Shown one piece after another: positions 1 through 64,000 of a stretch of DNA of 64,000 nucleotides. Within the stretch, counting starts at the first letter, position 1, and the number at the start of each line of letters is the position of its first letter. The position numbers and the translations under genes were made by a program. Source of the stretch: an uncultured delta proteobacterium. GTDB lineage: Bacteria > Desulfobacterota > Desulfuromonadia > Desulfuromonadales > BM103. The DNA lies in contig CAVQRZ010000012.1 of NCBI GenBank assembly GCA_963715335.1, forward strand, positions 9,983 to 73,982, given 5' to 3'. The notes under the pieces were generated by a model that worked only from the letters and a program-made list of their open reading frames with translations, did no database searches and had not been told where the DNA came from.

Positions 1-573
1 AATTTCATTTTCACTTCTCCGATCAAGCAAATTATAGGGGGGTTGCTCGCAGACAAAACGTGGGTACCCATACCTCTCTGAGATATTTAATCCCTCCACT
101 GTTCTCCACGCAGGCTGTGTTGAACAAGCTGCATAGCGAATTTTGCCTTGCTGCCTGAGATGATTGAGCGCTTCTAGTGACTCTTCTTGATGTACAAAGA
201 AATCCGCGCGGTGAAGGTAGTAAATATCTAGATAATCTGTTTGCAGCCGCTTCAAACTATTCTCGCAACCTTCGATAATATGATGTCGAGAATTTCCTTT
301 GTCATTGGGACCAGAAGACGTTGGATTAAAAACCTTGCTTGTAAGTAAAACGTCTTTACGCTTTCTATTCGATTTCAGTATGTTGCCAAGAATTCGCTCT
401 GCCTCACCTTGGTTGTAAACATCGGCACAATCAATAACATTAATCCCTTTATCAATAGCTTCATTTACAAGACATGAAGCCTCTATCTCCCCTGTGGGTG
501 AGCCAAAGTTCATAGTACCAAGCGCCAGAGCTGACACCTGCAAGCCTGATCTGCCTAATCGTCTGTAATTCAT
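1..573 (-). CDS. Aldo/keto reductase (runs off the left edge; not in ORF track)
   Basis: Manual translation from ATG at 573: MNYRRLGRSGLQVSALALGTMNFG...IDCADVY...SLKRLQTDYLDIYYLHR...GKIRY...EQPPYNLLDRR, typical AKR motifs; open to base 1. Confidence 0.92.
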   Translation of the reverse strand, partial: MNYRRLGRSGLQVSALALGTMNFGSPTGEIEASCLVNEAIDKGINVIDCADVYNQGEAERILGNILKSNRKRKDVLLTSKVFNPTSSGPNDKGNSRHHIIEGCENSLKRLQTDYLDIYYLHRADFFVHQEESLEALNHLRQQGKIRYAACSTQPAWRTVEGLNISERYGYPRFVCEQPPYNLLDRRSENEI

Positions 574-724
574 AAGTAAGTACCTATCGGAATAAATATT
601 GTTTAACCGCTGATGGGTTCAGAGGAGACCACATCCAATGCGTTGCCTATAATTCTACGGATTATCTGATGCCACCGATACGTCCATAATCTTTCATTGG
701 TGACCAAAACTCCTATTTGTTGTG

Positions 725-2164
725 TCAAAAGTTAATCTGCTCTGAATTGAGTTGATGAACCTTTAGCAGATTAGTTGTTCCGGGATCCGAGAGGGGACTG
801 CCCATGGTAATCACAACCATATCTCCTGGTTGTAAAACTCCTGCGTCTAGAACGCTCTTTTCCACTAGCTGAATCTGTGCTTCAGTATCTCCCTGGATAT
901 CGACCCGTAACGATTGTACGCCAAAATAAAGTGCCAAGCGACGGCGAACTGTCCGCGATGGGGTGACAGCATAAATTGGCATTGTGGGGCGATACTTAGC
1001 CACTAGGGCTGCGGTATTGCCTGACTGGGTAAAGGCGAGGATGGCTTTGGCTCCGACACTTTGTGCGATTCGACAGGCTGCCTGCCCGATCGCTTCAGAC
1101 AAGTTGACAACCTGCATATCCTCTCTCACTTGAAATTGTTTTGGAGCGATCAGCGTTGCTTTCTCGACATCTCTGGCTACCGAATCCATTATTTTCACGG
1201 CCTCAAGCGGATATTTCCCCGAGGCGGTTTCGGCGGAGAGCATAATTGCGTCGGTACCGTCGAGGATCGCATTTGCCACATCGGATGTTTCCGCGCGCGT
1301 TGGGCGGGGATTATTGATCATGCTTTCCAGCATCTGCGTGGCGGTTATAACCGGTTTGCCAACATTGTTACATTTACGGATAATCCTTTTTTGGATCAGG
1401 GGAACTTTTTCCGGGCTAATTTCCACGCCCAGATCACCTCGGGCCACCATCACGCCATCGCTCACTTCAAGGATGCTTTCAAAGTTCTCAACCGCTTCCG
1501 GTTTTTCGATCTTTGAAATCACCTTAAGTGTTGAACCACTTTTCTGTAACAACGACTTCAGCTCGAGCACATCAGCAGCTCGACGGACAAAAGATAATGC
1601 CACGTAGTCTATTTCCTGATCGATGCAGAATTGTAAATCCTGCTTATCTTTTTCCGTCAGGGAAGGCGCCGAGACTGTAACGCCCGGCAGATTGATCCCT
1701 TTGCGGTCCTTGAGAATCCCACCGAATCGAACCCGGCAGCGCACATCTTCCCCCTGGACCTTGACAACTTCCAACTCCATCAGACCATCATCGAGCAGAA
1801 CTTGATCTCCGGGGCTAACATCTTGAGGAAGGTTTTTGTAGACGGTCGGAATCAGTCCAGCTTCCCCCAAAACGTCTCGCGAGGTGATGATGACTCCCTC
1901 CCCCTCAGTAAGAGCCATCGCTCCTTCTTTGAGCAAGCCAACGCGGATTTTAGGCCCCTGCAGATCGCCCAAAATAGCCACTGCCTGTTGCCGTTGTCGT
2001 GAAACGCTTCGGATCCGCTGGATCAGCAGGGTTTTATCTGTCAGGTCGCCGTGGGAGAAATTGAGTCGAAAAACTGAAACACCGGCCTCGATTAGGGCTT
2101 TGATGGTATTCTCTTCGCTGGTCGATGGACCCAGTGTAGCGATAATTTTTGTATGTTTGAACAT
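725..2164 (-). CDS. pyk: Pyruvate kinase
   Basis: TKIIATLGP, RLNFSHG, DLQGPKIR, KIEK, MVARGDLGVE, TATQMLESM, PTRAE motifs. Confidence 0.98.
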   Translation of the reverse strand: MFKHTKIIATLGPSTSEENTIKALIEAGVSVFRLNFSHGDLTDKTLLIQRIRSVSRQRQQAVAILGDLQGPKIRVGLLKEGAMALTEGEGVIITSRDVLGEAGLIPTVYKNLPQDVSPGDQVLLDDGLMELEVVKVQGEDVRCRVRFGGILKDRKGINLPGVTVSAPSLTEKDKQDLQFCIDQEIDYVALSFVRRAADVLELKSLLQKSGSTLKVISKIEKPEAVENFESILEVSDGVMVARGDLGVEISPEKVPLIQKRIIRKCNNVGKPVITATQMLESMINNPRPTRAETSDVANAILDGTDAIMLSAETASGKYPLEAVKIMDSVARDVEKATLIAPKQFQVREDMQVVNLSEAIGQAACRIAQSVGAKAILAFTQSGNTAALVAKYRPTMPIYAVTPSRTVRRRLALYFGVQSLRVDIQGDTEAQIQLVEKSVLDAGVLQPGDMVVITMGSPLSDPGTTNLLKVHQLNSEQINF

Positions 2165-2251
2165 GATGAGTTCATTTCTACTGAAAACAAGAGTCAGAAA
2201 GCTGAACGGGAATTTTCCTTATTTACTCAACTTCAAAAATGCAAAGCTCGA

Positions 2252-3667
2252 TCAATCGTCTAGATCGTTATTATTGTTAATAGAATGCTCTATGTTGACT
2301 TGATCTTCCTGTTCCCCGATCAGGTCTGAGACCTTAGGGATTATTATCAGATGAAGATCCATAACATTTGTATTCGTAGGGCCTGTAATCAAAAGATCAT
2401 CGAGAGCTTGAAAGAAGTTGTATGAATCATTATTTTCTAAATATTCACCGAAGTTGAGATTTTTGGCTCTCGCTCGTTCCAGAGTTGTATTGTCAGCAAT
2501 GGCTCCCGCGGCATCGGTCGGTCCGTCGTTTCCATCTGTTCCACCTGACAGAATGACTATAGGTATTTCACCGGCGATGTCGCCAACTGTGCACAAAGCA
2601 AATTCCTGATTACGCCCGCCTAACCCGCTACCTTTTAATGTAACGGTTGTTTCACCACCTGAGAGAATACATACCGGTGGTCTTATGGGATGACCTGAAT
2701 TGATGGCCTCTTTGGCAATAGCCGCATGCATTCGAGCAACTTCGCTAGTTTCACCTTCGATCAGGGAAGAAAGGATTATTGTCTTGTATTTAAGATCAGT
2801 TGCTTCTTTTTTTGCTGCTAATAAGGCTTCAATATTACTTCCGATGATATTGCTACATGTTCTTTCAAATATAGGATTATCGGCTTTTGGCGTCTCTAGC
2901 GCTTGATCGGCCAAGCCATTTTCAAAGTGGTTTATCACCGATTTTGGCAATCGATCATAGATTCCATACTTGGCCACAATATTTAAACAATCTTTAAAGG
3001 TACTGTTGTCCGGAACAGTTGGCCCAGATGCGATGACATCGAGATCGTCACCAACAACGTCGGACAGAATCAGAGAAACCATAGTAGCTGGGTAGGCAGC
3101 GACGGCCAATCTGCCGCCTTTAATACACGAAAGGTGTTTCCGGAGAGCATTAATTTCATGGATTGTCGCACCGCATGCCAACAGGGTACGGGTTGTCTCC
3201 TGTTTATCAGTCAGGGTAACACCAGGTACGGCGAGTGGAAGCAGGGCAGAGCCACCTCCTGACAATAAACATATGCATAGATCATTGGCTTTTGCGGCAT
3301 TGGCAATTTCCAGAATCTTTGTCGTACCAATTTCTCCGTTTTGATCAGGGACGGGATGACCGGCTTCGATGGTTTGTATCTTTTCTAAAGCGGCAATGTG
3401 TCCATACTTGACGGTAATAACTCCAGCCGTAAGTTTTTCACCTAACAAACGTTCAAAAGCCACAGCCATTGGGGCAGTGGCCTTTCCCGCGCCTACGATA
3501 TATATATTTTCGAAGGCGTTAAGGTCGTAGGTTTCTTTTCCAATGGTTAACACATCTCCTTGGCGTCGACAAAAACGGTCGATCGCTCCTTCGGGAGCGA
3601 CAGCCTTAAGTCCAGCTCTAAAAATCGCCAAAGCGTCTTTTCTAGCCTTTTGAAGTAAAGATGTCAT
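2252..3667 (-). CDS. Glycerate 2-kinase (MOFRL/TtuD/GckA family)
   Basis: GAGKA, GHPVPD, SGGGSAL, LSDVVGDDLDVIASGPT, GGETTV, GGRNQE, GTDGNDGPTDAAGA, TGPTNTNVMD. Confidence 0.93.
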   Translation of the reverse strand: MTSLLQKARKDALAIFRAGLKAVAPEGAIDRFCRRQGDVLTIGKETYDLNAFENIYIVGAGKATAPMAVAFERLLGEKLTAGVITVKYGHIAALEKIQTIEAGHPVPDQNGEIGTTKILEIANAAKANDLCICLLSGGGSALLPLAVPGVTLTDKQETTRTLLACGATIHEINALRKHLSCIKGGRLAVAAYPATMVSLILSDVVGDDLDVIASGPTVPDNSTFKDCLNIVAKYGIYDRLPKSVINHFENGLADQALETPKADNPIFERTCSNIIGSNIEALLAAKKEATDLKYKTIILSSLIEGETSEVARMHAAIAKEAINSGHPIRPPVCILSGGETTVTLKGSGLGGRNQEFALCTVGDIAGEIPIVILSGGTDGNDGPTDAAGAIADNTTLERARAKNLNFGEYLENNDSYNFFQALDDLLITGPTNTNVMDLHLIIIPKVSDLIGEQEDQVNIEHSINNNNDLDD

Positions 3668-3839
3668 CGTTTTGTATGCCTATTGGGCTGTTTTATTGAG
3701 TGACAGTTTAATGTCAGGCCAATATGCAATGTCAGCTCAGTGGATTGGAGATGCCTGGGTGGCGCCCCCCCCTGCTTCCATTTGCAGGGGCAGGGGGGGC
3801 AGTTTTCTTCATGTTGGCGGGATGAATCCTTGTTTGCTA

Positions 3840-4721
3840 TCAAGCGACTTCGTGGGATGCAAGCAGCTCCAGAGCTCGCACCATGGCAGAGTGGTCCCAA
3901 CCAGAGCCGCCGTTTGCAGCGCAGGCATTGAACAGTTCCTGTGCTGTAGCAGTGTTAGGCAGGCTGAGCTTCATGGCACGGGCACTACTCAGCGCCAGAT
4001 TCAGATCCTTCTGATGCAGTTCAATGCGAAAGCCTGGATCGAAGGTTCTCTTGATCATGCGCTCGCCATGCACTTCTAAAATTTTAGAAGAAGCAAAACC
4101 GCCCATCAATGCTTCTCGCACTTTGGCAGGATCAGCTCCGGCCTTGGAAGCGAAAAGAAGGGCTTCCCCAACCGCCTCGATATTTAGGGCAACAATAATC
4201 TGGTTGGCAACTTTACAGGTTTGGCCGTCACCATTTCCTCCAACAAGCGTAATATTCTTACCCATGAGTTCAAAGAGTGGCTTTGCTTTTTCAAAAGCCG
4301 CTTCTGTGCCGCCAATCATGATTGTAAGTGTTTGCGCTTTCGCACCGACCTCGCCGCCGGAGACCGGGGCATCCAGATATTCACAACCAAGCTCGTTGAT
4401 GCGTTTTGCAAATACTTTGGTCTCAATTGGTGAAATTGAGCTCATATCAATGACGACTTTCCCCTGGGTCAATCCTGTAGCAACACCCTGCTCCCCAAAC
4501 AAAACACTCGCAACATGTGGGGTGTCGGGAACCATAATAATAATGAATTCAGCTTTTTCTGCTACTTCTTGCCCATTCCCACAGACAACTGCTCCTTTGT
4601 CGATAAGCTCTTGGGGTACTCCTTCCAGGGTAAAAGCATACAGATCATGTCCACCATCGAGAAGATGCCCAGCCATGGGTGCACCCATAATACCTAGTCC
4701 TATAAATCCGATTTTGCTCAT
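3840..4721 (-). CDS. glxR: 2-hydroxy-3-oxopropionate (tartronate semialdehyde) reductase
   Basis: GFIGLGIMG, DAPVSGGEVGA, GDGQTCKVANQ, FDPGFRIELHQKDL; adjacent to hyi. Confidence 0.93.
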   Translation of the reverse strand: MSKIGFIGLGIMGAPMAGHLLDGGHDLYAFTLEGVPQELIDKGAVVCGNGQEVAEKAEFIIIMVPDTPHVASVLFGEQGVATGLTQGKVVIDMSSISPIETKVFAKRINELGCEYLDAPVSGGEVGAKAQTLTIMIGGTEAAFEKAKPLFELMGKNITLVGGNGDGQTCKVANQIIVALNIEAVGEALLFASKAGADPAKVREALMGGFASSKILEVHGERMIKRTFDPGFRIELHQKDLNLALSSARAMKLSLPNTATAQELFNACAANGGSGWDHSAMVRALELLASHEVA

Positions 4722-4798
4722 TTTTTTCTCCTTTGATATTTTTTGTAATCTTGCTTCTCAAGGCCCTGGAAAGTGAGATGTAAACAACGTAGACCTTC

Positions 4799-5575
4799 TT
4801 ATTTGTAGGGTTCAAACCACCCTAACCCCTCCTCTGTTTTATTGGCAGGGACATATTCGCAACCGATCCATCCTCTGTAGCCGATTCGATCAAGAAAATC
4901 GAAAAGAAAGGGATAATTAATCTCGCCTGTTCCTGGCTCGTGACGTCCAGGGCTGTCTGCCAACTGGATATGCCCTATGCTGTTGAGATTTTTTTCAATT
5001 GTAGGGGCAAGATCACCTTCCATGATTTGCATATGGTAAATATCATATTGCAACTTGATGTTGTCTGATCCGGTAGCTGCTATGATGTCAAGAGTCTGCT
5101 GGGTACCACACAGGAAAAAACCTGGGATATCCCTTGTGTTGATCGCTTCTATTACCAGACAGATGTCATTTTTGGCCAATTCGGAAGCTGCAAACGCTGC
5201 ATTGTCAGTCAAAGTTTTATTCAACACATCGATATCAACACCTTCAGGTGCTATTCCTGCCAACATATTTACTTGGGTATTCCCTAAAGCTTTTGCATAT
5301 TCGATAGCCTTGCCAACGCCATCCTGAAACTCACCAATTCGATCGGGGAAAATACCAATACCACGCTCACCTGCGCTCCAATCACCTGCAGGCAGGTTAT
5401 GCAACACTTGTTTGAGATTATTTTTCTTTAGCAAATCAACCAATTGATTCACTTCAAAAGCATAGGGGAACAGATATTCAACCCCCTTGAAACCAGCCTT
5501 GGCGGCGGCATCAAAACGATCTAAAAAATCTACTTCCTGAAACATCATTGATAAGTTTGCGGCGAAATTTGGCAT
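4799..5575 (-). CDS. hyi: Hydroxypyruvate isomerase
   Basis: FAANLSMMF, GFKGVEYLFPY, GERG, IEAINTRDIPGFFL, YDIYHMQIMEG, HIQLADSPGRHEPGTGEINY, GCEY. Confidence 0.95.
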   Translation of the reverse strand: MPNFAANLSMMFQEVDFLDRFDAAAKAGFKGVEYLFPYAFEVNQLVDLLKKNNLKQVLHNLPAGDWSAGERGIGIFPDRIGEFQDGVGKAIEYAKALGNTQVNMLAGIAPEGVDIDVLNKTLTDNAAFAASELAKNDICLVIEAINTRDIPGFFLCGTQQTLDIIAATGSDNIKLQYDIYHMQIMEGDLAPTIEKNLNSIGHIQLADSPGRHEPGTGEINYPFLFDFLDRIGYRGWIGCEYVPANKTEEGLGWFEPYK

Positions 5576-5623
5576 ACATACCTCCTTTTTAAATATCTCT
5601 CTTTTGCGATAATTCTGACTTCA

Positions 5624-5645
5624 ATAATTTATAAATTATAAATTA
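5624..5645. promoter_or_regulatory. Candidate GntR operator, copy 1 (ATAATTTATAAATTATAAATTA), overlapping the putative hyi promoter
   Basis: Identical 22-mer at 10094-10115; contains 16-bp palindrome ATAATTTATAAATTAT; minus strand reads TTGCAA-N17-TATAAA across it. Confidence 0.65.
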
Positions 5646-5839
5646 TATTTTTGCAAGTCCGAATTCACCAGAAAGCATAAAACTCTCTTCATACTTCCAA
5701 AGACAAGGAAGCGGCTCTAGACACCTCTGAGGAAATCTGTGAGAAATGAATGTGTTATGTCAGAAAAAGCATCTCGCAGGAAAAATCGGCGGGTTAAACC
5801 TGACCTGACAGACACCGTGATTGCGTCAGGTGATAACTA

Positions 5840-6481
5840 CTAGGTTTTATTGAAAAGGTTTTTGCGCATCGAACGAATATTTATTTCAATAGCTTTTTGT
5901 GCTGCTAAAACATCTCTTTTTTTAATCGCCTCGGTAATACTCCTGTGCTCCTTGAGAGTGGCTTTGTTTTTTATTTCAGGATCGCTCTTTTTTTCTTTTA
6001 TTCGGACCAACTGGAAAAAAGCTGAAAACTCGTCTAATAACCTTATTAATCGAGCATTGTTTGAAAGTTGAGCAATCATAGAATGAAATTTGCTATCAAG
6101 TTTATTGCATTCAACAAAATCTTTCTGTTCAAGCGCCTTTTCAAATTCTTTCAATGAATTGCAAATTGCCTCAATATCCTCATCTGTCGCACGTTCAATG
6201 CATTTCTGGATAGACAAATTTTCCAGGGAAATCCGAATTTCAATATGGTCCTGAATCTGCTCTGGTAATGGATCAATAAGATATAAACCTTGTTGAGATT
6301 TTTTGACTATTATCCCGTCTGAAACAAGTCGGTTTATTGCTTCACGAATCGGTGTACGACTCATCGAAATCTCTTTAGCGAGAAGGTCTTCTCTTATTCT
6401 GCCGCCAAGCTCGAATTCTCCATCCAGTAATTTCATTCGGATGATTGAGTAAGCCGCTTCATTCATGCTTTTATACATCAT
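5840..6481 (-). CDS. GntR-family (FCD) transcriptional regulator
   Basis: HTH LAKEISMSRTPIREAINRL; FCD-like LDSKFH...NARL...EH. Confidence 0.93.
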   Translation of the reverse strand: MMYKSMNEAAYSIIRMKLLDGEFELGGRIREDLLAKEISMSRTPIREAINRLVSDGIIVKKSQQGLYLIDPLPEQIQDHIEIRISLENLSIQKCIERATDEDIEAICNSLKEFEKALEQKDFVECNKLDSKFHSMIAQLSNNARLIRLLDEFSAFFQLVRIKEKKSDPEIKNKATLKEHRSITEAIKKRDVLAAQKAIEINIRSMRKNLFNKT

Positions 6482-6671
6482 GTATTGCTGTGATCCTTTT
6501 CCTTAAGATTTACGATCTAACACCGCAAATATTACTATTTTGTGTTGCATGATTCAAGGATACTTCATCTTGGTGAAAAATCGTTGATATTGTTTTCACT
6601 GGTCTTTTCTTTAGGGAGCGCCTTTATTCATAGTGAAGCAGAATCTGGAACAACCCAGAGAAATTCCGGTT

Positions 6672-7052
6672 TCAAACGGCTGCAATAGCCTGCATTTCCA
6701 CCAGAGCACCTTTTGCCAAGGCAGCGACCCCTACAGTCGCCCTGGCCGGATAACTGTCGCTGAAGTATGATGCATATACTTCATTCATCTTTTCAAAATC
6801 ATTCATGTCGGTAAGATAGATCACCACTTGGAGGAGGGTTTCCATCGAGCCTCCTGCCGCCTCTACGACAGCTTGCAGGTTTTTCAGAGTTCTATGCGTC
6901 TGCTGCACGATTCCGCCATCCACCAGTGCACCGGTTACAGGATCGAGCGGCAATGCACCGGAAGTAAAAACCATTCCGTTGAATGCCATAGCCTGACAAA
7001 ATGGTCCAAATGCGGCAGGCGCATTATCAGTTGATATTTGTTTCATATCCAT
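6672..7052 (-). CDS. RidA/YjgF/Rid family enamine deaminase
   Basis: APAAFGPF, FTSGALPLDP, YLTDMNDF..MNEVY, PARATVGV, VEM. Confidence 0.95.
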   Translation of the reverse strand: MDMKQISTDNAPAAFGPFCQAMAFNGMVFTSGALPLDPVTGALVDGGIVQQTHRTLKNLQAVVEAAGGSMETLLQVVIYLTDMNDFEKMNEVYASYFSDSYPARATVGVAALAKGALVEMQAIAAV

Positions 7053-7058
7053 TCACTC

Positions 7059-8393
7059 CTACATTGTACTTGGCAGCCAAAGGACGATCTGCGGAAAGAT
7101 AATAAGTAGAATAAGACCGAGGGCCACGATAAAGACAAAGGGAAGCATGCCGCGAATGATATCTTTCGTTTCGATGCCAAGGCTTGGATCGGCCGCACCT
7201 TTGAGGAAAAACATTGCGTAGGCAAAAGGTGGCGTTAAAAAAGACATCTGCAGGTTAACGATGATCATCATTGCAAACCACAATGGGTCAAACCCTAGAA
7301 CAGGGACGATAGGAGACAGAATAGGAACGAGGACAAAAATAATTCCGACCCAGTCAATAAATGCTCCCAACAGGAAAGTGACTACCATGATAGCCGTAAA
7401 AACAGCCCATTTACCGCCTGGGAACCCCAGGATTAAATCTTTGACGACGTCGCCACCGCCACCGGCAAGAAAAACACTGACGAATGCAGTGGAACAGGCG
7501 GCAATAAGTAAAACCATGCACGTCAGCTTAATCGTACTAATCGAGACCTCCATAAGACCCTTAAAAGATAACTGTCTGTAGCTGGCAGCAAGGATTACGG
7601 AAACTACTGCGCCGACAGCCGCAGCTTCAGTTGGAGCTGCAATACCAGAGTAGATTGCGCCTAGAACGGAAAGGATGAGAATCAGTGCGGGCACCAATGA
7701 TGTCACAAGCATTTTCATTTTCTGAAAGCTTGTATTTTGCCCCTGTTCTTCCACACTTATAGCTGGGGCTATCGACGGTTGCAGAAACGCCCTGATGGCG
7801 ATATAGATCATATACATGACCGACAGCATCAGGCCTGGCCCAAAAGCAGCCATAAACAACTTGCCAACCGAGATCCAGGCTGCGGGGCCATAGACAATAA
7901 GCATGATACTCGGTGGAATCAGGATTCCAAGCGTACCACCTGCACAGATACACCCAGTAGCTAAGCCTTTATCGTATCCTCGTTCTATCATGACCGGTAG
8001 TGCGACCAAGGCAAGCATGGAAATTGAAGCGGCGATCACCCCAATACAGGCAGCCATAATAGTACCGATCAAGATACTGACAATCGCAAGACCACCTCTG
8101 AAATTGCCAAAACTGACATACAAACTCTCGTACATTTTCTTGGCAATACCTGAACGCTCAAGCATTCCGCCCATAAAAACAAAGAGCGGGACAGCCATAA
8201 AGCCGGTGTTAGTCAGTTGGGCGTAAACTCGGGCGTATATCATGTCGAAGACTGAATCTCCGAACATTAGAAAACCGAAGAGGGCACCCGCTCCTCCAAT
8301 AGGAACGGCCAATGGATAGCCTGTCAACACGCCAAGAAACAGAACCGTGAACATTCCTATCGTTACAAACTCGGGAGTCATTGTAATGTCCAT
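7059..8393 (-). CDS. dctM: TRAP transporter large permease DctM
   Basis: AVPLFVFMG, GTLGILIPPSI, APTEAAAVGA, SFLTPPF; many TM segments. Confidence 0.95.
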   Translation of the reverse strand: MDITMTPEFVTIGMFTVLFLGVLTGYPLAVPIGGAGALFGFLMFGDSVFDMIYARVYAQLTNTGFMAVPLFVFMGGMLERSGIAKKMYESLYVSFGNFRGGLAIVSILIGTIMAACIGVIAASISMLALVALPVMIERGYDKGLATGCICAGGTLGILIPPSIMLIVYGPAAWISVGKLFMAAFGPGLMLSVMYMIYIAIRAFLQPSIAPAISVEEQGQNTSFQKMKMLVTSLVPALILILSVLGAIYSGIAAPTEAAAVGAVVSVILAASYRQLSFKGLMEVSISTIKLTCMVLLIAACSTAFVSVFLAGGGGDVVKDLILGFPGGKWAVFTAIMVVTFLLGAFIDWVGIIFVLVPILSPIVPVLGFDPLWFAMMIIVNLQMSFLTPPFAYAMFFLKGAADPSLGIETKDIIRGMLPFVFIVALGLILLIIFPQIVLWLPSTM

Positions 8394-8953
8394 CAGATCA
8401 TTCCTTCTTTAACGTATATTGCATCCGTCTCGGCAAGACTTTCTCCTTTTGAAAGAAAATATATATTCTTTATTAATTCTGAAAGCGTCTGCATAAAAAA
8501 CAAAATAAATCCAATAGTTAGTACCGCACGAAAAGGTGCTGAAGGGGGAAGCCAGCTACTATCAACCATTCGTTCGTTCACCTTTAATGCGAACAGCGTC
8601 CACTTTGTTCCCGAATAAATCAGGATGAACTGAATTGGGAACAGGAAAAGCACAGTCATTATGACATCGACGATTGCTTTCCACTTTTCGGAAAACATCG
8701 TATAGAACACATCGACCCGCACATGTCCGCCAATTTTCAGTGTGTAGCCCCAACAAAGCGCGGCAATAGAGCCAAAAATCATCTGTGATGTTTCAAGTGC
8801 CCATATTGTTGGCTTATTAAAAACGTATCGTGAAACCACTTCGTAGGTGAGGACAAAAATCAACAACAGGATCAGATATTTTGAGAATTGAGCCATGAAG
8901 TCACTCATTCTGTCGATAGCACCAGTGATTTTTTTCAGTATTTCTGAACTCAT
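8393..8953 (-). CDS. dctQ: TRAP transporter small permease DctQ (alternative start 8968)
   Basis: YEVVSRYVFNKPTIWA, GHVRVDV; 4 TM segments; lies between dctP and dctM. Confidence 0.92.
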   Translation of the reverse strand: MSSEILKKITGAIDRMSDFMAQFSKYLILLLIFVLTYEVVSRYVFNKPTIWALETSQMIFGSIAALCWGYTLKIGGHVRVDVFYTMFSEKWKAIVDVIMTVLFLFPIQFILIYSGTKWTLFALKVNERMVDSSWLPPSAPFRAVLTIGFILFFMQTLSELIKNIYFLSKGESLAETDAIYVKEGMI

Positions 8954-8973
8954 GCCGCGTCTCTCCATGATTA

Positions 8974-9007
8974 CGCCGCCGCAACTGATGAATCAGTTGC
9001 GGCGGCG
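8974..9007. other. 16-bp inverted repeat between dctP and dctQ (probable mRNA-stabilising/attenuating hairpin)
   Basis: CGCCGCCGCAACTGAT-GA-ATCAGTTGCGGCGGCG. Confidence 0.7.
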
Positions 9008-9016
9008 ACACACAAA

Positions 9017-10075
9017 TTACTGAATGTTAAATTGCTTACTGATCAGCTGCCATCTTTTGACGGAGTCGTAAATCTCCTTAAAAGCAGGATCTTTCGCAGC
9101 CTGTTCATCGTAATAGGCTTCTGCCGTTTTGTAGAGAAGAGCTTCAATATCAACAGGCACTTTTGAAATGATAGTGCCATATTTTTCGAACTCTTTCAGT
9201 GCTTCTGCGTCACGCACAATTTCGGTTACATAATATTGGTCTGCAACTGCAAAGGTCGCGTTTGTAACAATGGCTTGAAGGTCTGCCGGCAGTTCGTCCC
9301 ATGCCTTCTGGTTGACAAAAAGCGCCTGAGCATCAGTTGGAGCTCTGGATGTAGAAAGATACATGTATTTGGTCACTTCTTGAAATCCCATTCCCCAGTT
9401 AACAGAAGGTGTTACATATTCAAACCCATCTATAATTCCGCGTTGAGTCGCTTCGTACACTTCCCCTCCTGGCATAAAGACAGGGGATGCGCCCATCCGC
9501 GCAAAAATTTCATTCAGAGCCGCTGACCCCATCCTTATCTTGAAACCCTTGAGATCTGCGACACTGTTGAGCTGTTTGGTGCTGTGCGCCCAGACCTCTG
9601 CGTTATGGGGAGTTAATGGACCGACGTAATGAGCACCCAACTTTTTATAACTCTTCTGGGCTAGCTTAAGACCTTCGTACTCAAGCCACATTCTTTGCTG
9701 GTTGGCGGTTAATCCGCCAACAGTATTGTTATAAAAAATGGCCCCAGGGAAATACCCAAGTGACCAACCTGGCGCTCCGTGAACAGCTTCAACCGAACCT
9801 GAGAGAACCGAATCAAATTCTTTTCCTGCTGGAATAATAGCCCCTGCATTAAACGGCTTGATAATCAAACGACCATCGGAAGCTTTCTTAACCAGGTCAG
9901 CGAATTTAAGACATGCATCATAGGTGGCATCTCCAGATGATGCCCAGGATTGAAGTTTCCATGTAATGACCTTTTTGTCGGAAGCAGCTTGACTTTCACT
10001 AGGTCCCGTGAATAACGCTACACTAATCAACGCGACCAACACGAACAACGAGGTAAAACGGACTCTTTTTTTCAT
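9017..10075 (-). CDS. dctP: TRAP substrate-binding protein DctP
   Basis: Signal peptide, ITWKLQS, DLKGFKIR, PGGEVYEATQRGIIDGFE, NQKAWDELPADLQ. Confidence 0.93.
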   Translation of the reverse strand: MKKRVRFTSLFVLVALISVALFTGPSESQAASDKKVITWKLQSWASSGDATYDACLKFADLVKKASDGRLIIKPFNAGAIIPAGKEFDSVLSGSVEAVHGAPGWSLGYFPGAIFYNNTVGGLTANQQRMWLEYEGLKLAQKSYKKLGAHYVGPLTPHNAEVWAHSTKQLNSVADLKGFKIRMGSAALNEIFARMGASPVFMPGGEVYEATQRGIIDGFEYVTPSVNWGMGFQEVTKYMYLSTSRAPTDAQALFVNQKAWDELPADLQAIVTNATFAVADQYYVTEIVRDAEALKEFEKYGTIISKVPVDIEALLYKTAEAYYDEQAAKDPAFKEIYDSVKRWQLISKQFNIQ

Positions 10076-10093
10076 GTCTTTTCTCCTTTTTGT

Positions 10094-10115
10094 ATAATTT
10101 ATAAATTATAAATTA
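10094..10115. promoter_or_regulatory. Candidate GntR operator, copy 2, just downstream of putative sigma70 promoter of dctP
   Basis: Identical to 5624-5645; minus-strand TTGACA at 10149-10144, N17, GATAGT. Confidence 0.65.
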
Positions 10116-10317
10116 GGCTTACTATCATCATTTTTTTAATGCGTGTCAAGAAAAAAAATGCTCTAGAATTATTGTTGAATTTAGCTATTTGAAAGCGCTC
10201 AGGGAACAACGTGTTTTTTCGTTTGGAATTCGGGGGACACCCCATTTAACTTACCTCAGGCAAATACATTGTAGATAGAGCGGCAATCTCCGGTCCGCCA
10301 CTGACTCCACCACACAC

Positions 10318-10347
10318 GGCTCATCCTTCGGGATGGGCCTTTTTTTA
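10318..10347 (+). terminator. Hairpin with UUCG loop followed by a U-tract
   Basis: GGCTCATCC-TTCG-GGATGGGCC-TTTTTTT. Confidence 0.65.
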
Positions 10348-10368
10348 TTTCCAGAAAGGAGAAACATC

Positions 10369-10689
10369 ATGATCCGACTACTGTCCACCGACCAAGCCCT
10401 GAGTCTCAAGGGCAAAATCCCCGAGTTGGCCATCCTGAGATCCATTCAATTCCAAGGCGAAGGCTATGACCCCGACATCCACGGGGTCATTCTGGTCTTG
10501 GAGCCTGGAGACAACCCCTGCCTTATACCCGAGATAGGCCCTGAAGGGTTACTTGATAAGGCTGGCCTGCCCTGCTGGGAATTCGCTGAGTGTTTCATTG
10601 AGGAAGATGGAAGCCTGGCCTTCGAAGTCGTCGTTGTCATCTCGAATGACAAAGTGGTGGAGAGCGATCTTCCCAAGGTCGCTCTTTAA
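10369..10689 (+). CDS. Hypothetical acidic protein (106 aa), possibly a mobile-element remnant
   Basis: AGGAG RBS before ATG 10369; MIRLLSTDQALSLKG...; no recognised domain. Confidence 0.55.
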   Translation: MIRLLSTDQALSLKGKIPELAILRSIQFQGEGYDPDIHGVILVLEPGDNPCLIPEIGPEGLLDKAGLPCWEFAECFIEEDGSLAFEVVVVISNDKVVESDLPKVAL

Positions 10690-10904
10690 TTTCTTATAAG
10701 TCCTCCTACATTGTTCTAAGTCACTCAGATTGGTTCAAATACGAAATTCCTACTAATCCTGATTTTTAGGATTCAATTGTAAAATCATTTTTTGCAAATT
10801 CTTGCAGTCCAAAACTTTGAGTTTTTTAAACAGTGGATTCCAAGTAGGCGATTAACTCTCAAAACCTCTCCTTCCTGACCCGGAGTTACGGTTGTCATTT
10901 TAGA

Positions 10905-11027
10905 ACAAGGGGATGGGTTTCAGACAATAATCGGTGGATGGCTTTCAGCAATTCCAGGTGGAAGGGTTTTGTAATCAGTGGATGGATTCTTTTGATAACA
11001 GGTGGATGGGATTGATCATAATAAGCA
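10905..11027. mobile_element. Orphan IS21-like terminal repeat array
   Basis: Five GGTGGATGG-like units at 10909, 10933, 10957, 10977, 11001 (spacing 24/24/20/24), ending ...CATAATAAGCA at 11027; no transposase nearby. Confidence 0.6.
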
Positions 11028-11105
11028 GGTTATAGGACCGATTTATTTGTTTGGCATCGTTTAATATGGCACAATTCAGGGAATACTGACCCGTGAAGAA
11101 CTGGA

Positions 11106-12227
11106 GTGGCCGTGTCTGATTTCAGAGAACAGCTTAGCAGCGCAATCGTTGAATTGCCCAAGGTCGCTTTCAGGCGCATGATCGGCGTCGTGCGATTGCT
11201 CGACAAGCTGAGCCGCAATCCCGAATACCGTGAGCAGGTTTACGCAAAGGTCCCGGACGTCGCCCGCTTTGATCCGGGACACGATGCGGTCATGATGTGC
11301 TACGATTTTCATCTTGACGGAGAAATGCCGCGGCTGATTGAAGTCAACACCAATGCCGGCGGTGGCATGCTGGCCTACCTGGCGCAGGCCCCTCCCCTGC
11401 CCGTCGATCACAAATCCCTCCCGGCAAGGCTCAGAGAGCGTCTGCTGCGGACCTTCTCGGATGAAATAAAAAAACATTCGGCAGGGGTGAAACTGAAGCC
11501 GGAACGGATTGCGATCATCGACGAGAATCCGGCCGAACAGTATCTCTATCCTGAGATGGTGGCCTTTGCCGACCTGTTCAGGGCCTGGGGGGTGCCGACA
11601 GAGATCGTCGAACCGCTCCGGTTGCACGCTGCCGCCGATGGCGTCAGGCTCGATGGTCGGCCCGTCGACCTGGTCTATAATCGGCATTGCGATTTTTACC
11701 TGGCAAGCGACGAGATGGCCGGGCTGCGGCAAGCCTACCTGGCCCACAAGCTTTGCCTGACTCCCAACCCGCACATGTACGGCCTGCTTGCCGACAAGCG
11801 GCGGATGCTCCTTTGGGCCGATCACGCACAACATGCCCTGTGGCGCATCTCCGACAAGGAGAGCAGCCTGCTCGACCAGGTGCTGCCCGCAACCTCATTG
11901 CTTGCCGAACTCGACCCGCAGCAGGCATGGTCCGACCGGAAACAGCTCGTGTTCAAACCTGTGGACGGCTTCGGCAGCAGGGGCGTGCTGGTCGGCGAGA
12001 AAATCTCCCGCAAGCGGTTTGATCAGCTCCCGGCAACAGACACCCTGGCCCAGGAGCTGGTTCCGCCGAGCCTGACCGAGGTCGTTGAGCAGGGCGCTAT
12101 GAAAACCGACCTGCGCGTGTACGCATATCGCAACCGGGTGCTCGGTGTGACCGCCCGCCTGTACCGTGGGCAGGTCACGAACATGCGCACCCCAGGCGGT
12201 GGTTTCGCCCGGGTCCGAATCGTTTGA
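11106..12227 (+). CDS. ATP-grasp-like (circularly permuted / glutathionylspermidine-synthase-like) protein (GTG start)
   Basis: YDFHL, LIEVNTNAGG, VYNR, FKPVDGFGSRGV, AQELVPP, DLRVY, GGGFA. Confidence 0.7.
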   Translation: MAVSDFREQLSSAIVELPKVAFRRMIGVVRLLDKLSRNPEYREQVYAKVPDVARFDPGHDAVMMCYDFHLDGEMPRLIEVNTNAGGGMLAYLAQAPPLPVDHKSLPARLRERLLRTFSDEIKKHSAGVKLKPERIAIIDENPAEQYLYPEMVAFADLFRAWGVPTEIVEPLRLHAAADGVRLDGRPVDLVYNRHCDFYLASDEMAGLRQAYLAHKLCLTPNPHMYGLLADKRRMLLWADHAQHALWRISDKESSLLDQVLPATSLLAELDPQQAWSDRKQLVFKPVDGFGSRGVLVGEKISRKRFDQLPATDTLAQELVPPSLTEVVEQGAMKTDLRVYAYRNRVLGVTARLYRGQVTNMRTPGGGFARVRIV

Positions 12228-12299
12228 CCCTATCCTTCCCTATTGATAGGGGGATTTAGGCCCCTTGAAAAGCTGCAAAGCAAGGACCAATTCCACTTC

Positions 12300-12329
12300 T
12301 TGACTCCTAGGTGACGGAATAGGTAATAT
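12300..12329 (+). promoter_or_regulatory. Putative sigma70 promoter of candidate sRNA
   Basis: TTGACT (12300-12305)-N18-TAATAT (12324-12329). Confidence 0.5.
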
Positions 12330-12335
12330 TTAGCT

Positions 12336-12411
12336 GAGGCAAGGTGGTGAACTTGCCGCAACGTCAACCAGCCCCACAGTCTCTCCCCCTCCTAGACTGT
12401 GGGGCTTTTTT
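12336..12411 (+). ncRNA. Candidate small RNA (~76 nt): 5' hairpin plus terminator with a C-rich anti-SD loop
   Basis: GGCAAG...CTTGCC hairpin; 13-bp stem AGCCCCACAGTCT/AGACTGTGGGGCT, loop CTCCCCCTCCT, then U-tract; upstream promoter-like boxes. Confidence 0.5.
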
Positions 12412-12491
12412 ATTTAATGTCAGAGTTTTCTCGGAATGGTCAAAAGGGTCACATTTCAGACATGATACAATCGACACGAGTCCCCTGATCT

Positions 12492-12519
12492 TTGACGTTG
12501 CAGCATCATCCGCTATAAT
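12492..12519 (+). promoter_or_regulatory. Putative sigma70 promoter of glnA
   Basis: TTGACG-N16-TATAAT. Confidence 0.6.
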
Positions 12520-12659
12520 GGCGAGGGTTTCAATTACCTGGTGAATAAGACGACGGGACCAGCCTCCTTTGGGTGCCGCATCACCCTCGGAAAGGCGGTG
12601 ATCCCGAGGGCGATTGCCGCATACAATATGAAGACATTGACTGAATCGAGGAGTAATTT

Positions 12660-13988
12660 ATGACGCGTGAAGAAATAATGGCAATTGTCGAGGAAAAGAA
12701 TGTCAATTTTTTCCGGTTGCAGTTTGTTGATATTTTCGGGTTCATGAAGAATATTGCTATCCCCCGAAGCCAGATCAAAAAAGCTCTCGACGGTCAGATG
12801 ATGTTCGATGGATCGTCTATTGACGGCTTCGTTCGCATCAACGAATCGGACATGTACCTGAAGCCTGACTATGACACGTTTTTGGTTTTGCCCTGGAGAG
12901 TTCGCAACGACGTGAATGCAGCGCGCATTATCTGTGACGTTTACAAAGCGGACGGAACACCTTTTAGTGGTTGTCCCCGCGTCAACCTGAAAAGGGTTCT
13001 GGCAGAGGCCAAGGATCTTGGCTACACCATGAACGTCGGAACCGAATGTGAATTTTTCCTGTTCCAGGAAGACGCGCAGGGTAAACTTAAAACGGAGACC
13101 GGCGACGTCGCCGGTTACTTCGATGTCGATCCCGAGGACAAGGGAATCAACTGTCGTCGAGAGATTATAGAGACTCTGGAATCGATGGGTTTTGAAGTAG
13201 AGGCCTCCCACCACGAGGTGGCAGTTGGTCAGCATGAAATCAATTTCAAGTATGCCGACGCCCTGGCCGCCGCCGACAACACGGTCACCTTCAAATGGGT
13301 TGTACGCTCAATCGCCGCAAAGCACGGCTTGCACGCCACATTTATGCCGAAGCCGGTCTTTGGCATAAACGGGTCCGGCATGCATACAAACCAGTCATTG
13401 TTCAATCTGGACGGGACGAATGCTTTTTTTGATGAAAACGGCCCCCTGAAACTCAGCGAAACAGCCTATCACTACATCGCCGGGATCATGAAAAATGCTC
13501 GTGGCTTTACAGCGGTGACCAACCCTTTGGTCAATTCATACAAACGTCTCGTGCCCGGTTATGAGGCCCCGGTCTACGTTGCCTGGTCTGCTTCAAATCG
13601 TTCAGCCCTGGTCAGAATCCCTGCCTCCCGCGGTCTCAGCACAAGAACCGAGGTCCGCTGTCCGGACCCGGCCTGCAATCCTTACCTCGCTCTTGCGATG
13701 ATGCTCAGCTCCGGTCTGGATGGGGTGAAGAACAAGCTGGAAGCGCCACCATCGGTCAATGTGGATATTTTCGAGATGACCCTGGCGGAAAAGGATGCCG
13801 CCGGCATTGACAGCTTGCCGGGGAGCCTTGAAGAGGCGATCCTGGCACTGCAAGAAAACCCGATTGCCAAGGAAGCGCTGGGTGGGCATATCTTGGAAAA
13901 ATATATCGATGGCAAAACAAGGGAGTGGGATTCATATCGAACCTGGGTCACGGACTGGGAAACCAAAACATATATAAAAAATTACTAA
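12660..13988 (+). CDS. glnA: Glutamine synthetase type I (short, GSI-alpha-like, 442 aa)
   Basis: [71 protein letters not shown]. Confidence 0.97.
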
Positions 13989-14165
13989 AGGATACGTTGA
14001 ATCACCCGGTATCGTGCTGGTCAATCGTGAACAATCAAAGCAGTTGTGCTTAATAGCCAATCAGCCAGAAAGCGAAAACGGAGCTGCCGGTTGTACGGCC
14101 CCGACACATGATTTCCGGTGGCTTGCCCACCAAGGGGATCGGGGCATAGGGTAAACCGTTATTCT

Positions 14166-14333
14166 ATGAGACTTCTTGCAATATTTTTTATTGTTTCGGC
14201 TTTTGTGTATTACGTGACCGGCAGGTCTCGAAAATATTCACGCCGGCAGAGATTTGTATTTGCGTTGACTACGTACGTGGCATTGTATGCTGTTTTGCTT
14301 GCAACGATATTATTGTCCGGGAACACGCCTTAA
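14166..14333 (+). CDS. Small hypothetical membrane protein (55 aa)
   Basis: Two hydrophobic segments around a basic loop (RSRKYSRRQR); weak RBS. Confidence 0.45.
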   Translation: MRLLAIFFIVSAFVYYVTGRSRKYSRRQRFVFALTTYVALYAVLLATILLSGNTP

Positions 14334-14477
14334 AGAATCCTGGCCATTCTGGTGAATCACTACGTGGTGAGATGTATGGGCTATGGCGTTACCGGGTTGG
14401 ACTGGGGGCATTCTCAACACTAGATGACAAACATCCGTATTTTTTTGGCTTTTCACGCCGAGCTCTTGGCGCTTCGA

Positions 14478-16460
14478 TCATTTAAACATCTTCTTGAACA
14501 GACTCTTCTTCTGCAGCTCCTGCTGATCTTTCATGGTGCGCAAGCCCCGGCGTGCTATCGACAGGCGAGCATCAAGTTTCAGGGCCTTGTTGAATTCCGC
14601 TTCGGCCATCGCTTCCTGCCCTGATTCGAAAAGCATCCACCCCTTGTAGGCAAAGGCCTGGGCCGTCCGCTCCATGGTAATCGATTTGTTGAGCATCTTC
14701 TTCGCCTTGTTCATCATTGCCTGGCTGTCGGAGTATTTCGGGTTGCGGTAAATCGACCAGGCCAGGTTTGCCAGGTAATCGCCGTTGTCCGGCTCTGCGT
14801 TGACAGCATCCTGCAAGGCTTTTTCAGCGTTGTCCCATTCTTCCATTTCAAGGAAGACTTTGCCCGATTCGGCCTGAACCTGGGCCTGGAAGCGTTCGTC
14901 GCCTTTCTGCCCAAGACCAACCTTGTCGGCACCGAGCATCTCGTCGTAACGCTCTTTTTTGACGACATCGGAGAGTGTATCGTACGCCGTGGCGACCCTG
15001 GAAAGGATGCCTTCAACCATGGCGGCTTCTTCGCCGCCGAGCTGCATGAGGACCTCCGGGCCAAACTTTCGTGTGATCGCGAAGTAGCGCTCTTTGAGGC
15101 GATCTATGGAAAATTTCCCCTGTTTGATACCGAATACCTCGTAATGGCTCTGGTTCTCCAGGCTCCTTGCAATCAGGCGGATCTCCTGGGCATGGTCCTC
15201 CTGGGTGGCTTTCGTCCCGTTCGATTCTGCCAAACCCGGTTGGACCATCGTTGTATCCACCTGGGCGGCAACGTCGCCGTCATCGCCAACAAGATCGGAG
15301 AAACTCTCAAGGATCTCCTCAGCGTCAACTTCGACTTCTTCCTCAACAACATTGAAGAGGGTGCGCAACGGCAGGTTCTCCGGGTCAGCGGAAACAGCAG
15401 GTTCGGCAGAGAAACGCGCCATGTTGAGGTTTGTCAGAGTCAGCAACAACGGGCTGCAGTCAAATTCATCGGTAACCAGGTCAGCCAGCTTATGCTGGCC
15501 GTCAATGCGCTGCACGAAATATTTTTCCTTCTCATTCAGGCGCAGAAAATTAATGTGCCTGTAGTAGTTCCTGTCGAGGATGGCGTACTTGTCGCTGAAG
15601 GTCTGCAGCAGTCGGGAGCCATCCTGCCCGGCGTGTTTGTGGAAACCTTCATAGAAGAGTTGCGGGACATTGAGCGTGATCAATTGCAAAAGCTCCGGAG
15701 CCGGAATGACTTTCCATGCCGCCCGGGCTGGACCACCGGCAAAGGCACAGACCAGTTCCTGACTGAGGTAGTCTATTTCGGCCTGCAGCAGGTCGTTGTA
15801 TTGCAGGCAGCCGATCTGCACCAGGCTGTCATGGCGATACGCTGCCGTGGTCACGAAGTAGTGATATTCATCGGCAGTGATCTGGCCGCGAAGGCAGAGG
15901 AAGTCGCCGAAGTCGCGGCTTTTGTAGCCGGGTCGAAGGGCGACCGGGGCACCGTTGATAAAAGTCAGCATGCGCACGGTGTCCGGATATTGAAGTGTCA
16001 GCAAACCTGAGAAGGGCTTCAGGAAGGCAGTGCGCAGATGTTGCGCGAAAGGTCTTGGTTCCCCCTGTGTGGCTGGTGAAACCGATCTTTCCGGGGTGAG
16101 CTCCTGGTCGATGGCACTGAGGAGGACAGAAGCCTTGAGGGGTTTTTCCAGATAGTGCCGAACCCCGAGGGCTTCGGCCGCCGTGTGGTATTTCTCCCCC
16201 TTGTAGAACCCGGTCAGGACGATCACCGGAAGATCTGCGGCGCGCTGGCTCTGCCGGAGTTTCTTGATCAGTTCAGTGCCGTGCAGACCGGGCAGCTTGA
16301 GCTCGAGCAGCAAAAGGTCGGGGGGCTCTGCCGCGATAGCCCTGAGTGCGGAGACACCATCGCTCACATGGTCGACCACGAACCCCTGCTGTCTGAGCCG
16401 GCCGGCAATTGCCGCAGCAAGGGGCTGGTTTTCCTCCGCCAGCAATATTCGTTTTGCCAT
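14478..16460 (-). CDS. Receiver domain + J-like domain + TPR protein
   Basis: N-terminal REC fold (ILLAEE...LLLELKLPGLHG...LEKP); J-like HYEVFGI...KERYFAITRKFGPE...AYDTLSD..KKERYD; C-terminal TPRs. Confidence 0.82.
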   Translation of the reverse strand: MAKRILLAEENQPLAAAIAGRLRQQGFVVDHVSDGVSALRAIAAEPPDLLLLELKLPGLHGTELIKKLRQSQRAADLPVIVLTGFYKGEKYHTAAEALGVRHYLEKPLKASVLLSAIDQELTPERSVSPATQGEPRPFAQHLRTAFLKPFSGLLTLQYPDTVRMLTFINGAPVALRPGYKSRDFGDFLCLRGQITADEYHYFVTTAAYRHDSLVQIGCLQYNDLLQAEIDYLSQELVCAFAGGPARAAWKVIPAPELLQLITLNVPQLFYEGFHKHAGQDGSRLLQTFSDKYAILDRNYYRHINFLRLNEKEKYFVQRIDGQHKLADLVTDEFDCSPLLLTLTNLNMARFSAEPAVSADPENLPLRTLFNVVEEEVEVDAEEILESFSDLVGDDGDVAAQVDTTMVQPGLAESNGTKATQEDHAQEIRLIARSLENQSHYEVFGIKQGKFSIDRLKERYFAITRKFGPEVLMQLGGEEAAMVEGILSRVATAYDTLSDVVKKERYDEMLGADKVGLGQKGDERFQAQVQAESGKVFLEMEEWDNAEKALQDAVNAEPDNGDYLANLAWSIYRNPKYSDSQAMMNKAKKMLNKSITMERTAQAFAYKGWMLFESGQEAMAEAEFNKALKLDARLSIARRGLRTMKDQQELQKKSLFKKMFK

Positions 16461-16480
16461 GCTCTTGCGGTCCTTGTTTG

Positions 16481-17485
16481 TCAGCGTCTGAGCTGATAGC
16501 GGCGCACCGCCCGGTTGTGTTCTTGCAGCGTCGCAGTGAATTCGTGAGTCCCGTCACCCCGTGCCACGAAAAAGAGATCTCCGGTGTCGGCCGGGTTGGC
16601 TGCGGCATGCAGGGCAGACTGTCCCGGGCTGGCAATGGGGCCGGGCGGCAGGTCTCTTTTCAAGTAGGTGTTGTAGGGGGTCGGCGTCTTAAGGTGTTTA
16701 CGGGTGAGGTTGCCATCAAAATCAGCAATCCCGTAGATCACTGTCGGGTCCGCCTGCAAAGCAATGCCGCGCTTGAGGCGATTATGGAACACAGCCGAAA
16801 TCAGCGGCATCTCCGTGGCATTGCCGGCCTCCTTCTGGATAATCGATGCCAGGGTCAGCAGTTTGTGCCGGTCCATGCCCAGAGCCTCGGCGCTGGCCAG
16901 GATCGACGCGGAAAGATGTTGATCGAGCTGATCGGTCATGGAGCGTAATATCTGCCGCGCAGTCGTCGAAGTGGTGTAGCTGTAGGTCTCCGGAAAGAGG
17001 TAGCCTTCAAGAGAGTCGGCCTCAACACCCAGTTCCTTGATGAATCCGCTGTCGTAGCAAAGCGTGAGAAAGTCATTCTCTGAACCGATCCCGGTCTTGG
17101 CCAGACGTGCGGCAATGTCCTTCAGGTTGAACCCTTCAGGAATTGTGACCCGGTACAGGCGAATGTCGCCGGCAACCAGGCGGTCGAGGACCTCGCCGGG
17201 TCGGGCTTTAGATTCGAAGAGATATTCTCCGGCGTGGATCTGCGCGGTGGCGTCACGCCAGCGGGCCAACCAGGTGAAACGGGTCGCATCGCTGATGATA
17301 TCGGCTTCTGCAAGCTGATTGGCAATCCGGGTGAATGAACTGCCGGCCTTGATTTCGATAACCCGTGGCCCGGGAGGAGTCACTGTGGTTGCAACAAAAC
17401 TCTCCATCCAGAATCCGACGCAGAAGACCGGAATAACGATCAGGGCAAAGGCGGTCAGGATCAGGGTTCGGGTGCGTAGGGTCAT
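16481..17485 (-). CDS. mltG: Endolytic transglycosylase MltG (YceG)
   Basis: VTIPEG, LEGYLFPETY, LASIIQKE, LQADPTVIYG, PYNTY...LPPGPIASPG. Confidence 0.95.
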   Translation of the reverse strand: MTLRTRTLILTAFALIVIPVFCVGFWMESFVATTVTPPGPRVIEIKAGSSFTRIANQLAEADIISDATRFTWLARWRDATAQIHAGEYLFESKARPGEVLDRLVAGDIRLYRVTIPEGFNLKDIAARLAKTGIGSENDFLTLCYDSGFIKELGVEADSLEGYLFPETYSYTTSTTARQILRSMTDQLDQHLSASILASAEALGMDRHKLLTLASIIQKEAGNATEMPLISAVFHNRLKRGIALQADPTVIYGIADFDGNLTRKHLKTPTPYNTYLKRDLPPGPIASPGQSALHAAANPADTGDLFFVARGDGTHEFTATLQEHNRAVRRYQLRR

Positions 17486-17571
17486 GCAAAGGGGCTCCAG
17501 TCGGGTTGCCAAACAGGCACCACGCCATTGTTGGAGGGTTGAGGGGAAAAGTCAAGACTATGACTGGAGGC

Positions 17572-18168
17572 TCAAGCTTTAAAACGGTCTTCCGCGCCGT
17601 CCAGTAACCGCTTGATGTTGCTGCGGTGACGCCAGATGATCAGCGTGGCGATAAACAGGGTGGCCAGGAAGATCGGCTGCGGTTCGTTGAGCATCAGGAC
17701 CAACAGGGGGGCCGACATGGCCGCCAGGACCGAGGCGAGAGAAACGAAGCGGGTGGTGGCGACCGTGATGCCGAAGACGATTGCCGCACCGAGCACGGCT
17801 ATCGGGGAGATGACCAGGAAGATGCCAAGGGCCGTGGCGATCCCTTTGCCACCCCTGAACTTAAGGTAGACCGGGTAGCAGTGGCCGACAATCGCCATGG
17901 CGCAGGCGATGCCGAGCTGGATCGAGGTCGGAGCCAGCCAGGTCTTGCATGCCAGCAGCGGCAGAAACCCCTTCAGGATGTCGCCGGCCAAGGTCAGGAT
18001 GCCGGGCAGTTTGCCAGCAACCCGGTAAACGTTGGTCGCGCCGATGTTGCCGCTGCCCTTGCCGCGCACGTCCTCATAGCCCATGACCTTGGCCAGGACA
18101 ATACCGGTCGGTATGGCGGCGATCAGGTAGATGGAGGCCAATACAACAATGAAAAGCAGTGTGTTCAT
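17572..18168 (-). CDS. plsY: Glycerol-3-phosphate 1-O-acyltransferase
   Basis: GSGNIGATNVYR, GDILKG, GHCYPVYLKFRGGKGIAT, RHRSNIKRL. Confidence 0.96.
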   Translation of the reverse strand: MNTLLFIVVLASIYLIAAIPTGIVLAKVMGYEDVRGKGSGNIGATNVYRVAGKLPGILTLAGDILKGFLPLLACKTWLAPTSIQLGIACAMAIVGHCYPVYLKFRGGKGIATALGIFLVISPIAVLGAAIVFGITVATTRFVSLASVLAAMSAPLLVLMLNEPQPIFLATLFIATLIIWRHRSNIKRLLDGAEDRFKA

Positions 18169-18343
18169 CAGTGCTCAGACCCCCGGGTTGGTAACCACGA
18201 CAAAGCCGTCGCCTCGTATCTGATAAAAAATGCTGTCAAACCGGTAGTATGTCTGTCCCTTGGCTTGAACCGCCACGGCATATTCCGGGATGGTCGGCAC
18301 CATACAGTTGGTTGACGCAAAGGTTATGAGGGTTGCCGGGAAC

Positions 18344-18913
18344 CTACTTCTGTGACCAGTTCCCCTTGGCGTCCTGAAGATACCAGCCTTTGGCGGCTTT
18401 GTCACGCCACGACTCGGAGAAGATCGCCTCTATTTCACCGGCCTTGTCGGGTAAACCGTTGGCTTTGGCGATCTCCTGGTAAAGTCGTTTGCGATCCTGA
18501 TTTTCGGCATCGACCAGGCGCTTGATTTCGGCGCGCTGCTTGAGGCCGAGTCCATCTGTGGAGCGCAGGGCGAGATAACCATTGGCGTCAATGCCGACCT
18601 GTCCGGCGTCCAGTGAAGGCCCTAATTGATCGAAACGATCCTTCATGTCGGCACGCAAGGCCCGGATCTCGGGGGTGCTGACGTTGATATCCTGGGCCGC
18701 GTAGGCAGAGCTCACTCCGAGCCTTGGCAGAAAGCTGCTTCCGGGTGATGCGGGGGCTTTTTCGACCGAGCCTGGTTTTTCACCGTAGACCTCGTCGACA
18801 ATCCGGTCGGCCGCTCCGCGAAGCTCCTCGGCGGGGAAGTAAATGTTGATCGTCACGCATGACACTGTCGCAACGATAACGAATAGTGTCAGGCCTCTCA
18901 GAACGTTGCGCAT
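18344..18913 (-). CDS. YdbL/DUF1318-family lipoprotein with YnbE-like N-terminus
   Basis: Lipobox VSC, VTINIYFPAEE..AADRIVDEV, then GQVGIDANGYL...VDAENQDRKRLYQEIAKAN...GWYLQ..GNW. Confidence 0.75.
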   Translation of the reverse strand: MRNVLRGLTLFVIVATVSCVTINIYFPAEELRGAADRIVDEVYGEKPGSVEKAPASPGSSFLPRLGVSSAYAAQDINVSTPEIRALRADMKDRFDQLGPSLDAGQVGIDANGYLALRSTDGLGLKQRAEIKRLVDAENQDRKRLYQEIAKANGLPDKAGEIEAIFSESWRDKAAKGWYLQDAKGNWSQK

Positions 18914-18980
18914 GATTATCCTCCTTCGGGATTAGAGCCCTTTTGTTTCGACTTCGACTATACTCGATCAGTAATTAAAA

Positions 18981-21900
18981 TCAATGGTCAGTCCGTTCGA
19001 TACGCTTCAGCCGCCGCATCATTTCCTTGAAGGATATGGCCGGCGAGGAAATGATGACGTCAATCCTGGGTGGCAGCAGGCCCCCATCAACCAGGTACTG
19101 ATCAGACCCTTTCTTCGCTGTGCCCCGCAAGTAAAAAGCGTCGTTATGCAGTGAACATGTCATGCCTATTTTACGATAGCGGTAAAAATCGATAAAGCGA
19201 TAGATCCCCTGGGAGAGCACCGCTGACAGCCCCCCCTGGCTGAGGGTATTGAGGTTGCGGATTGCCTTGACGCTGATATTGCGGTGGCCGGATTCAGCGG
19301 TTTCGAAACTGGCTTCGAAAGCCGAGGGGATGCCGTCGAAAAGGCGCAGTTTCCGCACATGTCCTGACGCGACACCGTTCATCTCGCCGAAGGCAAAAGT
19401 GCGGGTCAGGGCATACAGGTCGATATCTTTGAAATCGATGTCGACGTGGTAGGTCGGATAGCGGGAAAAGGGCTTGATCACCTTGAGGTTTTGCAGGTGC
19501 AGCGTCCCGCCGAAGGCCTGTGCAGAAGCCTCTCCGGACGAGGTGATCTCCTTTTCACTGAAACGGATGCCGTCGAGTGAGGCGCTAAGGAGTCCTTCCA
19601 GTTCGGGCCAGCCAAACGCCCGGGAAACTTCTTGCAGGTCGACGGCCGAGAGACTCAGGGCCGCCTCGCCTTCTGGAACAAAGTCCTGCCAGGAGACTCG
19701 CAAGCTACTGAGGCGGGCCCTGCCGCCGGCGACGGCGATTTCAAGAGGACGGGTCGAACGCCAACCGTTGGTTCCAGCGAGAAGCTCCATTTCGCCGGCC
19801 GCCGACGGGATCAACGGAGTACTCAACTCATCCCAGGACAGATAGCCGGTGCGTTGTGGAGCCCCGGTTTCAGGCAGTGTTCCGGACTGCAAGATGATGG
19901 GCAGGTTGCCGCGCAGCCCGGACAGGGTGAGGGTCCGGTTGAATCCGACCGCGAGCCTTTCCGGATGCAGGTCCGCTTCGATACGCCAGCCATCTTCCTG
20001 CCAGTCGATCCGGATCTGCACTTTGAGTGCGCCGGCCAGGTCAACTCCCTTGAGCCCCGGGGCAAGCTCTCCGCCGAGGCGGTGCAAAGTCTCAAGGAAC
20101 CGCCCCGACAGTTGAGGCAGGGCCAGCTGGGCTACGGCCTCAGCGTCACGCGCCGAAAGCAGTCCCGTCAGCTCACTGGTTGCCAGTCCCGCCAGGTCAA
20201 AGTCGGCCCGGTCCAACTGCAGCAACATCTCCTGGTGCAACCAATGCCCCTGTACAGCGAAGGTCAGCGGCAGCCCACTGAGATTGCCATACCAGCTTCC
20301 GGCAAGAGCCTCGTCGAGTGACGCCTGCCCGCCCAGTTCGAGTGCGACGCCCTTTTCCGTCAAGCGCGACTGCCCTTTGAACGAGATTTGGCCACCGACT
20401 GCGACGAGAGTGCCATCGCTGTTGCTGTACTCGATATCCTGGAGGGACATGTCCCGGATCGTGAGCAACGGAGTTGCCGGAGCGCTCAGATCCAAGGCCA
20501 GTCGGGCCAGGAGGTTTCCGGCAACCCCTTGTCCGTGCAGACTGCCGGCCAGCTCCATATCCGGAAGCAGCACCCGCTTGTCCTGAACCTTCAGCCCGCC
20601 GGCCAGTCTCACTGCGCGCAGGGTTGGAATTTGTTCTCCGACAGGAAAGCCTGCGTCGGTGGCGAGCCCTTTCAGGTCGTCACACTGGATTTGCCAGTTG
20701 CCCTGCCAATTGCTTGCGGTCGGGTTGCCTGTGATATCGAGCGATGCTGTTGCCAACGGCCCGGTGCCTTGCCTGCCGGTGAGTTTGACATTCATCAGCG
20801 TCGCTTGAACGGACGGGTCTCGCCAACTGCCGTGCAAGTCGCCCGAGATACCCCCGGATTCCTGCCAGCCAACGCTGAAGCGGCCATCGGTGACCGCACC
20901 ACTGTCTCGGCCGGCAATGACACGGGCCGAGATAGTGAAGTCGTGTAGTTGCACCAACTGTCCGGGGAGGACGATGCCATAAGCTTCAGCCAGAGGGGCA
21001 GGATGTGGCACTGTAATCCCGAAGTGCCCTGTAAAGAGGTCGTCCTTCCAGGTTCCCCGGGCCTCGATCTGACCGGCCTCCATCAGGTCCAGGCGGGAAT
21101 CAATTCGCCATGTGTCGTTGACCTGTTCCAGGGCAACGCCAACAGATTGCCAGGGCCAATGGCGACCGGAGAGGAGAAGCTCCCCAGCGCCTGTCTTTAA
21201 TGTCAGGGTCAACTCTTCGTCGGCAAAGCGCAGGCCAACAACCGGTTCATTCACCCGCCACTTCAGTTCATCCGGCCAGGGAAGCGGTTGGTCAAAGGCC
21301 TGCAGGAGCTTTGCCGCATCGCTTCCGGAGAAATGCGGCAAGGCTATTTCAATCGCCAGGTCACCTGATGTGCCGGGGCGTATAGTCACCGCCTCCTGCA
21401 GCAACGGGATCCGGTCCCAGACAAGCTCTTCGAGGGTTACTTCCAGGCCGTTTTGCCAACGGCCCTGCCCGGCCAGGCTGATGTTAACGCCATCGCCTTG
21501 CCCGACTTTTGCAGAGGCTGCGAAATGCATGGCCTCAGCAAAGTTGCCGGTAGCAGCGAGTTCCTGCACAACATAACTCCTCTGCCCGGAGTTTATCTGC
21601 AACCCGCCGTCCTGAAGCGACCAGGCAGCAACAGTGAAAGGGATGCGGCTCGGTAGCGACAATTCTGGCGCCTCGTCGCGCTCTTCGGCCGCATCGATTT
21701 TTAGCGACACTTCTGGCTTCTCTACAACGATTCTTTCGATGCGCCGCTGCAGCAGACCACCTGCCGTGAACAGAACTCGCAGGTTCGCAATCCTGGTTTC
21801 TGCGTCCGACCGCACGAGATGGAGGCCCTGAAGTTCCGCCAGCCCCCATGACAGGGCCAATCGATCCAGGGTAACCTCACCGGTCAGGGCCAGGCCGAGC

Positions 21901-22025
21901 CGTTCCTCCAGCCAGGGGTGCAGCACGTTGCGGGTCAGAGGCTCTCTGGCCACCCATACCATGGTTGTCAGCAGTGCGACTCCAGCAAGAAAAATTGGCA
22001 GCAGATGGCGCAATCGAAACGACAT
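18981..22025 (-). CDS. YdbH/AsmA-like intermembrane bridge protein (1014 aa)
   Basis: N-terminal TM anchor, repetitive beta-rich body, C-terminal DIDL..LT..FAFGEMNG...GGLLPPRIDVI; upstream of YdbL-like gene. Confidence 0.72.
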   Translation of the reverse strand: MSFRLRHLLPIFLAGVALLTTMVWVAREPLTRNVLHPWLEERLGLALTGEVTLDRLALSWGLAELQGLHLVRSDAETRIANLRVLFTAGGLLQRRIERIVVEKPEVSLKIDAAEERDEAPELSLPSRIPFTVAAWSLQDGGLQINSGQRSYVVQELAATGNFAEAMHFAASAKVGQGDGVNISLAGQGRWQNGLEVTLEELVWDRIPLLQEAVTIRPGTSGDLAIEIALPHFSGSDAAKLLQAFDQPLPWPDELKWRVNEPVVGLRFADEELTLTLKTGAGELLLSGRHWPWQSVGVALEQVNDTWRIDSRLDLMEAGQIEARGTWKDDLFTGHFGITVPHPAPLAEAYGIVLPGQLVQLHDFTISARVIAGRDSGAVTDGRFSVGWQESGGISGDLHGSWRDPSVQATLMNVKLTGRQGTGPLATASLDITGNPTASNWQGNWQIQCDDLKGLATDAGFPVGEQIPTLRAVRLAGGLKVQDKRVLLPDMELAGSLHGQGVAGNLLARLALDLSAPATPLLTIRDMSLQDIEYSNSDGTLVAVGGQISFKGQSRLTEKGVALELGGQASLDEALAGSWYGNLSGLPLTFAVQGHWLHQEMLLQLDRADFDLAGLATSELTGLLSARDAEAVAQLALPQLSGRFLETLHRLGGELAPGLKGVDLAGALKVQIRIDWQEDGWRIEADLHPERLAVGFNRTLTLSGLRGNLPIILQSGTLPETGAPQRTGYLSWDELSTPLIPSAAGEMELLAGTNGWRSTRPLEIAVAGGRARLSSLRVSWQDFVPEGEAALSLSAVDLQEVSRAFGWPELEGLLSASLDGIRFSEKEITSSGEASAQAFGGTLHLQNLKVIKPFSRYPTYHVDIDFKDIDLYALTRTFAFGEMNGVASGHVRKLRLFDGIPSAFEASFETAESGHRNISVKAIRNLNTLSQGGLSAVLSQGIYRFIDFYRYRKIGMTCSLHNDAFYLRGTAKKGSDQYLVDGGLLPPRIDVIISSPAISFKEMMRRLKRIERTDH

Positions 22026-22299
22026 GAAACCTCTTCAAGAGAAGCGAAGGTGACCGATCTACATTTTACGCGCCAGATGGGGTTCTGTCGATTCAAAGTC
22101 TTTGCATGGGAACGGGTCTTGATATGGGAAAGGTCTTTATCCGCTGGAGTTATTCCCCTGGGCAGAAACATGGGCGGGTCGGAACAAAGATTGGACGGGC
22201 GGCTCCGCGGGGACCAAGGTGCCCCGGTTGGGGATAAGGGGCTTCCTTAGAAAAGGCAAGGTATCCGTCGGCATTTCTTGCAAAACAGGCATTGTTTTT

Positions 22300-22905
22300 T
22301 TAAGCGGAACTCCCCGGAGCCTGCCCCCTGTCTCGTGAGGTCTTCATGGCTACAGTAAATCCGTAAATCACAAAACATAGCGAAACCAGCTGTTGAATTG
22401 ACAGCATGGGTTTGTGCTGAAGAAACATCAACGCAGCCATGCTGACGTTCATCAGCATAAAGAAGAGCCATCCATATGGATTTTTCTTTGCCAGCAGGTA
22501 GCTTCCAAGCAGGAAGCCGATCATGACCCCGACTTCCAGTATCTGCGAACCGGAGGTAATCCCTCCGTAATCATACAGACTGTAACCGACTCCAAAGAGC
22601 AGGGCTGAGTAGGTGAACAGGGAGGTTATGAAATCCAGAGGTTTGCTGGGTGAACCGCTATTTTTACAGGCGTTGAGCAGGCCAAACAGCATCGCAGGGA
22701 CTCCGCCTGCTTCTATGGAAGCCGCGATCCAGTCATGCTTGCTGACAAGAATGATGACCCACGCCGGGACCCCCAGGAGATAGACAGTCCAACCAAGGAT
22801 TCTCAGTTTTCGTTTGATCGCCTCTTGCCGGCCTTCTGCGAGAGCAAAAAAGACCTTGTTGAGAAGATAAAGACCTCCGCCCCAGGCCTGTAAAAACAGA
22901 TCCAT
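22300..22905 (-). CDS. Membrane protein with two similar halves, PnuC-like (tentative)
   Basis: About 6-7 TM segments; repeated GW(T/L)..L motifs (LGWTVYLLG / YGWLFFMLM). Confidence 0.55.
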   Translation of the reverse strand: MDLFLQAWGGGLYLLNKVFFALAEGRQEAIKRKLRILGWTVYLLGVPAWVIILVSKHDWIAASIEAGGVPAMLFGLLNACKNSGSPSKPLDFITSLFTYSALLFGVGYSLYDYGGITSGSQILEVGVMIGFLLGSYLLAKKNPYGWLFFMLMNVSMAALMFLQHKPMLSIQQLVSLCFVIYGFTVAMKTSRDRGQAPGSSA

Positions 22906-23064
22906 CACATATCCAATTGCTAATTAAGCCAGTTGCCCGGCCAAGGTGACCCCTCTGCCATGAAAAGTACCTGGTGGCGCCCGGGGTTCACAAGCAAGAG
23001 CGACCCCGGGGAGGTCGCTCTGAGTTGTTTCGGTGCCCGGACGTGGCCCACATCGTTGGAGATG

Positions 23065-23676
23065 CTATTGCAGAATCCGGCTCTCCTCCATTTTCTCAAC
23101 GATCGTCGGAATCAACAGGTTAACCGCTTTCTCTGCGGACTCGTCGACTTTGATTTGCGAGAGGTAAGACCAGACAGGCTTTTGGCCTTCCACATCATAG
23201 AGCTTCGTGGAAATAATGAACAAATTTGAATCGTATTCCCTGTTGTATGAATACCCGTAACTGTATCCGTACCAGCCGCCATCGTAAACAGCCACGCCTC
23301 CCAGGACAACCCCTCCATACTGGTGGTTCGTGATCTCCGTCTTGCCGATCGAGCGCGCCACCAGTACGCTGTCAACGCCAAGCTCCCTGACTTTAGCCTC
23401 GATAGCTTCCCGATCGGGGGCTGCCCCCGGGTTTGGCAAGACCTTGTATCCGGGGATGGCCTCGACCCCGCGCTTGGTCAGCTGGTTGAAGAGTACGTTT
23501 TCAGCATGTCTGCGGACATTCTCCCGTTGAGCGAGAACAATCAACAGGATTTTCTCGGGCGGTTTGGTGTAAGCCTCGTCCTTCCAGACTTCCAGAGTTT
23601 TGATCGGAGCGCAAGAGGCCGTCAGCATTACGAGCAGCAGGCAAAGAAAGGGTCCACGTATTTTGAGGGAGTTCAC
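23065..23676 (-). CDS. Lipoprotein of unknown function (DUF4136-like)
   Basis: GTG start; lipobox TASC; WKD..Y, GVDSVLVAR, Y/G-rich loop, LYD...VWS; similar to 42154-42789. Confidence 0.7.
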   Translation of the reverse strand: MNSLKIRGPFLCLLLVMLTASCAPIKTLEVWKDEAYTKPPEKILLIVLAQRENVRRHAENVLFNQLTKRGVEAIPGYKVLPNPGAAPDREAIEAKVRELGVDSVLVARSIGKTEITNHQYGGVVLGGVAVYDGGWYGYSYGYSYNREYDSNLFIISTKLYDVEGQKPVWSYLSQIKVDESAEKAVNLLIPTIVEKMEESRILQ

Positions 23677-23923
23677 GTTGTTCTTCCTTTAATATCAGGT
23701 TTGAAATAACTTCAGGGTTGCTTTTATAGCGAATTCATTCGGCCGGCAACAGTCGCATTGAACCAGAAAAGCCCCCAAAGGGAAACCATTTTATCAGAAA
23801 TTATTTCTATTTATTGTTTGGCACAGGCAAGACAGCATCATCGATAGCTTCTCCTGTTATCACAGGAGGACCCGGAGTAAGATGAGGGCCAAATTCAGGG
23901 GAAGCCGAAAAGGGCTCAAGCAG

Positions 23924-24337
23924 TCAGAGCCCCTCCCGTTCCCGCTTTAAATATTGCCCCATATCCATATCTGTCTTTCTTATGTGATCAACCAGCCAGT
24001 CGAGAAAAGAGCGGTTAAAGCCGGCCAACAGACTTATGGAGGGCCCTTGCTTGGAGAGCTGACTTTGAAACGCGTGAACTTTGCCGGTTAATTCCCGATG
24101 TTCTTTGATGTGGGCCTGTTTGCCGGGATAATCGGATTGGGCCATCAATTTCTCTTCCATACGAAAATGGCTTTCCACGTATCGCCCGAGAAAACCAAGC
24201 ATGTCAGTCAGGCTCTCCTGCCCTTTGCCTGCCTTGCAGGCACTCCGGAACTCATCGTACTTGGCGAATATCTCCTGATGTTGCCTGTCGATCGGATCAA
24301 TGCCTATGGATAAATCTTCAGACCACTCTAATGCCAT
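23924..24337 (-). CDS. Bacteriohemerythrin (single domain)
   Basis: WSEDLSIGI..IDRQH, HF..EE, H..EH, WLVDHI..TD iron ligands; AGGAG RBS. Confidence 0.93.
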   Translation of the reverse strand: MALEWSEDLSIGIDPIDRQHQEIFAKYDEFRSACKAGKGQESLTDMLGFLGRYVESHFRMEEKLMAQSDYPGKQAHIKEHRELTGKVHAFQSQLSKQGPSISLLAGFNRSFLDWLVDHIRKTDMDMGQYLKREREGL

Positions 24338-24591
24338 TGCGTTCTCCTGTTGCTATTGGACGCGCAGAGATCAAAGGCCTTGATTTGCCAGCCAATTGAT
24401 AGCCGTCGGCCTGCCCATTTTGTGCGTCCATCCATGCTCACGACTATGTGCTGTTTTCGATAACCAGACAAGCCTTTAATTGTTTCAGCCAGAAGCTATC
24501 AGTTTAGCCGCCCCTCCTTTTGCCGACAAGGAAAGTGTTGAAATCGCCGGGACCAGTGACTGGGAGTCTGGGAGGGCGAAGCATGTAAGAG

Positions 24592-24619
24592 AAAAGCCCC
24601 AACTCTGGGAGTTGGGGCT
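24592..24619 (-). terminator. Intrinsic terminator after the Zn-ribbon/small-ORF pair
   Basis: AGCCCCAACTC-N3-GAGTTGGGGCT stem with U-tract on the minus strand. Confidence 0.7.
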
Positions 24620-24688
24620 CACTGTAAATCCTGACGGACAACTGGTCGCAATTGATTTCGATTTACTCTCGAGACCTATATTCGACGA

Positions 24689-24865
24689 TCATCTGATTGC
24701 TCCTGTTCGTGAATTATTCTCCGACACTTCACCGCGCAACCGCTTGTTCGGAGGACTCGGTTCTTCATCCTTGCTGAAGCGTTCAAGGAATCGTTTGTAC
24801 TCCGCCGCATCGGCGTAGTCATCGATCTCGATGCCGGAATTTTGCACGCACCATAAATCTTCCAT
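24689..24865 (-). CDS. Small hypothetical protein (58 aa; not in ORF track)
   Basis: AAAGGGG RBS-like, then MEDLWCVQNSGIEIDDYADAAEYKRFLERFSKDEEPSPPNKRLRGEVSENNSRTGAIR; between the Zn-ribbon gene and the terminator. Confidence 0.55.
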   Translation of the reverse strand: MEDLWCVQNSGIEIDDYADAAEYKRFLERFSKDEEPSPPNKRLRGEVSENNSRTGAIR

Positions 24866-24897
24866 GTCACAGCCCCTTTAATATGCAGGAAAGTCTT

Positions 24898-25281
24898 TCA
24901 GATAAAAACATAGTCATCTGCTTCAACCAGGGCAGAAGTAGCGCTGAGAAAAGACCCGGCTTGTGAGTCCTTTACAACTTCTATCTGGTCGTGTGCAGAA
25001 GAACAGATCGTTCCGCAGTTGACGCATTCCAGAATTTCTTCGTGAAATTGGAAAGCATCCAGATCTGTCTCAATGCACAACACCGACTTGCATGTGGGAC
25101 AGTTAAAATCTGCATACACCTGCACTCTTTTGTTGAGCTTTTGCTTGATGATTTTTGGGCCGTTCCCGGAAAGCGCCCAGAGTGTTCCGCAGTCACCGCA
25201 CTCGCATACATCCTGGGCATATCCGTCGGCGTGCAAATCAATTTCAATGTGTCCTTTGTTGCTGCAAGATGGGCAGTTCAT
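24898..25281 (-). CDS. Tandem double Zn-ribbon (4x CxxC) small protein
   Basis: CPSC...CGDC and CPTC...CVNC repeats with matching IEIDLHADG / IETDLDAFQ; AAGGAG RBS; TTGACA box at 25386-25381. Confidence 0.8.
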   Translation of the reverse strand: MNCPSCSNKGHIEIDLHADGYAQDVCECGDCGTLWALSGNGPKIIKQKLNKRVQVYADFNCPTCKSVLCIETDLDAFQFHEEILECVNCGTICSSAHDQIEVVKDSQAGSFLSATSALVEADDYVFI

Positions 25282-25952
25282 GATCTTCTCCTTCTGTGTG
25301 TGGACAGGTTTCTGCTGTCTGTTATCTTAAGGGATAATAAATAACACAAGTGATGTCAATTATCGTCGAAAGAGAGCTCATGTCAAGCAAAAAGATTTAA
25401 ATTATCTATATTTATCAATAGCTTAGATGATTTTGTGTTTTACTCTATAGACAGGGGGTCTATTTTTTTTCAAGACGCCAGAAGAGGAAATGATTAAACA
25501 GTGCCTAACAAACTGAAATTGATTGGAAATCCGATTTAAAAACGGGGTTTCGCAAATTTGATATTTTATTCCATCAATGGTCAACAAGATAACGACAGGG
25601 GAATGCGGGCCTCGGGGGGAGGACGAACGTCGAAAGCAAAGAGCCCGCCGGGGAGAGCCATGACATTATGAAAGGGGCTGGTCGGAATGACTGAGTTTTT
25701 CGTATGTGGCCTCTATGGAGGGACTAATACGGCCGCATTTATCCGGATATCGGGTTGCACTGTAGGGCCCTTTTGGTCTGATCCAGCGGTCGTCATACCT
25801 CCTGACGTTTTGGCTGGACCTGCCCAGCAACTGGTGAGACGAGAATGAGGAAGGAGACAAAAAGTGCCTGTTGAATTACATTCCGTGAGTCAAATGCTCT
25901 ATAATGAACAAAACGTCTCATTGCCTGGCGTTCAAACATAGGGGCAAAAATC

Positions 25953-26840
25953 GTGAAAGAAATCATCCCTTGGCTGATAGATATAGAATCATCGGCTGCC
26001 AAACTTTATGCGGAGGCAGCAGTTGCTTTTCGTGAGGACGAAGGCTTCTGCCGATTTTTGTCCCAGATGTCTGCAGAAGAAAAAGAGCACGAAAAGTTAT
26101 TGCAGCAGGCCAGGTCCGCGACCTCGGATAAAGAGATAAAGTCTGCATGCTTTTACTTTGATGACCATTTTCGTGGGAAAATTGAGGCCCCTTTTATTCG
26201 TGCTTGGCGGCTGTTGAAAGACGGCGAGTTGACCAAAACCGCCATGATTGACATTCTTGCAGAGGCAGAGTTTTCCGAATGGAATGAACTCTTCCTCTAC
26301 ATCCTGGACGCCTTGAAGGTTTTGGATAAAGATGTGCAAAAGGCCGTCTCAGATATCAACCAGCATAGAAAACGCATCCAGGAATTCATTCTATCGTTAC
26401 CCGGTGGGGACAGTCTCATCCAAAGGGTCCGCAGACTGGCCCATGCTGGCAGCAAGCGTGTTCTGATCGTTGAAGACAACAATGCCGTTGCCCGTATGCT
26501 TGAGGCTTTGGCTGCGGATAATGTCGAGGTGGTCATCGCCCATGACGGCCTGGAGGGTCTTTTGCACATCCAGCAAGGATATTTTGACCTGATTGTTTCA
26601 GACATTGAGATACCGGAAATGAACGGCATTGAAATGTACAACCAGGCTCTGGCGATGGACCCTGCTCTGTATCGTAGATTCATTTTCTTCACCGGTACGG
26701 AAAATCCAGAGTATCTAAATTTTGTCAGGGACTCGCTAGCCTTGCTGCTGCCAAAACCGTCTCCAGTCAAGCTGATATGCGAAATGATGAATGAGGTGCT
26801 GAACTCAGCTCCCGTTCCAAAGGACACCACAATCCATTGA
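25953..26840 (+). CDS. Ferritin/rubrerythrin-like domain fused to a receiver domain
   Basis: IE..AAKLY...EEKEH diiron-type motif; REC LIVED...LIVSDIEIPEMNG...FTG...KP. Confidence 0.8.
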   Translation: MKEIIPWLIDIESSAAKLYAEAAVAFREDEGFCRFLSQMSAEEKEHEKLLQQARSATSDKEIKSACFYFDDHFRGKIEAPFIRAWRLLKDGELTKTAMIDILAEAEFSEWNELFLYILDALKVLDKDVQKAVSDINQHRKRIQEFILSLPGGDSLIQRVRRLAHAGSKRVLIVEDNNAVARMLEALAADNVEVVIAHDGLEGLLHIQQGYFDLIVSDIEIPEMNGIEMYNQALAMDPALYRRFIFFTGTENPEYLNFVRDSLALLLPKPSPVKLICEMMNEVLNSAPVPKDTTIH

Positions 26841-26945
26841 AGGGGGTTGACCTGGCCTTACCTCGAACGCTGCTCTCTGTGTATTGGGCGAAGGTCTTCG
26901 GGGCAGTGAAGATTGGCCTGCCCTTGCGGACAGACTGGGTTCTGG

Positions 26946-27929
26946 TCAGCCACCAATCCCGTGCATCCGCCGGCTGGGTGCCTGGAAATCGCTGGCATTG
27001 ATCCGGTGCTTTTCCGGTTTGGCGCAGGCGGCCATCAGCAGCAACTCTTCCAGAGCCTTATCATCTGAGTCGCCGCGCAGTACCGGCTTGAGGTCGGTCT
27101 CGTAGTTATCAAACAGGCAACCGCGCACCCGACCATCAGCCATCACCCGCAAACGGTTGCAGTCCGCGCAAAAATGACCGGATACTGACGGGATCAGGCC
27201 GATCCGGCCCCTGGCTTGCGGCAAACGGTACATATACGCAGGGCCGGATGAGTCCTGCTGGGGGGGAAGGAGTTCCAGATCACCGATCGCGAGGAGACGC
27301 TCCTTGATCTCTTGCATCGGCAACCCGTCGCCTGAAGCGTAATCAAGGTCTCCACTGATCGGCATGAACTCGATGAACCGGACATCCCATGGATGCTCAA
27401 TGGTCAGACGGGCAAAATCAACAATTTCGTCGGCATTGAAGGCCCGGAATGGAATCATGTTGATCTTGACCGGCAGCAAGCCGGCCTGCTCGGCGGCATG
27501 AATTCCGGTCAGCACCCGTTCCAGACCGGGACGCCGGGTCAACTTCAGAAAACGTTCCGGCTTGAGTGTATCAAGGCTGACATTAACCCTTGATAGCCCA
27601 GCCTCATGCAAGGCTTCGGCGTGCTCTGCCAGCAGCAGTCCGTTCGTCGTCAGGACGACTTCCGGCTGCCCTGGCAGGGCGACCAGCCGGGCGATGAAAG
27701 CATCGATGCCACGCCTGACCAGAGGCTCGCCGCCGGTTACACGGATCTTGCGAATCCCGAGCCTGCAGGCGGCCGCGGCAACCCGCAGCATTTCCTCGTA
27801 TCGCAACACTTCACCGTGGGCGATATCCGTCACACCCTCTTCGGGCATGCAATAGCGGCAACGCAGGTTGCAGCGATCAGTCACCGAAAGGCGCAGATAC
27901 TCTATAGTTCGCCCGAAATGGTCTCGCAC
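26946..27929 (-). CDS. moaA: GTP 3',8-cyclase
   Basis: YLRLSVTDRCNLRCRYCMP, TGGEP, FCADCNRLR...GCLF, C-terminal IGG. Confidence 0.96.
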   Translation of the reverse strand: MRDHFGRTIEYLRLSVTDRCNLRCRYCMPEEGVTDIAHGEVLRYEEMLRVAAAACRLGIRKIRVTGGEPLVRRGIDAFIARLVALPGQPEVVLTTNGLLLAEHAEALHEAGLSRVNVSLDTLKPERFLKLTRRPGLERVLTGIHAAEQAGLLPVKINMIPFRAFNADEIVDFARLTIEHPWDVRFIEFMPISGDLDYASGDGLPMQEIKERLLAIGDLELLPPQQDSSGPAYMYRLPQARGRIGLIPSVSGHFCADCNRLRVMADGRVRGCLFDNYETDLKPVLRGDSDDKALEELLLMAACAKPEKHRINASDFQAPSRRMHGIGG

Positions 27930-28004
27930 GGGGCATCCTTGTCGGTCCGGAACTGTGCCTTGAGGGAGCAGCGGAGAGGTATCGAACAGTGTCGGGAGAG
28001 CATC

Positions 28005-29072
28005 TCACTGACGTTTCTTCGGCAGATAAGGTTCAAAGGCCTTTTTGTCGAGCGCGCAGCGGTAGGCTTCTTCGCCACTGATGTGCTTGGCCTTGAGGAG
28101 TTCAAGAATATGCTGGTCCATCAGCTGCATGCCGTCACCCTTGGCGGTTTGCATGATCGTCGGGACCTGGAAGGTTTTGCCTTCGCGGATCAGGTTGGCG
28201 ACAGCCGCATTGCAGATCAGGATCTCCAGGGCGGCAACGCGGCCATTGCCGTCGGCCTTGCGCAGCAGCTGCTGGCAAACAACGCCCTTGAGGCTTTCCC
28301 CGAGCATGGTGCGCACCTGCTCCTGGGTATCCTTGGGGAAGGCATCGATGATCCGGTCGATGGTTTTCGGTGCCGAATTGGTGTGCAGGGTCCCGAACAC
28401 CAGGTGTCCGGTTTCCGCGGCGGTCAGCGCCAGTGAGATCGTCTCCAGGTCTCGCATCTCGCCGACCAGGATGACGTCCGGATCCTCGCGCAGGGCGGCG
28501 CGCAGGGCGTTCGCAAAAGAGTGGGAATGCTGGCCGATCTGGCGCTGGTTCAAAAGAGAGAGCTGGTTCTCATGAATAAACTCGAGCGGGTCCTCGAGGG
28601 TCAGGATGTGCTCGCGGCGGGTACTGTTGATCAGGTCGATCATCGCGGCAAGGGTTGTAGACTTACCGCTCCCGGTCGGTCCGGTGACCAAGACCAACCC
28701 CTTTTTCAGCATGGTCAGCTTACGAATCCCTTCCGGCAGACCGAGCTGATCAGCGGTCAGAACCTTACTCGGAATAATCCGGAAAACAGCAGCGACTCCC
28801 CGATGGGTCTCCATCAGGTTGCCGCGAAAACGGGCTACTTCGGGCAGGGCGTAGGCAAAATCCAGATCATGGGTTGCCTCGAACGCCTCGTGCTGCTCCC
28901 TGGTCAGAATCTCAAACAGCAAGCCACGGGCCTGCTGATCGGACAGGGGAGGATAATTGAGCTTCTCCATCACGCCGTTCAAGCGGAACAGGGGCGGCGC
29001 ACCGGTAGAGATATGCAGGTCGCTTGCGCCCTGTTGCTTCATCATTTTGAACAGCGAGTCAATTTTGGCCAT
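28005..29072 (-). CDS. pilT: Type IV pilus retraction ATPase paralogue
   Basis: ASDLH, GPTGSGKSTT, EDPLE, LREDPDVILVGEMRD, TLHT, ANLIREGK. Confidence 0.92.
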   Translation of the reverse strand: MAKIDSLFKMMKQQGASDLHISTGAPPLFRLNGVMEKLNYPPLSDQQARGLLFEILTREQHEAFEATHDLDFAYALPEVARFRGNLMETHRGVAAVFRIIPSKVLTADQLGLPEGIRKLTMLKKGLVLVTGPTGSGKSTTLAAMIDLINSTRREHILTLEDPLEFIHENQLSLLNQRQIGQHSHSFANALRAALREDPDVILVGEMRDLETISLALTAAETGHLVFGTLHTNSAPKTIDRIIDAFPKDTQEQVRTMLGESLKGVVCQQLLRKADGNGRVAALEILICNAAVANLIREGKTFQVPTIMQTAKGDGMQLMDQHILELLKAKHISGEEAYRCALDKKAFEPYLPKKRQ

Positions 29073-29260
29073 CGGCGCTCTCGAAAGTCATAATTTTCCA
29101 GATTAATCTACAGAGTAGACTGCCGATCATTCTTGCAGATGGCCATTTGAAAAGTCAAGTTGATTGCCGACCCCGGGTGGGCTGGATTCAAACTTGATAA
29201 CCGCGGTAACATTGTGGTATCAAGCTCGCCTTGTACAAACATGAAACAATGGAGATGCCA

Positions 29261-30238
29261 ATGATGAGTAAAGCCCTGGGGCTCCTCTCCGGAGGACTTG
29301 ACAGCAGTCTGGCAGCCTTGTGCCTGAAACGCCAGGGGATCGAGGTCACCGGGGTTGCCTTCGTCACGCCGTTCTTCAGCAGCAGCAAGGCTGAACAGGC
29401 GTCCCGCATGATGGAGATCCCGTTGATCATCAAGAACATCAGCGATGTCCACCTGGACATGGTGAAAAGCCCGCATTACGGCTACGGCAAAAACATGAAC
29501 CCCTGCATCGACTGCCACGCCATGATGTTTCGCCTGGCCGGCGAAATCATGGTTGAACGCGGCTTCGACTTTCTCTTCTCCGGCGAGGTCCTCGGCCAGC
29601 GCCCGATGAGCCAGAACGCCAACGCACTCCGCTCGGTTGCCAACTACTCGGGCCACCCGGAGCGGATTCTCAGACCACTCAGCGCCAAAATCCTGCCGGT
29701 CACACCCATGGAAGAGAAAGGTCTGGTCGACCGCGAACAACTGCTCGATATCCAGGGCCGCTCCCGGAAACGCCAGGAAGCCTTGGCAAAGGAATGGCAA
29801 CTGACTGATTTTCCTTCCTCGGGAGGGGGCTGCCTACTGACTGAAATTCACTTCTCCGACCGCTTGCGTGATCTTTTCGACCACCAACCGGAATGTACGG
29901 TCAACGACGTTGAACTGCTCAAGGTTGGCCGGCAGTTCCGACTCTCGGAACGTGCCAAGCTGACCCTCGGCAGGCACCAGAGTGACAACGAGGCGATCCG
30001 GACTGTCGCAAATGAGAGCCATATACTGTTGCGCACCCTCGGCGTCACGGGCCCCCTCGGTCTGGTTTCCGGACTTCCGGAAGAAGAAGACCTGCGGACC
30101 GCCGGAGCTATTGTCGCCTCTTACAGCAAAGGCAAAGATCAGCCTGAGATTGAGGTCCTGGTAGAAACGCCGGGAGACGAACGGCGCTTCAGCGTGACCC
30201 CGATGGCAAGAGAAAAGTCACAAAAGTTGATTGTCTGA
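29261..30238 (+). CDS. ThiI/MnmA-like tRNA thiolation PP-loop protein
   Basis: SGGLDS, NPCIDCH, GEVLGQRPMSQ, LRPLSAK, GGCLLT. Confidence 0.82.
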   Translation: MMSKALGLLSGGLDSSLAALCLKRQGIEVTGVAFVTPFFSSSKAEQASRMMEIPLIIKNISDVHLDMVKSPHYGYGKNMNPCIDCHAMMFRLAGEIMVERGFDFLFSGEVLGQRPMSQNANALRSVANYSGHPERILRPLSAKILPVTPMEEKGLVDREQLLDIQGRSRKRQEALAKEWQLTDFPSSGGGCLLTEIHFSDRLRDLFDHQPECTVNDVELLKVGRQFRLSERAKLTLGRHQSDNEAIRTVANESHILLRTLGVTGPLGLVSGLPEEEDLRTAGAIVASYSKGKDQPEIEVLVETPGDERRFSVTPMAREKSQKLIV

Positions 30239-30372
30239 TTTTATGAGGGATGAGTGTCCTGCCTTTGCAATAGAATTGTGGAGGTTCTCTCTAACGAACC
30301 TAATTGAACAACAAGATAAACCGGCGGGATGAAATCCACCGATTTTGTTTCCAACCCTGATGTATAATCAAT

Positions 30373-30405
30373 AAAAAAGCCCCCCGGAAAACCGGGGGGC
30401 TTTTT
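30373..30405. terminator. Bidirectional terminator downstream of groEL
   Basis: AAAAAAGCCCCCCGG-AAAA-CCGGGGGGCTTTTT. Confidence 0.85.
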
Positions 30406-30429
30406 GCATCAGGATCAGGCGATCGGACG

Positions 30430-32109
<1,680 letters not shown>

Positions 32110-32122
32110 TCAGGGTAATGAT

Positions 32123-32410
32123 TTATTCGACAACGCCGAGGACGTCGTCCTCACGCATCATCAGGTATTCCTTGCCATCGAGCTTGACGTCGGTGCCGGC
32201 ATACTTGCCGAACAGCACCTTATCGCCAGCCTTGACATCCAGTGGCAAAACCTTGCCATCTTCGGTTACCTTGCCCTTGCCAACGGCAACGACTTTTCCT
32301 TGCTGTGGCTTCTCCTTAGCGGAATCGGGAATGATGATACCGGCAGCGGTTGTTGTCTCCTCTTCGAGGCGCTCAACAATGATCCGGTCGTGCAGGGGTC
32401 TGATGTTCAT
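32123..32410 (-). CDS. groES: Co-chaperonin GroES
   Basis: [11 protein letters not shown]...[13 protein letters not shown]...[17 protein letters not shown] before ATG 32410. Confidence 0.98.
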
Positions 32411-32487
32411 AACTGTGTTCTCCTTTCCTGACAATATTGAATTTAAAGTTTCTCGTTTTCGCTGAGATAACTTGCGAGGCTGACTTG

Positions 32488-32514
32488 TTAGCACTCTAAG
32501 CTTGCGAGTGCTAA
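32488..32514. promoter_or_regulatory. CIRCE element (HrcA operator)
   Basis: Perfect TTAGCACTC-N9-GAGTGCTAA upstream of groES; minus-strand TTGACA at 32553-32548. Confidence 0.97.
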
Positions 32515-32733
32515 AAGCAGGCATAAATATAATCAGCCTCTCGGGATTGTCAAGGGATTTCCAGAAAAAAAATCAGAATATAACGGGAGCGTCCGTGGGT
32601 AGGGAGGAAAGTCGAAGACCAGTGGTCAAAACGTGACATTTGCCGCTCCGCAGAGCCCCGACAGGCTCTGCGGCAAACGTTGTCGAGAGACTCGGCTAGC
32701 TTGATGCATTGCGTTGCGGGCCCCTGTCCGGCA

Positions 32734-33690
32734 TCAGGCAACCAAAGCGCCTCCGCATGAGGAGCCGCAACCAGCCGTACAGCCAAAACAGTGCTCTCCC
32801 GTGACTATAGCCCGGCTCTCCAGGTCGGCGGGGTCAAGCTCGTCGATGTGGCGTGGCAGGCCGCCGGCAAGCGACAGGCCGAGGACGCTGTTGAAGTCAC
32901 AATCGGCAAGGGTCCCGTCCCAGGCGATACAAATCTGGTGACGGCACATCAAGCCGTCTATGGTTGACCGGTTAAAACTGTCTTTGAGAAGGTGCTCGTA
33001 AACCTCGGCCTGGCCATCCCGCTTCAGGTCGCTGAGGAAACGCCCCATCGGCATATTGGTAATTGTCAGCAGGCGGGAAAATTCGACCTCGAACCGCTCT
33101 TTGAGCTCCCGCCGGTAAGCCTCCTCCAGCGTTGACTGGTCGGGGGGCAGAAAAGCCCCGCCGGGATTGTAAACCAGGCTCAGTGGCAACCTTTCCTGAC
33201 GACCGTAGCCGAGAGTATTCAGCCGGCGCAAGGCCGCAACGCTGCGCTTGTACACCCCGCTACCGCGCTGTTTGTCGACGTTGTCGTCCAGATAGCATGG
33301 AAGGGACGCAACCAGATGGACGCCCCGGTCCGCCAGGAACTCCGGGGTATCGCCCTGCCCGGCTTCGAAAAAGACCGTCAGGTTGGTCCGGACCTGCACC
33401 TGGTGTCCCTGGCCTAGCAGGGCATCGATCAGAGCCCTGAAATGGGGGTTGAGTTCAGGAGCGCCACCGGTCAGGTCAACCCTGGCTTCTGGCAGGTTTT
33501 TGGCCAGTCGCAGGACACTCTGCACGGTTTCCCAGGTCATATTTTCGGTACGCAGTGGAGAGGCCTCCACATGGCAGTGTCGACAGCTCAGATTGCACAA
33601 CAGGCCAAGATTGACCTGGATGGTCTGGACCGCGGCACTCTCAAGGCCAGCGCCGAGCACATCGCGCACGGCCTGATCAAAATTATTCAT
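32734..33690 (-). CDS. Radical SAM protein, ArsS/DUF3641 family
   Basis: IQVNLGLLCNLSCRHCHVEASP, DLTGGAPE, ASLPCY, LMCR, DCDFN, C-terminal HCFGCTAGCGSSCGGAL. Confidence 0.88.
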   Translation of the reverse strand: MNNFDQAVRDVLGAGLESAAVQTIQVNLGLLCNLSCRHCHVEASPLRTENMTWETVQSVLRLAKNLPEARVDLTGGAPELNPHFRALIDALLGQGHQVQVRTNLTVFFEAGQGDTPEFLADRGVHLVASLPCYLDDNVDKQRGSGVYKRSVAALRRLNTLGYGRQERLPLSLVYNPGGAFLPPDQSTLEEAYRRELKERFEVEFSRLLTITNMPMGRFLSDLKRDGQAEVYEHLLKDSFNRSTIDGLMCRHQICIAWDGTLADCDFNSVLGLSLAGGLPRHIDELDPADLESRAIVTGEHCFGCTAGCGSSCGGALVA

Positions 33691-34004
33691 ATAAGCTCCA
33701 GCAGAAATTACTATAGACAAGATCAATATAATCCATTTGCACCCCGCAGGTAAATCTCCAGCAGCCGGCAAGATCGCCTTACCCTGGGAGACAGAAGAGA
33801 ACAGCCGTTCAGCTGTGCTGATGGTCTGGACTCTATTGGATACTGAACACTGGATTCACGGCATCATCAATCTGACAACGACCAACAGACTCCACGGCAA
33901 ATGGCTGGGAGGCCAACCTTGGAGGGCTCAAACGGACAACGTCTGGCCGTAGCATTAACTACAGCCAGACATTCTCGGACCGAACATGATGACTGGAATC
34001 AAAT

Positions 34005-36098
34005 TCAGCTTCGCTTGACAAGAAGCTTTTCGCCGACGGCTGAATTCACGACCTCCTTGAGTGCGGCAACAATCCGTTGATCATAGGCCCCATCAGCTAA
34101 TTCAAGAATCGTCGTGATCTCGTCTACCGAACGGGCAGCGCGATAGGCCCGCGGCTCAGCCATGGCACAGAAGCTGTTGACGACCGCAAGGACGCGTGCC
34201 GGCAGAGAGATCTCATCACCCTGCAAGCCCTTCGGATAACCCCTGCCATCAAGGGTCTCATTCATCTGGCAGACAGCCTCGTAAACAGGCAGGCCAAAAT
34301 CTATACCCTGCAGGACCTTGGCGGCATGTTCGACGTGCTGCTCCATATTCGCCTTCTCTTCGGCAGTCAGAGGCTCTGCCTTGAAAAGCAGTTCACGGTC
34401 GACGAACAGCTTGCCGATCTGGGACAGGTTGGCGGCAGTCTCGACAGTGGTAACATCAATATCGCTGGCGTTCATGGCCTTGGCGACTTCGACACCAAGC
34501 CTGCCCATTAAACGCGAATGCCCGGCCAGGTAGGGATCGGTCAATTCAATGGCCCGCACCAGGGCTTCCAAAGATTTTGCTGTCGCCTGCTCCTGGCGTT
34601 TCTGCACTTCAATGATCTCGGTTACATCCCGGATGACCGAAACGATGCCGATGATCTTGCCATTCGCATCTTTCAGCCCCGACTTCGATATCTGCAAATG
34701 ATGCGGCTGTGATTGCAGGTAGACCAGCTCGTTCAGAGTGACCGTTTCCTTGCCAGTCAATAGCTGCTGATCCGAATGTTCCAGACGACGCGCTGTGTCG
34801 TAACCGAAGACAGCTTCACTGTCGAGCCCGATCATCTCCTCCGGTTCTCTGCCCACGGCTGCGGCAAAGGCTGGATTAACATAGAGGTAGTGGCCTTGCA
34901 GGTCTTTCAGCGCAATGTAATCGGAGATCGTGTTGTTGATCTGGTCAAGCAGCTGCCGCTGTTTTTCAACTTCCTGGGCCAGCGCTTCAAAATGCCTTGC
35001 GCTCTTGCGTTCCTGGGAACTGACCAGCAATGCCCAGAATGCTCCAAAGGCAACTCCGAACACGACCACCAGCAAGGTTGCGATGCTCATCATGGCTCTT
35101 TGCTGGCTGCGCAGATTCTCACGGGCGATGTCGTAATCCGACTCGACGACGACCCACCATCTTGGCCCCTCCGCCCGGCGTCCCAGCGAATAGACCTGCC
35201 GGTCATTGTTGAAGGCAGTCCTGACCGCAAAGGGGAGGTGGTCTTTCTGGTCGAGATCCAGAGGTTGCCTGATGTCCCGCAATTGCTCCGGTAGCCACGC
35301 GACGACTTCCTGGTAACCATCAGCGGTTTTTTGCAGCAGGCGCGTCTGCTCACCCTTCTCCATGAGGCGGTTGCTGCCAATAGCCTTTAAATGCTCGCCG
35401 GTGATCCTGGTCAGGAGCAGTACCGCCACCGGGGTATGCTCCAGACCGCTTGCTTCAGGAGGAAAAATCGGCAGGTAGGCTTCCAGGACCAATCCCTGCT
35501 CGGAAGGCCGTAACGGCCCAAACTGCGGCTTTTGAGATTGCAGGACCTGTCTGACCATCTCCAACTGATCGCTCCGCATGGGCGTTGTCGCCGCATCAGT
35601 CGAGATAAAGACCGTGCCGTTCTGATTGACAACCCGGGCATCCCGGTAGTCGGAGATGCGGGTGAATTCAATCAGCAGGCTCTGCATCATCGGCAACTGG
35701 GCCGAGAGCTGGGCTATTTCATCCCTGACCTCCCCCTGCCCTGGCAGGGGGCCTGACACCAGCAGGGAGACATCGTCCTGGATCAGGTGGACTTCCGCCG
35801 CATAGAGTTTGTAGAGCTCCGAATTGATCACCCGGTTGGCCTGTTCGATGGCTGTTTCAAACAGTGCATCGATTACCTGCACCTGGGAAGCCGCCATGAC
35901 TTCAAGCCGCTTCTGCATATTGGCTTCGAACTCCTGTGCCTTGCTTTTAAGCCCCCAGGCAACCCAGACGACAGCGGCAACCGCGACCAAGGCAATGCTG
36001 GCGAGACCGACCCAGAACGCCTTTTTGCCCGTCTCGTAGTGGAGCCCTGGAATCTTTGCAGAATCAAAAATCGTCAGTTTCTTCTTGTTGGCCAGCAT
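34005..36098 (-). CDS. Membrane sensor with PAS and degenerate HD-GYP domain
   Basis: Two TM segments around an extracytoplasmic domain, PAS (KDLQGHYLYVNPAF), DPYLAGHS...SQIGK...NETLDGRGYPKGL. Confidence 0.85.
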   Translation of the reverse strand: MLANKKKLTIFDSAKIPGLHYETGKKAFWVGLASIALVAVAAVVWVAWGLKSKAQEFEANMQKRLEVMAASQVQVIDALFETAIEQANRVINSELYKLYAAEVHLIQDDVSLLVSGPLPGQGEVRDEIAQLSAQLPMMQSLLIEFTRISDYRDARVVNQNGTVFISTDAATTPMRSDQLEMVRQVLQSQKPQFGPLRPSEQGLVLEAYLPIFPPEASGLEHTPVAVLLLTRITGEHLKAIGSNRLMEKGEQTRLLQKTADGYQEVVAWLPEQLRDIRQPLDLDQKDHLPFAVRTAFNNDRQVYSLGRRAEGPRWWVVVESDYDIARENLRSQQRAMMSIATLLVVVFGVAFGAFWALLVSSQERKSARHFEALAQEVEKQRQLLDQINNTISDYIALKDLQGHYLYVNPAFAAAVGREPEEMIGLDSEAVFGYDTARRLEHSDQQLLTGKETVTLNELVYLQSQPHHLQISKSGLKDANGKIIGIVSVIRDVTEIIEVQKRQEQATAKSLEALVRAIELTDPYLAGHSRLMGRLGVEVAKAMNASDIDVTTVETAANLSQIGKLFVDRELLFKAEPLTAEEKANMEQHVEHAAKVLQGIDFGLPVYEAVCQMNETLDGRGYPKGLQGDEISLPARVLAVVNSFCAMAEPRAYRAARSVDEITTILELADGAYDQRIVAALKEVVNSAVGEKLLVKRS

Positions 36099-36168
36099 GG
36101 CTCTGCCTCTCATTTACCAGACTATCTTATTTTGTCTTTATCGTGCCACGCGCCTCGCACCTCTGCTC

Positions 36169-37608
36169 CTAGTACTTAACCTCCACCCGGTAGCTCAGCA
36201 AGCTTTCCCCCTTGGCGGGCACCTTGATCTGCCAGAGCGCCATATCAGCCGCGGCCTTTACGTGCTTGTGACTTTCCTGCTGCATCTCCCAGTCGCCCGG
36301 CACCGGCTCGGCGACGGTCACTGTCACCTCCTCGTCCTTGGCGTTCTTCAGCCTGATCTCGTAGGCGCTTTCGAAGCGGTAGTTGTAGCGGGAATCGCCG
36401 CCCAGCTTGCGGAAATCGGTCTGCTTGCGGTCGGCGGTGACGTCGAAGGCGTCGCCGAGCTTCAGGCGTACCGTTTCGTTCTCCGGGGTGTGGTCAATAC
36501 GGTCTTCGCCGACAAACTGCGGGCGCCCCTGCTGGTCTTGCTTGTAGACCCGCACCACCCCTTTCGGCAAGGGCAGACCGAGGTTGTCCTGCTTGCGGTT
36601 GTCGAACTCGACGAACACCCCGACCTTGAGCTTCTGGCCCAGGTCGGCCTGCCGCCCCTGGTAATAATAGGGGCTGCCCTGCAGGCGGAATTCCTTGCTG
36701 ACGGTGACGCCGGAGGCGTTGAGCAAAGCGACCTGTTTGGTCTGGTTATCCCTGATGGTGGTCGGCCGCGGCAGGGTATAGAGGTGATACTCGAAGAGAC
36801 TCTCTTCACTCATCTGCGGCGCACCCTCCTTGACCATGGCAGAAGCCATCACCACATCCGCGCGGAAGCGCATCTCCTCGCGCACCCGATTGACATCGCC
36901 GGCCACCAGCTGCAGCAGGGCGTTGCGATAGGTTGCGCCGCTCCGGTTGGTCAGGGTGACCCAGCCGGAGAGGTCAAGGGCCGTATCCTCCGGGTTGAGT
37001 TCGGCGACGTAATCAGCGCGCCAGCCAAGCCCGCCGGTCAGGTAGCTGAGCTCCGTGGTCTGCGACCCACCCTTGGCATTTTCGAGGGAGACGACCAGGG
37101 TCGGACGGTCACGCAGGTTGTTCGGCACATCGGGGAACACCAGGCGGCCCGGCACGCCGGTCTCGATCCGGTCGCCAATCTGCAGTACGACCCCGTCATT
37201 GGCGGCGAGGACACGGGCGGTTTCAAACCGGTCCTCGCCGGTCTCCGGGTGGCTACGCACCAGCTGCACATCCCTGCCGACGTACTTTTCCAGCAGCTTG
37301 CGCGGGGTCAACAGATCGAAATCGAAGTTCTGTTCGAGGATCGTCAATCCACCGGCTTGGGTCAGGCTGCGCAACAGCGCCGTCTCCGGACGAATCCCGG
37401 CACTCACCTCGCGCAGCGCAAGATCAACGCTGCCCGCCGGCAGAGTTACCTGGCGCTGGTCACGCACCAGCGCCAGGTCCTCGTTGTAAATGGTCACCGC
37501 CACTTCCTGTTGATCGTCCAGCGTGCTGACAATTTCAGCTGCCCCGCAAGTTACTGCAATAAACAACAAGACCGTAACGGCGAAAAATACGATTCGTTTA
37601 TTTGTCAT
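36169..37608 (-). CDS. DUF4139-domain exported protein
   Basis: VAVTIYNEDLALVRD, EQNFDFDLL, LSYLTGGLGWRADY, EYHLY, GLPLPKG, LGDAFDV. Confidence 0.85.
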   Translation of the reverse strand: MTNKRIVFFAVTVLLFIAVTCGAAEIVSTLDDQQEVAVTIYNEDLALVRDQRQVTLPAGSVDLALREVSAGIRPETALLRSLTQAGGLTILEQNFDFDLLTPRKLLEKYVGRDVQLVRSHPETGEDRFETARVLAANDGVVLQIGDRIETGVPGRLVFPDVPNNLRDRPTLVVSLENAKGGSQTTELSYLTGGLGWRADYVAELNPEDTALDLSGWVTLTNRSGATYRNALLQLVAGDVNRVREEMRFRADVVMASAMVKEGAPQMSEESLFEYHLYTLPRPTTIRDNQTKQVALLNASGVTVSKEFRLQGSPYYYQGRQADLGQKLKVGVFVEFDNRKQDNLGLPLPKGVVRVYKQDQQGRPQFVGEDRIDHTPENETVRLKLGDAFDVTADRKQTDFRKLGGDSRYNYRFESAYEIRLKNAKDEEVTVTVAEPVPGDWEMQQESHKHVKAAADMALWQIKVPAKGESLLSYRVEVKY

Positions 37609-37644
37609 GATATCCCCTCTTGAACACTCTGCTTTCTTTGTATA

Positions 37645-37725
37645 GCCACCAAGACACCAAGGCACTAAGATTATCTTTGAGCTGTGTATGGTTTTGTTCT
37701 CTTAGTGCCTTGGTGTCTCTGTGGC
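37645..37725. repeat. REP-like palindromic element with 26-bp arms
   Basis: GCCACCAAGACACCAAGGCACTAAGA ... TCTTAGTGCCTTGGTGTCTCTGTGGC. Confidence 0.75.
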
Positions 37726-37772
37726 AGAGTAATGATTAACAGATTTTAGAAGGATTGCCAGTGACCTGATGC

Positions 37773-39965
37773 TCAGGCAGGTTCCAGCCCGGCGAACTTG
37801 ACCAGCAGCTTCTTCGGCCCGAAGCGGTGGAAGTAGACCGTGACCTTCTGGTTGTCACCCTGCCCCTCAACGCGGCGCACGGTGCCGACACCGAACTTGA
37901 TGTGCCGCACCTGCAGGCCGATCCGCAAGCCTTCTTCGGCATCGGGGACCATCCTCACTTCGTCATCATCGAAAAACGGGTCTTCGTCGGAGAAGTCGGG
38001 CTCGGTCTGGTCAAAGAGTGAGGCCAGATTGTGGCTGGAGGACTTGCGCAGCCCGTCGGGCGTCTCCCGGCCGATCAGCCGAGCCGGGATTTCGCCGAGG
38101 AACCGGCTCGGCGGGTTGAACTTGAAATCACCGTAAATCCGGCGGCGCCGGGCGTTGGTCAGGTAGAGCTTCTCCATGGCGCGGGTCATGCCGACATAGC
38201 AGAGCCGCCGCTCTTCTTCCAGCTCTTCCTGCGCCCCGCCGGAGCGGCTGTGGGGGAAGATGTCTTCCTCCATCCCGGCCATGAAGACGATCGGGAACTC
38301 CAGCCCCTTGGCCGCATGCAGCGTCATCAGGGTCACCCGGTCGAGGCTCTGGTCGTAGGAGTCAAGATCGGTGATCAGTGCGACCTGCTCCAGGTAGTCC
38401 TGCAGGGTGCCCTCGCTGGCGAGGTGTTCCTCCATTCCCGCCAGCAGCTGTTGCAGGTTGTCCATGCGATTGCGGGCTTCTTCAGTCTTTTCAGCACGCA
38501 GTTGAGGGCCGTAGCCGGTCTCCTCGATCAGCTCCGCGGTCAACTGCGGATAAGACGTATCGACAGCACGCCGCATGAAAGATTCGATCAGCTCGACAAA
38601 CACCCTGACCTTGCCCGCCGCCGCGCCGCTTAAAGCCCCGCGCTCAAGCGCCATGCGACAGGCGGCAAGAAAACCGCCGGCGTCATTTTCAAAAGCGGCG
38701 ACCTTGTTGACGGTCACGGCACCGATCCCCCTTGGCGGGACGTTGATAACCCGCCGTGCCGAGACCGTGTCGGCCGGGTTGCTGATCAGCCGCAGGTACG
38801 CCAGGATGTCCTTGACCTCCATGCGCAGGTAAAACTTGAGCCCGCCGAACATCACATAGGGGATGCGCTCGTTGCGCAAGGCTTCTTCAAGCACCCGCGA
38901 TTGGGCGTTGGTCCGGTAGAACACCGCGATGTCACGCAGATGCCGGCCCTCCCGTTTCAGTCGCGCGATCTCGCCGGCCACGTAGCGGCCCTCCTCTAGA
39001 TCATCAGGCAGGACTTCCAGGGTGACCGGGTCACCGTCCGGGTTCTCGGTCCAGAGTTTTTTCACCTTGCGCCCGGCGTTATGGGCAACCACCGCTCCGG
39101 CAGCATCGAGGATGGTCTTGGTCGAACGGTAGTTCTGCTCCAGGCGGATCGTCTCACAGCCCGGATAGTCACGTTCAAAACCGAGGATGTTGCCGACTTC
39201 GGCGCCACGCCAGCGATAGATCGACTGATCGTCGTCGCCGACCACGCAGAGGTTGCCGTGCCCGGAGGCGAGCAGGTCAATCAGCCGGTACTGCACCTGG
39301 TTGGTATCCTGGAACTCGTCGACGAGGACATAGTGGAAGCGCTGGCGGTACTTTTCCAGGACAGCAGGATGCTCTTCTAGCAACCGCACGGTCTGCATCA
39401 GCAGGTCGCCGAAGTCAAGCGCATTGGCCTGTTTCAATCGTTCCTGGTAGAGGGCGTAGATACGGGTAACCTGTTCGGCCTGGGAATCATTGTCTTCGAG
39501 CTGCTCCGGCCAAAGCCCCTTGTTCTTGGCCCGGTCGATCGCCGCGGCCACGGCCCGCGGCTTCAGCTGTTTTTCGTCGATCCCGAGCTCCTGCAGCAGC
39601 ACCTTGAGCAGGCGTTCCTGGTCCTGGTCGTCGTAGATGGTGAAGTTGCGGTTAAAGCCCAAGGCCCCGATTTCCTGGCGCAGGATCCGGACACAGGCCG
39701 AGTGGAAGGTACTGACCCAGAGCCCCTGGCTGTCGCCAAGGATTTCTTCCAGGCGTTCCTTCATTTCGCCGGCAGCCTTGTTGGTAAAGGTAACGGCGAG
39801 GATCTGCCAGGGGTCAACCTTGTACTGCTGGATCAGCCAGGCGATCCGGTGGGTCAGGGCACGGGTCTTGCCGGAGCCGGCGCCGGCCAACAGGAGCAGC
39901 GGGCCGGTATCGTGTTTGACTGCCAGTTGCTGCATCGGGTTGAGTTTGGCCAACAGGTCTGTCAA
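37773..39965 (-). CDS. pcrA: PcrA/UvrD DNA helicase
   Basis: AGAGSGKT, TFTNKAA, VDEFQDTN, VGDDDQSIYRWRGA, LEQNYRST, HAAKGLEF, EERRLCYVGMTRA, C-terminal HIKFG. Confidence 0.96.
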   Translation of the reverse strand: MTDLLAKLNPMQQLAVKHDTGPLLLLAGAGSGKTRALTHRIAWLIQQYKVDPWQILAVTFTNKAAGEMKERLEEILGDSQGLWVSTFHSACVRILRQEIGALGFNRNFTIYDDQDQERLLKVLLQELGIDEKQLKPRAVAAAIDRAKNKGLWPEQLEDNDSQAEQVTRIYALYQERLKQANALDFGDLLMQTVRLLEEHPAVLEKYRQRFHYVLVDEFQDTNQVQYRLIDLLASGHGNLCVVGDDDQSIYRWRGAEVGNILGFERDYPGCETIRLEQNYRSTKTILDAAGAVVAHNAGRKVKKLWTENPDGDPVTLEVLPDDLEEGRYVAGEIARLKREGRHLRDIAVFYRTNAQSRVLEEALRNERIPYVMFGGLKFYLRMEVKDILAYLRLISNPADTVSARRVINVPPRGIGAVTVNKVAAFENDAGGFLAACRMALERGALSGAAAGKVRVFVELIESFMRRAVDTSYPQLTAELIEETGYGPQLRAEKTEEARNRMDNLQQLLAGMEEHLASEGTLQDYLEQVALITDLDSYDQSLDRVTLMTLHAAKGLEFPIVFMAGMEEDIFPHSRSGGAQEELEEERRLCYVGMTRAMEKLYLTNARRRRIYGDFKFNPPSRFLGEIPARLIGRETPDGLRKSSSHNLASLFDQTEPDFSDEDPFFDDDEVRMVPDAEEGLRIGLQVRHIKFGVGTVRRVEGQGDNQKVTVYFHRFGPKKLLVKFAGLEPA

Positions 39966-41777
39966 CTACTTGTCCTCGAGAGTCCGGGACATCAGCGCCC
40001 GGTTGTATGCAGCAACGATATCCCGACGGGAAATGATGCCGACCAGTTTGCGATGGGTCTCGCGATCAACGACCGGCAGCTGTTCGATGTTGCGGTAGCC
40101 GATCTTGCGCATGGTCTGGTCAAGGTCTTCGTCGGCGTGAACCGTTATGACGTCGGCGGTTGCCAGCTCCTTGACCACGACCAGGTCCATTAGTTCCCGC
40201 TCGAAAACCACACCCATGAAGTCCTGTACCGAGATGATCCCGGTCAGTTCATTCTGCGCATTGACCAGCGGAAAGTTGGTGTGCTGGGTCCTTTCGATAA
40301 AACGGGCGAACTGGCCAAGGGTCATATGTTCCGGAATGGTCTCCACATCACGCTCCATGACATCGCCGACCAGCAACGACTTCATAATGTTGCGTTCCTT
40401 GCCGGCTTCAAGATCGATCCCGGCCCGGGCCAGTTCAAAGGTTTCGAGACTCTCCTTCTTGAAATGACGCGCCACGGCCGTACCGATGACGCAGGTCAAC
40501 ATAATCGGCACGATAACTTCGTAGCTGTCGGTAATTTCAAAAAGCAGGAAGATCGCAGTCATCGGGGCATGCGTGGCAGCGGCGAGGAAAGCCCCCATAC
40601 CGACCAGCGCATAGGCTCCGGGAGCGATGTAGACCTGGGGCAGGATTTTAGCGGCCACTTGCCCGAAAAACCCGCCGATGACCGCGCCGAGATAGAGACA
40701 AGGGGCGAACAATCCTCCCGGCATGCCTGAACCAAGGGTGATGGATGTCGCGACCGCCTTGGCCACCACCAGGGCACCCAGCAGGTACCAGGCCGGCTGG
40801 TGCATCAACTGGTCACCCATCAGGACCGTCTCGACAAACTCGTAGCCATTACCGAACACCTGGGGAAAGAGAAAACCGATCACGCCCACCAACAAGCCGC
40901 CGAAGAGAGGCTTGGCCAGCCTGGGTATCGACAGCGCGACGAAACGATCCTTGATCCGGTAATGAATTTCGATGAACAGTGCCGCCAGGGCGCCGACCAG
41001 CAGGCCGAGGATGACGTAGAGACCGATCTCCCAGTAGTGCTGCACCAGGTAGAGTGGCGCAGTGATCTCCGAGTGATTGCCGAGCAGCGCTCGCGAAACC
41101 ACGGTGGCCATACCGCTGGCAATCACGATCGAGGTAAAGCTCGAGAGGTCGAAAGCCGCAAGCAGGACTATTTCCTGGGCGAAGAAGACCCCGGCAATCG
41201 GCGCGTTAAAGGTCGCAGCGACACCGGCAGCGGCACCGCAGGCGACCAGGACCTTGAGGCGGTCGCCGCTCATTTTGAAGAGTTGACCGAACTGGGAGCC
41301 GATCGCTCCGCCGATCATGGCGATCGGACCCTCCTGCCCGGCCGAACCGCCGGCACCGATGGTAATCGCCGAACCGAAACCGCGGGTGAAAATCGGTCGC
41401 ATCCGCAGCTTCGCGCCGCGCAGGTTGACCCGCTCGAGGAAGGCCGAGAACCCCCCCTTGAGATCCTCTCCGAACCAGTACCAGAGCGGGATGACCAGCA
41501 GGCCGCCGATAATCGGGCATAACACTACGGCCAGCCTGGCCAGGCTCCACTCCTGCAAAGAGTAGCCGAACAGCTGCTCACTCTGTTCAAACACCGCCCA
41601 ACGCACGAATTCGATCGTCTTGCGGAACGCGTAATTGCCCAGGCCGCCGAGCAGACCGATAATCACCGCGAGGATGACCAGGAAGGTGTTCTCGCTGAGG
41701 CGGAAGCTGCCCTGCAGGGTCGTCAGGAATCGACGGAGCGCCACGGCAAGGGGATTAAGTGAGGTAAGAATTGACAC
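39966..41777 (-). CDS. CLC chloride channel/antiporter with CBS pair (probable GTG start at 41777)
   Basis: GSAGQEGP, AATFNAPIAG, GGLFAP, HAPMTAI, C-terminal CBS pair. Confidence 0.92.
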   Translation of the reverse strand: MSILTSLNPLAVALRRFLTTLQGSFRLSENTFLVILAVIIGLLGGLGNYAFRKTIEFVRWAVFEQSEQLFGYSLQEWSLARLAVVLCPIIGGLLVIPLWYWFGEDLKGGFSAFLERVNLRGAKLRMRPIFTRGFGSAITIGAGGSAGQEGPIAMIGGAIGSQFGQLFKMSGDRLKVLVACGAAAGVAATFNAPIAGVFFAQEIVLLAAFDLSSFTSIVIASGMATVVSRALLGNHSEITAPLYLVQHYWEIGLYVILGLLVGALAALFIEIHYRIKDRFVALSIPRLAKPLFGGLLVGVIGFLFPQVFGNGYEFVETVLMGDQLMHQPAWYLLGALVVAKAVATSITLGSGMPGGLFAPCLYLGAVIGGFFGQVAAKILPQVYIAPGAYALVGMGAFLAAATHAPMTAIFLLFEITDSYEVIVPIMLTCVIGTAVARHFKKESLETFELARAGIDLEAGKERNIMKSLLVGDVMERDVETIPEHMTLGQFARFIERTQHTNFPLVNAQNELTGIISVQDFMGVVFERELMDLVVVKELATADVITVHADEDLDQTMRKIGYRNIEQLPVVDRETHRKLVGIISRRDIVAAYNRALMSRTLEDK

Positions 41778-42007
41778 GCGACTTCCTGTTCTCTGTTGCC
41801 AATACAACGGTTCCGGTGCCGACGCGAAAGCGCCGAGACAACCAGGGCTTACTTCCGGAGCAATGCAAGGCATCGACAGACAGTCGCTTTCTGGTGCACA
41901 AGCAGAACGGCCGGGGGGTTGATAATAGTTTTTATCGATACGTCTGGCAACACCGTTTATTCCAATTATGAGGTAGACAGCCAACTATCCATCTTGCTTC
42001 TTGAATG

Positions 42008-42040
42008 AAAAAGCCCCATGACACAAAAGGTCATGGGGCT
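42008..42040 (-). terminator. Intrinsic terminator downstream of lipoprotein gene
   Basis: AAAAAGCCCCATGAC-N6-GTCATGGGGCT. Confidence 0.7.
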
Positions 42041-42153
42041 CAAGACGGTTCTTTTGTCCGGAGTCATTTCAGTAAGCAGTGCGCAAATAAATACACATAT
42101 ATTGTTTAAGCAGGGCTTCCAGCAACAGGCCGCGGGGTCGCTTGCCGTACTGT

Positions 42154-42789
42154 TCAGAGCAACCCGTTATCCTTGAGGTCTTTGGTAACGACCGCGATAA
42201 AGTCTTTGATAAGCGCATCCAGGTTGGTCTCGACCACGGTCTCCAACTGTGCCGACCAGATCAATTCCCCGCTGGCCGCACTGTAAAGATTGGCCTCGAT
42301 CGTAATGATCTGGTATTCGCTCACGGTGGCCGGCATGTAGACAACATCATAACTGCGTGAATAGTAGCCGCCATAGTTGCGATAGTAGGGGTCTGGATAA
42401 TAACCCCGACCGCCGTAGGCGGGACCTGCAACGTAACCCGGGTTGACAACCTGTTCGGTACGTTTGCCGACCGCACGGGTCATCAGGACCGAATCTGCAC
42501 CGTTCGCCTTGATCCTGGCGGCGATCAAGTCCTGGTTGGTCTCTTCATTCATCTTCAGATCACCGTAGCTCGAGATCCCGATCGCCCCGAACTTGGCCAA
42601 TTGCTCGCGGAATTCGTCTTCGAAGATGCGCCGGGTGGTCTCCTGCTTGGCGATACCTACGACATAGACCTTTTCGACCTTGCCGTTAAAATCAGGATTT
42701 TTCCAGGAGCCTGTGATCATGGTGCTGGAACATGCACTCAGGACGATTCCTGTAGCAACCAGGGCCAGTAAAGCAATGCGGTTAATCAT
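42154..42789 (-). CDS. Lipoprotein of unknown function (DUF4136-like)
   Basis: Lipobox LSAC; SWKNPDF, RRIFED, GADSVLMTR, Y/G-rich loop, EANLY...LIWS. Confidence 0.75.
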   Translation of the reverse strand: MINRIALLALVATGIVLSACSSTMITGSWKNPDFNGKVEKVYVVGIAKQETTRRIFEDEFREQLAKFGAIGISSYGDLKMNEETNQDLIAARIKANGADSVLMTRAVGKRTEQVVNPGYVAGPAYGGRGYYPDPYYRNYGGYYSRSYDVVYMPATVSEYQIITIEANLYSAASGELIWSAQLETVVETNLDALIKDFIAVVTKDLKDNGLL

Positions 42790-43063
42790 CAGATAGCACT
42801 CACTTTCAATAAAAAAATTTTGTCTGTAATTCTAGCTTATTATTCCGAATTTTCCAGTCCGTCACCACTCCAGGTCTTTACTGTCCCCTGCTAAGGGTCG
42901 ATACAGCACGAATCGACCGGCAAATCCGGCTTTACGGTTGCGCAGGCCGTTGCGGTTTGATAGCTTTAACACTGGTCTTCTGGCATGAGCCGTGGCGTTA
43001 AAACCCTTCCCTGCCCCTTACGATCAGTCCGGTCTTGGCAACAGGGCCTTTGGAGGAGAGATC

Positions 43064-44317
43064 ATGAGATCCGCGTTTATGGGCTTTCTGGAGAGAGATT
43101 CTTCGGTCGGAGTCCTGTTGATGATCGCCACCGGCCTGGCGATGCTGTTTGCCAACACACAACTTGAGGGTGTCTACAACTATTTCCTGGACACCCCTGT
43201 TGAAGTCCGCCTGGGACGTAATCTCCACATCGCCAAGCCCCTGCTGCTCTGGATCAACGACGGCCTGATGGCGATCTTCTTCCTGTTGATCGGCCTCGAG
43301 GTCAAGCGTGAAGTATTGGTCGGGCAACTTTCCAGCCGTGCGCAGATCGCCTTGCCGGGAATCGCAGCGATCGGCGGCATGCTGGCGCCGGCGGCCATCT
43401 ACGCCACGATCAACGCGGGCGACAGTACGGCTCTCAACGGCTGGGCGATTCCGGCCGCAACAGACATCGCTTTTGCCCTGGGAATCCTGGCCCTGGCTGG
43501 TGACCGGGTCCCTGCCTCGCTGAAGATTTTCCTGCTCGCTCTGGCAATCATGGATGACCTTGGCGCCATCGTCATCATCGCCCTCTTCTATTCAGGGGAC
43601 CTCTCCGACAGCATGCTAATGCTGGCAGCGATCTGTCTGGTGGCGCTGGTGATCCTGAACCGACTGAAGGTCATGAATATCACACCCTACATGTGGGTCG
43701 GCGCCCTGCTCTGGATCTTTGTCCTCAAGTCGGGAGTACATGCCACCCTGGCAGGTGTGGCTCTGGCCTTTGCGATCCCTTTGAAGAACCACGATGACCC
43801 GGATCACTCCCCTCTCGAATATCTCGAACACGAGCTGCATCCCTGGGTCAACTTCCTGATTTTACCGGTTTTTGCCTTTGCCAACGCCGGGATCCCCTTC
43901 GCCGACATGTCGTTCGGTGACCTGTTCCACGCCGTGCCGCTGGGAATCATGCTCGGCCTGGTGGTCGGTAAACTGGTCGGTGTTTACGGTTTCTCCATGG
44001 CGGCCATCAAGCTGGGGCTGGCGCAAATGCCCAGAGGGGCGACCAGCCAACATCTGCTCGGCGTCGCTGTCCTCTGCGGGATCGGCTTCACGATGAGCCT
44101 GTTCATCGGCGGTTTGGCCTTCGAGCATACCGGCGGTGATGCAGAGACCTATCTCCTCACCCATCGCATGGGTATTCTTGCCGGCTCCCTGATCGCCGGG
44201 ATCGCCGGCTACCTGATCCTCAAACTGGCCCGGCCTGCTGTTGCGGAGCAGAACATTGCGACAGAGCCGGACCATCAGCACCCGGCAACCGGGGCGGACT
44301 CTGCGGCCTCGCCATGA
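43064..44317 (+). CDS. nhaA: Na+/H+ antiporter NhaA
   Basis: WINDGLMAIFF, GWAIPAATDIAFA, AIMDDLGAI, LKSGVHATLAG, FAFANAG, GIGFTMSLFI; GGAGGAG RBS. Confidence 0.97.
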   Translation: MRSAFMGFLERDSSVGVLLMIATGLAMLFANTQLEGVYNYFLDTPVEVRLGRNLHIAKPLLLWINDGLMAIFFLLIGLEVKREVLVGQLSSRAQIALPGIAAIGGMLAPAAIYATINAGDSTALNGWAIPAATDIAFALGILALAGDRVPASLKIFLLALAIMDDLGAIVIIALFYSGDLSDSMLMLAAICLVALVILNRLKVMNITPYMWVGALLWIFVLKSGVHATLAGVALAFAIPLKNHDDPDHSPLEYLEHELHPWVNFLILPVFAFANAGIPFADMSFGDLFHAVPLGIMLGLVVGKLVGVYGFSMAAIKLGLAQMPRGATSQHLLGVAVLCGIGFTMSLFIGGLAFEHTGGDAETYLLTHRMGILAGSLIAGIAGYLILKLARPAVAEQNIATEPDHQHPATGADSAASP

Positions 44318-44378
44318 ACTGCAAACATTGCATAACACATCAACCGGGTTTTTACTCGACGACCACAAGGAGCCCAAT

Positions 44379-45335
44379 GTGAAAAACGCCTTACGCATCG
44401 GCCTCATAATCCTGTTGACATCAGGGTTTGCCGTCGGCCCAGTCCACGCGGTTGATTTGCGCCTGATGACCGGCGACGAACAGGGCACTTATTACCAGAT
44501 CGGCCGGGAGATCGCACGGGAGACTGAAAAAGTCGGAGTCAACCTCCAGGTTCTGCCGTCAGCCGGGTCCTGGGCCAACATCATCGCCCTGTTCAACAGC
44601 GACACCGAATTTGCAATCTTCCAGTTGGACGCCTACATTAAGGCAGCCCGCAACCTCTACCAGAATACAAACCTGGATATCCGCGATGAAATCAAGGTGG
44701 TGATGCCCCTCTACCATGAGGAAATCCACATCATCAAAAACAAGGAGAGGGTTCTCGATTTTGCTACGCAAGAGAAGTTTGTGGTCGGGTGCGGGCCGGA
44801 GAACAGTGGCTCCTGCCTGTCCGCCGATGTCATCGCGGAGTTTTACGGCAAGCAATTCACCTACGTCCACAACAGCTATGAGCAGGCTCTTGCCGACCTC
44901 AAGGCCGGCACACTCGACCTGGTGGTGATTACTGCCGGCAAGCCATACAAGCTTTTGACCGGGCAGACCGGCCTCGACCTGGTCTCGCTACCGCGCACCA
45001 GAAAAGCAGCAGAATTCTACCTTTACACGACCATCAGCCAGGAAGACTATGCCTGGCTGGAGCAACCCGTCGAGACTTACGGAGTCCGCTCGGTGTTGGC
45101 AACCATGATCCAGGAACAGGAAGGCCTGGCTAACGATCTGGTCGGCGCCGTGCATTTCACCATACTGATCAACGAGGACCACCTGAAAAAGGCTGGTCAC
45201 CCGAAATGGCATGAGGTGTTTTTCCGGGCATACAACGAGAAGACCTCTCATGCCGCCGTTATCAATTCGCTCGGCGCATACAATGTGATCAAAAGCTACG
45301 GCTACAACGGCCGCAACCTGGCAATCGGGGATTAA
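44379..45335 (+). CDS. TAXI-family solute-binding protein
   Basis: AGGAG-GTG start, signal peptide, TGDEQGTYYQIG, SAGSWANI, PLYHEEIH, GPENSG. Confidence 0.82.
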   Translation: MKNALRIGLIILLTSGFAVGPVHAVDLRLMTGDEQGTYYQIGREIARETEKVGVNLQVLPSAGSWANIIALFNSDTEFAIFQLDAYIKAARNLYQNTNLDIRDEIKVVMPLYHEEIHIIKNKERVLDFATQEKFVVGCGPENSGSCLSADVIAEFYGKQFTYVHNSYEQALADLKAGTLDLVVITAGKPYKLLTGQTGLDLVSLPRTRKAAEFYLYTTISQEDYAWLEQPVETYGVRSVLATMIQEQEGLANDLVGAVHFTILINEDHLKKAGHPKWHEVFFRAYNEKTSHAAVINSLGAYNVIKSYGYNGRNLAIGD

Positions 45336-45428
45336 GCCCGGGCCACAATAATTGTTTGTTGTGACAGCCATTTCAGCATATTATTGGATCAGGCTTGTAT
45401 CCTCACCCTCAAACGGATCGATCGCGAG

Positions 45429-46028
45429 ATGCATCAGATTGCCTGCCACGAATGTGACCTGATCCACGATATCCCGCCGATGCCGGCACGGGCGACAGCG
45501 CGCTGCGTACGCTGCGACGCGGTGCTGTTCCGGGCCCAACCCAACAGCATCGACCGCACTCTGGCTTGGACCATTGCCGGGTTGGTGCTTTATGTTGTCG
45601 CAGTCAGCTTCCCGTTCCTGGCCATGAAGAATGGTCCGATCTTCAATGAAACGGGACTCCTCACCGGGATCCAGCTCCTTTACGATCAGGGGATCATACC
45701 GCTCGCGACTCTGGTCTTTCTGACTTGCGTTCTGATCCCGCTGATCCAGATGCTCGGTCTTCTCTACATATTCATTCCCTTGAAGCTGGATGTCCGGGCT
45801 CGATATGCAATACCCGTCTTTCGTCTCTTTAAACATGTCAAGCCGTGGAGCATGATGGAGATCTACATGCTCGGCATCCTGGTCTCGATCGTCAAGCTGG
45901 GGAAGATGGCAACCATCATACCCGGTCTGGCTGTCATCGCTTTCGGCCTGTTGATCTTTGTCCTGAATTTCGCCCTTGCTTCAGTTGATTCGCATATGGT
46001 CTGGGAAAAATTGGAGGGGGGGACATGA
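45429..46028 (+). CDS. pqiA: Paraquat-inducible protein A, N-half (alternative start 45384)
   Basis: ACHECD...ARCVRC, PWSMMEIYMLGILVSIVKL. Confidence 0.9.
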   Translation: MHQIACHECDLIHDIPPMPARATARCVRCDAVLFRAQPNSIDRTLAWTIAGLVLYVVAVSFPFLAMKNGPIFNETGLLTGIQLLYDQGIIPLATLVFLTCVLIPLIQMLGLLYIFIPLKLDVRARYAIPVFRLFKHVKPWSMMEIYMLGILVSIVKLGKMATIIPGLAVIAFGLLIFVLNFALASVDSHMVWEKLEGGT

Positions 46029-46663
46029 CCACGACGCACTCCTCAGCCCGGCAGCTCGGCCTGATCAGTTGCCATGCCTGCCACCTGCTCAACCGCAAGG
46101 CAAAAACATCCGTGCATGAAGTTGCCTGTTGCTCACGCTGCGGCGAAGAATTGCATCAACGCAAGCCGAACAGTCTCATGCGGACCTGGGCACTGGTGAT
46201 TGCGGCCATGGTTTTCTACATTCCGGCGAACGTCCTGCCGATGACGATCACTTCAGCTCTGGGCACGGTGCAGGCCGACACCATTATGAGCGGCGTGATC
46301 TACTTCATGCAACACGGCTCCTGGGAAATCGCCCTGATCATATTCACCGCGAGCATCTTTGTCCCGTTCCTGAAATTTATCATCCTGATCTACCTGCTGC
46401 TTTCCATACATTTCAAATCGATCAAACGACCCAGAGATCGCACCAGGCTATATCGATTCACGGAAGCGATCGGTCGCTGGTCGATGCTCGACATCTATGT
46501 TGTGACCATCCTGGTTGCCCTGGTCAAACTCGGTTTCCTGGCGGATATCGAAGCCGGCCCGGCAGCCCTTTATTTTGCTTTGGTCGTTGTGACGACCATG
46601 ATCGCCGCGGAGAGTTTTGACCCGCGATTGATCTGGGACGTTGTGGAGGAAAAACATGAGTGA
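46025..46663 (+). CDS. pqiA: Paraquat-inducible protein A, C-half
   Basis: CHAC...CSRC...RKPNS, YIPANVLP, DTIMSGV, IGRWSMLD, FDPRLIWD. Confidence 0.93.
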   Translation: MTTTHSSARQLGLISCHACHLLNRKAKTSVHEVACCSRCGEELHQRKPNSLMRTWALVIAAMVFYIPANVLPMTITSALGTVQADTIMSGVIYFMQHGSWEIALIIFTASIFVPFLKFIILIYLLLSIHFKSIKRPRDRTRLYRFTEAIGRWSMLDIYVVTILVALVKLGFLADIEAGPAALYFALVVVTTMIAAESFDPRLIWDVVEEKHE

Positions 46664-48333
46664 AGGAAACTCCGAAAGGAAGCATGCCGAACAGGCCCCG
46701 GAAGCCGTGGTGCAAACCAAGCGCAGCTTCTCGATTATCTGGGTGGTGCCGATCATTGCCCTGCTGATCGGTGGCTGGCTGACGTTCAAGGCGATGACGG
46801 AAAAGGGACCGGTCATCACCATCACCTTCGAGACTGCCGAAGGGCTTGAGGCTGGCAAGACCAAGATCAAGTTCAAGGACGTTGAGGTCGGCAAGGTTAC
46901 GGATATTACCCTGAATGCAGACCGCTCGAACGTTGTTGTCAGCGTAGAGATGACTCCAGACGCCAAGCCTTACCTGACCGAAAAGACCCAGTTCTGGGTA
47001 GTTCGCGCTACAGTCGCCGCCGGTAAGATTTCCGGATTGGGTACTTTGCTTTCCGGAGCTTATATAGGTATCAATCCGTCATCTGAAGGCGAGAAGACAA
47101 GGCGCTTCAAAGGGCTGGAAAAGCCCCCGGTACTGACCGAAAAACTGCCTGGACAACATTATACTCTGGAAGCCCACAGTCTTGATTCCCTCGACATCGG
47201 TTCACCGGTTTACTACCGTGGCATCAAGGTCGGCCAGGTGGTCGAATATCACTTCAACGAAGACGCTGAGTCGGTGTTGATTAAAGTGTTCGTCAATGCA
47301 CCGTACCATGAGAAAGTACGACAGAATACCCGGTTCTGGAATGCCAGCGGCATTGACATGACCATGGACGCTACCGGCATTAAGCTGAACACCCAATCGC
47401 TGGTCTCAATCATGCTCGGGGGGGTGGCTTTTGACCTGCGTCAGCACGATCCCCCCGGGGAAGCGGCCAAGAAAAACCATAAGTTTATGCTCTATCCAGA
47501 CCAGGAGAGCAGCAAGCAGGAATCCTACGAGATCAAACGCTACTACGCGATGTATTTCGACCAGAGCGTGCGCGGCCTCTCACCCGGAGCGCCTGTGGAG
47601 ATCAAGGGTATCCAGGTTGGCGAGGTCGTCAGTGTCAAACTGCAATTCGATCAGAGCACGCTGGATTTCCGTATCCCGGTCGTGATCGCTCTTGAACCGG
47701 AACGTCTGGATGTCGTGGTCACGGAAACCGGAGAGGTTGTAACAGGCGAGGCAAAGGAAGATGTCCTCGAAGAGGAAACGAGCCATACATACTGATCTGG
47801 ATACTCGCACCCAAAAACTTATCGAAAAAGGCTTCCGTGGCCAATTAAAGACCGGCAACCTGTTGACCGGCCAGTTGTACGTCGACCTTGACTTCTACCC
47901 CGATGCAGCTCCGGCCACGCTCGAGAAGGTTGATGGGTACACGGTCTTCCCGACCATCTCGGCACCTTTGGAGCAGATCGTCCAGAAGGTTAACAACATC
48001 CTTAAAAAAGTGGAGCAGGTCCCCTTTGGCAAGATCGGCCAGGAACTGCAAGGGGCTATTGCTGAACTCACGACGACCCTGGAAGAGATCAAAGGCATCT
48101 CGGGGAAAGTCAACGAAGAGACCATCCCGAAGGTCAATGCTTCGCTTGAGCAACTCCAGGAGACCTTGAACGGTATCGAGTCAACCCTTGGACCGGATTC
48201 CGCACTGAACTACAACGCTCGCCAGGTGACCAGTGAGCTGGCACTGGCGATCAGGTCGATCCGGTCCTTGCTGGAGTACCTGGAACGTGACCCGCAGGCT
48301 TTGATTCTCGGTAAGGAGGGAGACAAGAAATGA
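46656..48333 (+). pseudogene. pqiB: PqiB (MCE-domain) gene split by a frameshift at ~47784-47795
   Basis: ORF 46656-47795 (IWVVPIIA, MCE domains) continues in another frame as GFRGQLKTGNLLTGQLYVDLDFYP...LERDPQALI; CATACATA duplication at the junction. Confidence 0.88.
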
Positions 48334-48950
48334 TCGGATACAGAACCCAAAAAAGCCTTCAATGGTGCTTGGCCTTCGTGGCAGTCCTCCTACTTGCCGG
48401 CTGTATCAGTCGCAGCGCACCGACGGTCAACTATTACAGTCTCTTGACCATGGAGCAGTTGGGGGACACAGAGGTCCTCGCCTCCCTTCCGGAGGTCAAG
48501 CTGGGAGTCGGCCCGATTTCGATTCCGGACAGCCTGAAACGTTCGCAGATCGCAACCCGGCAGCAGGACAACCAGTATGAATTTACCGAGTTCCATCGTT
48601 GGGCGGGAGTGTTGGAAAAGGATATCACCTCTGTTATGGGCGACAATTTCGGCCAACTACTCGGTATCGAGAAGATCGGCTTCTTTCCCTGGTTGCATCA
48701 TTTTAAACCGACCTATCGGCTGACGATCGATGTCATTCGGTTCGACGGCAGCCTGGAGGACGAAGCGGTCCTGAGTGCCCGTTGGGCAATTGCCGACGCC
48801 GACGGCAAGGATTTCCTCGCCGGCAAGAAGAGCGACTACAGGCAGCCGCTCGCAGACACCAGCTATGCGGCATTGATCAAGGCGGAGAGCCAGCTCCTCG
48901 CTGCACTGAGCAAGGAGATTGCCGCCGAGATTGTTGCGCTGAAGAAATAG
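48330..48950 (+). CDS. pqiC: PqiC-family lipoprotein
   Basis: Lipobox LAGC, YYSL, VGPISIPDSLKR, HRWA, DVIRFDG, LSARW. Confidence 0.88.
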   Translation: MIGYRTQKSLQWCLAFVAVLLLAGCISRSAPTVNYYSLLTMEQLGDTEVLASLPEVKLGVGPISIPDSLKRSQIATRQQDNQYEFTEFHRWAGVLEKDITSVMGDNFGQLLGIEKIGFFPWLHHFKPTYRLTIDVIRFDGSLEDEAVLSARWAIADADGKDFLAGKKSDYRQPLADTSYAALIKAESQLLAALSKEIAAEIVALKK

Positions 48951-49015
48951 CCAGGGGGGTATAGATATGAAACGAAAATGCGCCCTTCAGTAGTAAGGGC
49001 ACATTCCAGGTTGTT

Positions 49016-49051
49016 GACAACCTCCGCAGTTGATGCGGGGGTTGTTTTTTT
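49016..49051 (+). terminator. Terminator of the pqi operon
   Basis: GACAACCTCCGCA-N5-TGCGGGGGTTGTT followed by a T-run. Confidence 0.75.
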
Positions 49052-49080
49052 GCCTGGCAGGGGGAGTTTCTGTGAGGTTT

Positions 49081-49612
49081 AGGGCAACAGATGGTTAATC
49101 TGTTGCCCTTTTCCCTTTTCTTGAAAGGCTTAAAAGCAAAACCGGCGGGTCGCGTCCCGCCCGACGCCATACTTTTGTCCGGCAACAAAAGTATGCAAAA
49201 GTGCCTTCTCCTTGCGGAGGGCATCTCCTCTGCCGGATTTCTGTGACTTCAAAAACCCTTACTGATGGGGATCCGGCCCTGTGTCAAAGGGCCTGACCTT
49301 GCCGTGTGATTTACCAGGGAAAAGCCAAAACAACCTTTACCGAGACAAACCTCGACGAAAGGAGAGGCTCTCAAGAGCCTCGGCTCCTGCGGGGGAAGCG
49401 CAGGCTCCTGATCGTTTAGAACCATCCGGATTGAGGCTGCCGCCCTGCCGAGCCAGACATGCCCAGCGCAGCGCAGGCCCTTTTTCTGCTTACTCTTTTG
49501 GGCCAGCAAAAGAGTAAGGCGCAGTCGGGGGGCGCGACCCCCGGGTTTTGCTTTTATCTTTGAATTCCAAAGAACAACGGCAAAGGGCAACAGATGAACC
49601 ATCTGTTGCCCT
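49081..49612. repeat. ~530-bp non-coding MITE/REP-like element with nested inverted repeats
   Basis: Terminal palindromes AGGGCAACAGAT..ATCTGTTGCCCT at 49081-49109 and 49584-49612; inner arms AAAAGCAAAACC...GGTCGCG / CGCGACC...GGTTTTGCTTTT; hairpins at 49168-49195 and 49489-49518. Confidence 0.75.
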
Positions 49613-49734
49613 CTCTATCATGGAGTCTGGTTGAACTTTGTCAGCAGTGAGGGGCCCATTGATTGAAGCGCCCCTGTTTGCACCTTGGCTGTTAAAAGCG
49701 GACTCTTTTCTACTTGTGAATGTTCAGTATATCG

Positions 49735-50301
49735 TTACGAGATCGACGCCAGGAGCTGTTTGTAGAAATTGTACGCTTCCATCCCACCTGGATTGTCGTG
49801 AGAGGCCAACGAATCGACCTTCAGGAATTCCAGCAGCAACGGAAATCTCGGATCGGCCAGGTACTTTCTCTGTTTTTTACTGAGGTCTTGCGGCTGCTGC
49901 AACTGCCAGGAGTGGTGGAAGGTGTGGTGACGGATCACCCAGGTGATTCGCGCGCGACGCTCTTCAGGCATGCCGAGCCTGGCAAGAATAGCCGCCGCCA
50001 TTTCTGCGCCCCGCTTGGCATGACCGTAGGCGGTGATCCGACCATCGACATTCCGTTCCGTGGTTGCCGGTTTGCCTATGTCGTGCAGCAGAGCAACCCA
50101 GAGCAGGTCCGGGTCGCAATCTGCCGGGCAGGCCTCGATCGCCAACCGGGTATGGATGGCGACATCACCCTCGGCATGATATTCCGGCGGCTGTTGTGTC
50201 CCGGACATCTCCAGCAACTCCGGAATGACGTCACAAAGACGATTCCACCAACCGCTTTCGCGCCGTCGCAGCTCTTTTTCAAGCAGCTCTGCTGAACTCA
50301 T
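49735..50301 (-). CDS. Stand-alone HD-domain phosphohydrolase (resembles CCA-enzyme / RNA-repair HD domains)
   Basis: QPPEYHAEGDVAIHT, ALLHDIGKP, YGHAKRGA, IRHH, D; start overlaps the upstream stop (ATGA). Confidence 0.88.
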   Translation of the reverse strand: MSSAELLEKELRRRESGWWNRLCDVIPELLEMSGTQQPPEYHAEGDVAIHTRLAIEACPADCDPDLLWVALLHDIGKPATTERNVDGRITAYGHAKRGAEMAAAILARLGMPEERRARITWVIRHHTFHHSWQLQQPQDLSKKQRKYLADPRFPLLLEFLKVDSLASHDNPGGMEAYNFYKQLLASIS

Positions 50302-51113
50302 GTCTGGCTCTCTTCCGGGCTCTTGACATAATAATCTGCAGATCTCTCCAGGTTGCTCTCCCAGCGACTGCAGGCGATGATAATGCGTTGCCAGCCGCTC
50401 GGAATAATTTCCTGGGTGTGGGCCAGGTTGTTACGCAAGGTTTCAAGCTCCTTGATCGCATTACGGGTCTCCTTACGCGACTTATGGCCAAGCTTCTCTC
50501 GAAGTTTTTCATCGTAAGTGATGATCCAGCCCTTGTCGCCAAACTGCAGGCAGTCGAGCAGCTCAACCTGCTGGCCACGACGGGTTCTCTCTTCCTGAAG
50601 TTTTTTCGCAATATCAATCCGTTTTTCGGAAAGAAATTCCTGCCAGGAATTGTCGGGGTACAGTTGACGCAAGACCTCCGTCATGGTCATTTCGATCATG
50701 GTGATCATACCGAACAGGAACATACGCATTGGCGGCTTTTCCAAATCGGTTAAAGTGATGATGGCACCCACATGGTCGAGAATGGTGACAAAGCATTGCT
50801 GGTTGATTGCCAGCGACTGGACAACGTCAATCAGGTTCGCTGTATCGGGGATCAGGTCGTCGTCAGGCGTGAAAGAATGGAAGTGTTCGCCGCAAAGCCC
50901 GGAAGTCAGTTCATCACGGCGGACATAGCCTTCGACCAGGCCGTTCTGGCGAACCCCAACCAGATCGAAGTTCTTTTCGTCCATGAATTGCCTGACATCT
51001 GCCGAGTTGGTGCTCTCGTCAAAAGAGACCAGGGGTTCGGCAACATCCATCGCCGAGAACCCTTCGAGGAACAGGCGGCGCAGACGTGAACTTTGGGTGC
51101 CTCTCCAGGGCAT
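50298..51113 (-). CDS. CBS-like domain fused to Swt1-type HEPN domain (putative ligand-gated RNase)
   Basis: N-half MDEKNFDLVGV...GYVRR...GAIITLTDL resembles a CBS pair; C-half ITMIEMTM...LLDCLQFGDK...LETLRNNLAH has RxxxxH; AGGAGG RBS. Confidence 0.75.
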   Translation of the reverse strand: MPWRGTQSSRLRRLFLEGFSAMDVAEPLVSFDESTNSADVRQFMDEKNFDLVGVRQNGLVEGYVRRDELTSGLCGEHFHSFTPDDDLIPDTANLIDVVQSLAINQQCFVTILDHVGAIITLTDLEKPPMRMFLFGMITMIEMTMTEVLRQLYPDNSWQEFLSEKRIDIAKKLQEERTRRGQQVELLDCLQFGDKGWIITYDEKLREKLGHKSRKETRNAIKELETLRNNLAHTQEIIPSGWQRIIIACSRWESNLERSADYYVKSPEESQT

Positions 51114-51341
51114 ACAGCCTCCTCTGAAATGATGGGAACAACTTAAACCAAAGCTATTTTATCGTAAAGAGCTGCAAAGCGCTGATCAAAGCGTCTGAAA
51201 TTTTTGAACTTATTTAAACAGAAAAATGCTTTTAATATTGATAGGACAGGTTCCTATAGTAGAATGCAAACTGCTGGAATACCTAACAATTACTTCCTAT
51301 AAATGACTGATCTCAGAGGATTAGGAGAGAGGGGAGGTCTC

Positions 51342-52034
51342 ATGAAAATTCATATCCCCATGTACAAGACTTTAATTTTCGGACGCTATGGCAGCCTCCT
51401 GATGGCGTTGCTGTTTCTGATATTGCTGCAGCCAACGGTAGACACGGCGATCGGCAAGGGGCTTATCGAGGCACTGTTTATCGCAATCCTGATAGCCGGG
51501 CTACGGGCGATCGGTGTCAATAAAGGGCTGTTTCGTTTCGAAGTTGTTTTACTGACCGCCAGCCTTGCGTTGAACATTGCGGGAGCAATCCCCGGATACG
51601 AGACTCTCTTCTTCGTCGGCATAGCCGGTCGAACCCTCTTCATGATCCTTGTTACGTTAACCATCCTCTCAGACCTGTTTCGCAGCCAAGAGGTCAGCGG
51701 TGACTCCCTGGCCGGGGCAGTCTGTATCTACCTTCTGATCGGCCTGATCTGGGGATATTTTTTCCTCCTGATCGAGATCCTGGTGCCGGGGTCTTTCTCA
51801 TTCACGCAGGGCAATCAAGCGATGGCGATCTGGTTATCCAAGGAGTTCTACCCGTTCTTCTACTACAGCCTTATCACCATGACGACTGTCGGCTTCGGTG
51901 ACATGCTGCCGCTGACGACCGCAGCGAGGACTTTGACCACCTTAGAGGCAATTATCGGCCAGGTCTACCTGACCATCCTGGTCGCCCGCCTGGTCGGTAT
52001 GTACCTGTTGCACCAACAGAAGCCAGAAGCGTGA
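51342..52034 (+). CDS. Ion_trans_2 / potassium-channel-family membrane protein
   Basis: YYSLITMTTVGFGDMLP filter, EAIIGQVYLTILVARLVG. Confidence 0.85.
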   Translation: MKIHIPMYKTLIFGRYGSLLMALLFLILLQPTVDTAIGKGLIEALFIAILIAGLRAIGVNKGLFRFEVVLLTASLALNIAGAIPGYETLFFVGIAGRTLFMILVTLTILSDLFRSQEVSGDSLAGAVCIYLLIGLIWGYFFLLIEILVPGSFSFTQGNQAMAIWLSKEFYPFFYYSLITMTTVGFGDMLPLTTAARTLTTLEAIIGQVYLTILVARLVGMYLLHQQKPEA

Positions 52035-52049
52035 CAACAGCGATCAGAC

Positions 52050-52091
52050 AACCAAAAGGGGTCGGCTGACAACAGCCGACCCCTTTTGGTT
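52050..52091. terminator. Bidirectional terminator between convergent genes
   Basis: AACCAAAAGGGGTCGGCTG-ACAA-CAGCCGACCCCTTTTGGTT. Confidence 0.85.
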
Positions 52092-52108
52092 AAAAACATT
52101 TTTTTCGC

Positions 52109-52876
52109 TTACTTCTTCCAGCGATAGGTCGCCATCAGGCCGAACATAAACTGCTTGTCATCGCCTTCATCATCGACAATCGGGCTGTCCTTGGCATCGT
52201 TGAGCAGGGACTTGTAGGAGAACAGCCCCATGATCCCCCACTTCTCCCAGGGAGTGTAATGGGCAACCAGGTTGATGCCGACGTCCTTGAGACCGGAATC
52301 GGCCGAGTAATTGGGCATCGTCGTCCTATTACCGCCGTTGCCGGGATTGACGCCAAAATAAGTGTCCATATAATCATCGTCAGCATAGGTCAGGAACACG
52401 CCGGGAGTGAGGGTCAGTTCCGGCATGACCTTCCATTTGTAGCCGGCGTTCACCTGGGCGAGAAAACCATCATGTTCATCGGAGACATCAGCCAGCAGCT
52501 CAACACCAAGCAGTACATTGTCGATGTTAACGCCGGCGAAGACACCAGCCTCTAAGGCGGCATCGATTTTGTCCATTCTATCGACCTGGTCATTATCAAC
52601 ATCGTCGCGCTCGAAGCGATAATTCAGAACCGGACCGAGGCTGAACTGCTTGTCGGCGAGCAGGTTGACCTTCAGATTGGGTCCGTTCAGTTTGACAAAA
52701 CGGCCGCTGTCGTAATTATGCTGGAACAGGAACAACGGCACGCCGGTGGTATCCTCAGAACCTTCATAATCAGGCGCCGCTCCGGCCCCCAAGCCAACCA
52801 TCCCGTCAAGAGCCCACACCGGACTGGCGACAAGCAGCAGGACCAGACATAGAAACAGCAATTTTGAACTTTTCAT
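52109..52876 (-). CDS. MipA/OmpV-family outer-membrane protein
   Basis: Signal peptide, GAGAAPDYEGS, ADDDYMDTYFGV, AKDSPIV, terminal beta strand. Confidence 0.88.
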   Translation of the reverse strand: MKSSKLLFLCLVLLLVASPVWALDGMVGLGAGAAPDYEGSEDTTGVPLFLFQHNYDSGRFVKLNGPNLKVNLLADKQFSLGPVLNYRFERDDVDNDQVDRMDKIDAALEAGVFAGVNIDNVLLGVELLADVSDEHDGFLAQVNAGYKWKVMPELTLTPGVFLTYADDDYMDTYFGVNPGNGGNRTTMPNYSADSGLKDVGINLVAHYTPWEKWGIMGLFSYKSLLNDAKDSPIVDDEGDDKQFMFGLMATYRWKK

Positions 52877-53045
52877 GATAGAACCTCCGATACGATTACG
52901 CTATTGGAATAATTGCCCTTTAAAATACCTCGAAACAGTATAAATTAGATATATTGTAATGCAACTGACTTTTTTGATACGACATGTTTTGAACACAACA
53001 TTTGTTAACCTCCTGCTCTGGCAGTAAAGTGGCAATAACTTTCCG

Positions 53046-54818
53046 ATGATCTGCAAGTACCAAAAACTGTTGGTTCTCCTCGCACTCTGTACCCAGCTCA
53101 CGCTCACACACGTCTGGGCTAACGAAGCATCGGTCCAGGTCGACATCGCAGGGCTGAGTGGTGCCCGGTTGAAGAATGTTCAAGCGGCCCTGACACTGCC
53201 GCCGGGGATCGTCAGGGACGATAAGGTTGAAAAGCGCTGGCTCGAGCGCTTTGCCGGCAAGGTGCCGGAGATGGTTGCCACCGCTCTCGAGCCTTTTGGG
53301 CTCTACCGCAGCGAAACCACGGTCAGCATAGAACAAACCGACAAGCTTGCTTACCGGGTCGCGGTCAGTGTCAACCCTGGGGCGCAGACAGTTGTCCGCA
53401 GCTTGAGCATAGAGCTGACCGGCGAAGGCAGCCAGGAAAAGAGCCTGCTGCGCGAAATCCGCGCGTTCCCCCTGAAACAGGGCGCCCCACTCGATCAGGA
53501 ACTTTACAAGCAGGGGAAGCTGGGACTGCTGCTTGAGGCGTCCGACCTGGGCTATTTGGAGGGCGTCTATACTACCCATGTCATACGGATCGACCCTGGT
53601 TATGAAGCCGCAGAGATCGAGCTGATCCTAGAGACCGGGCCACGATTCTACTTCGGCGAGACCACTTTCAAAGATGAGAACGAAAGTTTTCCGGAAGAGT
53701 TTCTGCGGCGCTTTGTGACGTACCGGGAAGGCGAGGTCTTCTCGCACAAGGAGCTGCATCGCAGCCGTCTCAAATTCTATGCAGCCGATCGCTTTGATAA
53801 TGTCCTGCTAGTTCCCCTGATGGAAGAAGCAGTCGATCACAAGGTCCCGGTCAGGGTCAACCTGACCACGGGCAATCGCCACCGTCTGCGCCCCGGAATC
53901 GGCTACGGCACCAATACCGGCGGCAGAGTCTCCCTGAGCTACAAGAACATGATATCCGGCGAGCATCCTCATGTTCACATGTTCGACCTCAGCCTGGCGG
54001 AAAAGACGCAATCTTTCGAAGCCAGCTATACCATCCCACAACCCGGTCTCGCCGACAATAACCTGATCGGCACAGTCGGCGTCCGCCAGGATAACCTGGA
54101 CACCTACGATACCCAGATGTTCTATGCCGAAGTAGAAGAGACCTACGGGCTGGCACGCGGTAAAATCGGCTCCCTGTTCCTGCGCTATCTTTACGAAGAC
54201 GGCGACGTCGGCAATGAGGGTAACAACATCGCACAGCTTGTTATCCCCGGGGTGCGCTATTACCAGAGGGCCTACGACGATCCGCTCAACCCCAACAGCG
54301 GCTACCAGTTCCGCGTTGAACTACGCGGCAGTTATGACTTTTTGATATCCAACCTGAGTATCGGCCAGGTTATCGCGGCGGGAAGTTTCATGCTGCCTCT
54401 GACCCGCAACCTGAGCCTGCATCCGCGTATCGAGGCAGCCACCACCATCAAGGATAACGACTTCAGCAAGGTCCCGCCGTCGATGCGCTTCTTCGTCGGT
54501 GGCGACAACAGTGTGCGTGGCTATGCCTACAAATCCCGCGGCCCGGAGGACGATTCCGGCGAAGTGATCGGCGGCGAGTCACTGCTGGTCGGCAGCCTCG
54601 AGCTTGAGTATGCTCTGAATGAGCGATGGGGGCTGGCACTCTTCTACGACGCAGGGAGTGCCTTCGATGTCTCTGAACAAATGGAGGTCATCCAGGGTGC
54701 AGGCATCGGTGTTCGCCGTTACACCCCGATCGGACCGATCAAGCTGGACCTGGCCACCCGGATCAATGACGACAACGGCGGCGTCCGCATCCACTTCAGC
54801 GTAGGGTTCGACATATGA
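53046..54818 (+). CDS. tamA: TamA (Omp85-family) outer-membrane protein
   Basis: POTRA-like ALEPFGLY, RFFVGGDNSVRGY, TPIGPIKLDLA, C-terminal FSVGFDI. Confidence 0.9.
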   Translation: MICKYQKLLVLLALCTQLTLTHVWANEASVQVDIAGLSGARLKNVQAALTLPPGIVRDDKVEKRWLERFAGKVPEMVATALEPFGLYRSETTVSIEQTDKLAYRVAVSVNPGAQTVVRSLSIELTGEGSQEKSLLREIRAFPLKQGAPLDQELYKQGKLGLLLEASDLGYLEGVYTTHVIRIDPGYEAAEIELILETGPRFYFGETTFKDENESFPEEFLRRFVTYREGEVFSHKELHRSRLKFYAADRFDNVLLVPLMEEAVDHKVPVRVNLTTGNRHRLRPGIGYGTNTGGRVSLSYKNMISGEHPHVHMFDLSLAEKTQSFEASYTIPQPGLADNNLIGTVGVRQDNLDTYDTQMFYAEVEETYGLARGKIGSLFLRYLYEDGDVGNEGNNIAQLVIPGVRYYQRAYDDPLNPNSGYQFRVELRGSYDFLISNLSIGQVIAAGSFMLPLTRNLSLHPRIEAATTIKDNDFSKVPPSMRFFVGGDNSVRGYAYKSRGPEDDSGEVIGGESLLVGSLELEYALNERWGLALFYDAGSAFDVSEQMEVIQGAGIGVRRYTPIGPIKLDLATRINDDNGGVRIHFSVGFDI

Positions 54819-57800
54819 CTCGCGGCCTTGTCATAGCTCTCGCCCTGTTCGCTTCGATCGGTCTGGCACTGGCCGGTTTCGGCTTCTGGTGCATCGGCAC
54901 AAACAGCGGAGCCCATTGGCTCATCGACTCGGCCGACAACTTCTCCGGAATCGAAGTGACCACAGCAGAACTCGAGGGCTCACTGCTCGACGGCCTGGCC
55001 CTGAGAGGGCTGCGCATTGCGTGGGAGGGGGGTGAAATCAGGACTGCTGCCCTCAAGTTGGCCATCCGTCGATTCAACCCCTTCTCCGGCTTGCTGGCCA
55101 TCGAAAGGCTGGAGATCAACCGACTGGTTCTGCTGCTTGATGAGGACACCAAAGAGCCAGGCCCCGGCACCGAAGACTCTGGGGTAGAAGTTTTGCTGGC
55201 TGTCTTTCCCAACTGGCTTGAATTAGCGATCGACCGGCTGCAGGTTTCCGGGTTCATCTACCGCAGTACGGCCGAACCCGATGAGGAAGTGGTGATCGCC
55301 GACCTGATTGCCGGACAGTACCAGCTGGCCGATCAGCGGCTCGCGTCACCGGCATTTTCCTACCATTCCCCCTTTGTCGAACTCGACGGCGCATTCGACT
55401 GGCAGCTGGCACTGCCCCACCTGGTCATGACTGCAAGCGTCTATCTGCCCGAAACCAGCGTCGACCCGGCGCTGCTCGAAAGCATCGCGGTTCCGGCCAG
55501 GTTCCCCTCTCACCTGGAATTGGACGGCGACTGGAACAGCTACAGCGGTCCGGTCCGTTTCGGTGTCATCGATGATCAAGGAGACAAGGTCTGGTTGTCC
55601 GCCCGGGCGACCGGCTCATGGCGTGGCATCCGCTTCGATGATCTCAAGGGCCGCTACCTCGGCGGGGCAATCGCAGGGAATCTCGACATGTCCTGGATAG
55701 ACTCCTATCGGATCAGCGGCCAGCTTTCCGGGCGGGAGCTCGACCCGTCGGCCCTGATCGAGGAGACGACCGGCAGGGCAAGTTTCGACCTTTCCGGGGA
55801 GCTATCCGTCCCCTACGACGATCAACCGTTACAGGCCAACTTCGACGCGGTGATTCACGAAGCGCGTTTCCGTGGCCATACTCTGCAGGGACGCGCCGCA
55901 AGTCAGTGGCTCGGCCAGGACCTGGTCGACCTGGATATCGACCTGTCTGGCGACGGGGCACACCTGCGGGCCGAGGGAGTCCCCGCACAAAGGGTTGATT
56001 TCGATCTCGAAGTCGCTGACCTCGCCATGTACCACGAAGACCTTGCCGGCAAAGCAGCAGCAAGTGGCTGGTTGAGCTGGGCGGAGAATTCTCTGGCGGG
56101 TGAGATAGATGGCCACGGCGAGCAGCTGACCTGGCGGGAAATCAGCGTCCGCAGAGTCGTGTTCCAGGCCCGGCACCTGGCCGGGGAAGAACGGGTCGCG
56201 CTGGCTCTGTCCGGGAACGACTGGGATTACGGCAATCTGCGCTTGAACCGGGTGAACGCAGAGTTGTCCGGGACGCTGTCTGACCATCAACTCGAGATTG
56301 CGACAGAGACATCCTCCGGGCGCTTTACAGCATCGGCCCATGGCCGTTACCAATCCGGGACATGGAAAGGCCGGGTCGAGCGACTGATCGGCGACGAAAC
56401 CCCTTGGGGCCGATGGTCGATGCCCACGCCGACGGACATAACCTGGGATGAGGGTCTCTTGACAATCAACAAGCTTCCCCTGGTTGCCGATAAGGGCGCC
56501 CGCCTGGAGCTCAAGGTAGACAGTTGGGGCGCACCTGACCGAGCCGGCGCTGCGCTGAGCTGGGCCGATATCGATCTCGAATGGCTGCAGCCTTATACCG
56601 ATCTCGACAGCCTGTCAGGACGCACCGAGGGGCGTGTAGAGTACATAGCGATTGCAGGACAACCCTGGTCGATTTCAGGGCAGCTTTCTGCACACGGTCG
56701 GATCAAGGATCAGCACTACGATCTGACCTATGAGACACTCGAGCTGGAACTGGACTGGGGGCAGGACGGCCTGCAGCTGACCGGGGCATCCAGGAGCGAT
56801 GCCGGGGAAAGGCTCCGGATCAAGGCAACCGCTCCCGGGCCGCCGGCATGGGAATGGCCGATCAAGACCCTGGAAGCTGATCTGCATTGGCAGGAGTTCA
56901 ACCTGGCGCGTTTCAACAGCTTTCTGGAAGACGCGCAGGCTGAAGGCGTCAGCGATGGCAACCTCTCCTTTGCTTTGGGCGGCGAGCAGTTGGAAAGGAT
57001 ACGAGGGCAGCTTGCCGCGCACGGCCGGGTCAAGGCTCAGCACTACGATCTGACCTTTGAGTCACTCGAACTGGAATTCGACTGGGGACAGGACGGTCTG
57101 CAACTGACCGGGGCATCCGGGAGTGATGCCGGGGAAAGGCTTCGGATCAAGGCAACCGCTCCCGGGCCGCCGGCATGGGAATGGCCGATCAAGACCCTGG
57201 CAGGTGATCTGCAGTGGCAGGAGCTCAACCTGGCGCGTTTCAACAGCTTTCTGGATGACGCACAGGCTGAAGGTGTCAGCGATGGCAGCTTCTCCTTTGC
57301 CTTCACCGGTGACCAGCTGGAGAGGATGCAAGGGCACCTTGCAGCGAGAGGTCGTCTGATGCAGGGCGAAAGGGAGCTCGGCCCTCGTAGCCTGCTGGCA
57401 GACTTAAGCTGGGATGACAAAGAGTTTCAATGCTCGGCAAGGGTTTCCGGAGCGAAAGGTGGCCATGCCGCATTGAAGCTGACGTCGTCTCAAAGGCCAG
57501 CCCTTGCATGGCCTGATTCCGGGCAGATCGAACTCAAGATCAATGCCCTGAGCCTGACCGCGCTCGAACCTTTACTGCCTCAGGACATTGACGTCGCCGG
57601 AACCATCGACAGCCGGGCCGAGGGGCGCTGGGAACCAAAAGGAGTCGTTGAACTGGACGGGGACCTCCAGCTTCGGCAGAGCCAGCTCAGCTGGGACAGT
57701 GACAATGGCCAGATTCTCCTGCCGCTCCGTGATGCCACCATGGCGTGGCGTTGGGCCGGCGACAGTCTCAACGGCAGTTTCGCCTTGAATCTCTCGGATT

Positions 57801-59041
57801 ACGGTAAGCTTGGTGGGACCTGGCAGCTTCCTCTTCCTGCCCGGATCCCGACAGCGTTCGAGCCGGACGGCCCGTTGCAGGTCAAGGTGGATGGTCAAAT
57901 GCAGGCGACCGGCATTCTCTCAGCGATCGGGCCATGGCTGGTGCAGGACCTCCGGGGCGAAACCCAAATCGAGCTGGCAGTGCAGGGGACCTGGAAAAAC
58001 CCTGATTTACGAGGGAAAATCCGCCTCGAAGATGGTGCTGCCTACCTGCCTGCAGCAGGCATTCAGCTGGAGGATATCCAGCTGCATTCGGAACTGGTCG
58101 GAGACCGGTTGCGGGTTGACCGATTGACCCTTCGTTCCGGTTCCGGCACACTGACCGGACAAGGCGAAGTGTTCTTTGATCGATGGCAACTTGCCGGCTA
58201 TCGCCTCAGCATAACCGGCGAGGACTTTCAGTTGGCTGATTTTCCCGAGCTGCAGATGACCTGCAGTCCCGACCTGGTCCTCTCCGGCACCCCGGACCGC
58301 TTGGCCCTGGAGGGCTCGGTATTGATCCCGAGACTGGCAATCAGAGGGAGCCAGGGAGTTCCTGAACGCCAGCCCAGCAAAGACGTTGTCATGGTCAGGG
58401 TAGAGGAACAGCGGCAGGAACTGGAGTTTGCGACCGATATCCAGGTCACGGTGGAACTCGGTGAGGACGTCACCGTGAAATCCGGAGGGGTCGACACCCG
58501 CCTCGCAGGTGGCGGCATTTTGACCATGGGGCCAACCGGTGAACTCCTGGCCCGCGGAGAGATTCAACTTGTGTCCGGGTCGTTCCGTGCCCACGGGGTC
58601 AACCTGAAGATCCGGCAAGGGCTGCTGAGCTACCAGGGAGGGGTCATCACCAACCCGGATCTGCGGATCTTTGCGGCACGCGAAGTCGGTGATGTGCTGG
58701 CAGGGGTCCAGGTGACCGGCAACGCCGAGGCACCCGTGATCACCCTTTATTCGCGGCCGACGATGCCCGAACGGGACATCCTCGGCTACATGCTTATGGG
58801 GCGTGCGATCAAAACTGAAAGCCAGGAAGCCGATATGCTGATGATGGGCGCCGGGTCGTTGCTGCCCGGCTACGGCGGCGGGCTCTCCGAGCTCGGCATC
58901 ACCGAGATCGATATACAAGGGCTGTTCAACGGCACCGGTGGCCTTCGCCTGCGCCGTAAACTTTCTGAAAAATGGGAGATCGAATCGAACCTGGGGGTTG
59001 AGAGCGGTATCGACCTTTATTACATCATCGAACTGGAATAG
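54815..59041 (+). CDS. tamB: TamB translocation/assembly module protein (1408 aa)
   Basis: Overlaps tamA stop; N-terminal TM; C-terminal DUF490-like PSKDVV...NPDLRIFA...VTGNAEAP...GIDLYY. Confidence 0.9.
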   Translation: MTRGLVIALALFASIGLALAGFGFWCIGTNSGAHWLIDSADNFSGIEVTTAELEGSLLDGLALRGLRIAWEGGEIRTAALKLAIRRFNPFSGLLAIERLEINRLVLLLDEDTKEPGPGTEDSGVEVLLAVFPNWLELAIDRLQVSGFIYRSTAEPDEEVVIADLIAGQYQLADQRLASPAFSYHSPFVELDGAFDWQLALPHLVMTASVYLPETSVDPALLESIAVPARFPSHLELDGDWNSYSGPVRFGVIDDQGDKVWLSARATGSWRGIRFDDLKGRYLGGAIAGNLDMSWIDSYRISGQLSGRELDPSALIEETTGRASFDLSGELSVPYDDQPLQANFDAVIHEARFRGHTLQGRAASQWLGQDLVDLDIDLSGDGAHLRAEGVPAQRVDFDLEVADLAMYHEDLAGKAAASGWLSWAENSLAGEIDGHGEQLTWREISVRRVVFQARHLAGEERVALALSGNDWDYGNLRLNRVNAELSGTLSDHQLEIATETSSGRFTASAHGRYQSGTWKGRVERLIGDETPWGRWSMPTPTDITWDEGLLTINKLPLVADKGARLELKVDSWGAPDRAGAALSWADIDLEWLQPYTDLDSLSGRTEGRVEYIAIAGQPWSISGQLSAHGRIKDQHYDLTYETLELELDWGQDGLQLTGASRSDAGERLRIKATAPGPPAWEWPIKTLEADLHWQEFNLARFNSFLEDAQAEGVSDGNLSFALGGEQLERIRGQLAAHGRVKAQHYDLTFESLELEFDWGQDGLQLTGASGSDAGERLRIKATAPGPPAWEWPIKTLAGDLQWQELNLARFNSFLDDAQAEGVSDGSFSFAFTGDQLERMQGHLAARGRLMQGERELGPRSLLADLSWDDKEFQCSARVSGAKGGHAALKLTSSQRPALAWPDSGQIELKINALSLTALEPLLPQDIDVAGTIDSRAEGRWEPKGVVELDGDLQLRQSQLSWDSDNGQILLPLRDATMAWRWAGDSLNGSFALNLSDYGKLGGTWQLPLPARIPTAFEPDGPLQVKVDGQMQATGILSAIGPWLVQDLRGETQIELAVQGTWKNPDLRGKIRLEDGAAYLPAAGIQLEDIQLHSELVGDRLRVDRLTLRSGSGTLTGQGEVFFDRWQLAGYRLSITGEDFQLADFPELQMTCSPDLVLSGTPDRLALEGSVLIPRLAIRGSQGVPERQPSKDVVMVRVEEQRQELEFATDIQVTVELGEDVTVKSGGVDTRLAGGGILTMGPTGELLARGEIQLVSGSFRAHGVNLKIRQGLLSYQGGVITNPDLRIFAAREVGDVLAGVQVTGNAEAPVITLYSRPTMPERDILGYMLMGRAIKTESQEADMLMMGAGSLLPGYGGGLSELGITEIDIQGLFNGTGGLRLRRKLSEKWEIESNLGVESGIDLYYIIELE
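56678..57355 (+). repeat. In-frame tandem duplication, 327-bp period, within tamB
   Basis: CACTACGATCTGACC at 56714 and 57041; ERLRIKATAPGPPAWEWPIKTL occurs twice. Confidence 0.95.
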
Positions 59042-59048
59042 CATTGAA

Positions 59049-59092
59049 AATCACGGGGACCCAATTTTCAAAACCATTGGGTCCCCGTGATT
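59049..59092. terminator. Long hairpin between convergent tamB and DUF3313 genes
   Basis: AATCACGGGGACCCAAT-N10-ATTGGGTCCCCGTGATT. Confidence 0.75.
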
Positions 59093-59133
59093 GAGGGTTA
59101 TCTGTAACGTTTGATGCTTCTACCAGGTTCAGA

Positions 59134-59748
59134 CTACTTCCTGACTTCGTCCAGTCGCTCACGGAAGCGCTTGGCCCAGTAATCGAACGCATCCTTGGTG
59201 TCTTCCCACACAGCACGGGACGCGGGCTTGCCACCCCGGCGATGGTCTACTGCGGCCGCCAAGCGCTCACTGCTCATCGAATCGAGCAGTTCGATCTCGG
59301 CCTCGGCCCCGCCGGTTCCGATATTGTCGACGCTCACGGCCTTGGCGACCGGATCGGAAGGTTCGACATCGGTGATCGCCGCCCTGACGCGGATTACATT
59401 GGGCCCTGGCTGGTCGACGACCGTGTAGCCATCCTTGACCGCTTCGACCAGAGCATTGAGAAAATAATCGGACATTTTTTTGAACACCGCCGGGTCAACG
59501 TCACGAGTCTCGGCCTCGGGGCTCAACCAGACTGAGACCCTGTCGAACATCAGGGCATCATATTTTTTGAAATCGACATCTGGGTCAACATACGTCAGTG
59601 CCGCACGATCCCCATCACCCGGCGTCAATTGGCTGTAGTCAACCAGGAACCCGGACTCTCCTACATCGTCCATCCTGCCTGCGGCACATCCACTCAGCAA
59701 GAGGACACTAATCAGCAACAACTCGAGCCAATATCCTTGTTTACGCAT
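59134..59748 (-). CDS. DUF3313-family lipoprotein
   Basis: Lipobox LSGC, SGFLVDYSQL, VVDQPGPNVIRVRAAITD, ELLDS...LAAAVD, FDYWA. Confidence 0.85.
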   Translation of the reverse strand: MRKQGYWLELLLISVLLLSGCAAGRMDDVGESGFLVDYSQLTPGDGDRAALTYVDPDVDFKKYDALMFDRVSVWLSPEAETRDVDPAVFKKMSDYFLNALVEAVKDGYTVVDQPGPNVIRVRAAITDVEPSDPVAKAVSVDNIGTGGAEAEIELLDSMSSERLAAAVDHRRGGKPASRAVWEDTKDAFDYWAKRFRERLDEVRK

Positions 59749-59867
59749 CTCTCACTCCATAGCTAGTGTGTTGAAAAGCTCACGATCACTATCGGACTAT
59801 AACAGAAAGGTAAAACCTTGCCCAGAACGACTCACGACATGCTTGAGAGTTCTGGGGAATCTGCTGA

Positions 59868-60725
59868 TCAAGGAGAGCAGGACGCTTCAGGGAGGCTGTG
59901 TACCAGCTCGGTGGCGTAAAAACCCGCCGGGTAGTCAGCGCCGAACCCTTCAGCCGGTCGATCTACGGGCTGACCTGTGAGCACCATGAAGAGAGGAGCG
60001 TAAGGTGACGCGTCGGACATGTTCAGGTAGTAGGAGGCCTGGATTGTTGCCAGTGCCGGAGATGCTCCAATCAACCAGGCTGCGTCACCGGCTCCGCAAG
60101 GGGTAAAACTGCGCACTTCGTGGCCGATCACCACTTCGCCGGCCGCAATGACTTCGCCCTCGGCCAGCATGATTTCTTCCAGCCGTTCTGCTCTGGCCGC
60201 CAGATATTTCGATACGGTCTGCGATGGCGGCGTTGCCATTGCTTCCTCCGGGCGACGCTCGGCATAATCAACAAGCACTACCCCGTGGCGGATCGACAAC
60301 TGCTGCGGGGCGATGCGATCACCGAGGAAGACCGCCCGTGTGCCGACGAAATGGCCGTCCCGGTTGAACGCTACCGCAACATGGTAAAAGGTCCCGCTGC
60401 CGCCGGTGGTCTCGACCAGCAGCACGGCCGCATCCGCTGCGCCGTCGCCATCAAGGTCGCCACTGACCGGCTCACCGGCGACCTTGATCACGGTCTTCGA
60501 CGCAGCACCGGGGAAAGCCTCGATCGTGGCCTGACCTCCTGCAAGGGTAAAGGCCCTGTCATCGATCAAATAAGCTGCATCAAGCGGAGTTTTCGCTATA
60601 GCCAAGGAGCCCGATGCGGCGACCGGCTGCAACGGAGCACAGCCGAGCAACAGCCCGGTACAGAGCAGAAGAGTCCATGCTCTGGAGGTCGAAAAACGAC
60701 AGCTGTTTTCGGCAAATCTGATCAA
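59868..60725 (-). CDS. Hypothetical lipoprotein
   Basis: Lipobox LLGC; GDLDGDG..DAAVLL..TGGSGTFY...LGDRI; C-terminal GHEVRSFTPC. Confidence 0.75.
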   Translation of the reverse strand: MIRFAENSCRFSTSRAWTLLLCTGLLLGCAPLQPVAASGSLAIAKTPLDAAYLIDDRAFTLAGGQATIEAFPGAASKTVIKVAGEPVSGDLDGDGAADAAVLLVETTGGSGTFYHVAVAFNRDGHFVGTRAVFLGDRIAPQQLSIRHGVVLVDYAERRPEEAMATPPSQTVSKYLAARAERLEEIMLAEGEVIAAGEVVIGHEVRSFTPCGAGDAAWLIGASPALATIQASYYLNMSDASPYAPLFMVLTGQPVDRPAEGFGADYPAGFYATELVHSLPEASCSP

Positions 60726-61201
60726 TCGACTGCAACCGTGGTGGTCTCATCCAGACGAATCGCCTTGATGCCGGCCCGCGGGACCACTGCCATGGCCATC
60801 GCCGCCCGGTCTTCGACCGGTATGGCCGTCATGGTCTCCATGGCAAGGATTTCGGCGACGCCGCCAGAGGTCAGCGCCACCTTGAAAATATTCGTGCGGT
60901 TGTAATAGACGACGTTGCGGCTGAAAACCACCAGGTCGTTCTTGAAATCCACGGCCGGAAGCGCCTCTTCCGGCATAAAGCCCTGCCAGACCCTGGCGAA
61001 GGTGGCTGCGTCACCGATATACCCGACCCGGTTTTGCTGCTGGCCGTCGGGCAACAGCCCGAGTGCGGCAACCGGGTAATCGCCACTCCATTTGGCACTT
61101 GGCAGCAGATCCTGTGGCCCGCTGCTTTGTACGGCGACCGGCGCACAAGCGAACAGGCAGCCGAGGCCAACGACGAGGCTGATGGCGACCAGTCTGGACA
61201 T
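60722..61201 (-). CDS. Hypothetical lipoprotein
   Basis: Lipobox LFAC; AAGGAG RBS; stop overlaps the next start. Confidence 0.7.
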   Translation of the reverse strand: MSRLVAISLVVGLGCLFACAPVAVQSSGPQDLLPSAKWSGDYPVAALGLLPDGQQQNRVGYIGDAATFARVWQGFMPEEALPAVDFKNDLVVFSRNVVYYNRTNIFKVALTSGGVAEILAMETMTAIPVEDRAAMAMAVVPRAGIKAIRLDETTTVAVD

Positions 61202-61283
61202 CCTTTAAGCTCCTTCGAAACGCATGAGTTACTTTGCCTACCTTTGTTACCGCTTCAATAGTAAGCCACTTATGCCTGGAAGA

Positions 61284-63338
61284 TTACTCCCCCGCCGTAT
61301 ATTCCAAGAGGATCGTCACCGTTCTGTTGAACGCCCGGGCCTCAGGGGAGACGTTCTCATACAGTGGCACATCGGCACCAACCCCCTGATAGGTAATACG
61401 CGCGTCCTCAGCACCGTAATAATTAATGATCTGGTCGTAGACGCTCTTGGCCCGCCGCTCGGACAGCTTCAGGTTGTAATCCTCACTGCCGATGTTATCG
61501 GTGTGCCCGACGATAAGCACCTTCGCTTCGGGCAGTTCGCGAATCCGGGCAACAATCTCCGCAACAATGGCCAGGTTGCGGTCACCGACCGAGTCGCTGT
61601 CGAAGTCGAACAGGATCAGGGCATATTTTTCCTGGACCAGGTAATCCTGCTGCTGTGCCAGCAGCTGGCTGGTCTGGATGAAGTTGACCTGCACCGGGGA
61701 TGCCGGCACCTCCAGCATCTGCCCTTTCAGGTCCTCGGCCTGCAGGGTAACCTGGAGATCGCCGCCAGCGGCCAGTTCCTTGAAGCTTTTCGCCGTCAGG
61801 GGAGCAAGCACCACCGACGGTGGACTCCCCTCGCCCCGACGTTCCGTGACCATGCCATCGGCATTTTCCACAAAGACGTGCCAACGGGAAAACCCGTAGG
61901 CCGAATCGGTCGCCGGCTTGATAGTCAAAAACGAACTGTCGGCCCGGTAGGCAATGTACCTGCTCCGGACCAAATCGAGAATTTCCTGCGCATCGGTCAG
62001 CACCTCCACCCGCCGGTTATCCGCCTTGCCCTCTTCCAGTCGACTGGCGCTCGGCATGGCCGGCAGGTTACGTGCTTCAATGGTGAACCTTGCCGGATCA
62101 ATGCCCCAGACCTCCTGCAGATAATCGCGTACAGCCTCGGCCCGGGCAGTGGAAAGGGCCTTGTTGCCCTTTTCCACACCGTCGTTGGCGTTGCAGCCGA
62201 CCAGGGTGATTGCCGCTTCGGGGTGATCGGCCATTCGTTTGCCGAGGATATTCAGGACCTGGTAATACTTCTCGAGGGTGTCTTCAAACCTGCTCTCGTC
62301 AAATTCCGCCACCTGTGCGGCGTTCTCCATGCGCACATACTGTTCGGGGATGCTGCTTTCACCTTCCATAAAATAGATATGCCCGAGCATCGGCGAGGCA
62401 TCGAAGGTCTTGATCTCCTCGATGGTCAAGCTGGCCGGTTCTAACTCGAGCTTGCCCTGGGGGGTGAAAATATAATTGACAATATAATAGCGCTGCAGAT
62501 CGGTTGCCACTGCCTGGAAGATCGGGGCCAGGCCGGCAGTATCCTTGGCTTTCCAGATCGCACCGTTGCTGGCCGAGGCAAATCCCTGCAGTGCCGGCAT
62601 CAGCTCCTCGGAAGGCATGAAATCGATGGCATAGGCACCAAACTGCGGCAAGCCCTGCGCTGCTTGCTCAACGTCATCGATCGTCACAGAACTGCCCCGA
62701 TCCTCACCATCGGAGAAGACAACCATGAACTTCTGTTCCTCCGCCGGGACTTTTCTCAACAGATCGTAGCCGGCCAGCATCGCCTCAAACAGCCAGGTCT
62801 CGTAAGTGATGTGTTTGCCGTTATAGGCCTGGTCCAAAAACCGCCGCATTTCCCCTGTATCGCTGGTCTGCAGGACGTTAACGTGCAGGTCGCGGCCAGC
62901 CACAGAAAGGGTCTTATGCTTGTCGAACACGATCAAGGAGACACGGTCGATGGGTCGGAATATCTTCAGCAGCTCTTCGGTAGCGGCCTTTAGCGGCTCC
63001 ACAGCATCGCGTTTCTGCATCGAATCGGAATTGTCAAGGACCAATATGATATTGAGCGGTACATCAAATTCTTCGGCGAACGGGACCACGGAGGTCACAG
63101 TGGCTTGTCGCCCGCTCTGCTTGATAATGAAATCTTTGAGCGCCAGGCCAAGCAACGGGTGTTTCTCGGCATCTTCAACACTGATGACCAGTTTGCCCTC
63201 TTCAACGACCCGGTCCACCTGCACCCTGGCGCCAGGGTTGGCGACCGAAATGTCCAGAGCCATCTCACCTGCAGCAAAAGCCTGCGATGTAACCAGCAGG
63301 CAGCCGATACATAACCAGCCAATCCATCCGCGTTTCAT
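61284..63338 (-). CDS. Exported vWA + two OmpA-like (peptidoglycan-binding) domain protein
   Basis: MIDAS DNSDS...FSDGED; ALSTARAEAVRDYL...NRRVE; FDFDS...GHTDNIG...LSERRA...NRTV. Confidence 0.85.
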   Translation of the reverse strand: MKRGWIGWLCIGCLLVTSQAFAAGEMALDISVANPGARVQVDRVVEEGKLVISVEDAEKHPLLGLALKDFIIKQSGRQATVTSVVPFAEEFDVPLNIILVLDNSDSMQKRDAVEPLKAATEELLKIFRPIDRVSLIVFDKHKTLSVAGRDLHVNVLQTSDTGEMRRFLDQAYNGKHITYETWLFEAMLAGYDLLRKVPAEEQKFMVVFSDGEDRGSSVTIDDVEQAAQGLPQFGAYAIDFMPSEELMPALQGFASASNGAIWKAKDTAGLAPIFQAVATDLQRYYIVNYIFTPQGKLELEPASLTIEEIKTFDASPMLGHIYFMEGESSIPEQYVRMENAAQVAEFDESRFEDTLEKYYQVLNILGKRMADHPEAAITLVGCNANDGVEKGNKALSTARAEAVRDYLQEVWGIDPARFTIEARNLPAMPSASRLEEGKADNRRVEVLTDAQEILDLVRSRYIAYRADSSFLTIKPATDSAYGFSRWHVFVENADGMVTERRGEGSPPSVVLAPLTAKSFKELAAGGDLQVTLQAEDLKGQMLEVPASPVQVNFIQTSQLLAQQQDYLVQEKYALILFDFDSDSVGDRNLAIVAEIVARIRELPEAKVLIVGHTDNIGSEDYNLKLSERRAKSVYDQIINYYGAEDARITYQGVGADVPLYENVSPEARAFNRTVTILLEYTAGE

Positions 63339-63362
63339 TCTCTCCTCCAGCATTCCAGTTAT

Positions 63363-64000
63363 TCAGTCCGTACGAGGCACGACGACAATCCCGGAGTCCG
63401 TCACCGTGTACCCCTTGCGCCGATCCGCCGCCAGGTCGTAGCCTATCTTTGTGCCATCCGGAATCTCCACATTTTTGTCGATGATGGCCTTGCGAATCAT
63501 TACGTTACGCCCGACACTGACGTTTTCGAAAAGAATGGAATTTTCGATCAGGCTGTAGCTATGAATCCTGCATCGGGGACCGAGGATAGAGCGTCTGACC
63601 GTGCTGCCGCTCGTGATGCAACCCGCGCAAACATAGGAGTCGATGTTCTGGCCGCGGCGGTCGTCATCGTCAAAAACGGTCTTGGCCGGGGGCAGGTTCC
63701 CCTGGTTGGTAAGAATTGGCCACCTGTAGTTGTAGAGATTCAGTTGCGGTGAGACGTCGACGAGGTCCATGTTGGCCTCGTAGTAAGAATCCAGGGTTCC
63801 CACATCCCGCCAGTAACCCCGTTCTTCGGCTCTCATGCCGGGGATCACGTTATCGTTAAAATTGTACGCAAAGACCCGGTCGTCATTCGCCAGCATCATC
63901 GGAATCACGTGTTTGCCAAAATCCAGGTCTGCATGGATTTTCTTCCCTTCCTGCAGCACTTTGATCAATTTCCGGGTAGGAAAGATATAGTTGCCCATCG
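63363..64000 (-). CDS. glgC: Glucose-1-phosphate adenylyltransferase, C-terminal part (runs off the right edge)
   Basis: MGNYIF, DFGKHVIP, YWRDVGTLDSYYEANMDL, LbH repeats, IIDKNV. Confidence 0.95.
   Translation of the reverse strand, partial: MGNYIFPTRKLIKVLQEGKKIHADLDFGKHVIPMMLANDDRVFAYNFNDNVIPGMRAEERGYWRDVGTLDSYYEANMDLVDVSPQLNLYNYRWPILTNQGNLPPAKTVFDDDDRRGQNIDSYVCAGCITSGSTVRRSILGPRCRIHSYSLIENSILFENVSVGRNVMIRKAIIDKNVEIPDGTKIGYDLAADRRKGYTVTDSGIVVVPRTD

Follow-up and report, generated by a model that had tools for sequence, protein, structure and literature searches.

HEPN domains that carry an RxxxxH motif are dimeric, metal-independent RNases whose cuts leave 2',3'-cyclic phosphates. The ligands bound by CBS pairs are adenyl compounds. 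In type III CRISPR systems, the CARF-HEPN proteins Csm6 and Csx1 act as nucleotide-gated RNases and are paired with ring nucleases that degrade the signal. The joining of a CBS pair to a HEPN domain has also been described. In the passages that concern this family, Anantharaman et al. (2013; PMC3710099) list 'CBS and HD (alr3009), active' as fusion partners of a Swt1-like HEPN, and suggest that such proteins might answer nucleotide ligands, regulating RNA stability. Those passages amount to one sentence and one table row; the HD type is unnamed there, and nothing is said of two separate genes or of two classes of HD. A single CBS-HEPN protein, DS-11 (PMC13092281; DefensePredictor; WP_000257686.1), is a validated anti-phage system. 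According to the sections of that paper devoted to it, defense is abolished by Y157A or by changes to the HEPN catalytic residues, the adenine derivative that regulates it is still to be discovered, and no HD partner is described.

The gene pair analyzed here lies in a stretch of 64,000 nucleotides, which we call the window. Systems of this kind were known before, CBS-HEPN proteins with or without an HD having been described in 2013. The first-pass annotation had not recognized it as a named defense system, a claim of novelty that is not supported in view of the family outlined in the passages of PMC3710099 and the validated DS-11 of PMC13092281. With the 2013 family it shares the CBS pair, a Swt1-like HEPN with intact RxxxxH, the HD found in some members and the proposal of ligand-gated RNA decay: PF18731 exceeds its cut-off, the CBS pair is fused to it, and the HD is adjacent (fused in relatives). 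The published exemplars, which we compared by description, are alr3009 and gi 118580987, the latter from Pelobacter propionicus in the same bacterial group; Nostocales members are abundant among the matches found. The likeness to Csm6/Csx1 and ring nucleases lies in a nucleotide-gated HEPN RNase accompanied by a signal-degrading enzyme, both predicted here. As the annotation had said, the pair differs from those CARF effectors, since its sensor is by structure a CBS pair, and no Cas10 or cyclase matched in the window. It had also correctly set the pair apart from HEPN-MNT toxin-antitoxin systems: there a minimal nucleotidyltransferase is adjacent, whereas here the HD gene adjoins gene 1, and a potassium-channel-like gene and pqiC flank the two.

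Layout and domains of the two genes

Two minus-strand reading frames, at 51113-50298 (271 aa) and 50301-49735 (188 aa), overlap in an ATGA and follow an AT-rich region, just as first annotated:

50298..51113, minus strand: gene 1, 271 aa, CBS pair plus Swt1-like HEPN, a predicted ligand-gated RNase
50721..51062, minus strand: CBS pair of gene 1, approximately residues 18-131
50418..50435, minus strand: HEPN catalytic motif R227-N-N-L-A-H232 of gene 1
49735..50301, minus strand: gene 2, 188 aa, a stand-alone HD domain with intact metal ligands, predicted to be a phosphohydrolase of the type found in CCA-adding enzymes
50298..50301, minus strand: ATGA stop/start overlap of gene 1 and gene 2, also in relatives
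51114..51340, no strand: AT-rich intergenic region, holding the gene 1 ribosome site and common to the divergent potassium-channel-like gene

The ATGA overlap suggests that translation of the two genes is coupled. The 227 bp upstream of gene 1 have a GC content of 37%, compared with 54% for the window, and contain a ribosome site, AGAGGAGG, 5 nt 5' of the gene 1 ATG; a sigma-70 scan of the same 227 bp found no minus-strand site. Each gene is present in one copy in the genome, and comparison with three orthologues indicates purifying selection on both (dN/dS 0.08-0.14 for gene 1, 0.11-0.19 for gene 2). RNA-library contigs from relatives span both genes, two of them across the junction, though such contigs may hold DNA and do not show a transcript, and we give them no weight.

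The N-terminal half of gene 1 had been called CBS-like. Its Pfam CBS match is weak (E 0.27), but an AlphaFold model of the product, built on a 129-sequence alignment (pLDDT 91.9), matches solved CBS pairs with Z 11.8 and an rmsd of 2.2 across 112 residues. Foldseek concurs, and ESM Atlas returned clusters of CBS proteins only. In the C-terminal half, HEPN_Swt1 (PF18731) scores 34.8 bits against a cut-off of 27.5 over residues 143-251, and the motifs noticed earlier are all present: ExxM at 141-144, LxxLxFxD at 186-193 and an intact RNNLAH at 227-232. Fold searches with the whole model returned lists taken up by CBS proteins, and the HEPN half alone, folded without an alignment, gave a pLDDT of 40; the expected fold of CBS plus Swt1-like HEPN is accordingly supported by the model for its first part and by PF18731 and the motifs for its second. 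Conservation of the RxxxxH among homologues, proposed as a check, was found: in the aligned relatives R227 is kept in 129/129 and H232 in 128/129. The CBS hhTxxD motif, which ends at D123, is also conserved (119/129), as are K126 (118/129) and R130 (125/129) beyond it, and position 49 of the CBS pair is aromatic (F or Y) in 89/129. No longer gene 1 fusion (476-2000 aa) scored among 1753 candidates, which is weak evidence. By analogy with the HEPN family and DS-11, the gene 1 product is likely to be a dimeric RNase; CBS biology and the Y157A result make it likely that a ligand gates it.

For the comparison with DS-11, four DS-11-like proteins from viral contigs served as stand-ins, one of which (L097) has the length, Y157 and R330 of the published protein, a likeness judged by eye. 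Gene 1 and DS-11 have in common a CBS pair directly followed by an RxxxxH HEPN in one chain, with an aromatic residue at Y157/F49. A profile alignment of gene 1 with the stand-ins runs colinearly through 210 columns, with a probability of 94% at 14% identity, and places Y157 on F49. When the HEPN halves are aligned alone their motifs fall in register, with a probability of 8% and an E of 0.004, against 0.29 for a reversed control. BLASTP found no match between gene 1 and the DS-11 stand-in. DS-11 is also longer (365 versus 271 aa), and its N-terminal region of about 115 aa has no counterpart in gene 1 (probability 1.4%). Because the alignment score is driven mostly by the CBS part, the HEPN halves match weakly and the N-terminal region has no counterpart, we regard gene 1 as resembling DS-11 in its working and do not class it as DS-11.

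Gene 2 had been read as an intact HD domain, and the Pfam HD match (E 4e-10) and invariant metal-ligand motif uphold this. The CCA-type motif set H-x-E-x-D...H...HD-x-x-K...H...H...D is complete, and in both NCBIfam and the PDB gene 2 is matched best by the HD portion of CCA-adding enzymes. All ten motif residues (H42, E44, D46, H50, H73, D74, K77, H94, H126 and D163) are kept in 28/28 paired HDs and 21/21 CCA-enzyme HDs. Unlike those enzymes, gene 2 has no nucleotidyltransferase domain, its 188 aa being HD only (48 bits versus a cut-off of 451), and its stand-alone HD belongs to a separate clade: in the tree the paired HDs form a single group (28 rows, support 91/87) apart from the CCA enzymes, with W18, W19, W121, W132 and Y180 additionally conserved. 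We conclude from these sequence comparisons that the HD of gene 2 derives from the HD domain of CCA-adding enzymes.

Members and sisters of this HD clade were seen in other settings too. In a sister locus (L126:393-3493; G099:C15) the HD shares a reading frame with a Csm6 (CARF-6H-HEPN), and an NE0113 CARF gene comes next; no cas operon came to notice in the 16 kb read, where the contig ends close upstream. Another sister (L127) is a solo HD ahead of a type I R-M locus, and in two proteins (P0292, P0293) a C5 cytosine DNA methyltransferase is fused to an HD of the gene 2 clade; no HEPN was seen in any of these three. As for the host's own enzymes, none of the three PolyA_pol-family members read from its genome has an HD dipeptide. 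CCA addition there is apparently split, in roles that we presume, between a short enzyme (G000:C18:6232-6588 and C42:517-873) and a long one (C25:170610-170993), the latter with an N-terminal DHH/CBS-like part and the HD dipeptide absent from both read frames.

Co-occurrence and genomic setting

Among 44 genomes of the host's bacterial family, both genes are present in 20, neither in 22 and one only in 2. Gene 1 occurs in 21/44 and the orthologous HD in 21/44, a count in which two weak matches within frames of 456-559 aa scored as CCA-like and not orthologous. The exceptions are one genome with gene 1 only (G343) and one, 59% complete, with an HD fragment at a contig edge (G318). The two genes are thus tightly coupled within this family. 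More widely, 31 GTDB loci of gene 1 relatives have the HD directly downstream in 17 cases and lack it in 14. At 16 of the paired loci the junction was examined: it is an ATGA overlap in 11, an in-frame fusion in 3, a short gap in 1 and an early gene 1 stop in 1; in the seventeenth (L030) gene 1 is in two pieces. In two loci (L006:5001-5835 and L030:5001-5703) gene 1 is interrupted and the HD gene intact. No HD match lies within 1.5 kb on either side of the 24 full-length cyanobacterial relatives of gene 1. The HD is therefore accessory, as many CBS-HEPN relatives do without it. The conserved pairing that the annotation had proposed to look for holds in the 20 family genomes and 17 GTDB loci and fails in the 14 unpaired ones, and its word 'cognate' was too strong for a partner missing beside those 14 and all 24 cyanobacterial genes.

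This tight coupling makes it very improbable that the HD gene is a passenger travelling with defense genes, with no functional link to the RNase. As a passenger might, the HD clade does turn up next to type I R-M and in fusions with DNA methylases; but the two genes are present or absent together in 42/44 genomes, the ATGA overlap is conserved, fusion has happened repeatedly, and a second HD class is fused to the same CBS-HEPN core.

Around the pair itself lie the potassium-channel-like gene, a mipA-like gene and pqiABC-like genes, and its GC and GC3 resemble those of its neighbors and the genome. Enrichment in defense genes, proposed as a check, did not appear in this window: PADLOC, at 1e-10, matched 4 of the 49 other window proteins, all of which look like housekeeping look-alikes (presumably RidA-, MoaA-, UvrD- and OmpA-like), and no defense island was found among the 49. 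The earlier remark that no cyclase is nearby stands, as no Cas, Cas10 or cyclase matched among the same proteins. Of the 17 paired loci, 9 have pqiC adjoining, and we therefore take the pair to have been largely inherited in place within the family and often lost.

Such a setting bears on another explanation, which we consider unlikely: that the pair is a housekeeping stress regulator rather than an immune system, its CBS pair reading AMP/ATP or Ap4A and tuning RNA decay, with the HD a loosely linked nucleotide phosphatase. The ordinary neighborhood, genome-like GC3 and synteny beside pqiABC speak for it; cyanobacterial members likewise sit among ordinary genes, gene 1 is unmatched in 50,697 phage records and has a single distant hit across 72,556 plasmids, and a regulator of this sort is what the passages of PMC3710099 propose. 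It is harder to reconcile with the very patchy occurrence of gene 1 (21/44 genomes of the family, 18/301 of the class and 6/301 of the phylum, 4 of these 6 paired), with copies 56-63% identical in cyanobacteria, Verrucomicrobia and Competibacterales, or with the defensive role reported for DS-11 in the relevant sections of PMC13092281.

The repeat element that had been noted downstream is real (49081-49612), a non-coding element of about 530 bp with 37-nt terminal inverted repeats. It has 57 genome matches of at least 300 bp, itself included, mostly at 82-93% identity, and this genome-wide spread places it outside the CBS-HEPN/HD system; we therefore rejected it as a component. Its terminal repeats are themselves hairpins, with a nested 28-nt inverted repeat, and it is abundant in sediment RNA-library contigs, suggesting a MITE-like element or a structured repeat RNA; Rfam gave no match in the whole window. 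Elsewhere in the window, pqiB appears to be split at 46641-48333 into overlapping frames of 384 and 190 aa, its relatives having one ORF of about 560 aa, which suggests a frameshift or an assembly error, and a TamB-like gene (1408 aa) has an internal duplication of about 125 codons (56675-57420). The genome also encodes, besides a long RelA/SpoT-like protein, a short second one (G000:C23:71224-71670; 495 aa frame) with an intact HD_4.

Two HD classes and one CBS-HEPN core

Gene 1 matches 1711 representatives at 50% clustering, and across them the CBS-HEPN core takes three forms: solo, with a CCA-type HD, or with an SAH/Mesh1-type HD. The solo form accounts for 24 full-length and 2 fragmentary matches in 251 cyanobacterial genomes. 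The CCA-type HD is either adjacent to the core or fused at its C-terminus; among 21 longer HD relatives, 18 measure 460-473 aa, in keeping with CBS-HEPN-HD fusions, four of which were read directly. A scan of 20 chosen proteins, including 11 of the 18 long representatives, showed the SAH/Mesh1-type domain (HD_4) joined to the N-terminus in 9 representatives and to the C-terminus in one (P0131). Such fusions comprise 5 intact and 1 broken case among 7 matches in another class (that of G346, 300 genomes), and 3 of 8 matches in the host class outside the host family. Several of the fused SAH domains retain the RKY...PY..H, HDxVEDT and KLAD motifs, and some are partly decayed. On a FastTree tree of the CBS-HEPN core, in which 42 rows have no context label, the SAH label requires 2 changes (origins) and the CCA-HD label 5, and solo genes are nested inside the HD-paired clade; together these indicate that the HD has been both gained and lost. 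Two distant relatives on viral contigs occupy other surroundings, one (L032) in a prophage, with replication genes to one side and lysis genes to the other, and one (L033) inside a type I R-M locus.

A search of the literature, outside subscription journals and bioRxiv supplements, found no paper that treats SAH-HEPN fusions, nor one that treats a CCA-type HD as a separate partner. Two observations made here have no counterpart in what it did find: in other lineages an SAH/Mesh1 HD is fused to one end or the other of the CBS-HEPN core, and a Csm6 is among the fusion partners of the CCA-type HD clade.

The two classes have related activities. In the parts of the literature that deal with them, the HD of CCA enzymes removes 2',3'-cyclic phosphates and has 2'-nucleotidase activity (PMC6961547, PMC10673834), and SAH enzymes hydrolyze (p)ppGpp, pppApp and NADPH (PMC9765508) and restore pyrophosphorylated tRNA 3' ends. 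Phosphate removal from the ribose 2'/3' positions is the chemistry common to both.

Proposed function of the pair

We favor, tentatively and at a little short of an even chance, a model in which the pair is an adenine-nucleotide-gated CBS-HEPN RNase with an HD that destroys that nucleotide. The gene 1 product would be a dimeric HEPN RNase, activated by the binding of an adenine nucleotide to the CBS pair, and the gene 2 HD would destroy the activating nucleotide and so set a threshold or turn the RNase off. Since the chemistry common to both recruited HD classes acts at the ribose 2'/3' positions, we infer that the ligand may carry a 2'- or 3'-phosphate there, as do (p)ppApp, pAp and 2',3'-cAMP. 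By analogy with DS-11, the circuit might act to halt growth during a phage attack or in response to nucleotide stress. The general logic of the first-pass annotation, in which nucleotides gate a HEPN RNase and an HD enzyme either turns it off or repairs its cuts, is thus supported, as a prediction from domains and coupling.

In favor of signal destruction we count the 20/44 co-presence, the fusions, the single clade of paired HDs, the second HD class, the Csm6-fused sister HD, the need of DS-11 for Y157 and HEPN catalysis, and the prophage and R-M contexts of the two distant relatives. Against it we count that the HD is dispensable (14/31 loci and 24 cyanobacterial loci are without it, and solo genes are nested), that its clade accompanies methylases and R-M, that there is no defense island, that GC and GC3 are those of the genome, that pqiC lies beside 9/17 pairs and that the HEPN likeness to DS-11 is weak.

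The HD might instead heal RNA ends, which we rate as possible though on the improbable side: the HEPN would cut tRNA near its 3' end, the HD would remove the 2',3'-cyclic phosphate and CC- and A-adding enzymes would rebuild CCA, giving reversible dormancy. Cyclic-phosphate removal is, in the portions of PMC6961547 and PMC10673834 that treat it, the described job of the CCA-enzyme HD from which gene 2 descends. The lack of an HD dipeptide in the three host PolyA_pol-family enzymes also fits, as does the fact that the HD clade accompanies two sensor types (CBS and CARF), the HEPN being common to both. RtcB, however, ligates cyclic-phosphate ends directly, and the host has one, so their removal would hinder repair of internal cuts; the operon holds no kinase or ligase, and many relatives have no HD neighbor. 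SAH enzymes too can restore tRNA 3' ends, although activity on 2',3'-cyclic phosphate ends was not found for them in the cited parts of the literature. Because CCA-type and SAH HDs both act on tRNA 3' ends, their convergence on the core fails to separate signal destruction from RNA healing.

A bolder version of signal destruction, which we hold to be doubtful, is a cyclase-free nucleotide immune circuit. An adenine nucleotide phosphorylated at the 2'/3' position, either (p)ppApp or 2',3'-cAMP, would be its trigger, and products of the RNase might add to that signal in a feed-forward loop; CCA-type and SAH/Mesh1-type HDs would have been independently recruited as built-in off-switches, and their common substrate would name the ligand of DS-11.

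With the basic design already known, the remaining value of the finding is the repeated recruitment of two HD classes by CBS-HEPN proteins. Co-expression of the HD may allow a toxic RNase to be cloned, and if the healing of tRNA ends proved true, gene 2 would encode a bacterial tRNA-repair enzyme existing as a separate protein and coupled to a nuclease of its own. Repeated recruitment also makes the question of the CBS ligand testable, as the overlap in substrates of the two HD classes gives a short list of ligands. The solo, CCA-type-HD and SAH-type-HD forms of one CBS-HEPN core thereby offer a shortcut to the ligand that the work on DS-11 left to be found.
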